DNA of 62,286 nucleotides, filler included, from Circinaria calcarea (taxonomy: Eukaryota), in the NCBI GenBank assembly GCA_051942165.1. It is 11 parts of 11 records of this genome, joined end to end, with 100 filler letters (N's around TTAATTAATTAA, not from the genome) between each part and the next. Parts side by side here need not be neighbours in the genome. Positions count along the whole stretch, not along the records: positions 22,726 to 28,302 come from JAVECS010001860.1; 10 more parts are not named here. One strand, written 5' to 3'. The notes under the pieces are model-generated. The model saw nothing but the letters and a program-made list of their open reading frames with translations, did no database searches and had not been told where the DNA came from. A program made the position numbers and the translations under genes. Shown in pieces: positions 1 to 62,286 of the stretch (positions are counted from its first letter, which is position 1; the number at the start of each line of letters is the position of its first letter).

Positions 1-264
1 TTTTCCCATTCTGCGAAAGCGGCATGTGCCAACAGGTATCCTGGAGTTGATAACGCCTCTCGCTGATGCCGGATGTTGCCGCCTTCACGCAGAAATGCTG
101 GAGAGGCTATGTAGTTATCAGACAACCCGAGACGGCCACGCTCATGCAAGGACTATGACTCCAGGGGTATATGCCAACAAAGTAAAATGCAAATGCAGAG
201 TCATCATCCTCGGCGCGCATACCCAACAAGGATTACCTGCAGAGTATCCTGAAAAAGGGGCGGA

Positions 265-3200
265 TCACTTAAGTCCTTCTCCAGTATCCATGGGAGGAGC
301 CTGTGGCATGGTTTGCTGAGAACCCATATGCTGATGATGTGTCTGAGATAGCTGAGCATATCCATTGCTTGGAGTGCGATGAGATTGATGCGGGTATTGA
401 TGCTGTTGGTATGGGCTCTGGCTGATCTGACTGTAAGGCGGCGGAGGTGATGCATAACCTCGTAATGGTGTCACTTTTCGACTGTTAGTACCTGCATATA
501 CCGTTGGGGCGGAAGTTACCTACTATGTGCTGGTTGATGCTGTGCATACATCGCTTGTCCACCATGGCTGGGAGCCATGTACATCTGTGAGTGCTGTCCT
601 TGATGTGAACCTTGATTCATCATCATCGGCGCTCCTCGACCTGGGCTAGGGTACCCACTAGGCGGCTGAGGTGGTCCAGAAAACGCTGGAGGCACCCCGT
701 TATACATTGTAAACTGAGGATTGAAAGCTACCATCGGCTGCTGCATCCCCATAATCCCTCCACCAGATGGTTGTTGAACCATCATCTGCGCCGCAAGATG
801 TGGCCCTGGAGCAGCTATCATCTGGGGCCCACCAGAGTACTGGCGGAGACCGGCAGGTTGTGGTCCGTGAGGGCCTAGGAAGTACTGCGGCATTTGCTGG
901 CCATAGGCAAGTTGAGCATGCTGACCCATCGGTGATGGATAGGCTGCTATATTCATGTAATTCATGCGCGGTGACGGAGAAGCATACGCTGAAGTCTGGG
1001 ACACTGATGGACGCATATGGTGATCGTCATAATGCAGATTGTTCGGGTAATGATGTGGCTGAGTTTGTGGGTTATGAGTAACTTGATGGCCAACTTGAAC
1101 TGGCTGAGGTCCAGTCTGTAGATGTAGCGGTAGTTGGTGCTGATGGGCCATGGGCGGATTGCCTAGAGGGGTCTGCTGTGGAGTTGTGCCGTTGACAGTT
1201 GGACGTACAGCATCGAACATGTCTTTGTAGGACTTGAAGTCTTCGCCGTCCTTTGGAGGATTCCAAGTTGGTGGTGTCTTGAACGCTGGCTTAATGCCAC
1301 CATTCAATGCATACTCTTTAGTCTTCTTCTCCTTCTCTGCCTCAGCCTTGAGGTGTTTTAGAGGGTTGAAGTAGGCCGTGATCGACGGACGCTCCGATGG
1401 AGGCAGTGGCTTTCGATCTCCAAAAAATACCGAAGGACTAGGGGCACGCGATACAGAGCGCGTATTCACGCCTGATCTAGGAGATGAAGCATCACTAGGA
1501 TCTGTGACGGGTTTGAAAGTGCTCGCAGCAGGGTTGGGTTTGAACTCCATAGCTCTGACGTTGAACTTCGCAGATACTGCTGAAGATGGACTTCGTACGC
1601 CGCTCGCCTTCTGCGGACTGGATGATGAACTTGCTTGCGCTGACGGTCTGGCCGGTTGAATTCGCGCGTCTTGAATCGGTAGAGGGGCCGGCACGGTTAC
1701 ATGTATTCCAGCTTTATGCATTCTATGGGTGTCCTCGAGTCGGTGACTCAACAAACCACGTCCAGACTTGGAGGATTGGTTTGATGGCACTTGGGGAAGG
1801 TGCCGATCTTTTGAAGCTTGTGATATTTGCGCGCTGCTGGAAGGAACACCTTGACGTCCTCGTCCGCTCTGCTGCACATCAGAATTTAAAGCGACAGGCT
1901 CCACAATCCACTGAGCCGCCGCCAATGGTCTTTGTGTCTTCTGGTCTGTGCTAATGGCAAGCTTGCCCGGTACAGATCCATGCTGATCTGCGTTACGTTG
2001 AGCCTTCTCCATAATCTCCTCTTGCTTAGATTTGTCCTTTGCTAAAATTGGAACCAAATCTTTAGGAACAGGAGTGAGGAGTTTGAAGTTCTTTGAAAAC
2101 TTCATTAGATCGTTGAGCCTAATGGCTTTGTCCGCGGATGCACGATTCCTACGACTGTCTTGCACTCTCATTTTCTCTAAGTTAGCAAACTGTCGGAAAG
2201 AGTCGAGCAACTCCGTCTCAACGTTTTCAGTTGCATTTACACCTGAACCACCAATCTTACTCGAGGCGATAGGAAGTGTAGGTTTAGATAGACCATCCTT
2301 CACAGCCGCGTTGTGCCGTGACAGGTTAGACACTGGAGCTTTCTGAGCCTCGGATGATTCTGCTGGTTTTGCAGGCTGTGTTGCATCGATTGCCTGTGCC
2401 TCCTTAGGCTTAGTGCTGGAACGAGCAATCTGGGAGGAAATGATTGCTGGGTCAAGCGGCGGCCCATTCCCAGTTGGGCCGCGACTAGTCGCCAACGGCC
2501 GCCTAGCAGGTGGTGTATACTTGTTACTCTGATTCGATTGCAAAGGTGGAAAGTCATGTCCGTTGCGACGTACACCGCTGTACCTGTTCATTGCTTTAGC
2601 AGTAGCCACACCGTTTCCATAAGTCACGTACCTCTCTTCTTCATCTATCCCGTCATCTTCTAGCCGGACTCCTCGCTCCTCTTTAACATGTGCATTCGTA
2701 GAGGTGTCGCCTTCAATCTCGCGAGCAATGCGCTCTGCTTCAGCTTCTCGCATACGATGTAGTGGATGAGACTTGTCAATACGAGTGGTGTAGATGTTCT
2801 CATCGTAGTCACTCGTCAGTCCAAAGCGTTGTTCATTAGCTTTGAATTGATCCCATTCGCCACCAGACTCCATAGACATATCAGCCCCAGAATGTTGAGG
2901 AGCTTCCCACCGCTGCAGGTTTCTCTCGCGCAAGGCAAGATTGCCGGAGATGTCGGAATCAATGCGAAAGCTAGATGGGTTGGCTGATGTAACGATTAGT
3001 TAAGAGAATTGAAAATAGCGACAATACGGCATACCATCGTGGGAAGTTATGCAAGCTGCATCCGGTACGTTATCCACAGCAAAATCCACGACATCGACCG
3101 CTCCGAACATCATCTCATGGTCTGATCCTAATCCAATATATTCGATGACAGGCTCAGTGAACCCATTTGTTTGAGCCTTAGGGTTAGTGCCAGCTTGCTG

Positions 3201-3841
3201 GACCATCTTCAGGAGGTAGGACGTATCTGGCCCATCCGACTGTGAGCCTGCAAAGATCCCTCCAAAAGCTTCGCCGTTCTTCAAGGTGATGGTAACTGGA
3301 AGGCCCTATAAAGTAGGAGACGACATCAGTGACAGCAAAAGGCTTCGAGGCTGTGGATCACTGACCAAGATGGTTCCCAAGAGATAAGTCAGGCGATCGT
3401 TAGCATGCTTGTCCGGTGTGTTTGTTTCTTGGTTAGAAATATGCTTTTGTGCGGTAGATTTTGCTTGTGCTACCGCGCCATTGGATTGGGAAGGGGTATA
3501 TGCACGTTGCGTGACCGGGTTTTGACCGGACTCCCAGGCTTTTGAAGGTAAACGTCTGTATTTCATGGGAATTGTTAGCGGATAGGAGAGTCTTGCTGTC
3601 GCACCAACCCAATTGCATTGTGCGGGTGAAGCAAAAGTAATGTGTTTGGAGTGCAAGGCTTATGGGGTCAGTGAACGTACCTCTGTGAGCTGTCATCATG
3701 ACCGCCAAGTGGCTTCCGACCGCCATCGACGTTCTTTCCACTGTATGAGCTTCTTACCTGTTGGCTTTTGGGGCCGGTAGTCTTCGAAGATGCTGCATTG
3801 GCCTCCGTGTTGGCAGACCCGTTGGCTGTAGAAGTGGCCAT
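265..3841 (-). CDS. PBP1: Ataxin-2 / PAB1-binding protein (Lsm + LsmAD domains, long Pro/Gln-rich tail), 6 exons
   Basis: LsmAD signature WDQFKANEQRFGLTSDYDENIYTTRID...AERIAREIEG; Lsm segment ITLKNGEAFGGIF; PAM2-like KFNVRAMEFKPNP. Exons joined by hand in frame via GT-AG: 3841-3681, 3555-3366, 3305-3035, 2983-2632, 2583-524, 473-265. Confidence 0.92.
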
Positions 3842-4148
3842 GTTCAAGGTGGAGCTATGGCTGACAGCCACGTTCAGTTACCGGATTGCTCCTGTCCCCT
3901 CGAACGTGTGCCGAGAAGGAGAGGAGGAGAATATCGGAATAGTGTCGAGTAAGTCCTGCAGCTGCTCAGAGCACCTGGACTACCCAGACTTGCAGTGGAA
4001 GAGGACGAGGAGGAAGTTATAAGTGACCGTCGCGATCAAGGTTGTAGGATATTCACTTCAAACTACTGAGCGGGAACTAGGCGCTTTAGATGCCGACCGG
4101 CCATGAGCCGAATTGTCTAGTCGGACACACAATCTGGGGGATGGGTGG

Positions 4149-4165
4149 GTGTGTGTGTGTGTGTG
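4149..4165. repeat. (GT)n microsatellite in the divergent PBP1/BUD6 intergenic region
   Basis: Direct reading: gtgtgtgtgtgtgtgtg. Confidence 0.85.
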
Positions 4166-4536
4166 CGGAGGATGCTACCTTCAAGAGCAGGTGCCGATGA
4201 GGAAATGGATAAAGGTAAGGTGTCTGGGTGACGCTGATGGGTAAGATGAAGGAGGATCCTCTGGCAGTGCAGCCAAGTCCAGCAGCATAGGAATTAACTC
4301 TCTCAATAGAACTGTGCGTGAATGTGAAAAAGCCATTCGGCCGCTAGGAACAATAGATTCTCCGGTACCAATTGTTATCATAACCGAGCCCATGTCGAAT
4401 GCCAACTCTTTTAAGGTCCGATATGTCTTTGTAGCTGTTGTTCATTCACCAACCCGTATGACTTTCATCAACTCCTTTGAATCGATGACGCTGCAGCACA
4501 GAGGAACTCAGTCTTACTGAACGAGTCTTGTCCACC

Positions 4537-5586
4537 ATGCAGGCCCCCCAAAGCTCTCAGCGATCCAACCAGAGAAGGTCTCCTGCCGTAGATCCAAACC
4601 TGTCAGCAGCACCATCTGGACCGGTCCCGAACATCCCCAGCTCCGCTCAAGGGTCAGTGGGAACGGGGCCTCGTAGTTCTTCCGGCTCTGCGAAGTCGTC
4701 AAGTATTCAGCGGAGGAATGTAAGTAACAGCTTCCTACACATAGGCACTAGGTCTCGAAGAGAGCTGACGTCCAGGGGTAGCCATCTCAGCAATTGTCGC
4801 AGATCGAGAAGAGCGTCACTCATCTGCTGATTGCCACGAAACAACTTCTCGAAACACTCACACAATGGTCGAGACATACCGCAACAGAGGGGGAAGTCTC
4901 CGATGTCTATGTCCGGCTTGGATATGAGTTCAACATTGCCTGTCGAGCATTCACTGCGATTGGTGTTGAGACTGCCGATTTGGGGCCTGTACCCGACTTG
5001 CTGCGTGCAATCCTCGAAGATACACTAAGCCAAGATGCTAGTCCTGCTAGTCTTGATAGATTCCTGCCACGCATCCGGGACATCATAATCAGCCTGCTAC
5101 ATGGGCTAAAGAGGAAACAACAGCGGCTACGAGCTCGACACGCAAAAGAGACACCCGGAGGCAGTAATAGCCAGGCTACGAGGCAGCTCAGTGTTGGGAG
5201 TATAGGTAGCGGAGAGACTGGTATCACGCAGATTCTGGAAGATGTTCCGTCAAACAGAACTACTGGCAGGGTATCGGAGAGAAGAAACGACAGTGCAAAC
5301 TCTTTTGGGGATGAGTTCGGGGTTCCACCTCGTACATCGTCTGTTTCAAATGGTGTTGCTTCTCCACTGCGGGAAGACATCGGATTCAACGCATCAGAGC
5401 AACTTAGCCATGACAGGGGTCATGACGGGGAACGCCGCCTTCCATCCTCACTATCTGATTCGTCTCTCTCGAGTACTACAATGCAAGATCTCCCAATATT
5501 GTCACCGGACGAGTACAAACTACCTATCCAGAGAATGCCAATCCAAGAAAGCAGTTCCAGGATGACCCCTCCTCCCCCTCCTCCCC
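4537..5586 (+). CDS. BUD6: Actin-interacting / bud site selection protein (Aip3/Bud6), 5' part, truncated at contig end
   Basis: N-terminal motif SQIEKSVTHLLIATKQLLETLTQWSR...VSDVYVRLGYEFN...LPRIRDIIISLLHGLKRKQ. Exon 4537-4719, intron 4720-4781 (GTAAGT...CTGAC...TAG), frame stays open to the gap. Confidence 0.9.
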
Positions 5587-5686
5587 NNNNNNNNNNNNNN
5601 NNNNNNNNNNNNNNNNNNNNNNNNNNNNNNTTAATTAATTAANNNNNNNNNNNNNNNNNNNNNNNNNNNNNNNNNNNNNNNNNNNN
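5587..5686. other. Artificial contig spacer (first of 10 identical ones)
   Basis: N44-TTAATTAATTAA-N44 (stops in all frames). Repeated at 11268, 16949, 22626, 28303, 33979, 39645, 45310, 50971 and 56629; contig lengths never increase from 5586 to 5558. Confidence 0.99.
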
Positions 5687-5835
5687 TGGGGAAGCACCCA
5701 CAATGCTCAGTGTGGTGTCAGAGCTCAAGGCCGGAATAGCCAGAAGATTTCACCAAATATTACTTTGGATAGATGTACTGTACATGCCCCAAGACGATAT
5801 TGATGAGAAAGCAGGGCCGGCAGCCCTACGTACTC

Positions 5836-5930
5836 ATTGCACTGCACTACACTACACTGCACTACACTGCACTACACTGCGCTACACTACACTGCACTAC
5901 ACTGCACTACACTGCACTACACTGCACTAT
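5836..5930. repeat. Compound pentanucleotide repeat (ACTAC/ACTGC)n
   Basis: About 19 units read directly; source of the spurious HYTAL ORFs. Confidence 0.95.
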
Positions 5931-6080
5931 ATGGTTTAGCCAGTACAGGGGCTGATAGGAGTGGAAATAGGGGAGTAAGCTCAGGAATCTCGATTATGCT
6001 ATCTGATCTATTTTCTAACCCGTCTTTGGCTGGGGCTGGTTTCGGCCGCGTGACCCCTATGCCGTGGGATGAAGCTTCTT

Positions 6081-6872
6081 TTAACCCTTGGAGAAGGCAG
6101 TCGCCACTTGCCCAAGGATGGACAGATCTTGATAACAGCAGTCGCTCGTAAAATACATTGCAGCCAGCTCATTGACAATACCCGTATGCACCAAACTCTG
6201 CAGCGTCGCAGCTGTGCCTGTATAACTGTGCACCAGGACCACGCTCTGCTTCCTCACACCACCGCTTGGAAAGCTGTCAATAGTCGTCTGGTTCTGATAT
6301 GCGGTATAGAAATTCTCGAACTCGACGATCATTTCCGCATAGTCGAAGTACTGCAGGGCGGTCGCGCTAGTACCGGGGTTGAAGATGACCGTGGTGGCAG
6401 GAGTCGGGATGGTATCATACGCGAAGGTTGACGCGTTGCTCATGTACTGAATCAACGGGGCGAGGTTCGCAGACGGGGTCTCGTCAAAGAAGATGCCGTT
6501 CATGGAGATGTTGGCCGTAGTAGCCGTGTAGGTGGCCCAGTAGGCGTAGGTCTGGATGTCGGCCGTGACTTCGCTGTACGGGCGGTTCGTATAGTTGGTG
6601 CTGACGTAGCCGACCGTCTCGACATTCCTGTACGAGTTGAGCCGGTTGATGGCGGTGATGTAGTCACTGTTGGGATATGTGTTTGCCGGACCGGGCCCCG
6701 AGTTGGGGTTCACGATGACTTGCCAGTGGACGCTGGGGGTGGAAGCTATGGCGTTGAAGACGGGGTCCCAGGCTCCGCTTAAGGGGTAGATGTAGAGGGG
6801 GAGAAGGATTGACGTTGCTGTGGTGGCAGTGGCCCAGGCTAGGAGCACCGCTAGGCATGTTGGTAATATCAT
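6081..6872 (-). CDS. Secreted spherulin-4 family protein (GH135, Sph3-like), intronless
   Basis: Signal peptide followed by ILLPLYIYP, VIVNPNSGPG, VGYVST, GIFFDETP, VIFNPGT and VEFE motifs of the spherulin-4 fold. Confidence 0.9.
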   Translation of the reverse strand: MILPTCLAVLLAWATATTATSILLPLYIYPLSGAWDPVFNAIASTPSVHWQVIVNPNSGPGPANTYPNSDYITAINRLNSYRNVETVGYVSTNYTNRPYSEVTADIQTYAYWATYTATTANISMNGIFFDETPSANLAPLIQYMSNASTFAYDTIPTPATTVIFNPGTSATALQYFDYAEMIVEFENFYTAYQNQTTIDSFPSGGVRKQSVVLVHSYTGTAATLQSLVHTGIVNELAAMYFTSDCCYQDLSILGQVATAFSKG

Positions 6873-8414
6873 GATGAGCAAGAATAAATTGAATTTGGTG
6901 TTTTTAAAAATTCAAAGAAATTGGCAAAGAAGGCCCCTTTGAACTGTCAATTAAGCTTAACACAAAACGGGAAGCGCAGTCACAATCCCTCCCCGAATAA
7001 TCTCCGACTTTTGGAAATTTCAATGAGAGTCTTTTGGGAGGTGGTCGAAGAGCCTTTTTCAACTTAAATCAGCAGTTAGTCCCGTGTCACCTTTTTTGTC
7101 TGTCTTACCCATTAGGTTACATCCCCTCGGATCCGTGCGCGCACCTTTTACAGTAGCCACCCGCTTATGGTACCGCGTTAGCCTGATTGGTGCGAAATCC
7201 AGTGCAAATTGAATTTGGGGGTTTAAAAGAGCCTCGTATGTGCAACTTTTGCCGGGTACAGTAAGAGCTTGAGCTCCTATGTATATATATTATATATTCC
7301 CCGAGATGGGGGTGAGCCTGATCCGTTTTCAGTGTGGAAAGGGAGCAAGGCTGCTTTAAGAGGGAGCACGAGGGAGCAGGGAGGGAGAACGGGGGAGCAC
7401 GGGGAGAGCGGAGAGGGAGCAGAAAGAGTACAAGCAGCTGAATACTGCTTAATAGGGGGACAGCCTGTTACGGCTCCTCAGCTCGGTTGTACTTACCCAG
7501 TGGCCTCTCAAAGACGTCAGCCAACAACTGCTACCTAAACTCAGCCACTTCCTTTAAAGCCTAAGGATGTTACGCGTAGAGTATAATATTTTATGCTGGG
7601 TGAACGATGTTAACTGGAGCTGGACGGAGCGGCCTTAGCGTTGTCAGTGGGGACTTGAAATGTCACTTGCATTTTGAAGACTTGCCAATCTCCTTGCACA
7701 GCCGCACGAATGCTTTCTCCCTCTGTCAAAGCCTACAAACGTTTCTGAAAATCAACGGGAACGCTATTCTCAACATGGAAGGACGCTCATTCAGTGACAC
7801 AAGGCATTTCATATGCACTATTTATGCTAGTATTTTACACAATCAAGACAGTTTGATACAGTAATCCCCTCCCCTGATAACTCTGCCGCTAACTGTGCGC
7901 TAAAAGGGGCATTCCGGCAGGATACGAAGGGATAGGCTCTTGGGGATAACTAGCTAAAGACTACCAAACCTCACCGCTATATTCTGGGTTAACTAACCGA
8001 ATTGGGCGGCTATGCAGCTTTTTGCCCCACAAAAAAGCGCAGCAAAACAGCTTTATCAGCTGCCTTCAGGCCAGCCAGATCACGTTCTCGAGAGGTCTTA
8101 ACGCAACCAAGGTCTGCCTCTCCTCATTGGTTTGTTTAATCAGCGTTTAGACGCGGTCTGGCTATGCGCCTTCGTGATGGAAGGATATCCTTCTCCAATA
8201 GAACACGTAGTACGTTGATAAATTTGGACGTACAATGTAGTAAATGCGGCTCAAAATGGTTAGAACCGTCGGATTAGGCAGCCAGGAGTATCTTTGGCTT
8301 GTCCTAATGACTGGGTATTAATGCGACGGTGAGGGCAAGTTTTTTTGATGTATCTGTTCTCATTTCCTGGGTTTATTCGGTTTCCAGAGCATATCGTTAT
8401 CGTTGTTATTCACC

Positions 8415-10434
8415 ATGCCTGGATTTGACACTGGGTATCTGTATACCTACGCGCATAATCTTTCTACTCCTCGAGAATTCATTGAGACTCCTTCCCCAAA
8501 CAAAAGTATCATAGTGCTTGGAGTCAAGGGCTGCATTAATGCGGTTGGCAGTGGATATGGCCCTTTCGACCAAAAAGATATGTATGATCGCCTCTTCCTA
8601 TGGCGGGTGCCATTGATCACGCTGTGGTTGACAGCTTTGCTTCCTGCTTTCGGATTCTGGCCGAAGGTTTTCACGTTGATTCATCTGATCGCCTCCCCGA
8701 TCAGCAGTATTTGGAGTATGCTTAGCAAACTCGGACTTGCCCAGCGCACCGTCCAATGGGCTGAGGAGCTTGAAAAATCATCATCTACTACCCATTCTGG
8801 AGACAAGCTAGATGAATCAGGGCTAAACGGAGGTGGTGGAGAGCCAACGACTTCACAACCTATGACCACAGACATAGAGATGCAACAACTTCTGCGCAGC
8901 CGGCCACAGAAAGATGATGCACATGCGGAAGCCTTTTCAAGCGCCTGTGCGGTAATTATTTATGCGTATGTTGAACTGGGACTTGGTGATGAGGCAAAAA
9001 AGGCAATGAAATACTTCTTGTGAGTACTGCCTGGTCTCAAAACCTCCTTGTACACGGAACTGACCTGGTTCGAGCAGAGAGACCCAATGGAATATATCCA
9101 GTCACCATACAGCGCTGAAAAAGAAATGTAAGGACACAGCGTTTCTCGTTTCTTCTGATCGAGCTGCGCGTGTTCTACCTTCACTGGCGGCCACGGGAAC
9201 TTTCCTGGGCCTGATATTTATGGGTTTATGGAAGACGTTGGACGCGGTGGGAGACCGTTATGATGAGAGGAACCCTGTGAGCGCGGGTCTGAACAGAGCC
9301 CCACACAACATTGCCTTCGGTGTGCTGTTCTTTTGGCTTCCATTCGTGGTGCTAATGACTTGCGTCATCGGGGGATCTCAGACCTCACAGGTGGTCCCTG
9401 AAGTCTTAGAGAGTCTGAGGATAGAGTCAGAACGTCTTTGGAATGAAGACAAACTCAGTCGGTCGAATGCCCAACGTCCACCTGGGGAAAGTACAACCGA
9501 TGCCGAGCACCCACCTGGACGAAACGCAACCGATACTCAGCACCCAGCTGAAGGAATCGTAACCAATTCTTCGCAATTCCTGGGGAACAACATCAAAAGT
9601 GTTCAGAACTGTACTGAAGGAAGCGCAGCCAGCAACCAGCACCCAAGTGAAGGAAGCACAGCTGCTCATTCTTCGACAGAGCAGCCTACTATCGGCCCAG
9701 CCCAAGAAAATGAGCCATCATTCCCTAAGGTCGGAAACGAAACTTGGAGGCCAAGAGGGATGCCCGTCTGGCAGCTCGACAAATTCAAGGATTTCAGCAA
9801 AGACAGCTGGCATTTTACGTTCGCTTGCGCAGCGGTAGCTCTGTCAGTTTTAATTGTCCTTATTCCGACCATTTGCGCCATTTGCATATCTTCCCTGACT
9901 CCTCCCGACGGTTTCGGCTGCAGGGCCGCCACCATGCTAGCTTTCTTCCTCTCATGGGTATTTAATGCGGCCGTTGATTGGTTTATACGTTCATGGTTTG
10001 GCCACGAATCCAGCCAGGGCAAAAGTGACGAAGTGCGAGTTTTCCAGGCGACTCTGTGCAAGGATATCATCTTCCTGGGAGGGACTGTCACCACATTGGC
10101 TTTTGGTGCCATCGGCGTCTACAATAAGTGCAGCTGCTGGTCTAAGTGGCTGCCAACTTCGACAGGATACATCTACTTTCTCCAGGACGACCATGTCTTC
10201 CAATTGATCAAAGGCCGGCTTGGGAAAGAATTCCTCATTGCAATGTGTGCTGCACTGTTTAGCCAGCTGTTCTTCTTCGTTGTGATTTGGTTCTGGTTTC
10301 GAAAAGCTTTTCGTGTACTGGAACAACGCGACCTCCGCGAGAAATCTGATGGGGGAAGTACTTGGGACAAGGTGAAGCGATTTGGGTTGTGTGACCCTAG
10401 AGATACCGAAGCTTCTCATCCAGCTAATTTGTAA
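8415..10434 (+). CDS. Uncharacterised multi-pass membrane protein, 2 exons (start uncertain)
   Basis: ORFs 8403-9023 and 9220-10434 join in frame through intron 9020-9077 (GTGAGT...CTGAC...CAG). Several hydrophobic helices; motifs LFLWRVPL, TPPDGFGCR, GVYNKCSCW. Confidence 0.75.
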
Positions 10435-10618
10435 AATATCCCAGATTTGTATTTTTGAGGAGAGGAATATCAAGCATCACGGTGCGTGGCACTGGGATCC
10501 AGGCACGAGCATCTTAAACTATAAAGTAAACTACTTAGCAGGAAGACGCTCTCTTAAATTAATGCTAGGAGAGCCATCAAAGTGCGTTTAGATTTGCCTC
10601 AGTTCCTCAGACGTGTGG

Positions 10619-10656
10619 TGACTCCGAGAGTCTGTAGCGTAAGACTCTCGGAGTCA
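10619..10656. repeat. Perfect 15-bp inverted repeat with 8-nt loop
   Basis: TGACTCCGAGAGTCT-gtagcgta-AGACTCTCGGAGTCA. Confidence 0.9.
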
Positions 10657-10729
10657 GGCAAGCTTAGATGAAGCCTAACCGTAAGAGTACTCAGAGTGTA
10701 CAGGAACACGGAGCTTAACCGTCCGTGAT

Positions 10730-11000
10730 CCAATTAAATTTAAATATTCTAACGTATTTTGCCCGCAATGTAATAATTATTAATAATGTCGATATCTAGC
10801 TCCGGTTTCTTTTGGGAAAAAATACGATTTTTATTAAATAGTAACCGAAAGAGAGGTATGGAATATATAATTATAATATATAAAAGGTATTAAAAGCGGC
10901 GGCAAATATAAGGATCCTTTACGAATAGTATAACGATCTTACGATAAAGGTCGGTGAATTGTGTGATAATGAGCTCAATTGGTTCGCATCAGCGTATGAA
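10730..11000. mobile_element. AT/TpA-rich probable RIP-degraded repeat relic
   Basis: Abrupt shift to AT-rich, TA-rich sequence without ORFs near a contig end; family not identifiable. Confidence 0.45.
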
Positions 11001-11126
11001 CTATTGCTAAGGAGTCCTCGTGTAACACTTCACGAAGAAAACCTTTCTCGCTACGCCAGCACCTCGTGACCTCGGTGTATAGTTCCCCCGTAGGGTTCGT
11101 AGGGGGTTCTCGGGTAGAGCCCTTAC

Positions 11127-11267
11127 AAAAAGAAAAAGAAAAAGAAAAAGAAAAAGAAAAAGAAAAAGAAAAAGAAAAAGAAAAAGAAAAAGAAAAAGAA
11201 AAAGAAAAAGAAAAAGAAAAAGAAAAAGAAAAAGAAAAAGAAAAAGAAAAAGAAAAAGAAAAAGAAA
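11127..11267. repeat. (AAAAAG)n hexanucleotide repeat running into the contig break
   Basis: About 23 perfect units; explains the poly-KE ORF. Confidence 0.97.
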
Positions 11268-12783
11268 NNNNNNNNNNNNNNNNNNNNNNNNNNNNNNNNN
11301 NNNNNNNNNNNTTAATTAATTAANNNNNNNNNNNNNNNNNNNNNNNNNNNNNNNNNNNNNNNNNNNNAGATAGCGAAACTCACAAGAAATCCAAACCGGC
11401 CAAACTGCCAATGGCAATATTTAATTGGGTGCCCGTAAGGCCAAAGTACCTACCGCCAAACATCTTGCCAAGATATCCTTATGGTTTGGCACTCGAGGTA
11501 ATGCAAAAATAGAGGCAATGCTTGCCCGAAAGCAAAAGAAATAGAAATCAGAAGCAAAGGTCGGTTCGGGTTTGACACCTGAATGATGATGTACACAAAA
11601 GTTGAGATCATCACCGAAGAAGCGCCTCGGTCCTTAGCTTCGTGTTTGGTGGAGATGGACTGATCGCTGGCTGGTCTGCGGTTCCTTAGCTCGCAGGTAC
11701 ACTGTAACACCACACCACTTGGATATTATTCTAGCCCTTAGATCCCGCTCGGGGTTTGATTACCGCTCCAAATCCCGCTCTGCTTTGAACTCCAATTCAT
11801 CCTGAATTCTGCGCGCAACCTGTAAAGACGGACCATGTGGTGGTCAGTGAGGGGATATGATGCAGGGCTTCGAGGCCGTCGTCCTTCAACAGCTGTATGG
11901 TGCGCCAACTTGCGACCATTCATGATAGCGGGTGGTCCGCTGCTGGCTACTGCCGATATCGTGTGTAGGGTACTGTCATGAATTATGGGGAGCGACAGTT
12001 CAACGACGTCCTGGTTCGCTGACATGAATACTTTTGATTGCGATGCAGCACAGCTAATGCGCCCGTGAGTTGTGATTATCGGTCCCATAACGACAACAGT
12101 ATCTTATAGGATCGCCTTCTCTAGTCATCATCACGCACACTCGGAATTCCGATCGTCCTTATGGAGTATCTGCTGCTTTCCTTATCAGCGTTGCGATCAA
12201 GACCAGAACAAAATTGTGAAGAGCTGGAAACCTCCTAGGCACTCGCCTAGCCTACCAACCGGTGCACTTGCCCCCTTTGCTTCGCCTATGCATGTATATC
12301 TTATTAGTGGCAACAACGATAGTAGATGAACGTGTTGACTGAGATTCCCCGTCATCTTGACCATTGATGAATCCCACCGTGAAGCTGATGATCCCCCGTA
12401 TGGAAACAAGTAGATCCACTGGCGTATCGGAGAAAGGAAGCCAGAGTTACTCGCTTGTTGCATTTGTTCATACTGTTAGCTTTCACAGGATCCAAGCTCC
12501 AAGCTCCAAAGGTCTGAGTTTGAGTGCATTTCATTTTGTGCTATCTGTTCAGTCTGTCTCTCTATACAAGCCTAAACAACAAGACATTTGCATTCAGCCG
12601 CAACAATTGGCCAATCTCGGGTACTTATGCTACCTTCAGATCCACCAAAGATACCGATGCGTTGGCGAACTAAGGTACATGGTGATGGTTTTCTCGGCTG
12701 TTGAAAAGAGAATTGACATGGAGAAACCAGTGGATAAGGTCGTTACCTTGTCAGCATCGAGTCGAAGCCGTTGCCTGCCAAAT

Positions 12784-15143
12784 CTACCATGCGACGCCGG
12801 TAGCGACAGCACCCGTGTCCCAGTCACCACTGCCAGTAGCGCCAGTTTCCCACTCTCCACCAGAGGCGACGGTTTCGGATACAGGCTCAAACCCAGCATT
12901 GTCAAACCCGCTGTTACCTGCGCCACCATCGGCTGCAGCAGGCTGTTTACAACGCTTGATGGTGTGACCCACTGTGTTGACCATCAGTAATGTTTTCAGC
13001 TTTGGGGAGTGTTAAACAAACTCTCGCCGCAGTTGCTACACTTCACCTTGCTCCAGTCCTTTGGCTCTGGACAATCCTTGGAAAAATGACCCACTGTAAG
13101 AAATCCATGAGTGAGTTTGTTTGCTTACTGCCAACTCGGACAGTACTTACTCTGCTCGCAGTTCCGACAAGTGACTGTAGCAGGATTCTTCGGTTCGGGA
13201 CATTCTTTGGAGATATGACCCTCTTGACTAACCAAATATCAGCGCTGAACAGAGAACTACCACCTACTTCCACTTACTTGCAGTTACGGCAAGCTCGGCT
13301 ACCTCCGGTTGGACAGTCCTTGGCGAAATGACCAACTAAGCAAAGTTAGAAATCAGAGCTCCGAAGGAGAAGGATTGGGCCGTGATACGTACCCTCGTTA
13401 CATTTCTTGCACTCAACCCCTTCAGCGGAACGGGGTTCGGTACATTCCGCAGCAGAATGACCGGATTGCCTAGGGTTTTTAGTCTCACAGACTCGGAGCA
13501 TTTACTCCTGATAGGGCTTTTAAGACTTACTTGCAATTACGGCATGCGTAGCGGTCAGTCCTAGCTTTGGTGCAGTCACGAGCACGGTGACCGATCTCTT
13601 CGCAGTTGACGCATTTGACTTCGACGCGGTCAACTACCGCCTTCTCTTCCTTACAATGCTTTGCAATGTGACCAAGCTCTGGGGAAATGTTTCGTGAGTA
13701 ATATGCTCAACGCTCATTGGTGTCATGTTATTTGGGTCCGCTTACCGTTACAGTTGCCGCATTTTGGAACTCCACGGTCCATGGGTATACCAGCATCCCT
13801 TAAGCGCACTAGATTCTCTTCAGGGCTTGCGGGCCACCCTTCCTTAAGGAACGAGCGCGGAGGCTTGTCACTAAAGAAATATCCAACAGTATACTTGCAG
13901 TCCTGCTTGCCCTGGAAGTTGACCAAGGTGAAGGTATCGGTCACTTCTTTCTCCTATAGGTCGTTACGTGAGCTTGAGTATTCCTTCACCCGGCCCAAGA
14001 TTGAACATACACTAGCGATAAGGTGGACCTGGAAGGTCATCTGACGATAGGCACGCTCAAGTTGTTCGTATGTCGTGTCCGGTACCGCTTTGACATAGAC
14101 CTTGACGGCCTAGACAGTGTTATCAGTGACTGTCTTTGAAGTCCAGTATTTGAGGACCTTGACTTGGCATACCTCACGCAAGTCATCCAGGTCGCGGTCA
14201 GCATCTGCAACCTTCATACCCTCCCATGCGTCTTCCGGAGTTTTGTCAGCAACTTTGGACCAATCAAGCAGACGGTTGTCTTTGCAGTCCAATGCCTTGT
14301 GGCCTTGACGACGAGTCAGCTATCTTTTTTAATGATGGTGTCAAAGTTAGCATAACTTACCTTCCTTCTTGCAATTTCTACAAGTTTCTGGTTGCTTTTC
14401 AGGACACAGTGCAGCTGGGTGTCCTTCCTTCTGGCAGACACGACAGATACCCGTAAATGGACGCTCGACACGTTCATTAGGGCAATCGGCCTTGTTGTGG
14501 CTAAGGAGCCGTTAGAATTATCACAAAAGAAGTGGACTCACTTACCCAGGTTGGTCACAGTTGAAACAATTTCCGCTCTGCTTACGAGGCTCCGGGCAGT
14601 CGGCTGCATAGTGACCAGATCCACCGCAGCTATTTGTTGTCTTGGCATCTATCTCAAGGTATCGAAGTAGGAAGACTTACTTGTGACAGGAGTCACCTCC
14701 TCCACCACCACCGCCAGCGCCAGATTCGAAATCGCCATTTGCAGCATGCATACGCGCATCACCACCGCTATAGCCAGCCTTACCACCAGTAAAGTCCCCA
14801 TTAGTGGTCGCGGCAGCATTAGCGCTCCACTCGCCCTTGGCTTCATTGTTGGTGGCAGTTGCGCCAGCAGTATCACTTCCTTTGTTGTTGGCTCCATCAT
14901 TGTTCGCTACACCAGTATCCCAACCATCGCCGTTGGTAGCTGTGCCAGTATCCCAGCCGTCTCCATCGGCGGCGGCACCTGTGTCCCAGTCGGCTGTGAG
15001 AGGTCAGCACGATGCCCTCATCGGATACGGTGACAGTTTAAGCACAGGCGACAAGGTATGGTGCGTCGCAGTCAAATTCTGGTAAGACGACATAATGAGA
15101 CGCAAGACGGTGAGCTCTTACAAGGACCTGGATTCCAACTCAT
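12784..15143 (-). CDS. Multi-CCHC zinc-knuckle protein (fungal 'CnjB-like'), many introns
   Basis: Eleven CX2CX4HX4C knuckles after manual splicing (4 N-terminal, 7 C-terminal) around a central region with GWPASPEENLVRLRDAGIPMDRGVPKCGNC. Proposed start MSWNPGP at 15143; ends ...TGVAW*. Confidence 0.88.
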
Positions 15144-16235
15144 CTTGGGAGATTTCACGTATTTAGCTTGTTGGTATTGTCAGTGTTGTCGATGGCTCCT
15201 CGAAATATGAGATGGATATTTACGTTGTTGGTTATCGAAGTTGAGAGAGTGTTCGCGGCTTTGGACCTGAACTGATTGCTGCTGTAAGTCAATGTCCTTG
15301 ATCAACAATCTGAAGGATCAGCACGAAGCTATCCAAGTCATGGAGCAGGAGAGAGCAAGTGGACATTCAGAGTTGTGCCACTTGCACTGTTCTGATCGCG
15401 CGTACCTTAATGCTGTTCACTTGGCTACTTGCACTGTCAGCTCAAGTCTGAGCACAAACTCTCTTCGTGCTGATCACACGGAGCAGCAATATGGATGTTG
15501 CCTACCAAGAGCTTTGTCCCACTACAAATATCCTGGATTGATGGACAGTCTCACCGTCAATGTGAACAAGATGGTGATGAGAGGGAAAGGGAGGACAAAT
15601 GGGGCTTTTGTACTTCTTGAGTTAAGCGAACCCTAGCAGGAAAAGCCTATGGGACTCACGGGACTCACAGGGCTTAGTGCCTTTCACCCTCGAGGATGTC
15701 TATTTACGTGATTGGACTAGGAGAGTGAGAAGAGTCAGCACGGGTGATGGAATCACGTTCTGGGAAGCATTGAGAATCTGGAGCCTTGAGTTGTATGGAA
15801 GTTGGGGGGAAGTGAATCCTACTAACGACATCATCGCCCCACATTTGGACGGATCTACCTGTCCAGAGGACCTCTAATACCCATGATCCACGAGGAGCAG
15901 AAATGATTCGCCTGAACGCCATGGTTCTGACTACGATCATGGCATAGCATGGAGAAGCTTCCTACAATATCCACTGCCCGAGAGCTCGAAGCCTCCTCTG
16001 CCACGGATCAACAAAGTGGCATATTCCGTTCACCATTACCTCTACTCCGCAGCATCAACTGAGTACGAAACATCCAATAAAGCATCCATATCACAACGCG
16101 TATCGGGACACCTGCTATGGTCATCTAACCTGCCGGTCAAGTATGTTTACCATTACAACTGTTTGAAACTGGATCTAGCAAATGTACAGGGTATCTAGAT
16201 TGCGGATAGCCAGGTAAAAGCATAGCAGGATCCCC

Positions 16236-16948
16236 CTAAGTCATGCCCAATTCTGTCCTATAGTCACCATTGGTGCTTACCCCGTTTGCCGGAGCGACAT
16301 CGTCCCTGTGGAGGTGCCTAGCAGCAAATTCCGATACCCCAATGCATGCCTGCTCCCCAGACTGTTGAGCTCTCTCACGTCGGTCAATGAGATCTCGGTT
16401 CTCCTCCCGGATGCCCTGCACGTATTTCTTGATGGTCTTTAAGCTCACGTCGTCAAGATCCGTGTCGAGCGTTCCGATTAGACCAGTCAGCTTTTCGTGG
16501 CTGGCCTTGACCGCCTCTAGGTCTTCTCTAGCAACATTATTCTTTTGCTGTATCGACTGGAGTTCTCTACCAATCCCATTGCGGAGCTGGTCGTAGTGCT
16601 GAAGCTGCTCCGCCTGTTGCAAATTTCGTCCCTCCATCTCAACCAAGCTCTTCCGGAGTTCATCAGCGGCACCGGTAGTGCTCTCTCGTAACTTCAATGC
16701 CTGTAATTCGTTTTGCAGCATTGTGACTTGGTTGGCGTGAGCATCGTCAATGTTTTTCCGTTGTCGTTGTTCGTTTTCTAGGTCTTGCTTCAGAGCTCTT
16801 AAGATCTCATTGAATTGAGCTTCCTTGAACTTCACGTTATCGGCATTCTGGAAGTTTGCCTGGCGAAGGCCTTCTTGTGCATCGTGGGCCCTTCGGTTGG
16901 CTCGCGATATAGCTGCTTCAAACGTTCTGCGCTGCGCTGCTTTTTCTG
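16236..16948 (-). CDS. Coiled-coil protein, 3' fragment
   Basis: Frame open from the contig edge (EKAAQRRTFEAAISRANRR...) to the stop at 16236; heptad-like E/Q/L/K-rich sequence. Confidence 0.75.
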
Positions 16949-17048
16949 NNNNNNNNNNNNNNNNNNNNNNNNNNNNNNNNNNNNNNNNNNNNTTAATTAA
17001 TTAANNNNNNNNNNNNNNNNNNNNNNNNNNNNNNNNNNNNNNNNNNNN

Positions 17049-17815
17049 TGGGCATGCCTTTGAGACGACCGAAAGAAGTCCGTGTCGGCGGATACGGTGA
17101 ATTGCGATGGAGGCCTTTGCGGGCTATGACTTCGGACACTCCAAGCATCATCATTCTGTCGTTGTTGGCCGAATAACTCCTTCAAAGATACTTGGCGACC
17201 CATCGGTATGCTGTCCTCGACCACGGCGTCATCCCCGTTGTCATCCCCGTTTGCATGTTGTTCTTCGGCCAGCCTAGTGCCCATCTCGACCCTCGCGGTG
17301 CACTCTTGAATCTTATGGGCCATTGCTGCTCGTTGATGAGAGGTGGAGGAAGGCGGAGGTTCACTGAACACCCAAAGACCGTAGACACGGGGAACTCCGT
17401 CCTTTGCAGACTGGAGGATAATGTATTCCTCGGTCACTTCGACATCGTTGCTACTTAGCAGTTCCACATTCAAATTCTCGAGCCCCCTCCGGTTCAGGAC
17501 CACGACCGAGTATCGAGGGTCTCTCTCTTCGGTTGGCGACAGGCCGCAAATGAATGCGGTGCCTTCGATGCCGCTCTTCTCCCATTGTTGTGATGTCGGC
17601 GAAAACACATAAACGACGGCATAAGGGGCCACATATTCCAGAGATATCACGGCGTGGTCATGCCGTTTGAGCACCGAGAGGTTTAGCTCCTCGTCCGTCC
17701 TGTCGCTCGGTGGAGGGGGAACGTCGGAAAGGTAGTTGAGGTCGCTCTCGTAATCCGATGCCTGGGGTACGGACTGTGACTGAATCCGATGATGCTTGGC
17801 CTTGCGGGATGTCAT
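17049..17815 (-). CDS. DCP1: mRNA decapping activator Dcp1 (EVH1 domain), 3' truncated
   Basis: ELNLSVLKRHD...YAVVYVF...QQWEKSGIEGTAF...VVLNRRGLEN...YGLWVF. Confidence 0.93.
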
Positions 17816-18246
17816 GTTGATCTTCGCCGCAGATGTTCGATGGACTGGTGGGATGACTCTGTTTCACTGAAATAAATGTAACGCGGTATCGTTCGATACA
17901 TAACTTCAAAACGGTCCCCCCACGCAGTAGATATGATCTCCGTCGATCAGCCCTATCCGCATGCCTAAGGTCCGCACCGACGGAGCCCCAATTGACCCTC
18001 CCTCCCTTCCCGACATCTCAAGTGCTCACCTACCTTACCTACTCTGCATTCTATGATGAGCAGGAGCCGTGAGGACCGGACTTGGGACCGGATTCTACAA
18101 CCGGTAACCTTAAATACGGCGCCTCTTTGCAGTCCACCCCTTGACATATAAACATGGCACATGGCACATGTCACGGCACGAGTCGAAGGCCGTTGGTCAT
18201 TCGGCAGTGGCTTCGGGCAACGTCATAGGCCAAGCCACACGGAGTG

Positions 18247-21200
18247 ATGGCGATCGTTCACGACGCTTGGAAGTCGGACGTACCGACACATACAGAGTTG
18301 GCATCGAAAATGTCCTCGTCTGCTCGAACAGAGTCCTCGAGTCTGTCGCGTGTCTCCTCCATTCCAGGCGCATTCCCTACCGAACCCGACTCCCCCACCA
18401 TAGTCTTGTCCCAGCAGTCTCTCGCTCAAGCCGTCCACGCGCGTCGAGCGGAATTCACCAGGCCGCATCGAACACGCATCAAGGTCGGTACCTGGAATGT
18501 GGCGGCGAAGAGCGGAACAGACTTGGATATCGACGGTTGGTTCGTCAGGGGTAAAGGGGTCTCGGAGGCCTTGTCCGGACTATTGATTTGCCCCGAAGAC
18601 GATCCTGGAAGGAAGAATGGTGGTTCGACTGGAAAATCCGGGAAAGTTGAAAGTGTTGCAGAGCAGGAGGAACGACGGACAAAGAAGCATTCCACTTTAC
18701 CCAGGAACGACCCTGGTTCGCTGCCAGGGGGAGAAGACATCGGAATCTATGTCTTAGGTCTACAAGAAATCATCGACATCACTTCTGCTACTGAGGCTCT
18801 CCGCCCTTACACTGACCCCCATCCTTCGAGAAAATGGAAGCGGGCCGTCGCAGAGGCACTGCCGGAAGGGTATCAGCTAGTCGTGGAACAACAACTGATC
18901 GGCCTACTATTGCTTGTGTACGCCTCCTCGTCGGTTGCACCTACCATCTCAGCTGTCAGCACTACGAGTGTTGGAACCGGCTTGATGGGCTATATGGGGA
19001 ACAAAGGTGCGGTAACAGCTCGGATAGTGCTCGGCGAGACAACGCGCATTGTATTCGTCAATTGCCATTTGGCTGCTGGGATTGAAAAGGGCTGCGTGGA
19101 AAGAAGAAATTGGGATGCGGCTCAAATCTTAATTCGAACCAAGTTCGATCCGCTCGATGATGGTGATGGAGTAGTCGAGGAGTCCGGTGAAGGCATTGGG
19201 GACGAAGACTTTGCATTTTGGTTTGGGGACTTGAACTACAGGATAGCTGATTTGCCGGGAGACGATGTTCGAAGGTTATTGATGCTTCACACACGCAACG
19301 AATACGATATCAGACAACATTCTACAATTAAGATTGATAATGAACTTGGAAACTTGGCAAAATCAAATGGCGTCAAAGACACTGCTACACTTCCAACAGG
19401 GGAGCATATAGATCCGTCGTCTGATCCCGCATCATTACAAACCACTCTATCGTCCTTACTTCCCCACGATGAGCTGCATCAACAGATGCGAGCTCGTAAA
19501 GCCTTTCACGACGGCTGGCAAGAAGGACCTATTGAGTTTCTCCCTACCTACAAATACGACGTTGGCAGCGTCGGCATGTTTGATTCTAGTGAGAAGAAAA
19601 GGGGTCCGAGCTGGTGCGACAGAATACTCTATCGTACACGAAAGGACAAGTTGGAGTATGAAAGGAAAGTTGACGAAGAAGACGCAGCTAGGCGAAGGGA
19701 CGAGGAGATGAAAAGCAGAGGGCTTGACAAGTCTACCGATGACGAAGTTTTATACGATTACGACCCAGAAACCGATGGAGCAGAGGATGAATACGATGGT
19801 CAGGTTCGAGACTCCGATGTTATAACTACCCGGAGCGGATACGAGGATCGGTTACATCTTGACTACTATACTTCCCACCAACGAGTCCTTTCTTCAGATC
19901 ACAAACCTCTGGATGCGGTATTTACTCTAGACTATGATGCGGTGGATCCGGCGCTCAAGGCTGAAGTACAGCAAGAAGTTGCTCGGGAACTGGATAAAGC
20001 AGAAAACGAAGGCAGACCTGTGATCACTATTGTCGTTGATCGCCACCATAGCCATCGTGGAGATCCGGACGAAGGCATTGATTTTGGCCATGTTCGGTAC
20101 GACGAAGAGAAGACCCGACATATGACTATCGCCAACACAGGCCGTGCAACAGCAAGATTTGGCTTTGTGGATCGACCAGGTAACCAAGGCAAATCCGGTG
20201 GTATATCTCCTCCGTGGCTCGACATTCGATTCGGCAAAGTTAGCAGCAATGATAATCCTAACCCTGGTGCTCCTCGGGAGTACACCCTTGAACCTGGCGA
20301 TGCTGTCAACGTCGAATTCGCACTCCGAATTTCAGACATGGATCAAGTACGCAGTCTAAATAACGGACGGTCAAAGATCGAAGATGTACTAGTCTTACGT
20401 GTCCATAACGGGAGAGATCATTTCCTCCCGATCAAAGGAACATGGTTACAATCATCTTTTGGGCGGTCAATAGACAAGTTAATCCGACTCCCGGAAGGAG
20501 GGGTAAGGCGACTTCAACATCAGCGACCAGATGGAAGCAGTCATCGGGAGGACGATAACTCGGTAAAGTGGTCAGCTCCGCGAGAGATATTCCGGCTGAC
20601 GGAGAAACTAGAAGAACTCGTGGAGAGAGCACTTGCGGAATGGGGGATGAAGGAGGAGAATGGCGAGCCACCGTGGAGTGCCCTAGGATGGCCCTTTGTA
20701 CAAGGGTTGCCAACGCTTCCTGAAAAGGAGCATCAGAAAGTTAAAGTGGCCTTGCGGGAATCATTAGACACGGGGCAGGACTTTACGTTCCCGCCTGATA
20801 TAGTCTCATCACACAGGGTGGAATTACTAAGCGAGGTGTTACTACAATTCTTGCAGAGCCTGGAAGATGGCGTTGTTACAGAAGGCCTATGGCACGACTT
20901 AGAGAAGGGATTACAAGAGATGGAAAAACTCAAAACCCCTCCGGGAGGGGAGGAAAAGCGGTCCTGGATCCTCGACATCCTATCGGCATCACCCCCTCAT
21001 AGCGTCAGCTTTACGTTCTTAACCTTTATGCTTGCTAGCATAGCAAATGAGTTGGCTCCATTGCCATCGATGCCGACCACGCCTGCAACGCCCAAAACAC
21101 CGGACGCATTGCTGGGTGATGGTCGCGCACGAGGCACGGGTCAGGATTCGAGTGTTGCAAGGAGGAAAGCAACCGAGCGGAGGTTTGCGGAGATATTTGC

Positions 21201-21321
21201 GCCCGTTATAATCAAGGCGCCTTTGCCGGCGAAGGTCAAAGAGAGGAAGGTGAGCGAGGATAGGAGGAGGGAAGTCATCGAAGTATTTCTGCGGTCGAAA
21301 TGGGAGGAGGGGCTTTCTTGA
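18247..21321 (+). CDS. Inositol polyphosphate 5-phosphatase, OCRL/INPP5B-like (IPPc, ASH-like and RhoGAP-like regions), intronless
   Basis: KVGTWNV, YVLGLQE, GNKGAV, FVNCHLAAG, FWFGDLNYR, PTYKYD, PSWCDRIL, SSDHKP; later EDVLVLRVHNGRDHF and PREIFRL. Confidence 0.95.
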   Translation: MAIVHDAWKSDVPTHTELASKMSSSARTESSSLSRVSSIPGAFPTEPDSPTIVLSQQSLAQAVHARRAEFTRPHRTRIKVGTWNVAAKSGTDLDIDGWFVRGKGVSEALSGLLICPEDDPGRKNGGSTGKSGKVESVAEQEERRTKKHSTLPRNDPGSLPGGEDIGIYVLGLQEIIDITSATEALRPYTDPHPSRKWKRAVAEALPEGYQLVVEQQLIGLLLLVYASSSVAPTISAVSTTSVGTGLMGYMGNKGAVTARIVLGETTRIVFVNCHLAAGIEKGCVERRNWDAAQILIRTKFDPLDDGDGVVEESGEGIGDEDFAFWFGDLNYRIADLPGDDVRRLLMLHTRNEYDIRQHSTIKIDNELGNLAKSNGVKDTATLPTGEHIDPSSDPASLQTTLSSLLPHDELHQQMRARKAFHDGWQEGPIEFLPTYKYDVGSVGMFDSSEKKRGPSWCDRILYRTRKDKLEYERKVDEEDAARRRDEEMKSRGLDKSTDDEVLYDYDPETDGAEDEYDGQVRDSDVITTRSGYEDRLHLDYYTSHQRVLSSDHKPLDAVFTLDYDAVDPALKAEVQQEVARELDKAENEGRPVITIVVDRHHSHRGDPDEGIDFGHVRYDEEKTRHMTIANTGRATARFGFVDRPGNQGKSGGISPPWLDIRFGKVSSNDNPNPGAPREYTLEPGDAVNVEFALRISDMDQVRSLNNGRSKIEDVLVLRVHNGRDHFLPIKGTWLQSSFGRSIDKLIRLPEGGVRRLQHQRPDGSSHREDDNSVKWSAPREIFRLTEKLEELVERALAEWGMKEENGEPPWSALGWPFVQGLPTLPEKEHQKVKVALRESLDTGQDFTFPPDIVSSHRVELLSEVLLQFLQSLEDGVVTEGLWHDLEKGLQEMEKLKTPPGGEEKRSWILDILSASPPHSVSFTFLTFMLASIANELAPLPSMPTTPATPKTPDALLGDGRARGTGQDSSVARRKATERRFAEIFAPVIIKAPLPAKVKERKVSEDRRREVIEVFLRSKWEEGLS

Positions 21322-22772
21322 TTATTCCTTGCTAAAGTATCATTTGTGGAAGGTCTTGTCCTTAGTCTCGGGTATGGTCTGCTGGATTTGACCATTTTGT
21401 GTAGGCCTATTTAATAGGCTTGCTACACTTACAAGATTCCAAGGCACTCAATAAGATACCTGGGTACTTCAAGGGTACTACGAAATTGCTACGTAAAGTA
21501 TGTAGACCTTGTCTATACCAACAACTACCACAGCTGCATCACACAATCCCCACGTATCCCCGACATGCTCCTCACGCATCATCATCTGTCTTTCCCCCTT
21601 TTCCCATCCCCTCTTCCAAAAAAAAATCCTTCATCAGTCATGTCTTAACTTCTCTATCTTCCCACATCTTCCCGAAAATTTCCCAAACACTACCTTCGTC
21701 GTTAAATGTACGCTTTTTTCAACCCGATGCATTTTCCCAAGGAGACACAAAGACGGTTCTACACATTATCGACAGGTAAAACGTCAGAGGAGGACCGAAG
21801 GCGTGGTGCTGTGTTTCTCCTGCGAAGTGAGGACCGGCCGGGGGTATATATAGAGGACTGGGTGGGCTGGCTGGGGCTTCGTTACCATAGTCTGTAAATC
21901 GGAAACCCCCCCCCCCCAGTAACATCCTGTAGGGCTCGATGAAACTGTGATTCGAAACCCCCGTTTTGAGTGATATTATGTAGCAAGTTGCGGGGGGTTT
22001 GGTTCTGATGGACTTCGGAAGGATGAACTTTTCCGAACGCTGGGGCTTATGGTAAGGCTTGGGGTAGAATGTCGGTCTGGCGTACGTAGTTCTGAATGGA
22101 TCTAGCTGTGTTCGAGAAGAGTCCGGTTAGGTCTGAGGTTTGGAAAATGGGATAATGGGGGGGGGGGGAGGTGTTATCAGTATTATGGTTGTTATATTGT
22201 TCTTGGGGAAAGGACTGGCGGTTTAGGAGAGCATCTTTTACTGGTAAAGGAAGGGACCGTAGTCCAGCGGACTGACTGGAACCTTTGGTTTAAATCAACG
22301 AGGTGTAACCGAGTTGATCGTATGATGCACTTGCGTGACATATTCCGTGTACAATCGCCTCTGTTGAGATATCAAATGTTGAGATTACCTTATGCTTTGC
22401 AATTAAAGTCTTTAATTGAATTTAGAGATAGCGGTTCAAGCCGTCTGTCCTCCGGAAGCACTATGGTTTGAAATTTGATTGAAGAGCTACCCTAGTTGCA
22501 TCCTTCTTAACTCAAACGTGTAACCTGGCAGCGTTTCCCTTCTTTCATCGTTTTTAGGATCGCCGTAATGTTATTCGGCGCCTCTATTCGGTCAAGATGT
22601 CCAGCAATCGCCCGCCAGATATAGANNNNNNNNNNNNNNNNNNNNNNNNNNNNNNNNNNNNNNNNNNNNTTAATTAATTAANNNNNNNNNNNNNNNNNNN
22701 NNNNNNNNNNNNNNNNNNNNNNNNNGGTGGCGATGATAAGATGCCCCACTTCGTCCTTTCCCTATCAGATGT

Positions 22773-22780
22773 ATATAAAT
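22773..22780 (+). promoter_or_regulatory. TATA box of the micro-exon gene
   Basis: TATATAAA about 70 nt upstream of ATG 22850, followed by a C/A-rich leader. Confidence 0.6.
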
Positions 22781-22849
22781 CCAGGACCTCCAACCCTCTC
22801 TGCAACAGCACTAAACTTCCCAGCTCAACTCAAGCTCTTATTCGGCAGC

Positions 22850-24495
22850 ATGTCCAATTACGACGACAACAGTGTTTGCACTCAGTGATTTCCTAAGTAA
22901 CTTCCGTCAAGGCTGACCAGATTAGGGCCGGGCCGGTGGATACGGTGATGATAGTATGGTGTGCTTAGCTGTCTTTTGCTCGACTTGGTTCGTCAGCCGA
23001 AGCTGACAACCACAGGGCCGCGGTGGTGGATATGGCGACGACAGCATTGGCGTAAGTGGTAACGCTGAGTCCGTCGCCCCTCAGCTTGTTGTTGATCGAC
23101 AGTTTAGTCTGGCCAGACTAACTCCGGAATGGGAAGAGATTCGTATGACCGCGTACGCTTATGCTATCCTAAAAGATACTGTACTACCGATACTGACACT
23201 GTCAAGTCTCGCAATACCGGCTTCGGTATGGGCTCCGACGTAACTGAGGTGGGAGTCAAAAGGTATGCTCGATTGAAGTCTGTCAGGTTAACGCAAAGAT
23301 AGTCTCGCAACATGGGTGGACTAAGTGGAGGCGATTCCTACGGTGTAACGCACGCCGCGGCCCTTTACACCCCAAAGCTTATCTAATCTTATGCAGCCCT
23401 CTGGTGAGGCCGGTATCGGTAGTGACACTTCTGGGGTAGGTCGCAATCGGACTCGGGAGCACATATCCAGCTACTGATATCTAATACAGTCTACAGGCTT
23501 AGGGCGCAGCAATCCTTACAAGGTGTGTACACGTATCTCAGCACGATTCTGTTCAGAGGCTGACATCTGGGACAGTCGTCCGGCCAAGGCCAAGATGATG
23601 ACAGTTATCGGGTGCGTGCTTAGTGGCTGGAACTTTTTCCTCAACACTGAACATGTTGTAGTCATCTGGACATACTGGTGGATCCGGCATACGCGATGAC
23701 TCATACGGGGTACGTTCATATACATTTGATATCTCGATAACTAACCAACAAGGTCAAGTCTTCTGGTCGAACTGGCGAATCGGGTATGGGTGGCGACTTA
23801 TACCGAGCACGTCTCTACTTGTCTCCCGTATTTAGCTAGCAACTGACAGGACAAGGCTTCTGGACGAACTGACGAGTCTGGAATGGGCGGTAACTCTTAC
23901 GGGGTAAGCTTAGTACCCCAGATAGTGTCCGTTAAGATAGCTGACGTGGTGTAGTCGTCTGGCCGCTCTGGCATTGGGGGTGATGACAGCTATGATGTAT
24001 GGATCATGTCGACGTCTTCGCTCCCTAGCTAATTTTGTACCAGTCTGGCAACGCTAGGGGTAGTACAGGACGAGGTAGCGAATATGGCGTAAGTTTAGGG
24101 GCGCAGAATGTCGGACTTTCTGTTATACTGATTCCCTTTCAGTCTGGCAATACAAGCGGAGGTGGACTTGGTACGAGTGATAACACATATTCCGATAACG
24201 CCAAATACGGCTCAGGGACTACAAGTGGCGCCGGTTACGGCAACAAGTCGGACAAGGCCGGCGACAAGTCCTCCAAGGGTGGTGAGTGATAAACTTGCCG
24301 AGTGACGGCATAGAGTTTCTGAGCTAACGTTAAGTCAACCAAGACTCGACCTCCGGCAAACTCATGGAGAAGGTAGGCAGCATGTTCAAGAACGAGAAAA
24401 TGAAGGAGCAAGGTCATGAAAAGCGTGCTCAAGCTGGATACGGAAATGATGGCTCTGAGGGGAACTACGGCGGTACTGACCAGAATAACTATTGA
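22850..24495 (+). CDS. 16-exon Gly/Ser/Asp-rich hydrophilin-like repeat protein (about 280 aa), micro-exon gene
   Basis: Exons 22850-22873, 22926-22958, 23016-23051, 23108-23152, 23207-23239 (or 23248), 23303-23344, 23397-23435, 23490-23522, 23576-23611, 23662-23709, 23759-23806, 23856-23903, 23955-23996, 24044-24088, 24143-24281, 24344-24495. Introns are 47-63 nt with GT (one GC) donors, branch-like motifs and AG. The spliced frame is stop-free and ends DSTSGKLMEKVGSMFKNEKMKEQGHEKRAQAGYG...NNY*. Confidence 0.88.
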
Positions 24496-25792
24496 GTTAT
24501 TGTAAGTTTGGGGAGCATTAGATAGAGCGGCTGCGGCATGAACGAGATATCTCCGCTCTATTCATTAAATCTTTCACCTCGTGCCGGGAAATTTTTGAGG
24601 AAGCTCCGTGTAAATGATTTTCAATTTTATGAATGGTGCATGCTTCGTAGCGCAATCAGCACAATCACAAATTGGTCCTTGGCCCTGTCTACGTTTTTGA
24701 TTTTGCAAAATAGTCCGAGTCTAAGAATGTTGCCTAGGCATACTCTTATTACTTCGCACACGGTTGACCAAAAAATTGGCAAACCCGCATTACCCCTGAG
24801 GCGAGCTTCCAACATTGTTTTTCACCATAACAGTATCAGATTTACACACTATCTCGCATATAAATCTGATATTATTATGGCTAACAATCGTCCTGTTACT
24901 CCTGTCATGGAATTTCACGAAAAGCAGAAGCATCATCCTACTCCTACTAAAGCGAAAATCAAGGCGCATGCGAATAAATGGAAGCGAAAGGCATTCCGTA
25001 TGCAAAACGAGACATTTTCGAGTATTTCGGCGTGAGTGAGCGCTCTGGTTATAGAATGCTCAAAGGCCGCGAATCACGTCGAAAGCATCAAATCCATGAA
25101 ATGCGTGGTCGACATGGACTCATCACCGGAGAACAAATGGCTGAAATGGAGAAAGCGCCTGAAATGGAAGGCCTTACAACGCGTGCTCTCACATGGGAAC
25201 AGCTTGATCTCGAAGCAAATGTCGAAGCATCCGGAATGACGACCCAACATGCCGTGGGCACTATGCATTATCACAAATACATTGCTTGCAAGAAAGGGTG
25301 GGTCAATGCTTCTACGGCTGAGCATAGAGTTGAATGGGCTACGAGAATGCTGCCAAAATACCCCAATCCGATGATTGGAAGCGTATACGATTCAGCGACG
25401 AAGTGCATTTTGGCTGGAGTCCACAAGGCAAGTTACGTGTTATACGTAAGCCAGGTACACGATACTGCAACGGCTGCCTACGGAAAACGATAAGCCTAAG
25501 GCTAAAAACGAAGAACGATTTCACTGTTTCGCCGCAGTAGGCCACAATCTCAAATCGGACATCTACTTCTACGGCATACCTTCGAATACGTATGGAAAAA
25601 TTACGCTAGGAGGGTATAAGAATCAGATACTAGAACCTATAGTTAAGCCGTGGCTGAAAGCAGGCGAGGACTTCGTTTTAGAAGAAGACGGCAACTCAGA
25701 GCATAGAACGGAGAAGTCGAATATTGTACGGAAATAAAAGAAAGAAAATGGCCTGAAATCCTATTTCAATTATTATAATTCCCCGGATCTTT

Positions 25793-26124
25793 CGAAAGGG
25801 TACTAGGATAGGCTAGGCTTGTATAAGGGATAAAGTCACTCCGCGGTGCACGATTACCTGGAACGTAATGGGTATCGATTATTATTCTAGTTGTTGGTGT
25901 CTATAAGCATGCTATTCTAAAGAGTGAGAACAGTCTGCTTACACAATACTCTTGTACTCGTGGCTCCCACTGATTCTTGTGGGAGTTCTGGGAACACCCG
26001 GAACATATCACGTGTCCTGCTTCATTACTCCTTCTGCCAAGTCCTGAGAGCACCGGGAGCACCCGGCTTCTTGTTTCTCCGTTCCGGCACTTGGTTGGCT
26101 AAGGTATGGCGTGGCGCCATAACA
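25793..26124 (-). mobile_element. Solo LTR (332 bp) with 5-bp TSD
   Basis: TCTTT at 25788-25792 and 26125-26129. The minus strand reads TGTTATGG...CCCTTTCG (TG...CA with one terminal substitution); no ORF. Orientation is uncertain. Confidence 0.7.
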
Positions 26125-26137
26125 TCTTTCTCCTATT

Positions 26138-26841
26138 CCGGCCGGTGTTTCTTGTGATGGACCACTCGGAAGCCTTCACGTGGTCATTCACGAGAAGGAG
26201 TAGGTTCGATTCCTACGGCCAACATCTACTACTCTTTTACATCACTACCTTGGCTCGGGGGTGGCTGGCAGCACTCCACAAGTGACTCGACCACAACAGA
26301 CTGATTCCGGACCTGGATCAGAGACTTGTATAGAGTTTTGAGTATCAATCTCAAGGCCAACGACCTTCCGTAAGTGGCTATGATCTTACGTGAGGGGCTA
26401 TGTCGCTACGAGCAGGTACGCGTTTATAGTCACCTGTGACTCGAAGGTCTGTTAGGGTAGTGAAAGGTTTCGTCAATTCTACTTGCTGACGTATTCACCA
26501 CTTCGTGAGGTTATCCTCTGGCATAGGCTTCCTCCCTTCGGTCTGTGGTCTAGGACGGTGGTGAAGGCTCTTACGCGTTATAGCATACTAGGAAGGTCAA
26601 GACGTAATAGTTATATGCTTAATACAGGCTGGAGGGCTTATTGACTGACTGTAGGCCCGCTGGGTCGATCAGTTCGATTGGGTTAAACTTTGATTTGGCT
26701 GAGGATTGGATTTTGATTTGGCTGGGTTGAGCCTCTGTTTGGCTGAATTGGCTGAAATTTGCTTGGGTTGATATCATTGTAATATTATTCTAGAGTAACC
26801 GCCTGCATGGGTCCTGGTGGCCTGTATAAGGTCTATGAACA

Positions 26842-26876
<35 letters not shown>
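26138..26876 (+). mobile_element. tRNA-related SINE-like non-autonomous retroposon (about 740 bp) with (TAC)12 tail and 12-bp TSD
   Basis: CTTTCTCCTATT at 26126-26137 and 26877-26888; T-arm/B-box GTAGG-TTCGATT-CCTAC at 26200-26216; TAC tail 26842-26877; no ORF. Confidence 0.82.
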
Positions 26877-26879
<3 letters not shown>

Positions 26880-27469
26880 TCTCCTATTGAAAATTGCTGG
26901 CAACCACCGAAGCGACACCTCAAGAAATACCCGCATTGGGACGACGCGACTACGAAGCAGTTGATACACGATGGGTGGGCAAATGTATCGCAGAAATTTA
27001 TTAATAAAAGGGTGTTATCGATGCCAGAACGATTGCAGGTGGTTATTGATGGTAATGTCAAAATAACGGGTTGTTAGATTATAGCTTTAAACTACACTTA
27101 TTTCTAGATAATAGACAGTTCCCCATCATTTACTATGTGAAATAATAGTAGAATAGTGGAGAGTTGTTGAGGAATTTCGAATTTGGAGGTAATGTGGGGT
27201 TGCTATTTTCCTCGTCAACCGTGTGCCTCATTCCGGTACTCTGTGGTGGTCGCTTTCGCCAAGACATAGACGAAGATGAGCTTTGAACCCTCGAATCAAC
27301 GACAAGTCACATGGTTATTCTATTACTCTTTTCCTCCCGAATCCCTCCTTGTCTTCCTCGCATCTCTCTGTCTTGCAGATTCGACTGCACCAAGCCCAAT
27401 TGAACCAGCATGTAAAATCAACTATACTTGCCTCAGCGCCCCATCTTACAATCTCGCTATTCCCTACCA

Positions 27470-28048
27470 ATGATGGATCCATCCCAGCGCAACTCAGGAG
27501 CCCTCATCGGTATGGTCTATTCCCATCTTCCGCCCTTGTCATTCGACACCAGTCCGCCAACGATGTCTAGAGCAAGCCAATGCCAACGTTGCCCAGCTCC
27601 TCCGGCGTTTCGAGAACATCATCGCCCTTGCTCCGGTAGCGTTCCTTCGTTCGGTGACCAACCGATTTCTTGCCTGATAACTAACCGGTTTTTTGCCGCT
27701 CAGGTGAACGGTCATGACCGGAGTACGACGGCGGTCGAGGTCTATCAGATGGAAATCGAGACGGCCGCATTGGTAGGCCCTATGTCCCTTTTTGCTCCTC
27801 CCGATCCTTGCACGCCCCCCTCAGTCGCCATCTTTTTGGCCGGTTCGACATCAGCAATACAACGACAGGTGCGCTACTTACCAAGATAGATCCGGGCCGC
27901 CGAAGACATCCTCTCGCTCACGCGGTCACTTAAGGAAATGTGGTTGTTCGGGCAACTGGATACGATCGGGGAGAGTAAAGCGAAAGCCGAAACTGAACGG
28001 CATGCGAAGGCGGTCGCAGAAGGGTTGAGGAGGATCGCGGGGAAGTAA
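27470..28048 (+). CDS. MED22: Mediator subunit Med22 (Srb6/Surf5 family), 4 exons
   Basis: Spliced 27470-27509, 27571-27635, 27704-27772, 27890-28048: ...VAQLLRRFENIIALAP...QMEIETAALIRAAEDILSLTRSLKEMWLFGQL... Confidence 0.9.
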
Positions 28049-28608
28049 GGAGATGTACTGGAACTCATGGAGAACGCTTGGGGAATTGGTGCAAGTTGAC
28101 AATAGGAAGAAGACCAAGGGTAGGAATCTGATCCTCATAGGAACTCCGGAAGGATATGTTAAACAACGAGATCTATTGCTTTGCCACGTCTGGGTAGATC
28201 GAGATGTAAAGGATACAGTTTCTTTGCCTCTTAGATATGATTCGACCTGCTCTAATATTTTATAATACTTGTAAATAGTATCCTCACACCCCCTTCCCCC
28301 TCNNNNNNNNNNNNNNNNNNNNNNNNNNNNNNNNNNNNNNNNNNNNTTAATTAATTAANNNNNNNNNNNNNNNNNNNNNNNNNNNNNNNNNNNNNNNNNN
28401 NNGATTTTAAGGTTGTAGGTTGTAGGTTGTAGATTTGGGATTAAGTTTAAACCATGTTTTTTTTTCAAAAAAAAAGAAAGACGGAACGTGTTAGGACAGG
28501 AAGCCCGTGGGAAGTCCGTGGGAAGTCCATCGGGAGAGGAAAAAAAAAAAGGAATGCAGGAAATTCCCAAGTCACGCGGTGGGTGCTGAGGGGAGGAGGA
28601 GGGGTGCT

Positions 28609-28720
28609 ATAGAATAGAAGAGAAGAGAAGAGAAGAGAAGAGAAGCGAAGCGAAACGAAACGAAGCGAAAGGGGGAAGGGAAAGAGGATAGGATAAGATA
28701 GGATAAGATAAGATAAGTTA
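28609..28720. repeat. Compound purine-rich pentamer microsatellites (AGAAG, CGAAA, GATAG/GATAA)
   Basis: Direct reading; source of the Leu/Ser-rich spurious ORFs. Confidence 0.85.
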
Positions 28721-28986
28721 CGGGTACGAGGGTGGGAAGGAATGCACAGAGAGACTGGGTAGGGCAATGGTCAGGTTTGGAAATTAGGGAGGTTTGGAAA
28801 TTAGGGTGGTTTACTTGGGGGGGGGGGTTCTTTGAGGGAAAAAAAGGTTCAAAGATGGGCTTCGCTCGTGGTAAATTGTATTATTCATAGGGGAAAATGA
28901 TGGCCATTTACACATCTCACCATCGTATCGAATGCTAACTTATTCCATGCACCTGCAATATCGCTCTCTCCTTTCACGGTCTCTAC

Positions 28987-31266
28987 TCACCCATCATAAC
29001 CCTCCCCTGCAACGACATACCTCTTCTCAATACTCAAAACAACATCTACGTGCTCAAACCGTAACTTGGTCCCCTTCTGACTCGCTAGCAGCTGCGCCGT
29101 CTCCAACACGTTCTTAATCTCCCGTCCGTTCATCGCGTAAACAGCCAACCGATCGAGATCCTCGTCCGCGATCTCGTGGCCTTGCGAGGAAGCCGTGATG
29201 AAATTGGACCAGACATGGCGGCGGGAAGAAAAGGAGAGATTCTTATAGGCCATGGAGATGTGAATTCGGGATTGGAAGGCGGCGTCGATGTTGTCGACGC
29301 GGTTGGTGGTGAGGAAGAGAATCCCTTCGTAGTATTCGAGGATGCGGAGAAAGACTTGAGAAGGGATTAGTCAGGGTGTGAGTCTGGATCAGTGAGTCAC
29401 ATACTGGACACGAGCTTGTTTCTCTCCAGATCATGTGCGCTACGCTGCTCCAGAAATACATCGGCTTCATCGAGTAACAGGATGGCGTTCCATTTTGTAC
29501 ACATCTCAAGCACATTGGAGAGATTGGATTCGACCTCGTTTGATCGAGTCCCCAGATCACCAGCACTCATCATGTAAAGCGGCGCCTTCATCGTCTCTGC
29601 TACAGACTCCGCGGTAAGGGTTTTGCCTATACGAGCGTTAGCATTCATGTCTGAAAGCATACAAGACAGCGAAAGAATTAGAGGGACTGACCAACACCGG
29701 GAGGACCACTGAGCAGCATGATCATACCCATCCCTTTGCCTTGGATAATATCGTCGAATACCTTCCTATTCTGGCTTTGACTCTCGGTTAGGGCCAAGAT
29801 CAAGTCTTTATGATCTTTCGGGAGGACCAGACTGTCAAAAGCCTTTTCGTTCCATTTGATTTCCTTTACATTCTCGATAGAAAAGGTCATCCACTTCTTG
29901 TTCTTCAGTGCATAGCCTTTGAGAGTTGATGTGCACAGTAGGAGTTTATCATCTGTCAGTGGCTCCGGGTGCTTGGCTTTGACTGGTGCAGGTGGCACAT
30001 TATCATCTTCCTCTTCGTTATAATCAACGTAGTCCTCGTCATCTTCGTTGTTTTCGACCACTCCGGCTTTCGTAGGGTTTGACTCAGTTTCAAAAGAGCT
30101 AACCGAGACCTGCGAGTTTGCCTGGAAACGGTTCCAAGCATATGTATCAATAATAACCCGGCTATTCACCTATGGATGACTTTAGTAAATTCAAGGCTGA
30201 AAGTCAGCGTTGAGAACCCTACATTATAGCGTACGGGTCCCCAAGGACCATCGCCCATGGCAATGCCTTGATATTGCTTATAGTTGTAACCAGCAAGACG
30301 TTCAAATACCTTCCCTCGAGCAATAAGTCTTTCCATGACATCATCCTCTTGAGGATGATATATCATGGGAAATGCTGACAAGCTGCTGATAGGCGCCGTA
30401 CCAGAAAACTGGGCAATGTTGTATCGGGCGCTGCCATAGCCAAAATCGGACCCGTCCCAATCTACATTTTGACAGAAAAGAGAATAGACAGGGCAATTGC
30501 ATACTGTTGTGTAGTCCCCACTTTTCAAGAGCACAGCTTGATCTTGTCCACCTTTGCCAGCCACCACAACACTACCTGGCTCAAACAGCATCCAAAGATA
30601 ATCGTACGTGATGACATTATGCGCAAGTAGGTCGTCCCGCGCTTTGATGTCTTCCTTCATCTCTTCCTCAAGTACGTTATGCAATAAGCCCAGATGAGCT
30701 TTGACCGTGGGATCTTGTTCATTGGTGACAGCAGCGCAAAATCCACTCCATCGGTAGACAAAAGGTACAAATGGAGGCTCAAATTCTAACCGCTCAAGCG
30801 TGGTTGTAATGCCAGGATAGTTTTCGAACACGGGCTTTAGGGCACTCTTCATCAGGGGACTTTGGACGACAATGGAAGCGATGGTCAGTTTCTTCCTCCC
30901 ACTATGACACTTTTTATTACGAATGAGGAGAGCGAATTGAGCAGTCTTTTCGTTCTCCGCAGGTTCATCAAGGTCGTCTGGGTATTTCTCGACCCATGGA
31001 CGGTTCCCATAGTCATCCTTCTTAGCTTGATAAAGGTTCTTGATCTCGGAGATCATGCCAGGCTTGACTGTGGGGGATGCTGGGGGCGCATTGTCGGTGT
31101 CATTGACAGATGATGAAGCAATAGCATAGTCAGCTGGCATGTCCGCGGTAGCAGTTACTGGAGCTTGAGTGGTAGCATTGACCGAAATAATATCGGCGCC
31201 TTGCACCATGGAGATTGAGTCGTTCAGTGTCATGTTGATCGAATTTTGACGGGGCTGGCGAGGCAT
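28987..31266 (-). CDS. Fungal AAA+ ATPase with long N-terminal domain, about 4 exons
   Basis: Walker A split by an intron (LSGPPGVG|KTLTAESVAE), Walker B ILLLDEADVFL, LEYYEGILFLTTNRVDNIDAAFQSRIH, MNGREIKN. Start codon uncertain. Confidence 0.92.
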
Positions 31267-31747
31267 GTCACTGACAAGAGAGGGAATCGTGGGAAAGGTG
31301 TCAAAGGGAATGCGGATGATGGGAGCATGGTTATATAGCAATCACGAGAAGACTCCCACACTGATGGAAACCGCGGTGATCGTCAAACATGGGGTGGTTT
31401 TCAGCCTTGCGCTAAGGCCTTCAGGGAAAGGCTGTGTTGACTCACTGCAGTATGCACCCATACCGTTGGGACAATTGGGCAGCGCACTGATAGCAACTGC
31501 GTTGCTTTGCTTTAGCGTGATCCTGCCTCGGAAGGATGACATTGAGTGTTGTGGCGCTGTTGCCTTGGGGGTAATTGCAGATCGCGTTCCTTTGGGGCGG
31601 GCCGGCACAGAGGATAAGGCGGTGCAGGCGAACCGTCGTCCTCTCGGCTGCGCATAATTATCCTGATTCTGTGCTGATGGGACATAGTTGCCAGGATAAC
31701 GTCCATGTACAGTGCCTCGCAAATCCTGATATTCGGGAGAAGCCCTC

Positions 31748-33008
31748 TCAGTTCCCCAGAGACGGACCGAAGACCGAATCCTCTTCTTTGGATCTACTCT
31801 CCCTCTCCAACTTCCGCTTCTTGATGATTTTCTCATCCAATCCTGCGTCACCATTCACTTGGCCGTCTCTCTTTTGCGCTTTGTTGATCCCAATCAAGTC
31901 CATCTTCTCCGGATTGCGACATTCGTAGAGCTTTTTGTCGATCTTGGTCAATTCTTTCATCTCCGCTTCCCCCAGATTAGCCCATTCAGAAGATCGCAGC
32001 AACTCTGCACAAGCTTGAAGTGTGACAGTAAGCTTAGGTTTGATACTGTCGGAACCTGGGAGCTTCGTATCAAGGTAGAAGAGGGCCAAGGGTTCATCAA
32101 CGAGTAAGAGGGCTGCTAACCAGATCTGCGAAGGAGTGTAGAGGAAATAAGCGTCAGTTAGTAGAGCAGAAGTCTTGAGGATTTCTTTGGCTTTTCCATG
32201 GGCAGTCTGTATACGTGCCTGGAGGTCGTGGGTGCTCCTCGCTTTGGGCTTTCCCTTTATGGCAGGTTCAAGCTGCAACATGTACTGCTGTAACGTAGTA
32301 GACGTCATCTGTTGCTGCAATGCATTATACGCCGCTGATGCTCCTGGGACAGATGAGTAGTTGCCTGTAGCAAGTGCCGATAATTCCATGAAGCCCCCTT
32401 CTAATCCCCGCTGAGGATGTCGAACATCGAATGTAAATCTCAGTCCTTGGGTAAGTAGAAACTCTGGAGCGAGGACGTCCTCGGTCGTAGTCTTTGGCAG
32501 CTTTGAAGCAAAAGAGTTCAGGGAGGTATAATGATTCTCCGTCTTGGTGGCTAGGAATAGAGCGGAAGGCATCATTTGCTTCGGGTGATAAGTCATGGGG
32601 GAATTCGAAAGGTAGAAGCGCTTCAGGTATTGTACCGCGGTGGCCTTGGTGGTATATGTCAGCTCATGCCATCTACCTTGGGGCGGCTTAGATGTCCTCG
32701 CATACCATTACATTGGTGGGGAATGCAATGAATTTTGCGAATTCCATTGCCTTGGAGCAGTAGAAGCTCACAAGCTTCAGCTCTTCCTCCACAGTCAAGC
32801 AGTCCACGTCCCTCTGGTTTATACTATTCGAGATTCCATCTCCCTCCATGTCATACTCCATACCATCTTTTGCATGGAGACGCTGGATAGCGTCCTTCAC
32901 CCGGGCGGCCGCCAGAGAGTTCGTTGTCGCTCGGAGTGAAGCCAAGGAGTCCTCTGTGAAGGACCACAGCCGAAACTGAGTCGAACTCCGGTATATGTCG
33001 TCCTCCAT
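31748..33008 (-). CDS. CCL1: Cyclin H (TFIIH kinase cyclin), 2 exons
   Basis: MEDDIYRSSTQFRLWSFT...LTVEEELKLVSFY...ATAVQYLKRFYLSNSPMTYHPKQMMPSALFLATKTEN; one intron at about 32647-32704. Confidence 0.93.
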
Positions 33009-33510
33009 CCTATCGTCGTTTCACCCGTCTCATTCGTGGTGCGGCAGTAGTTTGCAGCGCTATGACTTTGGACTCTAGCATAAAGACCACAGGAATGAAA
33101 GGAAATACGGAGTGTCTCGGGACATATCTCGTGCTTTTGCATAGATCATAGGAATACAAAAGGCCTCACAATCCAGCCTTTATTTCCCGGAGCACGGCGC
33201 TTCTTTGTCCCTTACCATATCCCCGAACAACTAATTGCTCATTCTATCTCTCAAAGATCAGGTCCTAGCCAAATTACTTTCACGTCCAGTTAACTCTTTT
33301 TGTACGAAAGGGTACATATCAATTCCCGCTGATAACCAGCTTAGAATTAGACCCTCGTCTCAATAGGGGCTGTCCATAGAATTACAATTTGCTAGGTTTT
33401 GACTCATTGCAGACGTCTCAGTTGAATCTTCTTCCAATTAATCACTTCTTATGCATTAAGCATTACTCTTCCTTTTCATCCTTCATCCTTATCGAGCAAT
33501 CCCGTTCAAT

Positions 33511-33978
33511 ATGGATATCCCCAATATCGAGGACCGCCCGAAAGGACCAGAAGTGCCAGCCGCTCCGGTTCTTCATCCCAGCCCCATGATCCTAGACGGC
33601 CACTTCGTTACCGTGGTCACCCTCGCTCTCTCCCACGCAGGAGATCTCTTCGAAGCCATCGGCGGCTCCGAGAAAGCGGCTCTATGGGACTACGTGCCCA
33701 TCGGCCCCTACCCCGTCTTCCAACCGTTCTACGACCACATCGCTCGCAACGCCTTATCATCTGATCCTTGCTTCTTCACCGTCCTGGACAAGACCACGGG
33801 CAAGGCCGTCGGTCATGTCTCCCTAATGAGCATTGATCCTGCCAATCGATCCATTGAAATCGGCCACGTGATCTTCTCCCCCACACTGCAACGGACGTCC
33901 GCCGCAACGGAAGTCATCTATCTCCTTACTCGCGCAGTATTTGAGGACTTCGGTTACCGCCGCTACGTATGGAAGTGT
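33511..33978 (+). CDS. GNAT acetyltransferase, RimJ/RimL type, 3' truncated
   Basis: LWDYVPIGPY...SIDPANRSIEIGHVIFSPTLQRTSAATEVIYLL...FEDFGYRRYVWKC. Confidence 0.92.
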
Positions 33979-34078
33979 NNNNNNNNNNNNNNNNNNNNNN
34001 NNNNNNNNNNNNNNNNNNNNNNTTAATTAATTAANNNNNNNNNNNNNNNNNNNNNNNNNNNNNNNNNNNNNNNNNNNN

Positions 34079-34866
34079 CCTTGCAAGAACTTCCTCATCG
34101 CATACGGTGCGAAGGTACCCAAGCAGGCTCTCTCCTTCAGCGCTGCGTCTTGGGCCCACTTCACCAGCATACGGCCGATCCCTTGTCGTTGTCGTTGTGG
34201 ATCAGAAGCGATTTCGCGAAGGAAGAAACATTCGCTGAGCTGACCAATGAAGTAGATTTTCTTGTTTGCACGTTCGGTTTCTTTCATTGAGGCAAGGCGG
34301 GAGGAAGATGGGAGGAAGGAAGCTTCGAGGGAGATTGGGTTGGGGAGATGGTTGAATGATTTCCAAATGTGCGCGTCTAGAGGCGAGTTTCTAGTGTAAG
34401 CTGACTGCTCCAATCATGCGATTGAGTGTCGTCTCTACCCTCGGGGTTTCTGCCGTTGTCCACGTTTAATCGCGATCGCCACCTTGTCGCGTGGGATGAG
34501 TTTCCCAATCGCTCCCAAATCGCGAAGCCTATCACGAGTTTTTGGGCTGCTGCGTTGTCATATATCGTGGTGTCCTCCAAAGGACCAAGTGGAGGAATGT
34601 CCGTCTCGACGACTTGGCAGATGTAAAACTTGTCGGTGACTTTCTTGGCGTAGTCCTGATTTGTTAGCCGGGCTCCACAATCAAGCTCTTGTGAGTTGTC
34701 ACGAAGAGCCTTTTAGATAGAGGGAATGTACAAGTCTTGTATGGTCTCGGACGAGATCAAGACTCTCGTCTGCTCTGAACCAATCCTGTAAAGTGCTGCC
34801 GCCATGTAGATGCATTATCTCTTCCATCCGATAGACATCTTTAATAGTTGCCTGGCGAATGTACAT
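34079..34866 (-). pseudogene. Degenerate GNAT acetyltransferase (fragments in several frames), 3' truncated
   Basis: MYIRQATIKD start, VIGFAIWER and acetyl-CoA motif IASDPQRQRQGIGRMLVKW lie in different frames; I found no clean introns joining them. Confidence 0.55.
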
Positions 34867-36317
34867 AGCGGGTCGACCAATGAGTGTGGTGCCAGGCTGT
34901 ATGTTGGCTAAACGGATGCTAAGATATGATGCCAGTGTAGGCTATTTGATGTTGAGATGCAGTGATGTGTTGAAAAAGTATCATGTTGACATATACTTGG
35001 TGATATCCTGGCAGCTCTTTGTATAGGCGTTTTGGGAAGTAACAGGACGTATCAAGAGACCTTGCCCTCGCAATTCAATAACATATTTCTTTAAGGTAAA
35101 TTCGGAAAGCGCGATACATGAGAGCTTTCAAAATTGAGGGTCTTCACCCAGTGGGCTATCGCCAATGGCTCGGTGCTGATAACGGTGAATTTAGCAGCTA
35201 CCCAAAGTGGTATCTGCATTGCAGGTATGTGAAGCCAGAGCAACAGGCTGGTGTCAGGAGTGGAAGATGGCGTACGGAGTACATGGCGAAGGTGAAGCTG
35301 CTCTCATCTATCCCAACACCGGTCGAAGAGACGCCACGATTCCGGTGCCATCACACCATCCACACTGGTCCTCAGCCCAGCGTTACGTCTCTGCTAGCTA
35401 CCTAGGCAGGAATACAGGGCTTGACGGCCGAGAGATTTGGTGGCTAATTATAGATGGAGGAGCTCGTCTTGTATGCGCCGCGTTCCCTCGATCAGTTGAC
35501 AGGCGTCATCTGCCACGGTCATGCGGAGCACCAACTGTCATTGCTTCCAATCTCCCCACGACAGACTTTATCATCATTAATAATAAGAATGGCTCTTGTT
35601 GAGTTTCCATGGGACATCGACATAAGCTCAGGAAGCCATTGACCGCTACTCCGCTTTCAGCCCGTTGGTGTCAACCTTATGCAGGTCTGCTTCCTGAAAG
35701 AGTAATGAGCGTCATGGGTCCTCTATATCGGGTAAGGATCAACGGTCAGATCGGCGAATGATGATGGAAAGGGAAAACGCCTCGTCGATCCAAGCCACTT
35801 TCCATTCTGCCGCGGAAGGCAGAGATCCGGCATGGGCACCACGTCAATCGGGCCTGAACCCGACGGATTGCATCGTTGTCAAGCACCTCATGTTGCCGTG
35901 TGGAGCAGTACAACTTCTTCACTCAAGCCGACCACTCGTAACTCATGGATCTGGCACGGCACATCCCATGCTACCATCCAAAAGGTCTCTTCCCCGCACT
36001 CTGGAAGAACATTAGCCTCCTGCGTCTGCTTGAAGCCGGATCTAAACACGCCCGAGAGAGTCGAGATCGCTCTTTTTCCCTTGCCTCTTCTGCTTGTCCC
36101 ATAGCTGCCTTTTTGGGTTTTTCCCTACCTATGATGCCTTTGGTAGCTTGTGCCAGTTGGGCGTCTTGGGATCGGCTGCAGGCTTGGAAGTATGTATATA
36201 ACCTGTTGCAGCCCTGAACCGTTTTCTTTCTATCCCAGTTCCATCTCCCAAATCTTCTCAGTGCATCAATTTCCTACTATCAACTCAGGATCTCACTTAC
36301 TATCTACTCAATTGAAC

Positions 36318-37475
36318 ATGCATTTCTCAAATGTCGTGGCTGGCCTCTTGGCTGTAGGTCTCAGCACCGCATCTCCCATTGAAAAACGCGTCTCTACCCC
36401 TGTGGTGGATGATGGCATCATTGCAAGTACCCACCCTACCGTTGGTTGGTATCATCATCTAATCGCTCCTACAGCTTAATTACGCCCTTACACTGGAATA
36501 CCTCGAACGCAAGTTCTACCAGGACGGCCTTGCCAACTACACCCGAGCCGACTTCGTTAAGGCCGGCTTCCCCGATCCATTCTATACCAACCTGAAGGAA
36601 ATCTACTATGATGAGCAAACTCACGTCTCTTTCCTGTCGGGAGCTCTCACAGCTGCCGGAATCACCCCTACCGTAGAGCTCCAGTACCGCTTCCCATCAA
36701 CGGACGCCAAATCCTTTGTCACTCTTTCGAGCGTGCTTGAGGGTGTTGGAGTTTCTGCCTACATTGGTGCGGCTGGCTCGATTGTGAACAAAGATTATTT
36801 AACTGCTGCCGGAACAATCTTGTCGGTCGAGGCTCGCCATTCTTCATACATTCGTTCCTCATTGGGACAGTCTCCATTCCCTAACCCCTTCGATACACCA
36901 CTTGGATTCGTAAGCACCCTTCAAATACGCATCTCATATACCGCTAACAACTTCACAGAACCAAGTCTTCAGCTTAGCAGCTTCGTTCATCATTGGCGGT
37001 AACAGTCCCGTCCAGCTCCCATTTATGGCTTTCCCAGCCCTAACGCTCCAATGCACCCAATATTACTATGAGTAAGTTTATCCACCCCCGTTACTATTTC
37101 GTTCATTGCCCACATCTTACTTTGGTGCCCTATTAACATACCTACCCACCTTTTAGATCTGACCGCTCCTCGGTAACATTCTCCAACGGCTTCACCAATG
37201 CCAAGAATTTCGACAACTCCATTACAGCCTCCACACCTATTTATGCTGTCTTCTTCTCCGGTCTCATGAAACTACCCGTCCAGGTTCGCATCACCGCTGG
37301 CTCCAAAGACTACAAGATTGACACCATCCCCGCTGGCGTCTCCGGACAAACCTACGTCCTTCTGTCGAAGAATTCCACTAACTTCTCGGATGAGAATATC
37401 ATTGCTGGACCCGCCATTCTGGAAGTTTATCCCAAGGGTATGATCCCAGCGGCGCGGCCTGCCAAGTGCAAGTGA
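36318..37475 (+). CDS. Secreted ferritin-like domain protein (Rds1 / desiccation-related family), 4 exons
   Basis: Signal peptide, [58 protein letters not shown]. Exons 36318-36422, 36475-36909, 36959-37070, 37157-37475; first intron GC-AG. Confidence 0.92.
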
Positions 37476-38093
37476 AGTGGGGAGGATTTACGTAGCGTAT
37501 ACAAGCATTGATTTCTTCGCTTGCGGATATGTTTGTTGTTAAGCAAATTGTATATATAGCTATACTTATCAGCTGGCGCGAACCCATCTAATTCATATCT
37601 ATACCCATTTCAATCAATCTATTCTCATCGCCATAATGTTCGTAAAATCTGTGTACTAACATGATTCCTGAAAATGTCGCGCAACATAGGTTTACTATCT
37701 GGTCACCTTGCAAAATGACCAAACCGGCAGTACTACCATATCCGCCGATTGGCTTTACTAGATTGGGCATGAGCTTTGGAATAGAGGATAAATACACAGC
37801 CGCTGGGTGCCGACACGAGACTTTGTCTAACCTTCAATACTATCTAACAGGCTGGCGTCTTTTTACCCTCGAGTGTTCCGCCCCGACCCTAAAGCCCATG
37901 TCTACAGGCTTTGGAGGCTTTCTATTCGGTATCATATCTCAAGGGTGGCAACCTCTACCGATCGCATGCATGTAGTCAACCCCGCTTTCTGCACTGTTGT
38001 TTCTTTTTCAGTAGGGGTGTACTGTTTAAAGGTGCCTGAGGACTCGAGAATTTACTTAGGAGCGGCGCCGTTGTCGTCCGCCGAGCTGTATTA

Positions 38094-39644
38094 ATGCCAC
38101 CCAAATCGCGCATGAAACGCAGCGCTGATAAACCAATATCAGTAAAGTCGAAGGCTACACCGCAAGATAGAATTACGGTTGAGGTTTGATTCCGTCAATT
38201 GCAATTCATTTGCGGCTCTTGTTAAAAACTACAGGTATCAAGAGAACCTTCACAAAGGGAGCGGACAAGTCAACGCCTTACAAGCACAGCTCTAATAGAT
38301 TCCGAGCGTCCCGGGAAGCCAGCGTCGCAATCCAGATCGAAACCTAGGTCCAAGGCCAAGTCCAAATACCCTGCAAGGTCACATGAACCCTCTCAGCAAG
38401 AGAAGGTCCTCACCTCTGTGCCGAGCAGGTACAACCTCAGAAGCGCAAAGCAAACTACAGTCATTCCGCAAACCCGTCCAAGTCCTCCTCCGCCCCGTGC
38501 AGCTAAGAAGACGAAACCCGTTTCGCAGACAGGAGCTAGCTCCAGATCGGCGTACCATCGGTTAAACCAGAGACTAGAGCAACGGACCCTTTCGTATGTC
38601 CCCAGTGCGCTTCAGATCTTGACTACGATGTAATAGTCCTAATGACTACGCTAAACATCGAAGTTGTATTCGAATTAGGTCCACTGGCTCAACCGCTTCT
38701 CAAGAGTTGCCTACAAGTAACACTTCGGAGGAAGAGGCTAGCCTAACTTCAGATAACTGGTACCGAAGGCACGGGTACTTACCTCCACGCGAAGCGATGC
38801 CTCCAAAGCATATGCCTCAGTTGCGGAATATATCGGAGGCGCCATCGGGTAGCCAAGTGTCGCAAGTAAGTAGGAAATCGAAAGACAAGCAGAAATTACG
38901 GATTGTATCTTCGAATCACATGGGTTTCTTGGAAGGCTTGAGAAACCGAAACGTCGATTTTGACGCTTCTAGGGACACCGATGGCAGCATCTCCGCGTTA
39001 GTTCTTGGCGAGTGCCCGAGTAGCACAACCGAGGAACAGGAGAAAAACTGGCAGATGGATATGGAAGAATGTCAGAGATCTGGCGAAGCTACGTTCCAGC
39101 GCACTATCATGATGGAAATTATTAATCGGCATAAGCTTGGGGACTATCTCAAGTATTCCTGTGAGTCCACTTGGACGTGCCAGCCAATGCCAAGGACGAT
39201 ATCTAAGGACTTTGATCGGATGACTATGCCAACACCAGATCTGGCTGTAAGTTTTAAGACCAGCGCACTGATCGATGCCCTCCGCTTGAATCGTCTCTCC
39301 CAGTGGATGAGCTTGATATGTCCCGAGTCATTGAAGGAGAACAAGGTTGATCGCGCTTTTCATTTCTTCTCCCTAGAAGCCAAAAACGCTCAAATGGCTT
39401 CGCAAAGCAACGTCGCTCTTCGCCAGAACTTCAACGTAGCCAGCCTAGCTCTACATAACATGTATATGGTAATGAGGAAAGCCAATATGGAAGATGTTTT
39501 CTTCAAGGATGTCAGATTCTTCTCGGCGACTGCTACTAGTTCGGGATTTCATGTTCGATCTCACAGAGCTACGAAGGTGGATCAGGAGGTCTGGATCGAG
39601 GAGGATTACCCACTCGGTTTTAAGTTTGAGGAGATCTTTACGAC
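38094..39644 (+). CDS. Hypothetical protein: disordered basic N-terminus plus PD-(D/E)xK-like domain, 3' truncated
   Basis: MPPKSRMKR start with two GT-AG introns leading in frame into ORF 38707; motifs EATFQRTIMM, PTPDLAVSF, FFSLEAK, ALRQNFNVASLALHNMY. Confidence 0.72.
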
Positions 39645-39744
39645 NNNNNNNNNNNNNNNNNNNNNNNNNNNNNNNNNNNNNNNNNNNNTTAATTAATTAA
39701 NNNNNNNNNNNNNNNNNNNNNNNNNNNNNNNNNNNNNNNNNNNN

Positions 39745-40194
39745 TCCCCAGCGAGTCTTTTGGACTTCATAGCTCCAAGCTAGAAAAGACCAGTTCGTCC
39801 ATGTCTCAGTCACCTTTTCACAGGCCGAAATCGCCATCTCCATACGATGACCCTCTGTTTCTTGAAAGGTTTCCAGCTTTTCGACACTCCTAGACCCCGG
39901 GATGCGATCTTGAATCCAACGCTGTAACCAGGGAGTCACTCGGGGCAAGTCGTCTATAGTAGCAGCTTTTCCGTCGTCCAGAATCCTCAACTTAGCTTTC
40001 TTCGCGCCAAGAAGTACCCGAAAGTCGGGATACTGGCTGTCAATAATGCCTTTTATCACAGACACTCGATTTCGATCGATCAGAGTTTTCAAGCTACGGC
40101 TTGTAGATCTTAGAACCATCAAAGATGAAGGCTCTGTCAGCTCCATGATCCTCATCTGGAGCTCCTCAGGGAGCATGGTGAAGTTGAACGCCAT
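39745..40194 (-). CDS. F-box-like protein, 3' truncated
   Basis: N-terminal FTMLPEELQMRIMELTEPSSLMVLRSTSRSLK fits the F-box pattern; probable 5'-UTR intron just upstream (GTAACG...GCTAAT...CAG). Confidence 0.7.
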
Positions 40195-43069
40195 TTGCTG
40201 TTACAAGATATGCATTAGCTAGAGTGCTAACATACTTAGGAAATCAACGTTACCTTGACGAGATGTGCTTGCTCCGATTGGGTGACAGTGAAGAAGATGC
40301 GTTGAAAGCTATCAAGGCGAGAGCTTATGACGCAGGCTTAGTACTGGCACTGTAAGGACTAATATACCCTTTCTTGCTCAAGCAGGGATCTTACAAGAAG
40401 TATGAGTCTCAGCTTGGTGCTTTGATCATGCAAGCCTGAGTGACTGTTTCGTTGGAGTTCAGTGCTGCGGGGGAGAATATTCGTAAAGCGGTGAAGAGTT
40501 GTTCAAGAAAGAAAACTCAGGTACGAGATCGACGATTTATAGGCTGTTAAGATGTGTCAATGACTACAAGCTAGAGAGTGTTACAGAGTTTTCATATATT
40601 ATAACTAAGGTGTGTTTAACATTCTCAGACGGGAACCCCCTTTATGTCAATGAGGCTTACCCATGGTACGACTCAACACTCGATACGCAAACTCCCTACG
40701 AACACGCAAAAAAAACACGGATCCGGAACTCGATCAAATTGAGAAGACAAAGGACGTGCAGTTGCGAATACGCAGCTTGCCCAGAAAGAACCACTCGCTC
40801 ATGGAGATTCCAATCCTATTCTTATCCCTGGCTCGCTCCCCTTGGCGGAGGAGCCTTGGTCTTCGTTCATGGGTCTTTTGGCCACTATTTTCCTTGGTTG
40901 AACGCATTTTCCTGGAACCCAATTTAACGAAGATTTCGAGCAGATCGTGGGCTCCAGCCCTCATGGAGATTGGCGGGACTTTTTCTATTCGTAGAACACC
41001 CATCTGGGCGTATGGATTCTCATCCTCGGTAAGGCTTCTTTCCAGATCTATCCAAGGGAATGACGGGCTCGATGTTTCTCCTAACACAGGTATCATAGCC
41101 TCTATTGCGGATGCGTGCCGCATTGTCTGCATTGTCTGCGCAGTATCGGGAAGAATAGCACTCATGCCAATAGTCGACATTGTCGGACAACTTTGACCAT
41201 GTGGACAAAAAAATTACGAACCAAGTTTTGAAGGATTTCCTGTGCTCAGAGTTAGCTTCGTTGAAAGCTGGCCGTCTTTGGTTAAGTTCGAACGTTCTTT
41301 AAATTTTGTCGAGCACGATGCTTTAATAGTCGGGTGAGTACTGGATACTGGTCAAGCTAATTATACTGATATATTGGCTTCGAACATTGACTCATATATA
41401 GAATATCTCGAGCCTGGATTTAGGTTGCGACTGCGAGTGTGAACCGGATGGTTAAGGACACCGAATTAGCCTAAGGAAAGGGCCACATGTTCAAAACCCA
41501 CGCACGAGCTTCTCTTATACCCATGGCTTTACTGTTTTCGGGGTGCCATATCCACACGTCACCAATTAGTTGCAGTGTCCGAGAACAACTTGTACCTTCC
41601 CTTTGAGCCTCTGTTGAGCAAGCATTCGGTTTCACGATTATAGGAGACTATGAGGATGTATTCAGCGGATGCCTTGTGACCTGTGGAGTCCTCGCACTTA
41701 GCCAATGTTGGTAGTCTGGGGAGCCAACCTTAGTAACACCTCCATTCATGTTTTGGTCCCTCGAGGTCTCGGGAACGGTAGCATCGCTACACAGAGACGA
41801 AGCCACCTAAATCGCAGAAATGACACTGGAAGCTTCAAATGTCAGCTTAGCTAGTGAATACCAATATTGAATTTATAAGATATTCATTTACCATTAATTC
41901 ACACAGATCCTACTAACTTTCTTTGGCTGTTGGAAATTACATTGCAAACAGTGGATAACGACTTCCTTGAAAGGTTCTACATGTTCTTATTAGCGACTCT
42001 AGGCCATGTTGCTTTATGGCTTCATTTCCAGAACGACTGTGTAACCGAAGAAATCTTACTCTATCCTGACATCTGACGACTTCTCTGACATGCCTTCTCA
42101 TGATACGTTGATTAATCAACCGGCCATTGGAGGGCTTCTCCAAATAGGTATCGCAACGAGTCAAGAAATTGTAGGGTAAGCTTTGAATCTTTTACGGCTC
42201 ATCTGCTCTATATCATCGCTCGTATACATGTCATGTGTTTTGTTTGCTCCAAGCCGCTAACCGAAGCAAACCAGACATCTGTGCATTTGAGTGGACACAA
42301 TCGGAGATGGCTCACAATCTAGCTCACGTGGACATGAAATTCGCCATGAGCCGTGAGGTGCGGCATCACGATCATAACTTGATTGTATTTTCAAATTCAG
42401 AGGAAATCAAGCGCGACACTTTCAGCATCAAGCTAAGCTTAAAAGGTCTTCGAGGTGTTTGGTGCAAATAACATAGAGTAAATCCCCAAAAAGGGGCTGG
42501 CTAAGCGGGGACTGTCACGCCGCAGGAAATACTTGTTGGGCCGGAAAGCGGATAAATAATCAACCGATCGCCAATCATTCAGACATGTCCTACTAGTAAC
42601 TGAATATGTAACTTGTGTAGCCAATTTAAGACTTATAAATCTCGATTTGCTTGGTCTTCTTCTTGCTCTGGCTTCCTGTCCAAAGAGGTTGACTCATATA
42701 GGCATTGAGGTAATCAATTGACGTCTTTCGGCATTGCGTTGTACCTATGACGATGGCATGAGCAAAAGGAGAAGCAAGCGATTTGCTAAAGTTCCCCTAC
42801 CTGCTGTTGTACACATGTGCCCAGCTTCAACCGATTTGGAAGGCTATTTAATGAAGATCAATAATTTTTCGTAGAAAGTCTTTCAGATTCTCGTTTCAGT
42901 CTTGCATCAAACCTTCTTCTCACGTTTGGTGCCTTCCAAGGACGACTTGGAATCATTACCTACGAAGGCATACCTAACCTCTACTTAGTTGACCTGAAAG
43001 CCTTTCAGGAGGTCGAAAGCCCATTGATCCGCCTAAAAGGTCTTGCTTCAATTGGGAGCTCAATCAAAG

Positions 43070-45309
43070 ATGGGGCATCTAGCAACCATCGCGACATGCC
43101 AGCTCAACCAGGTAAATCAACCATGTACAATTACTACCACCGCCTGTTAACGAACAGTGAAAGTGGGCCATGGACTTTGAGGGCAACACTCAGAGGATCA
43201 TAGAATCTATAGAGCAAGCCAAAGCTGGAGGAGCTACGTTACGCGTTGGCCCGGAGCTCGAAAGTTAGTGCCTCTATGAAAGAAGACCATCCACACATTC
43301 TTACTTACGAGACCCAGTCACCGGATATGGCTGTCTCGATCAGTAAGTACTTGGTCCTCTGTCCTCTTCCCTCGAAAACATACCTCTCCAAGCTGATAGC
43401 CGTAACACAGTTTCCTTGAGATGGACCTGTACCTCCATTCCTGGGAGATGTTGGCGAAGGTAGAGAATGGTGACTATATACACCGGCATAGATTGTGACT
43501 AATGGGGAGCTAGATCATCACCGATCCATCATGTCAAGACATCCTCCTTGATATTGGCACCCCTGTACTCCATAAGCAAATTCGCCTAAACTGCCGAATC
43601 CTGTGTTTCAATAAGCAAATCCTACTCATTAGACCTAAGATTTGGCTTGCAAATGGTAAAGGTCCTTGTGCGGTATCCTAACTGATGATAGCGGCGTGTT
43701 TAAGGTCACATAACCCAGCTTTTCCTCCACACCATTCCTATTTCATACCCACCATGACATCTGTTGCCATTGAAGCGGCTAACGCTCAAAACAGATGGGA
43801 ACTATAGAGAGATGCGTTACTTTACCCCCTGGCGGGAAAGGGTTGTTGAAGATTACTATCTTCCGGAAATCATTTCCGAAATTCAAGGACAGTTTAAGTG
43901 TAGGTGAAGAATCGATTCTTATGACCATCCCAAAGTCGTTAAGGATATTTAACGTAGGTCGTATTGGAGACGCTGTGATATCAACTCGGGATACCGCGTT
44001 AGCGTCCGAGACCTGTGAAGAGCTCTTCACTCCACATGGGCCTCACATCGGGCAATCATTGGATGGCGTTGAGATCTTTACAAGTACGCATAGACCCACT
44101 TTAGTACCAGATCCATTACCTAATCATATTGTGCAGACTCATCTGGCAGTCATCATAGCCTTCGCAAACTTCAGACCAGGCTTGAACTAATTCTCGGAGC
44201 AACTCAAAAATCAGGCGGAGTATACTGCTATGCGAATCAGTCCGGATGCGATGGGGATAGACTCTTGTATGATGGGTCAGTATGATTCTGATTTACTCCC
44301 TTTGTATGAAACATCTCGATTAAGATTGGTGCCGCTTTCAGGTGTGCTTTGATTGTAGTCAATGGCAAAATCAAAGCTCAGGGCACGCAGTTCTCTCTCG
44401 AGGATGTAGAAGTCTGCTGTGTAAGTAATGGTGAATGATGCATCTAGTAGGCTCAGACGCTTACAACACTTTCTCAGGCTACGGTCGATTTGGAGGAAGT
44501 ACGCTCCTTCCGGTGCGCTCCAAGTCGTGGTTTGCAAGCCGTTCAAAGTCCCAAGTATGAGGTATGCACCAGCCAGACGTTGCGAGTACATCTTGGGACA
44601 TTAAGACCTTTCACTCACCAAATGACAGCGTATTGAGGTCCCTTTCCGGTTGTCCAAGCGGAGCGCAGCTATTGATATCAGTATTAAACCATCCCCGACG
44701 CTTGAGCCACGGTATCACAAGCCGGAAGAAGAGATCGGACTGGGTGCAGGGGCTTATCTGTGGGATTATCTAAGACGGAGTAAACAGGCTGGGTTCTTCA
44801 TTCCCTTGTCAGGGGGAATTGACTCCTGCGCGACGTCCGTCATCGTCTTCAACATGTGCAGGATGGTCATAGAAGCCATTCAAGGTGGCAATACCCATGT
44901 TATTGCAGATGCCCGGCGGATCTGCGGCGAACCCGAAGCATCCGTATGGCTGCCTTCATCAGAACAGGAACTCTGCGGGCGGGTTTGTTTCCTCCAAGCC
45001 TGATGATCATCTACAAATGAGCTAATCTCTGCTTACTAGATCTTCCACACCTGCTTTATGGGCTCAGAAAATTCATCATCGGAAACAAGAGCACGCGCAA
45101 AAGCCCTTGCTGGAGATATAGGGGCATATCATACAGACCTCAACATTGATACGATCGTGAAGGCACTTACCAATCTCTTCACCGCGGTAACTAACTTTGT
45201 TCCCCGTTTCAAAGTTCACGGTGGTAGTCAGGCCGAGAACTTGGCTCTACAGAATATTCAAGCACGATTGAGGATGGTAATAGCATACCTGTTCGCTCAG
45301 CTGCTACCC
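43070..45309 (+). CDS. QNS1: Glutamine-dependent NAD+ synthetase, intron-rich, 3' truncated
   Basis: [22 protein letters not shown]...[36 protein letters not shown]...[27 protein letters not shown]. Confidence 0.96.
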
Positions 45310-45409
45310 NNNNNNNNNNNNNNNNNNNNNNNNNNNNNNNNNNNNNNNNNNNNTTAATTAATTAANNNNNNNNNNNNNNNNNNNNNNNNNNNNNNNNNNN
45401 NNNNNNNNN

Positions 45410-45700
45410 ATTTTATTTTTAATTTTATATAAAATAATATTTTAAATAAAATATTAAATTATATTCCGAAATCTCCGTTACCGTTTATACGCCGCCGCCG
45501 ATTGGGTAAATTATAAAGGAATAATGCACGGGATATAGGGGGTGGAATTATAATTGGCTCCGAGGCTGTTATTCAGCGAGTTCTGGACCGAATAGGGTTA
45601 TTATTATATGAAAGGAAAGCATATATATAGTGCAAGCCGTAGGCCGTATACTATTACTGCCAGCGTGGGCGTTAGCATTTTCAAAGGGGGGCATTATTAT
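45410..45700. mobile_element. AT-rich probable RIP-degraded repeat at contig start
   Basis: Very AT/TpA-rich, no credible ORF; family unknown. Confidence 0.4.
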
Positions 45701-46257
45701 GGGGTCAGCCCTGGGCCACCCCCTGACGGGCGCACGTCGGCCCGCGCAGCTCTCCTGGTTATATATTTAACACAATGCAGCCGTTCTGGCTACACACACA
45801 TCAATCTTATACTAAATACATATATTATGCACTGAGAGCACGCCTTTCACTACGTGACAATCACACTATAGAGCGGGCCTGCTTAGCCTTTCTTGCCTGC
45901 ATACTTTATTAAAACCTTCGAGATCTTTACCTATCTATATATATTTTATGCATAATATCGGAATATTAGGCGTGTTTCCTCAACACCTACAGCGCATTTA
46001 AAATCATTACTTGGAAGTTATGCGTGGGTTTGATAAATCGGGTGTTTGTTTTAGACTTCATGTTTGCGATCCGCTGCGACACCTATGTAGTTTTGTCCTA
46101 CGTGTGGCTACGTTTCAGTTCGCCTTCTGCCATTTCCCCTACAAGATCTTTTCTTCGCCATATCTTGTATTTCCAGCTCTTTCCACTTGTCTCCAATGAA
46201 CATTGAAAGCATTCCTACCGACCAACGAGAGCATACCTACACCGAAAACCGCCCACA

Positions 46258-47604
46258 ATGGCTGTATCCTTAACCAACCCTCTCCCTCAATCCCTTGTTC
46301 CGCCGAACTTCCACGTCTGCTCCCTTGCTTATGGACACCCAATTCCCCTCAGCCACTGCTTGAACGCCCTTCGCCTGCTACCCACCGGCTCCGTTGCTGT
46401 CCCTTACAGTACACTGCTACCCCAGACACAGGAAAGATTCGCTCTTCCATTCACAGCCATCCGGAGCCTCTGCCAAATCACCATTGAAATAGGCGGACGG
46501 GACGTGCCACCGGTGGTGAACCTAGTACCGGATAAAATTGAGGAATTGGCCTCATTCGTATTGGCACAGTGTGTTCGAGAACAGGAGACGGGAGGGTTTG
46601 CGACGATGGGATTAGGGTTATTGGTCGATTATGTTATGAATGGACGGGAAGAGGAGGGTGGAGGAGGGATAGACAGGTCGCCTTATTCAACTACACTGCG
46701 TAAGTGGTCCCTCACGGCCGAAAAGGTTATGCGCTCTCACTCTGAAGCATCGTTGAAACTTACCCTGTACAATGTAAATTAGCATATTTTATCACTGTCA
46801 CGGTCAACAATCCCACTGTGAAGGTCCCCGCACCGGGCAACAACGACCCGGAAGTCCCCCTCCTCCTCTCCCGAAAGCTGTCGGATGCCGCGAAAACTGC
46901 TGCGAAAGGCAGCCAGCTCCCGGTAGGAGCCCTGGCTGATGCTGCATTCTGGCAGACGGCCGGGGAAAGTATCCATAGGGGAGGTTCGACTCCATGGTGG
47001 CAATACCGTTCCGCTCCCAGTAACATGTCGTATGAATGTGATGCCGCACTGGGGAAACCACGGGCGGTGGATTGCGCGCATATACTGTGGAATATGCTGG
47101 GGCCGAAATCGGTGACTCCGCCTTCTGATTTTGTGAAGATTGGACCGGGGAATACGTTGTTTTTGTCTTACCGTGAGTAATCGATGAGTTAATATAATTT
47201 CACCAGCGCTTAACCAAGCCACCGCCACCTTTCCGGTATCCGCTAACCGTCCTCTTGGTTTAACAGAATCCTGTGTGGTAGCCGTCGCCTCCGCCGTCCA
47301 AATAGCCATGACCTGGCACGGGATCAGAGACGTCTTAGATTACCTACACGATCTGTGTCTCATGGTAGGAATGGTGCTCCCTGTAGTAGGCGGTCGAGCG
47401 TTTATCCACAGTGGTCCCGCGGTGTCAGGGGCACTGGGAAAAAGGGATGTGCATGCCCGTCGTTCGGCATTGAATACGCTACCGCCGCATGTGAACATCA
47501 CGATATATGAGCAGCAAGAGGCGTTTGTGAACCCGAGAGTGGAGGAGAAGTCGTGTACGTGGAGGGCGGTGCAGGAGAGGAAACCAATTTCAGGTTGCAA
47601 GTAG
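46258..47604 (+). CDS. Uncharacterised protein with two copies of a 4-Cys module, 3 exons
   Basis: Exons 46258-46699, 46783-47172 and 47267-47604 join in frame via GT-AG; both halves show C..G..C..C(V/I)..C..GG spacing. Confidence 0.75.
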
Positions 47605-47935
47605 GTAGTGTGTACGGTTACTGCATTAGCGGATGTTTGACCGGGAAGGTGTTGTTTCTGTAATGTTAGGACAGAGCAGATAGAAAATAGTCAATCGCTC
47701 TCGAGTGGCGATGGCGGCGCAAATGGGAATCCAAATGCCTCCGTACAAAGCTAAAGTCTGAAAGGAGCTCATCCCCCAACTCTAGCCGAGTAAGCATATA
47801 CATCCTTGTCGAAAATAACCTACTGTGGTACCACTAAACCAAGACTGTGAGCATATAAAAGACCTGTGCAAATCCTCGACGTATAGGACATGGAAATTAG
47901 ATGACTCTTGGACTGTGTGGACACTTATTTCACCA

Positions 47936-48802
47936 ATGCTGGATGATTTAATCGACGAGATCGCAGCGATCAATGTCATTTATGGTCAAGGGACTCTGAA
48001 GCAAACTGATGGCATAGAAACTGCTACCCTCTCAATACCCTCTCACCCGGTTACATTGCGGCTAAGTTTTCCAGACAGCTATCCCGATACCTCCTCACCA
48101 GAACTCCTCGGCGTTGATTCCTCTGGGGTCAACGTGCCGAAGGGGTATGGTTCCCATGTACTACAGTTAGCGAGGATAGCCCTGGGCACGGTATGGAAGG
48201 CAGGGGAAGTATGTTTATTTGACCTCATTCAAGAGCTTGATAGGGTTCTCGAGAACGAGGAGGAAGCAGAAGCACTCGCTCCTGATACAGATGATGCCGG
48301 TCCCCGGCAAGACGCAGTCTCAATGAAGAATGAATCATCTCCATCTGATACCCAAGATTTGCAGTTGGAATGGGCGATGTCGACTTCGGTCACGGAGAAG
48401 AAGTCCCTCTTTATTGCCCATGCCTGCCCGCTCGCCTCTCCAACCCAATTCCAGCCAATCCTCACAAGCCTCCTTTCCAGTGACAAAAAAGTCGCCCGTG
48501 CGACTCACAACATCACTGCCTACCGAATCCGCATTCCCCCCAGTCCTTCGAACCCCCGAGAGAATATCTACCAAGACTGCAACGATGACGGAGAGACCGC
48601 GGCCGGAGGAAGACTACTGCACCTGATGCACACCATGGATGTTTGGAATGTCCTCGTCGTTGTGAGTCGGTGGTATGGAGGGGTCAAGCTCGGACCGGAT
48701 CGGTTCAGAATCATCAATGGAGTGGCGAGGGAAGCTTTGGTGATGGGCGGCTGGGCTGGGCGAGGTAAAGAGAAGGAGAGTGGTGGAAAGAAAAGAAAGT
48801 GA
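47936..48802 (+). CDS. YIH1: IMPACT family protein (RWD + UPF0029), Gcn2 pathway regulator
   Basis: DEIAAINVIYG...FPDSYP (RWD); EKKSLFIAH, ATHNITAYR, DDGETAAGGRLLHL, VVVSRWYGGVKLGPDRFRII. Confidence 0.94.
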   Translation: MLDDLIDEIAAINVIYGQGTLKQTDGIETATLSIPSHPVTLRLSFPDSYPDTSSPELLGVDSSGVNVPKGYGSHVLQLARIALGTVWKAGEVCLFDLIQELDRVLENEEEAEALAPDTDDAGPRQDAVSMKNESSPSDTQDLQLEWAMSTSVTEKKSLFIAHACPLASPTQFQPILTSLLSSDKKVARATHNITAYRIRIPPSPSNPRENIYQDCNDDGETAAGGRLLHLMHTMDVWNVLVVVSRWYGGVKLGPDRFRIINGVAREALVMGGWAGRGKEKESGGKKRK

Positions 48803-49528
48803 ATTCTGAATGGCTGGGATGGGGAATGTCTATATAGCACGGGAGTCAACACTGCCAGCATTACGCTTGTATCATGTTGGCCAGCATGGAAGGAGGCAAA
48901 GCTCAAATTTTACGTGCCACCATTCAGGAACCGGGCTCTCCTACTGCTATCGTTACTACAGTTTAAGGAGGATGATCTTTCAGATAAACCGTGGCATGTG
49001 AGATTGACCATAGATACGCTAGGAACGAGGAAATAGACGCGAAGCAATGGCGGGAAGCCAGATGACAGCGTCGGAAAGAGCATGTGGGGCTAGAGTTACA
49101 ATGGCAATCCGAATTCGAGGGATCTCTACGGGATGAGGCGCTGGAGCTGACTGATATGCCTCGAGAAGATACCCAAGATGGTCTACATTATCGGCGGTCG
49201 TGGCCAAGACTTTGCTTCGGAGGACATGGCTTTCGTCAAGTACTAAGGAAGGTCCGAGAGAGCAAAGGTTTCTGGTGGCATAACGTGGACGAGTGAGGGA
49301 AGTAAAAAATGAGGCCAAGACTTATGAAACATGTTCGGGGGAATCCGTGCTCAGCTTTGTCGTGTGCTGCGGTGGGCGAATCTTAGACTGGGCCGAGACA
49401 TGTATCGAGGAGATGATATAAAACATCCGCCATGTTCCTAAAGCAGAATCAAGTTCAAAGTTCCGATCCGTGTCATGTACAAACCACACGGCCTTTGACT
49501 TTCTTCCGCCGTCCATGCTGAATATATC

Positions 49529-50285
49529 TTACATCTTCTCCCCCTGTATGGTAGCGACTACCTTGCGCGTATGCTTACTATCCCGAAACTCCAGATACCA
49601 AATTCCCTGCCACGTCCCCGTTGCCAGTTTTCCGTTGGTGATGGGTATCGTGACGCTCGTACCTATGAGCGCGGCTTTGATATGCGCCTAGAAATCCCTC
49701 GACTTAGCTAATTGCCCATCTCAGCAGTATCATCAATTCATGCGTAGTTCCAGTCAATTGAAATCCTTGACGCCCAGCCCATGCACCTCTCCCCTTCTCG
49801 CTTCCCCATACAACAGACACACATACCGGCATATCATCACTCCCCTCGGCATCATGCCGATAGATCCCCTTGCCGCTGACATCCTCGGGCACCATACGAT
49901 CCAGCGCATCCCCCATATCCTTGCGCGTATCATCGTCCCAGTTCTCATTCAGGCTGAGCGCGCAGCTGGTGTGCTGGATGAAGAGATGGAGGATGCCGAC
50001 GCGGTAGTCTTTGATCTCGGGGACGGAAGAGGTGATGTGCGGGGTGATGAGGTAGACGCCGCGGGAGCGAGAGGGCAGCGAAATGGTGCGCTGGGAGAAG
50101 GACATTTTGGAATCAGGCAGCGTTGCGCAGTAGGGGAGAGCGGAGGGCGGGGTTGATGCGGGGCTGGGGCCGAGGAAGGGGAGAAGGGGAAGTTTGACGA
50201 GGGTGATGAAGAGATTGGGGAAGAAGGAGAGGATGAAGATTGAAAGGAACAGGAGGGTGGATGTTAGGGAGGTGGAATATGGCAT
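49529..50285 (-). CDS. UPF0047/YjbQ family protein, 2 exons (start at 50285 or 50105)
   Basis: LFIQHTSCALSLNENWD...YRHDAEGSDDMP|AHIKAALIG...LATGTWQGIWYLEFR; one intron at about 49688-49826. Confidence 0.92.
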
Positions 50286-50804
50286 GGGGACTTTTTCCTG
50301 GAGCGATAATGACGATTGGGAGGAGACGTCATAAGCGAGGGCTTCTACTCTCACGACTATTCTAATGGCAGGTTGGACTAGACACCGTCAGGTAACGTGT
50401 TGTGGGAAATACAATCATGAGATTGTACATGCATTGCTCAGTCGGACTGATGAATCGGGAGGGAAGTTTCTAAATACAAAAGTGATGAGAACAACCACCA
50501 TCGTCTATGCTTCGTCGAGAAGCTAAGCTCAACGAAAGCTAAGTCATTCAAGCTGATCCACCAAGATATCAGTCATCTCTCCTTCATGCAGTGCTCGAGC
50601 CACCATTCCGAATAGATCATACGAGTTTGGAACAAAGAGGTCAGACGGAAACAGCAAGCCACCTCGAACGGGTGTAAATGCCGTGACGGTTTTGCCCGTA
50701 AAGTTTCCATTCAACGCCACGGCTGACAGTGACCGATGACAGTTGATATCGGCTGTCACAAATTAGACATTGTCAGCACCGTTTGACGAGAGAAATACCT
50801 TCAT

Positions 50805-50970
50805 CTAATCCTTCTTCTCGCGAATAAAGTAAGGATATCCGTCTTCGGAGGTCACCCACTTGCCAGGTTGGCAACTTTCCATGATGTTCTTTGCCGTCCT
50901 CAAGCTGTAGGTGTTGTCGAATTCTTTGCAATAGTACTGCTGATCATTGGCCGGCTTGTACGGGACTAGC
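50805..50970 (-). CDS. 3' end of a hypothetical protein
   Basis: Open from the contig edge: LVPYKPANDQQYYCKEFDNTYSLRTAKNIMESCQPGKWVTSEDGYPYFIREKKD*. Confidence 0.6.
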
Positions 50971-51070
50971 NNNNNNNNNNNNNNNNNNNNNNNNNNNNNN
51001 NNNNNNNNNNNNNNTTAATTAATTAANNNNNNNNNNNNNNNNNNNNNNNNNNNNNNNNNNNNNNNNNNNN

Positions 51071-52068
51071 GAGGAGGAGGAAGAGGAGGATGGGGGGTCA
51101 GTGTCCGGGGATGAGAGGTAGGCGGGACTTACGCGGGACTTTACGTCGGCGAGTTGGGCGTCGATGGATTTAGGGATGCTAGAGGGGGAAGTAGAAGATT
51201 AGTGTAAGAGAGGAGGGAGGTGAGCTTGGGGGAGAGATGGGAGTGAAACGATAGATGGTGAATGGACGCAAGGAAAATTGGGTGGAAATGGTTTGTTGGC
51301 GTACTTACAAAATATTTATGCGACTGCGGAGATGCTCGAAATAACCCTGGTTGGCACGTTAGCCTGTGGGTTCGATCAGTAGCCTTGGATTAACGAGGGC
51401 ATACGATCGTGTTGATGAGCTGGGCAGCCGTGGATATCAATGACAGAGAAGCGATTCTCTCCGGCTGCAGATAGGCCTGGGGAACGCGTTAACCGTGCTC
51501 TTTGCCTTTCCAGGCTGGGTTATAGCCTTACCAACTCCAGTGCAATCATACCGCCCATGCTAATCCCAACCACATGAAGCTGTCTTTTCGCCGTCCACCC
51601 CAGGTGATCCAGTAAATCCAGTGTATCCTTCGCCATCTCGGAGGTAGAGTACCGCATGAGTGGCTTGTCGCTCTCCCCCATTCCTCTGTTGTCAAAGATT
51701 AAACAGGAGTACTTGGAGCCCTGGTCGTGGCCAAAGTCCTTGGTTTGACGCTGCCAGTACCATTTGAAGGCTCCGAGGCCCATTACCCACTGTCCCGAGG
51801 ATTTAGTCTCTGGTTTAACCATTCTCTAGAACTTACTTATCGCCTAAGGACGTATGTGAATGTGGGAATGCATATTGCTAATGTATAAAGAGTCTCACTG
51901 GCTTACCACAAGATGGATAGGACCAGTACCGTGGATTTCATATGCCAGGTTGATGGGACCTCCTCGGGTCTTGGCGACCGGGACTTTGCCTTTTGATGTT
52001 GGAGGGAGATCCCATATGACGGTTGAGAAAGCAGGATGCTTGAGGATTTCAGCAGCGGTGAGAGGCAT
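51071..52068 (-). CDS. Alpha/beta hydrolase, intron-rich, 3' truncated
   Basis: LAYEIHGTGP, FDNRGMGESDKP, nucleophile elbow VVGISMGG; short exons with GT-AG borders continue to the gap. Confidence 0.9.
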
Positions 52069-52999
52069 TTCTGAAGTAGATACGATAACTTGAAGATTAT
52101 CGAGCAAGCGGCATAATCATTTCACAGCAAAGATGAACTCGGAAGAAAGGCTGTACCGATCTTATAACATGAGCTATTAAGAAAAGGCACAGAAAGACAT
52201 CCGGTACGAAGTAATTGGAGGCAGCTATTGATCGAGGCAACTGGAGTCAAGGCAGCTGTGGAATGGAAATCAAAGACTGGAAAACGCCTTATCGACCTTT
52301 CCTTTAATAAAGGCAAGTATCGTGTGTACTTCGTACCTTAGGCAGGACTGCTTATTCTACTGGGTGAGGTAGCCTACTAAGGACATCAAACAGTCGGGCA
52401 CCCTGGATGCCCAAGGCACTTGGCGTAATGACACGGCTCGCTTAAAACGGTGCCCAAATATCTCAGGGCTGAACTCTACCTAAAGGTTACTGACAGCAGT
52501 TGGCTCTTCTACTGTCCTAGTAGCTACTACATCTCAATGTTCTCTTCCTAAAGCCACAATGCTGCTGATTCCCTGAACATTTCGGGAGTGAATCTTCCGA
52601 CGTGCTCTTCTCTGTCGGCTTCATCACACCACAATTTCCCACCGTCGGCCAAATATTTCAAACCAGACTTATTCTAGTCAATATGCAAGACCAGATCATG
52701 AGAGATAGTGCAAGGTTTGCCAAGTATTCAGCATTGCAGATAAGATTACCCCAAAGACGAGAAGAGCAGAGGGGCGATTAGACAGAAAGGCTACGACGGG
52801 GTCCGTTCTTGGCCCAGTGAGTCACTGTTGCAACGCTAGCTTTGAAGCAATACGAGTATACACCACTGTAATAAAGATTAAAGCTACGGATGAGTACTGA
52901 GACCTTTTGTCTCTCTATCTCTTTCCTGGCCTGTACACCATTCTTCTCTCATCCGGCAGCTAGGGCAATGAAGATGCTCCAGTGGATACACTGGTGTTC

Positions 53000-53835
53000 A
53001 TGGCCGAACCTCCTTCTGGACTCGCTCCCCGTCCGAGCAACTTCTACGACTCGGTCTACCTAGCCGAACACTACGACATCTGGACCGACGAGAATGCAGA
53101 AACCTTCGACACGCAAGGAGACGCCATCATTTACTGGCACATGCTCCAGGACCTCCATCGACGCCGGCAACCATCCAGCACATTGAACGATCACTTTGTC
53201 GTCCTGGACATTGGCACCGGTACGGGAAGGTGCTTACGCAACCTGGCCCGGGACGCCAGGCACGTAGCTTTTGATCTTCGCGATGTCTCCTTCATCGGCC
53301 TTGGTATCAGTCAGGCAATTTTTGACCGGGCGGCGCAGACGGTAGATGTGGCAAATGTCGGTAGTATATCCTGGGTTAATGGGACGGCACTGGATCTTGG
53401 GACCATCCTTTGCGGCGGAAAGATCGATATGCTCTTATTCGCCGTCGGCAGTATCTGCCACTTACATGCCCCTGACGAGGTCGACCGCTTCATGCAGCAA
53501 GTCGCGCAGGTCCTCCGTCCTGGAACCAGCCGGCCATCATCTCCCTCCAGAACGAACTCATCACCTCGCGGTGCCTGACCCAGAACCCCACAGGCGTTTC
53601 CGACGCCCCATGGTCCCAACTTCTCGCAACGCGGGACTACCGCTCCCATCTGTTTCTGGATATCATGTACCGCCAGAGTCCACTGCAAAGCTCGGTTCCG
53701 GAGGGCAATGTGCGGCATGACCGGTACACCTTTCAGGTCCTCCGCAAGCCAAAGGGGATTAGCTTTCTGTCATTGAGCGCGCGGGCTTGCATCTGGCAGA
53801 TACTTTGCAGACGGCTCATGAGACGTACTACATAA
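53000..53835 (+). pseudogene. Class I SAM-dependent methyltransferase, frameshifted
   Basis: Motif I VLDIGTGTGR; GLGIS where an acidic residue is expected; after VLRPGTSR the expected strand AIISLQNELI continues in another frame (about 53533). Confidence 0.65.
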
Positions 53836-55862
53836 TTGGGCTTCCTAGTCAATAAGCATGCATAGCGCTTCCGACTGTCATCCCAACAGTTGCCAGGTTG
53901 GCACAAAAGGTTTGGAGAGTTTACATGGCACACAACTGCTTCTTATATACCTCATTCAACTTATATCTACTACAAATCTCCACTTATCATCAACGTAATA
54001 TCTAATACCTTCTCCCACCTTATGACCTCCCCAGAAAGCACCACCTTAGTCCGGGAGTTATAACGCAGACTTGGGACAACATCGCACCTGGTTATTTGTC
54101 AATTTTTCTTTCCCTCCGCAAAGAAAACACCCCAACGCCGGTGGAGTAAAATATTACTTTATCGTCGAGGCCCCCCAAGGTCCGCAAGCGCTACATCTAT
54201 AGAGAAAGAAAAAGGCAACGTGTCTACGTTCAGACATGTAAAACCGGCATGAAATTCCGTAGCAAGCATGGTTGTTTGCTACCACCGTCACCACCCTTTT
54301 TTTTTTTTTTGGAACGGAACGGAACCAAAACCTCGTGAATCAAATTCCCGGGGAATGAAAAGATGCAACCCATTTTTGCTTCCGACTTCCTTCCCTACTG
54401 CCTTTCCACGCTGTCTTCATTCCCCCTCTGGGGAGATTTTCTTTGGGGGGCGGGGGCTGGGCTGGCTTTGCGCCACTCAACTTCTTCTTCTTCTCAAGCA
54501 CCTATACTCTTTCCATCATTTTCCATACAAGAAAGGAAGCGCCCTTGTCCTGCTCCCGGTCCTTTTGAAAAATCTTCCAATGGCGCGCAGGATTTTGGAA
54601 TTTTCCCTTATGCAGAATGGAGTGTATTTTTTCCCCCTTAACCCGCTCAAATTCTTCAAGGGTTCATAATTGCCAGGAAATAGGCTATACCAAAAGAAAA
54701 GGGCGAAGCGGATATGCATCTTTTGCATTCCAATTGTCCCTGCGGGTTCAGCGGGGTTCGGGTCGAAGACCGAAACTACTGTTGCTGGTTGCTACTCGAT
54801 CCGACTGGCTAGTCTGAGCGAGCGTTTCAATCTACCCAGCTGTGTTGGGCACTAGTTAGATACCAGGTCGTGCTTGCATCGAAAGACTCATTATTGAACT
54901 CAAGTGGCCGTGGAGAGCGAAACAACCCGCAGCGGTAGAAGCATTTGGGAGTTCCTCACCGCAGGAGGTTTGACTTTCGGAATTTGGGAAGCACGCTTGC
55001 CCCGGAAGGGTTTGTCTACGCTGTTGCTGAAATCAAGATAATCATTACGTTGTAGGTTCGCGATTATGGTATGAGATGGGAGGATGGGCGTGACCGAGGC
55101 TCCGGAAGCTACGGCGGATGGGAGATGGAGTCTTTTGTGGACGGGGAGTTCAAAAATTTGCTCTTTCGGCAGATCACGTAGTAGGATTTTTCAGAGGTAA
55201 CTTTCCCTCCCCACTGCTCTACCACTGTATCTACCACGGGTATTTACCCCAAAAGGCGAGTAAGAGGTAAATTCCCAGAAGAGTCCTCGTACTGGAAAAC
55301 TCTTTAAAGAAATGCAAATACTGTTGGGGACCTCGAGGAGGCGGTTCTGAAGAGTATAGCGAGTAACTTAGATTATATATGAAAGCTAAACTAAATGTGT
55401 CAAGTCTGCCGTGGTCTCGAGTCCAAACTCTCAGTCTCCATTCTCCCAACTGACGCAGTCAACCAAGGACCAAACCAGACGCACAGGGATCTCTCTTTCC
55501 ATTCTTCTGTTCCCATTCCGGTAAGGAGTTGTCGAAGAGGTTCTTTCCTGAGAGTTGCCATGGTTGGGTTAGTATAATAAATTAGAATTAAACCTCAAGC
55601 TAAAGAGCTCAAGCGCGAGCGTAACCCAGGTCGCCAAGCCCCTCCCCGTAGGGAAAGTAAAATTCAAAACTCTTATAGTTTGGTTTATAAAGTTCATCTC
55701 GAGCTGAGATAAAAGTCCCATGTTCGGAGTTTGATGTCAGAGTTGTAGTCCTGCTCGTAATTGCCAATCCCAGTTCCTCTACTTCCTCCATCTACTTCGC
55801 TTCCTCCGCAATCAATTTCAAGCAAACCAGAGCGCAGTGCTGCACGCTGCACTCACACAGAG

Positions 55863-56628
55863 ATGGAACAGCCTATATCGACATTTGAAACGGCCGAACG
55901 AAGTGGAGACGACGGCTTCATCCTGCAGGACTTCGATCCGAGATTCGCTAACTCGGAACTTTCGTGGCGTTCGGGGGGGACCGATATGCAACGGGAAGCG
56001 ATGAATGCCGAGGAGGAGGATAGAACAGAGGAGCCACGTCGAGTAGTGAGTGGAGAAGATCGCAGGAGCGGTGTGTCTGTGCAAGCGGAGGGAGGAACGA
56101 GCGCGGGTCAAGTTCAGCAGACATATGCAAGAAGGCGGACGTTATCAACAGAGGTTGAAACAATAATAACGAGCGGACATGATTCGAGTCGTGCGAGGGT
56201 GAGGATGGAGACTGTTGCTAATGTGACCGTTCGGGACACATATGAAGGAGAGGGAACAAGAACACCTCCTGCACATGGGCAAGTGACCCAACCGGCACAG
56301 GTTGCACGAAGGGATCCGAGGAACCGAAGCACATCACCCGATTCGGACCCAACGGATAGGTCTGAGAATTCGTACCGCACTTGGCAACCTGAGAGTCGGG
56401 AAGTCATGATGACAAACTCGCCTGAGGCGGTGAGCCATGGTTTGGTGCACTCTCGCGATAGGCCAGTAGATACAATTCCTGGAGGAGCGAACTCATTGCC
56501 TAGGCACCAAGAAGGGCAAACCACGCTGCCGGGCAGGAGTGTCAGAGAATCGACTCCTCGTACTAGGCGTCAGTCAACTCAAGAAGATAGTGCGAATATA
56601 GATGGGGGCGCGTTGGTAAGAACACCGA
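55863..56628 (+). CDS. Hypothetical disordered R/E/S/T-rich protein, 3' truncated
   Basis: Open frame of about 255 codons from ATG 55863 to the gap; no recognisable domain. Confidence 0.6.
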
Positions 56629-56728
56629 NNNNNNNNNNNNNNNNNNNNNNNNNNNNNNNNNNNNNNNNNNNNTTAATTAATTAANNNNNNNNNNNNNNNN
56701 NNNNNNNNNNNNNNNNNNNNNNNNNNNN

Positions 56729-57255
56729 TTGTAACTGACGTGCCAGTCCCATGCCTCCGCCAGCCTTTTCAAGGTCAAATGGCCAAGGCTTCTCTCAGGT
56801 GGTAGGAGAAGCCCGGGTAGCTTTCTCAAACGGTCTGGTTGGGGGATTCCTTCAATCGCCTGCTCCTTCCCAAATATCTTTGCATTCTGCCGGTGCTGGG
56901 ATGCCCGTACACTGTCGGAAAGCCAGCTGGCCGGTGGCGCGGGCCCTGCTGGACCTCTGATTCTCCTCGCACCAGTTGCCCGCATGCCTGCTCGTGGCCT
57001 TGGCGGTGGGGTATCTGGTACTTGCAAGATAGCTTTCAACGAGGGGTGTACCGTCGGTGCATTGGCTCCATCATCACGAGCCTTCTCTGTCGAGGAAGCC
57101 ACTTGACATCGGCGGAGATGATGGATGAGATCGTTGACTGAGGAAGGTGCCTGTGTGTTTTCGCCATTTTTGGTAGGTCCGGGGGACGATGTAAGAGAGG
57201 GATGGATGGTACTCGCTGGCTTGCTGAATGGGTTTCTATTGTACTTCTTGGGCAT
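56729..57255 (-). CDS. Conserved-looking fungal hypothetical protein, 3' truncated
   Basis: MPKKYNR...SVNDLIHHLRR...PTVHPSLKAILQVPDTPPPRPR...GPAPPASWL; open to the gap. Confidence 0.75.
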
Positions 57256-57548
57256 GTAAGTACCTTGTAGACGGACGAGGGCTGGTAGCCGGAGAATGTG
57301 CCACCCGCTTGAATACTGATAGTTGTAATGTGGATGGTTGATGGAGTTAACTCGGTTAATTGTGGAATTCGGAGTTTAGGATTTCAATTGCTCCGAATTT
57401 TACGCCTGATGAAAGTAGCGGTCATAAAATACAGGTAATTAAATTTAAATACACTAGCATTCATCAAAGGAATCGAGACTGAAGCTACTTAACATCTCTG
57501 AAACGTGCAACGGAGGGACTCTACATAACCACTTAGGTACTAGACTTC

Positions 57549-59999
57549 TCAATCTAAGCCCCTTGCGTCTCTAATGTCTTCCTTGAACGCATCAAGATTC
57601 CTTTTGTACCCTTCCCATGGCTTTCGGACATTCATCAGGCTTTGAACTGGCCTGATCTTCTTCGTAGGCTTTCTGGTACCGGATAGATCGCTCAGGGCCC
57701 GCTTTAGAGGCCACGCTGTCTTCGTCGTTGAGATCGCGTTCCATTCTGCCTGTGTCCGCATTTTCCCCAGAATCCCGGTGAACAAAGTATCCTGCGTGAG
57801 ATTCACATCGGGGAATCCTTGTGGCGGACGTCGCAAGATCCAAGCAGCAACGTCAATGGCTCCTTCTTCTGGTTCGGTGAAATCAACCTTACGGTGTGGA
57901 ATATATTGTAACAAGTCTTCGTCTCCAGAGAGTTGGCGGACGTGGTTGACCGTGGCCCTCCAGCTGTTGAGCTTTTGCGTCGCACTTCCAGGCAGCTGAG
58001 GCTGTCTTGGCGGTCCTGAGTCAGACCCCCTGATGTTGCCCCGTCTAACAGAAAGGCGTCTGATGTTTGCTTGAGTTGCTCGACCAACAACGTCCGCAGA
58101 AGGCCCTGCAGTCGACAGTGGCACAGGACCGAAGTAAAGTTTATCAATTTCCTCAGACGTAGGGGCTCTAAACCCCGGGGAAAGCTCGTAGTGAAGTCTG
58201 TCAAGTCGGCCGTGTAAGTCGTTGACGAATCGTAGCTCTTGCTGGTTAAGTGCTACACAGGACGGAACTGCATCGTAGGGACGCATGAGCAAATTGGCGG
58301 ACTTGGTTGTATTTGCCCCTGAGCAAGGAGATGGTATGCGCTTGGTAGATGTTGGTGATTGGGTACTCTGGGGGCAGTCATTAAGTAGCATCGAAGGCCC
58401 TTCATTCCGTTTACCAAATTCACCTTCCGAAGGCGGTGACACACAGATTGCCCGATCTGCCAACCGTCGACGCTTTGGAGGCATCAAATAAGAGGTAGAA
58501 GTAGCACATGATTTACTCGTAGCTCGAGACATTGCTTTCGACCAAATAGCAGACTCTCCTTGACTGGCTTGACAGGAGTCTAATGGTTGACCTGGCGGTC
58601 TCTTCCACTTATCTGACCAAGACGTTGAAGGCTTTCTGTACCATGGTTCATGGATCTCGGGAAGATCAGACATGCGGTCTTGAAGTTCGAGAGCACTACT
58701 AGTGCATGAGGATAAGGTCTCATCAAGTGATCCTTGTGCCTCGTAGGCAACAATATCACTGTGGAAATTGCTGGACGGACCCTTGGCCCAGGTTGATCCC
58801 ATGATTGAAGTGCCCGTCTTACCTATAGCACTATAGATCGCACTACCTGTTCTTCCAGAAGGATCAATGATTGTCTGCCTTGGCCGTTCTGTCAGTTGTC
58901 GATCTTTACTAGCAGGGAATTTTTTATTGTCCGGTGAGTTAGGCTGATCGAAAATGCATTCCTTTGATCCAGATATTGGGTAGACCAGTGTATCACGTCG
59001 TACCCAATCCACGTCTGCGTCCGAGGTATTTCGAGCTCTAAGATTCCCGGACTCTTCCATAGAAGAGGGGTCTGGCCAATGTGTTGAAGCTAAGGAAATG
59101 ACTCGATGATCTTGTCCGTCGAACCCTAAAAGATTTATACTCGGTGGGATTGGAGATGGAGAACAGAAGCTCCTCTGCGCTGCAGTATTCTGTGCATACG
59201 GCCGATTGTTCTTTTTTAGTTTGAATAATAAATGGGAAGTTGCCCGCCGCGTTTCGACACTGTTTGCACGCCAGATTTGAAGACTTTTGTCCAGTTTTTG
59301 GCAATGTCTCATGGTAGAATCTTGATGCTCGTTCTCGGCATCAAGCAAGGCTCCGCTCATCAACGTGGTGCCGGTCTGAGTCCGATCAATCTCACCATAG
59401 GGGTCTGCATTAGGCCTATTACCTTCGTGATCACTCATTGAATCCGAAGATTGTATTCTCGGGATCTGAAATGCAGAAGAACTCAACGGTATACCTTGCT
59501 CCACATCGATCAGATCAAGCGGTCCGGAACCAGGTTGCACAGTGCCGTGTTGGTAACTTCTCATCCACGCAGGCAGATGCCGGATCCAAGTCTGATTCCT
59601 GCGATTCAGATACTCTCGTTGCTTTTCCCCGTTCGGATCCCAAAATACCCATGAGTAATCTGATATTGTGGTTTTCCACCTCAACTTGTGCGACATGAAA
59701 TGTCTAAGGCTACTACGCATCTCCTTGCGGTTAAGGTACTTGTCTTGTTCCACCCAGCCATGCCAAGTCCTAATATAGTGCTTTCGCTTGCCATTATTCG
59801 ATCCCCTGTGTAGTTTCCATGAGCCCAAGTTGTTCCACCTCTTCCAGAGAAACCAGATGAGAAATGGAGAGAGCAGTATGGTGAGGCTGACTAACGTAAG
59901 GATTTGGAAAAGCCCTTTTGGCCAATAGTTGGGATCGGGAAGATGGGCATTTGCGGAAGCAGGGTTACTGGGTGGCACAATGGCTGGAGGGAGGTGCAT
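57549..59999 (-). CDS. 816-aa hypothetical single-pass membrane protein, intronless
   Basis: Long ORF with one N-terminal hydrophobic helix, Trp-rich blocks (YIRTWHGWV, DYSWVFWDP) and a C-terminal block GAIDVAAWILRRPPQGF. Confidence 0.85.
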   Translation of the reverse strand: MHLPPAIVPPSNPASANAHLPDPNYWPKGLFQILTLVSLTILLSPFLIWFLWKRWNNLGSWKLHRGSNNGKRKHYIRTWHGWVEQDKYLNRKEMRSSLRHFMSHKLRWKTTISDYSWVFWDPNGEKQREYLNRRNQTWIRHLPAWMRSYQHGTVQPGSGPLDLIDVEQGIPLSSSAFQIPRIQSSDSMSDHEGNRPNADPYGEIDRTQTGTTLMSGALLDAENEHQDSTMRHCQKLDKSLQIWRANSVETRRATSHLLFKLKKNNRPYAQNTAAQRSFCSPSPIPPSINLLGFDGQDHRVISLASTHWPDPSSMEESGNLRARNTSDADVDWVRRDTLVYPISGSKECIFDQPNSPDNKKFPASKDRQLTERPRQTIIDPSGRTGSAIYSAIGKTGTSIMGSTWAKGPSSNFHSDIVAYEAQGSLDETLSSCTSSALELQDRMSDLPEIHEPWYRKPSTSWSDKWKRPPGQPLDSCQASQGESAIWSKAMSRATSKSCATSTSYLMPPKRRRLADRAICVSPPSEGEFGKRNEGPSMLLNDCPQSTQSPTSTKRIPSPCSGANTTKSANLLMRPYDAVPSCVALNQQELRFVNDLHGRLDRLHYELSPGFRAPTSEEIDKLYFGPVPLSTAGPSADVVGRATQANIRRLSVRRGNIRGSDSGPPRQPQLPGSATQKLNSWRATVNHVRQLSGDEDLLQYIPHRKVDFTEPEEGAIDVAAWILRRPPQGFPDVNLTQDTLFTGILGKMRTQAEWNAISTTKTAWPLKRALSDLSGTRKPTKKIRPVQSLMNVRKPWEGYKRNLDAFKEDIRDARGLD

Positions 60000-62286
60000 C
60001 CTCCCGTTGGCCTGGATTGAAATAGGCGGTTCAGGCCTTTGGCAAAAACAGCCAATCTTGCTATCCGTGAAATATCCTGGAGTTTAGTAGACTATGCCAG
60101 CCAGCGCTGTGATTCAAGCAACAATGAAAGCCAAGCATTGGCTACGAAGAGAGCGCTGTGAACGTAGGTCTGGGATTTTGCTATCCAGATGTCAAATACC
60201 AAATTCCCTATCATAACGCAGTGAAAGGCGCTGAGAGGTGCCCGTTCAAAGAGATGTATGATACTCAGTTATGAGATACGGGGTAATAACGGGACCACCA
60301 TTGAATTCATGCGAGATGATGTGAATGTTGCAAAGCGTCAACTGTTAACAGGAGACCCAGTAGGCACGTATGCCGAACCAACAGGGAAAGCACCATCTTG
60401 ACCGCAACTGACACGACAAGAGCCAGCGCTCTCTGCACCGCCATGAAAACGTACATTTTTGCGTCAAGCAAATGGGCACCGGCAGCGCACCAAGCAGAGT
60501 AGGAAAACTCGATCATAAACTCCAAACACCAAGCTACCAACTCGAGGCCAGATACCTTTTCCCGCTGTTGATTCTCCATCGGCAATAGGCAAGCACCATG
60601 AGGCCGAGAGAAAAAGTAAACAACAGGAGAGCATGGATGACCCCAGACGTTGGTATTACCAAAGCCTTTCGGGAGGGGATTCCAAATCACAACATGCTTG
60701 ATAGTGGCCGGCGGAGCTAAATGATGCACAGATATGACATGCGGTCGCTGCAATCCGGCCGCCCTTATCCTCCAGATGGAGAGGTTGCCCGGTAGCATGG
60801 TGGTGAGGGCTCGTATAAATAACGATGGCGTCTGGCGGGCGCAGTCTTAAGTCTCGTGGCTTGATTCGTGGCGGGTTGGATCGATCACGTCGAGGCTTAG
60901 GCGGGTTGGAGTCGAGAATGGCCCCCTCGGCCACCAAAACGATCCCGAATACGCCAAAGCCTTCACGCGCATGAGCCGATGGGGTTACACCACATGGCGG
61001 CGGGGCCCAAACGGGCGCAAAGCGGAAACTTCATCGACGCTTCGGTTTACTGTCAATGGAGCCCTACGACGAGATACGGCCAGGGCGGGGCGGGCGGCTA
61101 GTTCCGGTTTGGTCCGAACTACCGACGGGATTGCTCGGCGCCTGACTTGCTGAACCAAGGTTCGGGGGGCGTTGGAGCGAAGGTCCGGGGCCAAACAAAG
61201 TCTACACTTGCCAATCCCAGTTGATCCAGCACAACCGCCGGATAGATCGTTGGCGGACCATGCCTGCTACCATCTCGTCGGGATGGAGGAGGGAGACAGG
61301 ACCCGGTTTACTACCCCCCGGCACCCCTCTAACCACATCCTACTCCCCCAAGCTCGGCGGAGTCACCACCTTCTCAACCCTGGAGACCTTTACAGCTACT
61401 GCCCGGCTCAATAGGGCCGCCGAGGCATCGTGGCTGGTGCCCTAATTGGTCTATGGGGACAAAAGCACCATGGATAGTAGCATCACCATGCCTTCTGACT
61501 TCGCTGGAAGGAGGTCGCTGTCATGCCCGCCGGAGGGAATCAAAGCCTCTATCGCAGGGCCGCGAAGCATCGACTAAGAATCCACCCGGCAGCTGGACAA
61601 CTACCTCACCCTGTCGCATGTGGACCTTAGCTCGAGATGTCAACAGACTCCATTTCGAGCCGCCGCGTTGTGCTTGCATTGTCGCTGGCAGATGTGGAAG
61701 CTTAACCCTCAAGATGCCAGGTATGGTATGATGTAGGCACCCGATGCTGGACCGTTGGATTATCGGCGAGTTGACGTCCCAACTACCAGTGTATGTTGCA
61801 GATCGTGCGCAAGAAATTCGGAGACGACCCTTTAGACCGGGTAACGAGATCCATTAGCGCAGCAGCTTGAGATCTGACCCGCACATGGCGTGAAGCACTT
61901 CTGCAGGGAACCCGCAACTGGACAGGAAACGAGGCTAGCACCGCTTACCCTCCGCTCTCTCAGATGTCATGGCACCCCCGGTGGCTGCAGCCATTGAGAG
62001 GCCTTATAGTGGCCAGGACTGCCTTTTCAGCTGAGGCAGCATCATTTGATTTAGGTGGGAGATGTTCACTAATCTTGCACACGACCTGGGATGTAGGCTT
62101 AAACTGGGAAACATGATCTCATGATCATTATCATACTATCCCACGATGGATGTCGACAATACCCACACGGAAACGGATGAGGCTGGTAGGTACGTAACTT
62201 CTGTCGAGACATCAGCTATATAGCTCTCTATGCCGTGTTCCCAGGCTTGTAGAATCGACAGAGAGCTTACAACACCAAGTTTTCCG

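Follow-up and report, generated by a model that had tools for sequence, protein, structure and literature searches.

We analyzed a window of 62,286 nucleotides, filler included, that joins 11 parts of the Circinaria calcarea assembly GCA_051942165.1; the locus described here lies in the part from JAVECS010001860.1 (positions 22,726 to 28,302). The plus strand at 22850..24495 carries a coding sequence (CDS) of 16 exons and 843 nt that encodes a product of 280 amino acids and ends in its single stop codon (Table 1). The coordinates were read from the sequence and checked by script. Exons 2 to 14 are micro-exons of 33 to 48 nt, all phase 0, and each encodes one variant of a peptide repeat, the same variant that an earlier note on this DNA had assigned to it. 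Together they hold 63% of the CDS (528/843 nt), and every one can be removed in frame. All introns up to intron 14 are phase 0; the last, intron 15, is phase 1. The 15 introns measure 47 to 63 nt; 14 are GT-AG, and intron 11 is GC-AG, with the donor GCACGT in place of a GT site. A CTRAY branch motif lies 9 to 16 nt from the acceptor in 12 of the 15 introns. At the nucleotide level, exon 3 is 69% identical to exon 2 and exon 12 is 73% identical to exon 11. The N-terminal start encoded by exon 1 is also present in the related proteins P0002 and P0163 and the related loci L007 and L001, and the GYGNK-ending unit of exon 15 occurs in two to three copies in relatives. Tandem Repeats Finder located a 21-nt tandem repeat inside exon 15 (24238-24278).

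Table 1. Features of the locus, with RNA joints from runs X2 and X3
Feature	Position	Strand	Description
TATA-like box	22772..22779	+	putative, read from the sequence; ~70 nt 5' of the ATG
Exon 1	22850..22873	+	24 nt; start codon and conserved family N-terminus; joint 22873->22926 (X2, X3)
Micro-exon 2	22926..22958	+	33 nt, phase 0-0; RNA joints both sides (X2, X3)
Micro-exon 3	23016..23051	+	36 nt; RNA joints both sides (X2, X3)
Micro-exon 4	23108..23152	+	45 nt; joint 23051->23108
Micro-exon 5	23207..23239	+	33 nt; 42 nt if the end is 23248, as in the relative's RNA
Micro-exon 6	23303..23344	+	42 nt; RNA joint into 23303
Micro-exon 7	23397..23435	+	39 nt; also in annotated P0001
Micro-exon 8	23490..23522	+	33 nt; in annotated P0001; no RNA joint
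Micro-exon 9	23576..23611	+	36 nt; joint 23608->23662, 3 replaced letters (X3)
Micro-exon 10	23662..23709	+	48 nt; joints both sides (X3 record 10)
Micro-exon 11	23759..23806	+	48 nt; followed by GC donor; skipped in RNA; absent from P0001
Micro-exon 12	23856..23903	+	48 nt; joints both sides (X3)
Micro-exon 13	23955..23996	+	42 nt; joint 23902->23957
Micro-exon 14	24044..24088	+	45 nt; joint 24088->24146, 3 replaced letters (X2)
Exon 15	24143..24281	+	139 nt; one Gly-rich unit ending GYGNK
Exon 16	24344..24495	+	152 nt with stop codon; holds the conserved C-terminal module (two helices predicted), a tail, and the terminal Tyr; joint 24281->24344 (X2, X3)

The RNA evidence comes from two runs (X2 and X3) of one biocrust metatranscriptome study and consists of spliced contigs. 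These contigs derive from a close relative, are 90 to 99% like the window, and match it from 22797 onward, preceded by 15 to 16 looser-matching letters. Both runs show joints at introns 1, 2, 3, and 15; single runs add introns 5, 9, 12, and 14, which makes eight predicted introns with joints, and introns 4 and 6 are supported by loose ends. The loose end at intron 4 is a stretch of 12 letters past 23152 that equals the start of exon 5 (two X2 contigs), and weak support for exon 7 comes from 9 letters before 23400 that match the end of exon 6 (X3). The contigs provide no cover at introns 7 and 8 or 3' of 24462, and those parts of the gene are neutral for the model. We took a join of exon 7 to the 5' untranslated region in X3 record 9, which goes back 640 positions, as an assembly chimera and did not use it. 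The 16-exon gene with 13 phase-0 repeat exons proposed in the earlier note is thus borne out by the script-checked coordinates and the eight joints. Most junctions of its splice model also stood, and two needed amendment: the donor of intron 11 is GC, and the relative's donor at intron 5 lies 9 nt further on (23248->23303 after a cut shift, X2 only). Exon 5 is in frame with either end (23239 or 23248), and the longer version gives a 283-amino-acid form.

Judged from its sequence, the protein is a member of an unnamed, widespread Ascomycete family of hydrophilic SYG-repeat proteins. The family layout comprises a short conserved N-terminus, variable repeats with SYG-like ends, one to three GYGNK units, and a C-terminal helix-turn-helix that has a weak likeness to CsbD and usually terminates in Tyr. 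The exon-16 module retrieved 27 representatives (E<=1e-3) from 1.84 billion, and a scan of metagenomes kept 80 loci; of these, 31 are contigs of 1.0 to 1.6 kb whose full open reading frame (ORF) is uninterrupted and has the same architecture. The family's named members belong to Aureobasidium, Cryomyces, Elasticomyces, Parastagonospora, Endocarpon, Candelina, and many Teloschistaceae, and some carry the automatic labels "Stress protein DDR48" or "YjbJ."

The module alignment (A2) has 8 invariant positions among 35 sequences, and AlphaFold2 predicted helices at module residues 2 to 13 and 17 to 32, with a pLDDT of 81 to 89 over the first 30. The module resembles CsbD-like/YjbJ proteins (UPF0337, PF05532) in its short predicted helical hairpin and Gly-Lys-rich consensus, and one family member, P0189, bears the JGI name YjbJ. 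However, the hairpin occupies just the final 30-odd residues of what is otherwise a long repeat protein, and PF05532 matched just 11 of the 35 family modules, all weakly (best E, 0.0037), whereas the window's own module matched no Pfam family at E<=1 or at E<=5. A profile search of PDB sequences gave no matches, Foldseek against PDB gave none at E<=0.001 and one unrelated row at E 9.5, and a full-text literature search for the module core GKLMEK returned no papers.

The gene has positional orthologues: a same-strand Med22 is found downstream of it in the window and likewise in L001, L002, L005, L006, L007, L008, L026, and L052, and the repeat region beside Med22 ranges from one long exon in L026 through 7 micro-exons in L007 to the 13 of the window. 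The L001 group has five exons of 75 to 123 nt, with neighboring introns 94 to 100% identical and neighboring exons 93 to 99% identical, and the doubled unit in L001 is not the one doubled in L005 and L006. This range of layouts, together with the identical neighboring introns, therefore argues for growth by tandem duplication of exon-plus-intron units, and the exon gain and loss suggested earlier is upheld by both observations. Within the window, introns 10 and 11 have 36 of 49 letters in common (shuffles: mean, 26.2; standard deviation, 2.4; maximum, 34; n = 200), and mean identity is 0.54 between exons (shuffles, 0.49) and 0.56 between introns (shuffles, 0.51). Tandem Repeats Finder detected no array at the DNA level, reporting only the repeat in exon 15. 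Most units are old, and only units 10 to 12 are still alike. In this lineage, every N-terminal repeat occupies a phase-0 exon of its own (33 to 48 nt), and in the history that we propose, tandem duplication and unequal exchange of exon-plus-intron units would have enlarged the array, preserving phase and splice signals with each unit duplicated.

Splicing of the array looks mostly constitutive. The RNA contigs link exons consecutively (1-2-3-4, 4-5 by the loose end, 9-10, 12-13, and 14-15-16), and the sole skip is a joint 23709->23857 from exon 10 to exon 12 in X3. The single RNA contig that covers this place omits exon 11, the inclusion of which was not seen; the skipped form is open throughout and encodes 264 amino acids. 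Intron 13 was retained in both contigs that cover it (X2 record 7 and X3 record 10), and one X2 contig continues into intron 6 (retained or unspliced) to 23390. The donor of exon 11 has mutated from GT to GC, and the skip can be read as that of a weak or dying exon no less than as regulation.

These data bear on whether the 13 symmetric exons are regulated cassettes, the skipping of which tunes protein length and Tyr number by hydration state. Each micro-exon is removable in frame, one exon 10-to-12 joint exists in RNA, and its product stays open. A fungal precedent is provided by Alternaria AbDhn2, which has two in-frame isoforms through an alternative 159-bp intron, according to the available text of PMC3788798. 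However, all remaining joints are consecutive, the only exon skipped is the one with the mutated GC donor, and isoform ratios cannot be read from contigs. Moreover, skipping could not occur in 13 of the 80 loci, the repeats of which are all in a single long exon. Fungi splice mainly by intron definition, and the other event seen here is retention (introns 6 and 13). We therefore consider regulated cassettes unlikely, and the 2^13 combinatorial isoforms envisaged in the earlier note found no support in contigs that join neighboring exons.

Composition provides the basis for a possible function. The 280-amino-acid product is an acidic, extremely hydrophilic protein rich in Gly, Ser, Asp, and Tyr (Gly, 26.4%; GRAVY, -1.285; pI, 4.79; no Cys or Trp), with 18 Tyr residues, 10 YG dipeptides, and 3 exact SYG motifs. 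It is presumably disordered, given this composition. Hydropathy reveals no hydrophobic segment (at most -0.18 over 19 residues, with a mean of -1.34 in the first windows), which points to a cytosolic protein that lacks a signal peptide. Hydrophilins are characterized by Gly above 6% and a hydrophilicity index above 1.0 in the available portion of PMC11277543, and both values of the product lie in that range, in agreement with the hydrophilin-like composition noted earlier. A further hydrophilin trait is induction under water deficit; for this gene, the observation is that transcript contigs occur in the biocrust metatranscriptomes. A search for LEA families, to which exons 15 and 16 alone were submitted, found no match of these two exons to any Pfam family. 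We infer a stress or desiccation role, in which the protein would act as a stress protectant of the hydrophilin or DDR48 type. Its Tyr-bearing repeats would supply multivalent weak contacts for gel or condensate formation and would shield proteins or membranes upon drying or under oxidative stress, with the C-terminal hairpin as the sole structured handle.

The likeness to DDR48 of Saccharomyces cerevisiae, Candida albicans, and Histoplasma capsulatum lies in the SYG-type repeats, the low complexity, the hydrophilicity, and a size of about 300 amino acids; according to the portions of PMC8617954 available, DDR48 has a stress-linked function and occurs in stress granules. The family member P0169 (Aureobasidium vineae) has the UniRef label "Stress protein DDR48," and a weak neighbor in an atlas (score, 0.84), useful as a lead only, is a cluster with the same name. 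DDR48 proteins are marked by multiple S-Y-G repeats, of which the window protein has 3 exact copies, far below the 15 of H. capsulatum and the 36 of S. cerevisiae given there, and those same portions mention neither a C-terminal hairpin nor a micro-exon layout. A relation to yeast DDR48 is suggested by source labels and by the SYG motif.

The dehydrin-like DPR proteins (DprA/DprB as well as AbDhn1-3) are likewise hydrophilic, Gly/Ser/Thr-rich ascomycete repeat proteins with stress roles, and their family is defined by a repeated 23-amino-acid domain with a DPR motif, as far as the accessible text of PMC3103405 and PMC3788798 goes. In AbDhn2, short introns lie close to either end, and one intron is alternative and in frame (PMC3788798, same text). 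Five loci with mRNA-like contigs (L060, L065, L074, L075, and L078) join DPR-type repeats to the C-terminal module of the window gene. We rejected membership in the DPR family because the model protein contains no DPR tripeptide; Aspergillus fumigatus DprB (P0054), for its part, lacks the module.

A secreted or cell wall glycine-rich structural protein would share the Gly/Ser-rich composition, and UniRef labels several matches to a DPR-type query "Cell surface protein." We find this reading very improbable. The N-terminus is not hydrophobic, Cys is absent, and the proteins so labeled are DprB-like and lack the C-terminal module of the window gene; furthermore, DprA and DprB were localized to the cytosol and peroxisomes in the part of PMC3103405 available.

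How far the gene model exceeds chance depends on what is counted. Under loose rules, the locus permits 2,216,648 stop-free GT-AG paths, and up to 172 million; therefore, an open spliced frame alone is no evidence. A free search for such paths produced an incorrect 13-exon model, which we discarded, and strict rules, to which the GC donor and the weak branch sites do not conform, produced no stop-free path. The signal that is above chance is the chain of repeat-exon units, to which the RNA joints add. Repeat exons bounded by AG and GT and spaced 40 to 90 nt apart form a chain of 9 at the locus, versus at most 2 in window tiles that lie clear of it and none on the opposite strand. The public annotation P0001 is partial, reads exons 3 to 6 in the wrong frame, and misses exon 11, much as the earlier note had expected of gene predictors, and among relatives the product is annotated as fused to Med22 in 9 of 38 matches; the locus thus exemplifies how annotation pipelines fail. 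A bacterial promoter and terminator scan, unsuited to a fungus, found nothing.

The millions of loose-rule paths, the retained introns, and the apparently unused exon 11 would also be expected of a stretch that is decaying and non-functional, or of an over-fitted model, with exons 15 and 16 alone of importance, but the RNA joints coincide with predicted ones, the repeat type is kept in full-length ORFs of dozens of relatives, frame and composition are maintained in all 13 micro-exons, and the chain far exceeds those of the tiles, so that we regard this explanation as extremely improbable. We conclude that the gene is real, expressed, and from a lichen-forming ascomycete, the closest protein match being a metagenome-assembled genome of Circinaria calcarea, and we give a probability of roughly 70% to this explanation as a whole, with its family membership, growth by duplication, and inferred function.

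Arrays of one repeat per exon are known from animals. Fibrillar collagen genes have arrays of short phase-0 exons with a whole number of repeats in each, thought to have grown by exon duplication, and differ from the present gene in kingdom, protein, and repeat. The schistosome micro-exon genes (MEGs) offer a parallel in layout, with most of the CDS in short, symmetric, droppable exons flanked by longer terminal exons, and exon duplication is reported for MEG-3 (PMC8293314, available portion). That portion, however, describes MEG exons of at most 36 bp, a limit that 5 of the 13 exons here respect, secreted and host-exposed products, and documented variation by skipping, of which the window gene has one instance in one contig. 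The parallel drawn in the earlier note therefore stands for layout only and falls short on the signal peptide, absent by hydropathy. MEGs are described as restricted to schistosomes in the same source, and therefore the likeness is one of convergent layout only.

It is conceivable, though rather doubtful, that the gene is a fungal counterpart of MEGs in which two time scales govern how many repeats a stress-protective disordered protein contains. Unequal exchange of exon-plus-intron units would alter this number over generations; inside the individual cell, micro-exons with weak donors (exon 11, for example) would be skipped or in-frame introns retained. If so, protein length and Tyr valency would follow hydration or stress state. 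Our searches, in the literature they reached, found no such system described for fungi.

Filamentous ascomycete genes usually have few introns, and 13 consecutive one-repeat micro-exons are therefore an unusual natural case. The layout is rare in fungi: in the titles and abstract openings retrieved, fungal micro-exon reports concern single micro-exons (Trichoderma Xlr2, Coprinopsis, and P450 genes), with no comparable array. The range of orthologues, from a single repeat exon to arrays, is useful for studying how exon-plus-intron units duplicate and how introns persist in repeats or spread through them. The work also delineates an SYG-repeat family, as yet unnamed, with a conserved C-terminal hairpin. 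This family is transcribed in biocrust and present in rock-inhabiting and lichen fungi and is therefore a candidate for work on desiccation tolerance.

The micro-exon gene lies on the plus strand at a locus that is nearly empty in the stop-to-stop ORF listing. Once short introns are assumed, the locus resolves into 16 exons with a coding sequence of 843 nt (280 codons plus stop). Micro-exons 2 to 14 are 33 to 48 nt each, every length is divisible by three, and phase-0 introns bound them on both sides. Each encodes one Gly/Ser/Asp-rich repeat, with exactly one Tyr in 11 of the 13, and intron 15 is in phase 1. The 15 introns are 47 to 63 nt long. All use a GT donor except intron 11, which has GC (GCACGT), and 12 of the 15 carry a CTRAY branch motif 9 to 16 nt upstream of the acceptor. 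The G+C content is 54.6% in exons versus 46.6% in introns. The earlier note had described this layout accurately, since we re-derived the exon sizes, the phases, and the one-repeat-per-exon content. Exon 15 also contains two tandem copies of a 21-nt unit (80% matches), a minor duplication within the exon that falls in the Lys/Asp-rich linker preceding the C-terminal module encoded from exon 16.

An open spliced path alone is no proof of a gene: a loose-rule search returned 2,216,648 to 171,691,296 stop-free spliced paths, and the model from unguided optimisation of such paths was wrong. The signal that stands out from chance is how regularly AG-repeat exon-GT units follow one another. A chain detector found nine consecutive units at the locus, breaking at the GC donor; on the reverse strand it found none, and window tiles without overlap with the locus gave no more than two.

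The exact window sequence was absent from all sequencing runs searched. Transcript evidence came from a close relative, represented in parts only in two biocrust-labelled metatranscriptome runs (X2 and X3) of one study; the relative was also found in one DNA run. Its contigs are 90 to 99% alike to the window on 22750-24650, and most of the predicted junctions are spliced in it, with no joint for introns 7 and 8 among the RNA contigs across this interval. Retention of intron 13 would introduce a stop in the window sequence. Since these are contigs of a relative in a mixed community, isoform ratios are not derivable from them, and since the libraries were rRNA depleted, unspliced precursors are expected. 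One X3 contig (record 9) joins exon 7 (23436) to the 5' UTR (22797) with 16 foreign letters between, a joint that goes back 640; we treated this contig as chimeric through misassembly. In public annotation the gene appears as a partial protein of 263 aa (P0001), which recovers exons 7 to 10 and 12 to 16, reads through exons 3 to 6 in the wrong frame, and omits exon 11.

Splicing thus far appears constitutive except for exon 11 and some retention. The earlier note had suggested that the array could be a system for combinatorial exon skipping, which is an unlikely reading; the single joint in its support is that between exons 10 and 12 in the relative's RNA. In-frame alternative splicing is described for AbDhn2 of Alternaria, in a related class, in the excerpted text of PMC3788798.

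The symmetry of the units needs no selection for skipping; all units are symmetric because the duplicated unit is bounded by phase-0 introns. Unit duplication is seen in orthologues. Med22 follows the repeat gene on the same strand, a conserved position, both in the window and in eight family loci from metagenome contigs (L001, L002, L005, L006, L007, L008, L026, and L052), and pipelines annotated 9 of 38 protein hits as Med22 fusions, so the loci are positional orthologues. Among 38 loci with at least 700 nt upstream, mRNA-like ones left out, a chain of at least four repeat exons occurs in 5, and a long repeat exon that reads straight on into the module in 13. In the remaining 20 the terminal ORF is short and there is no such chain; several of these (L013, L019, and L003) carry their long repeat exon in a different frame. 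In the L001 group, adjacent introns are 94 to 100% identical and adjacent exons 93 to 99%. The doubled exon-plus-intron unit differs between otherwise near-identical loci (a 45-nt intron pair in L001 and a 48-nt pair in L005/L006). Together these features are the signature of recent unequal exchange of such units, and the difference between the loci points to unequal crossing-over, or concerted evolution, that is still going on. Most units of the window gene are old. Its introns 10 and 11 have 36 of 49 letters in common (200 shuffles: mean, 26.2; standard deviation, 2.4; maximum, 34), exons 10 to 12 are 67 to 73% identical, and the GC that opens intron 11 differs by a single letter from the GT donor of intron 10, its sister. 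The first introns of the repeat region may be ancestral and lost elsewhere, or may have been gained in one lineage.

Features of the window, transcript evidence from the relative, and layouts of orthologous loci (L numbers)
Feature	Position	Strand	Observation
Micro-exon gene	22850-24495	+	13 micro-exons
Introns 1, 2, 3, 15			joints in X2 and X3
Introns 9, 12			joints in X3
Intron 14			joint in X2
Intron 5	23249 (donor)		joint in X2; donor 9 nt downstream, giving three extra codons
Intron 4	23152		12-letter loose end behind this position, matching start of exon 5
Intron 6			9-letter loose end, weak; retained in one X2 contig
Exon 11			skipped (exon 10 to exon 12 joint) in one X3 contig
Intron 13			retained in 2 of 2 covering contigs
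Tandem repeat	24238-24278		within exon 15
TATA-like box	22772-22779		5' of ATG
Tc1/mariner-type transposase remnant	24978-25493		weak; HTH_Tnp_Tc3_2 (PF01498), E 0.0032, 18.2 bits versus cut-off 31.5
Two overlapping ORFs	24978-25737	+	3' of gene
Med22 homologue	27710-28042	+	same piece, downstream; frame interrupted by stop or intron
Linkers	5587-5686, 11268-11367, 16949-17048, 22626-22725, 28303-28402, five more		N44-TTAATTAATTAA-N44
L026			repeats, GYGNK units, and module in a single open frame, 226 codons
L001, L002, L005, L006			5 repeat exons of 75-123 nt; introns 45-54 nt
L007			7 exons of 33-60 nt
Unit differing between L001 and L005/L006	about 1,050 to 430 nt upstream of match

The window consists of ~5.6-kb pieces joined by ten linkers and is not a single molecule; neighbourhood is therefore implied only within the gene's own piece (22726-28302, 5577 nt), which holds 124 nt upstream of the ATG. 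The first of the two overlapping ORFs 3' of the gene gave the weak Tc1/mariner match; a transposon, since decayed, has probably landed here between the repeat gene and Med22. The spacing between these two genes is 0.65 to 1.6 kb in other loci.

Neither exon 15 nor exon 16 matched a Pfam family. Searched against 1.84 billion representatives, the 49-aa exon-16 product matched only 27 at E ≤ 1e-3, many with nonsense N termini, as expected if gene predictors fail upstream. The named close members are all metagenome-assembled genomes of lichen-forming fungi (Circinaria, Blastenia, Caloplaca, Variospora, and Calogaya). A pattern-based scan across metagenome contigs returned 80 loci, 31 of them 1.0- to 1.6-kb contigs with an uninterrupted ORF of 238 to 444 aa; these share the family's N-terminal start, many repeats with SYG-like ends, one to three Gly-rich GYGNK units (the exon 15 unit), and the module. 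Using one of these ORFs (L036) as the query added named members from Aureobasidium, Cryomyces antarcticus, Elasticomyces, Parastagonospora, Endocarpon pusillum, and Candelina, with one UniRef label of "Stress protein DDR48" and one JGI label of "YjbJ (UPF0337)." The family has no Pfam name yet is already in public annotations, mostly as "hypothetical protein." Near-identical mRNA-like contig pairs (L075/L078, L037/L047, L018/L027, and L015/L025) have whole repeats (19 to 35 aa) added or dropped in frame, which might reflect differences between strains, collapse during assembly, or in-frame splicing inside the repeat exon.

The module is a conserved hairpin, with 8 invariant positions in an alignment of 35 copies and a terminal Tyr in 29 of the 35 (counted from the alignment). 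Structure prediction gives two helices (residues 2 to 13 and 17 to 32; pLDDT of 81 to 89 over the first 30 residues). CsbD (PF05532) matched 11 of the 35 modules weakly (best E, 0.0037) and left the window's own module unmatched; a sequence search and Foldseek against the PDB gave no match to the module.

The whole protein is 26.4% Gly, with no Cys or Trp, a GRAVY of -1.285, and a pI of 4.79. Its maximum 19-residue hydropathy is -0.18, and it therefore has no signal peptide or membrane segment. Its Gly content and hydrophilicity lie above both numerical hydrophilin cut-offs in the excerpted text of PMC11277543. It has 18 Tyr residues, 10 YG, and 3 exact SYG; SYG repeats are named as the identifying feature of DDR48, a protein tied to oxidative stress, antifungal stress, and stress granules, in the portion of PMC8617954 drawn on here. 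We rejected an identity with the dehydrin-like DPR type, as the window protein is without the DPR motif and Aspergillus fumigatus DprB is without the module. Five mRNA-like contigs (L060, L065, L074, L075, and L078) combine DPR-type repeats with the family's N-terminal start, GYGNK unit, and module, so the two families share parts, and these contigs look like modular mixing between two fungal stress-protein families. In the DprB-type proteins P0054, P0049, and P0110, a short N-terminal segment resembles the module core by eye.

Arrays with one repeat per exon occur in animals, for example in collagen. Micro-exon genes (MEG) are likewise known in animals, as outlined in PMC8293314. The abstract of PMC11121469 states that no functional microexon had been reported from filamentous fungi prior to 2024. 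Our literature search of titles and abstract openings found no such micro-exon array described for a fungus. We propose that the product would be a disordered protein of the cytosol that protects against stress in the manner of hydrophilins and DDR48. Its Tyr-, Asp-, and Gly-bearing repeats would make numerous weak contacts, and a defined interaction surface would come from the C-terminal hairpin. The gene is a real, well-supported oddity of gene structure, and a role in stress is a plausible candidate function.
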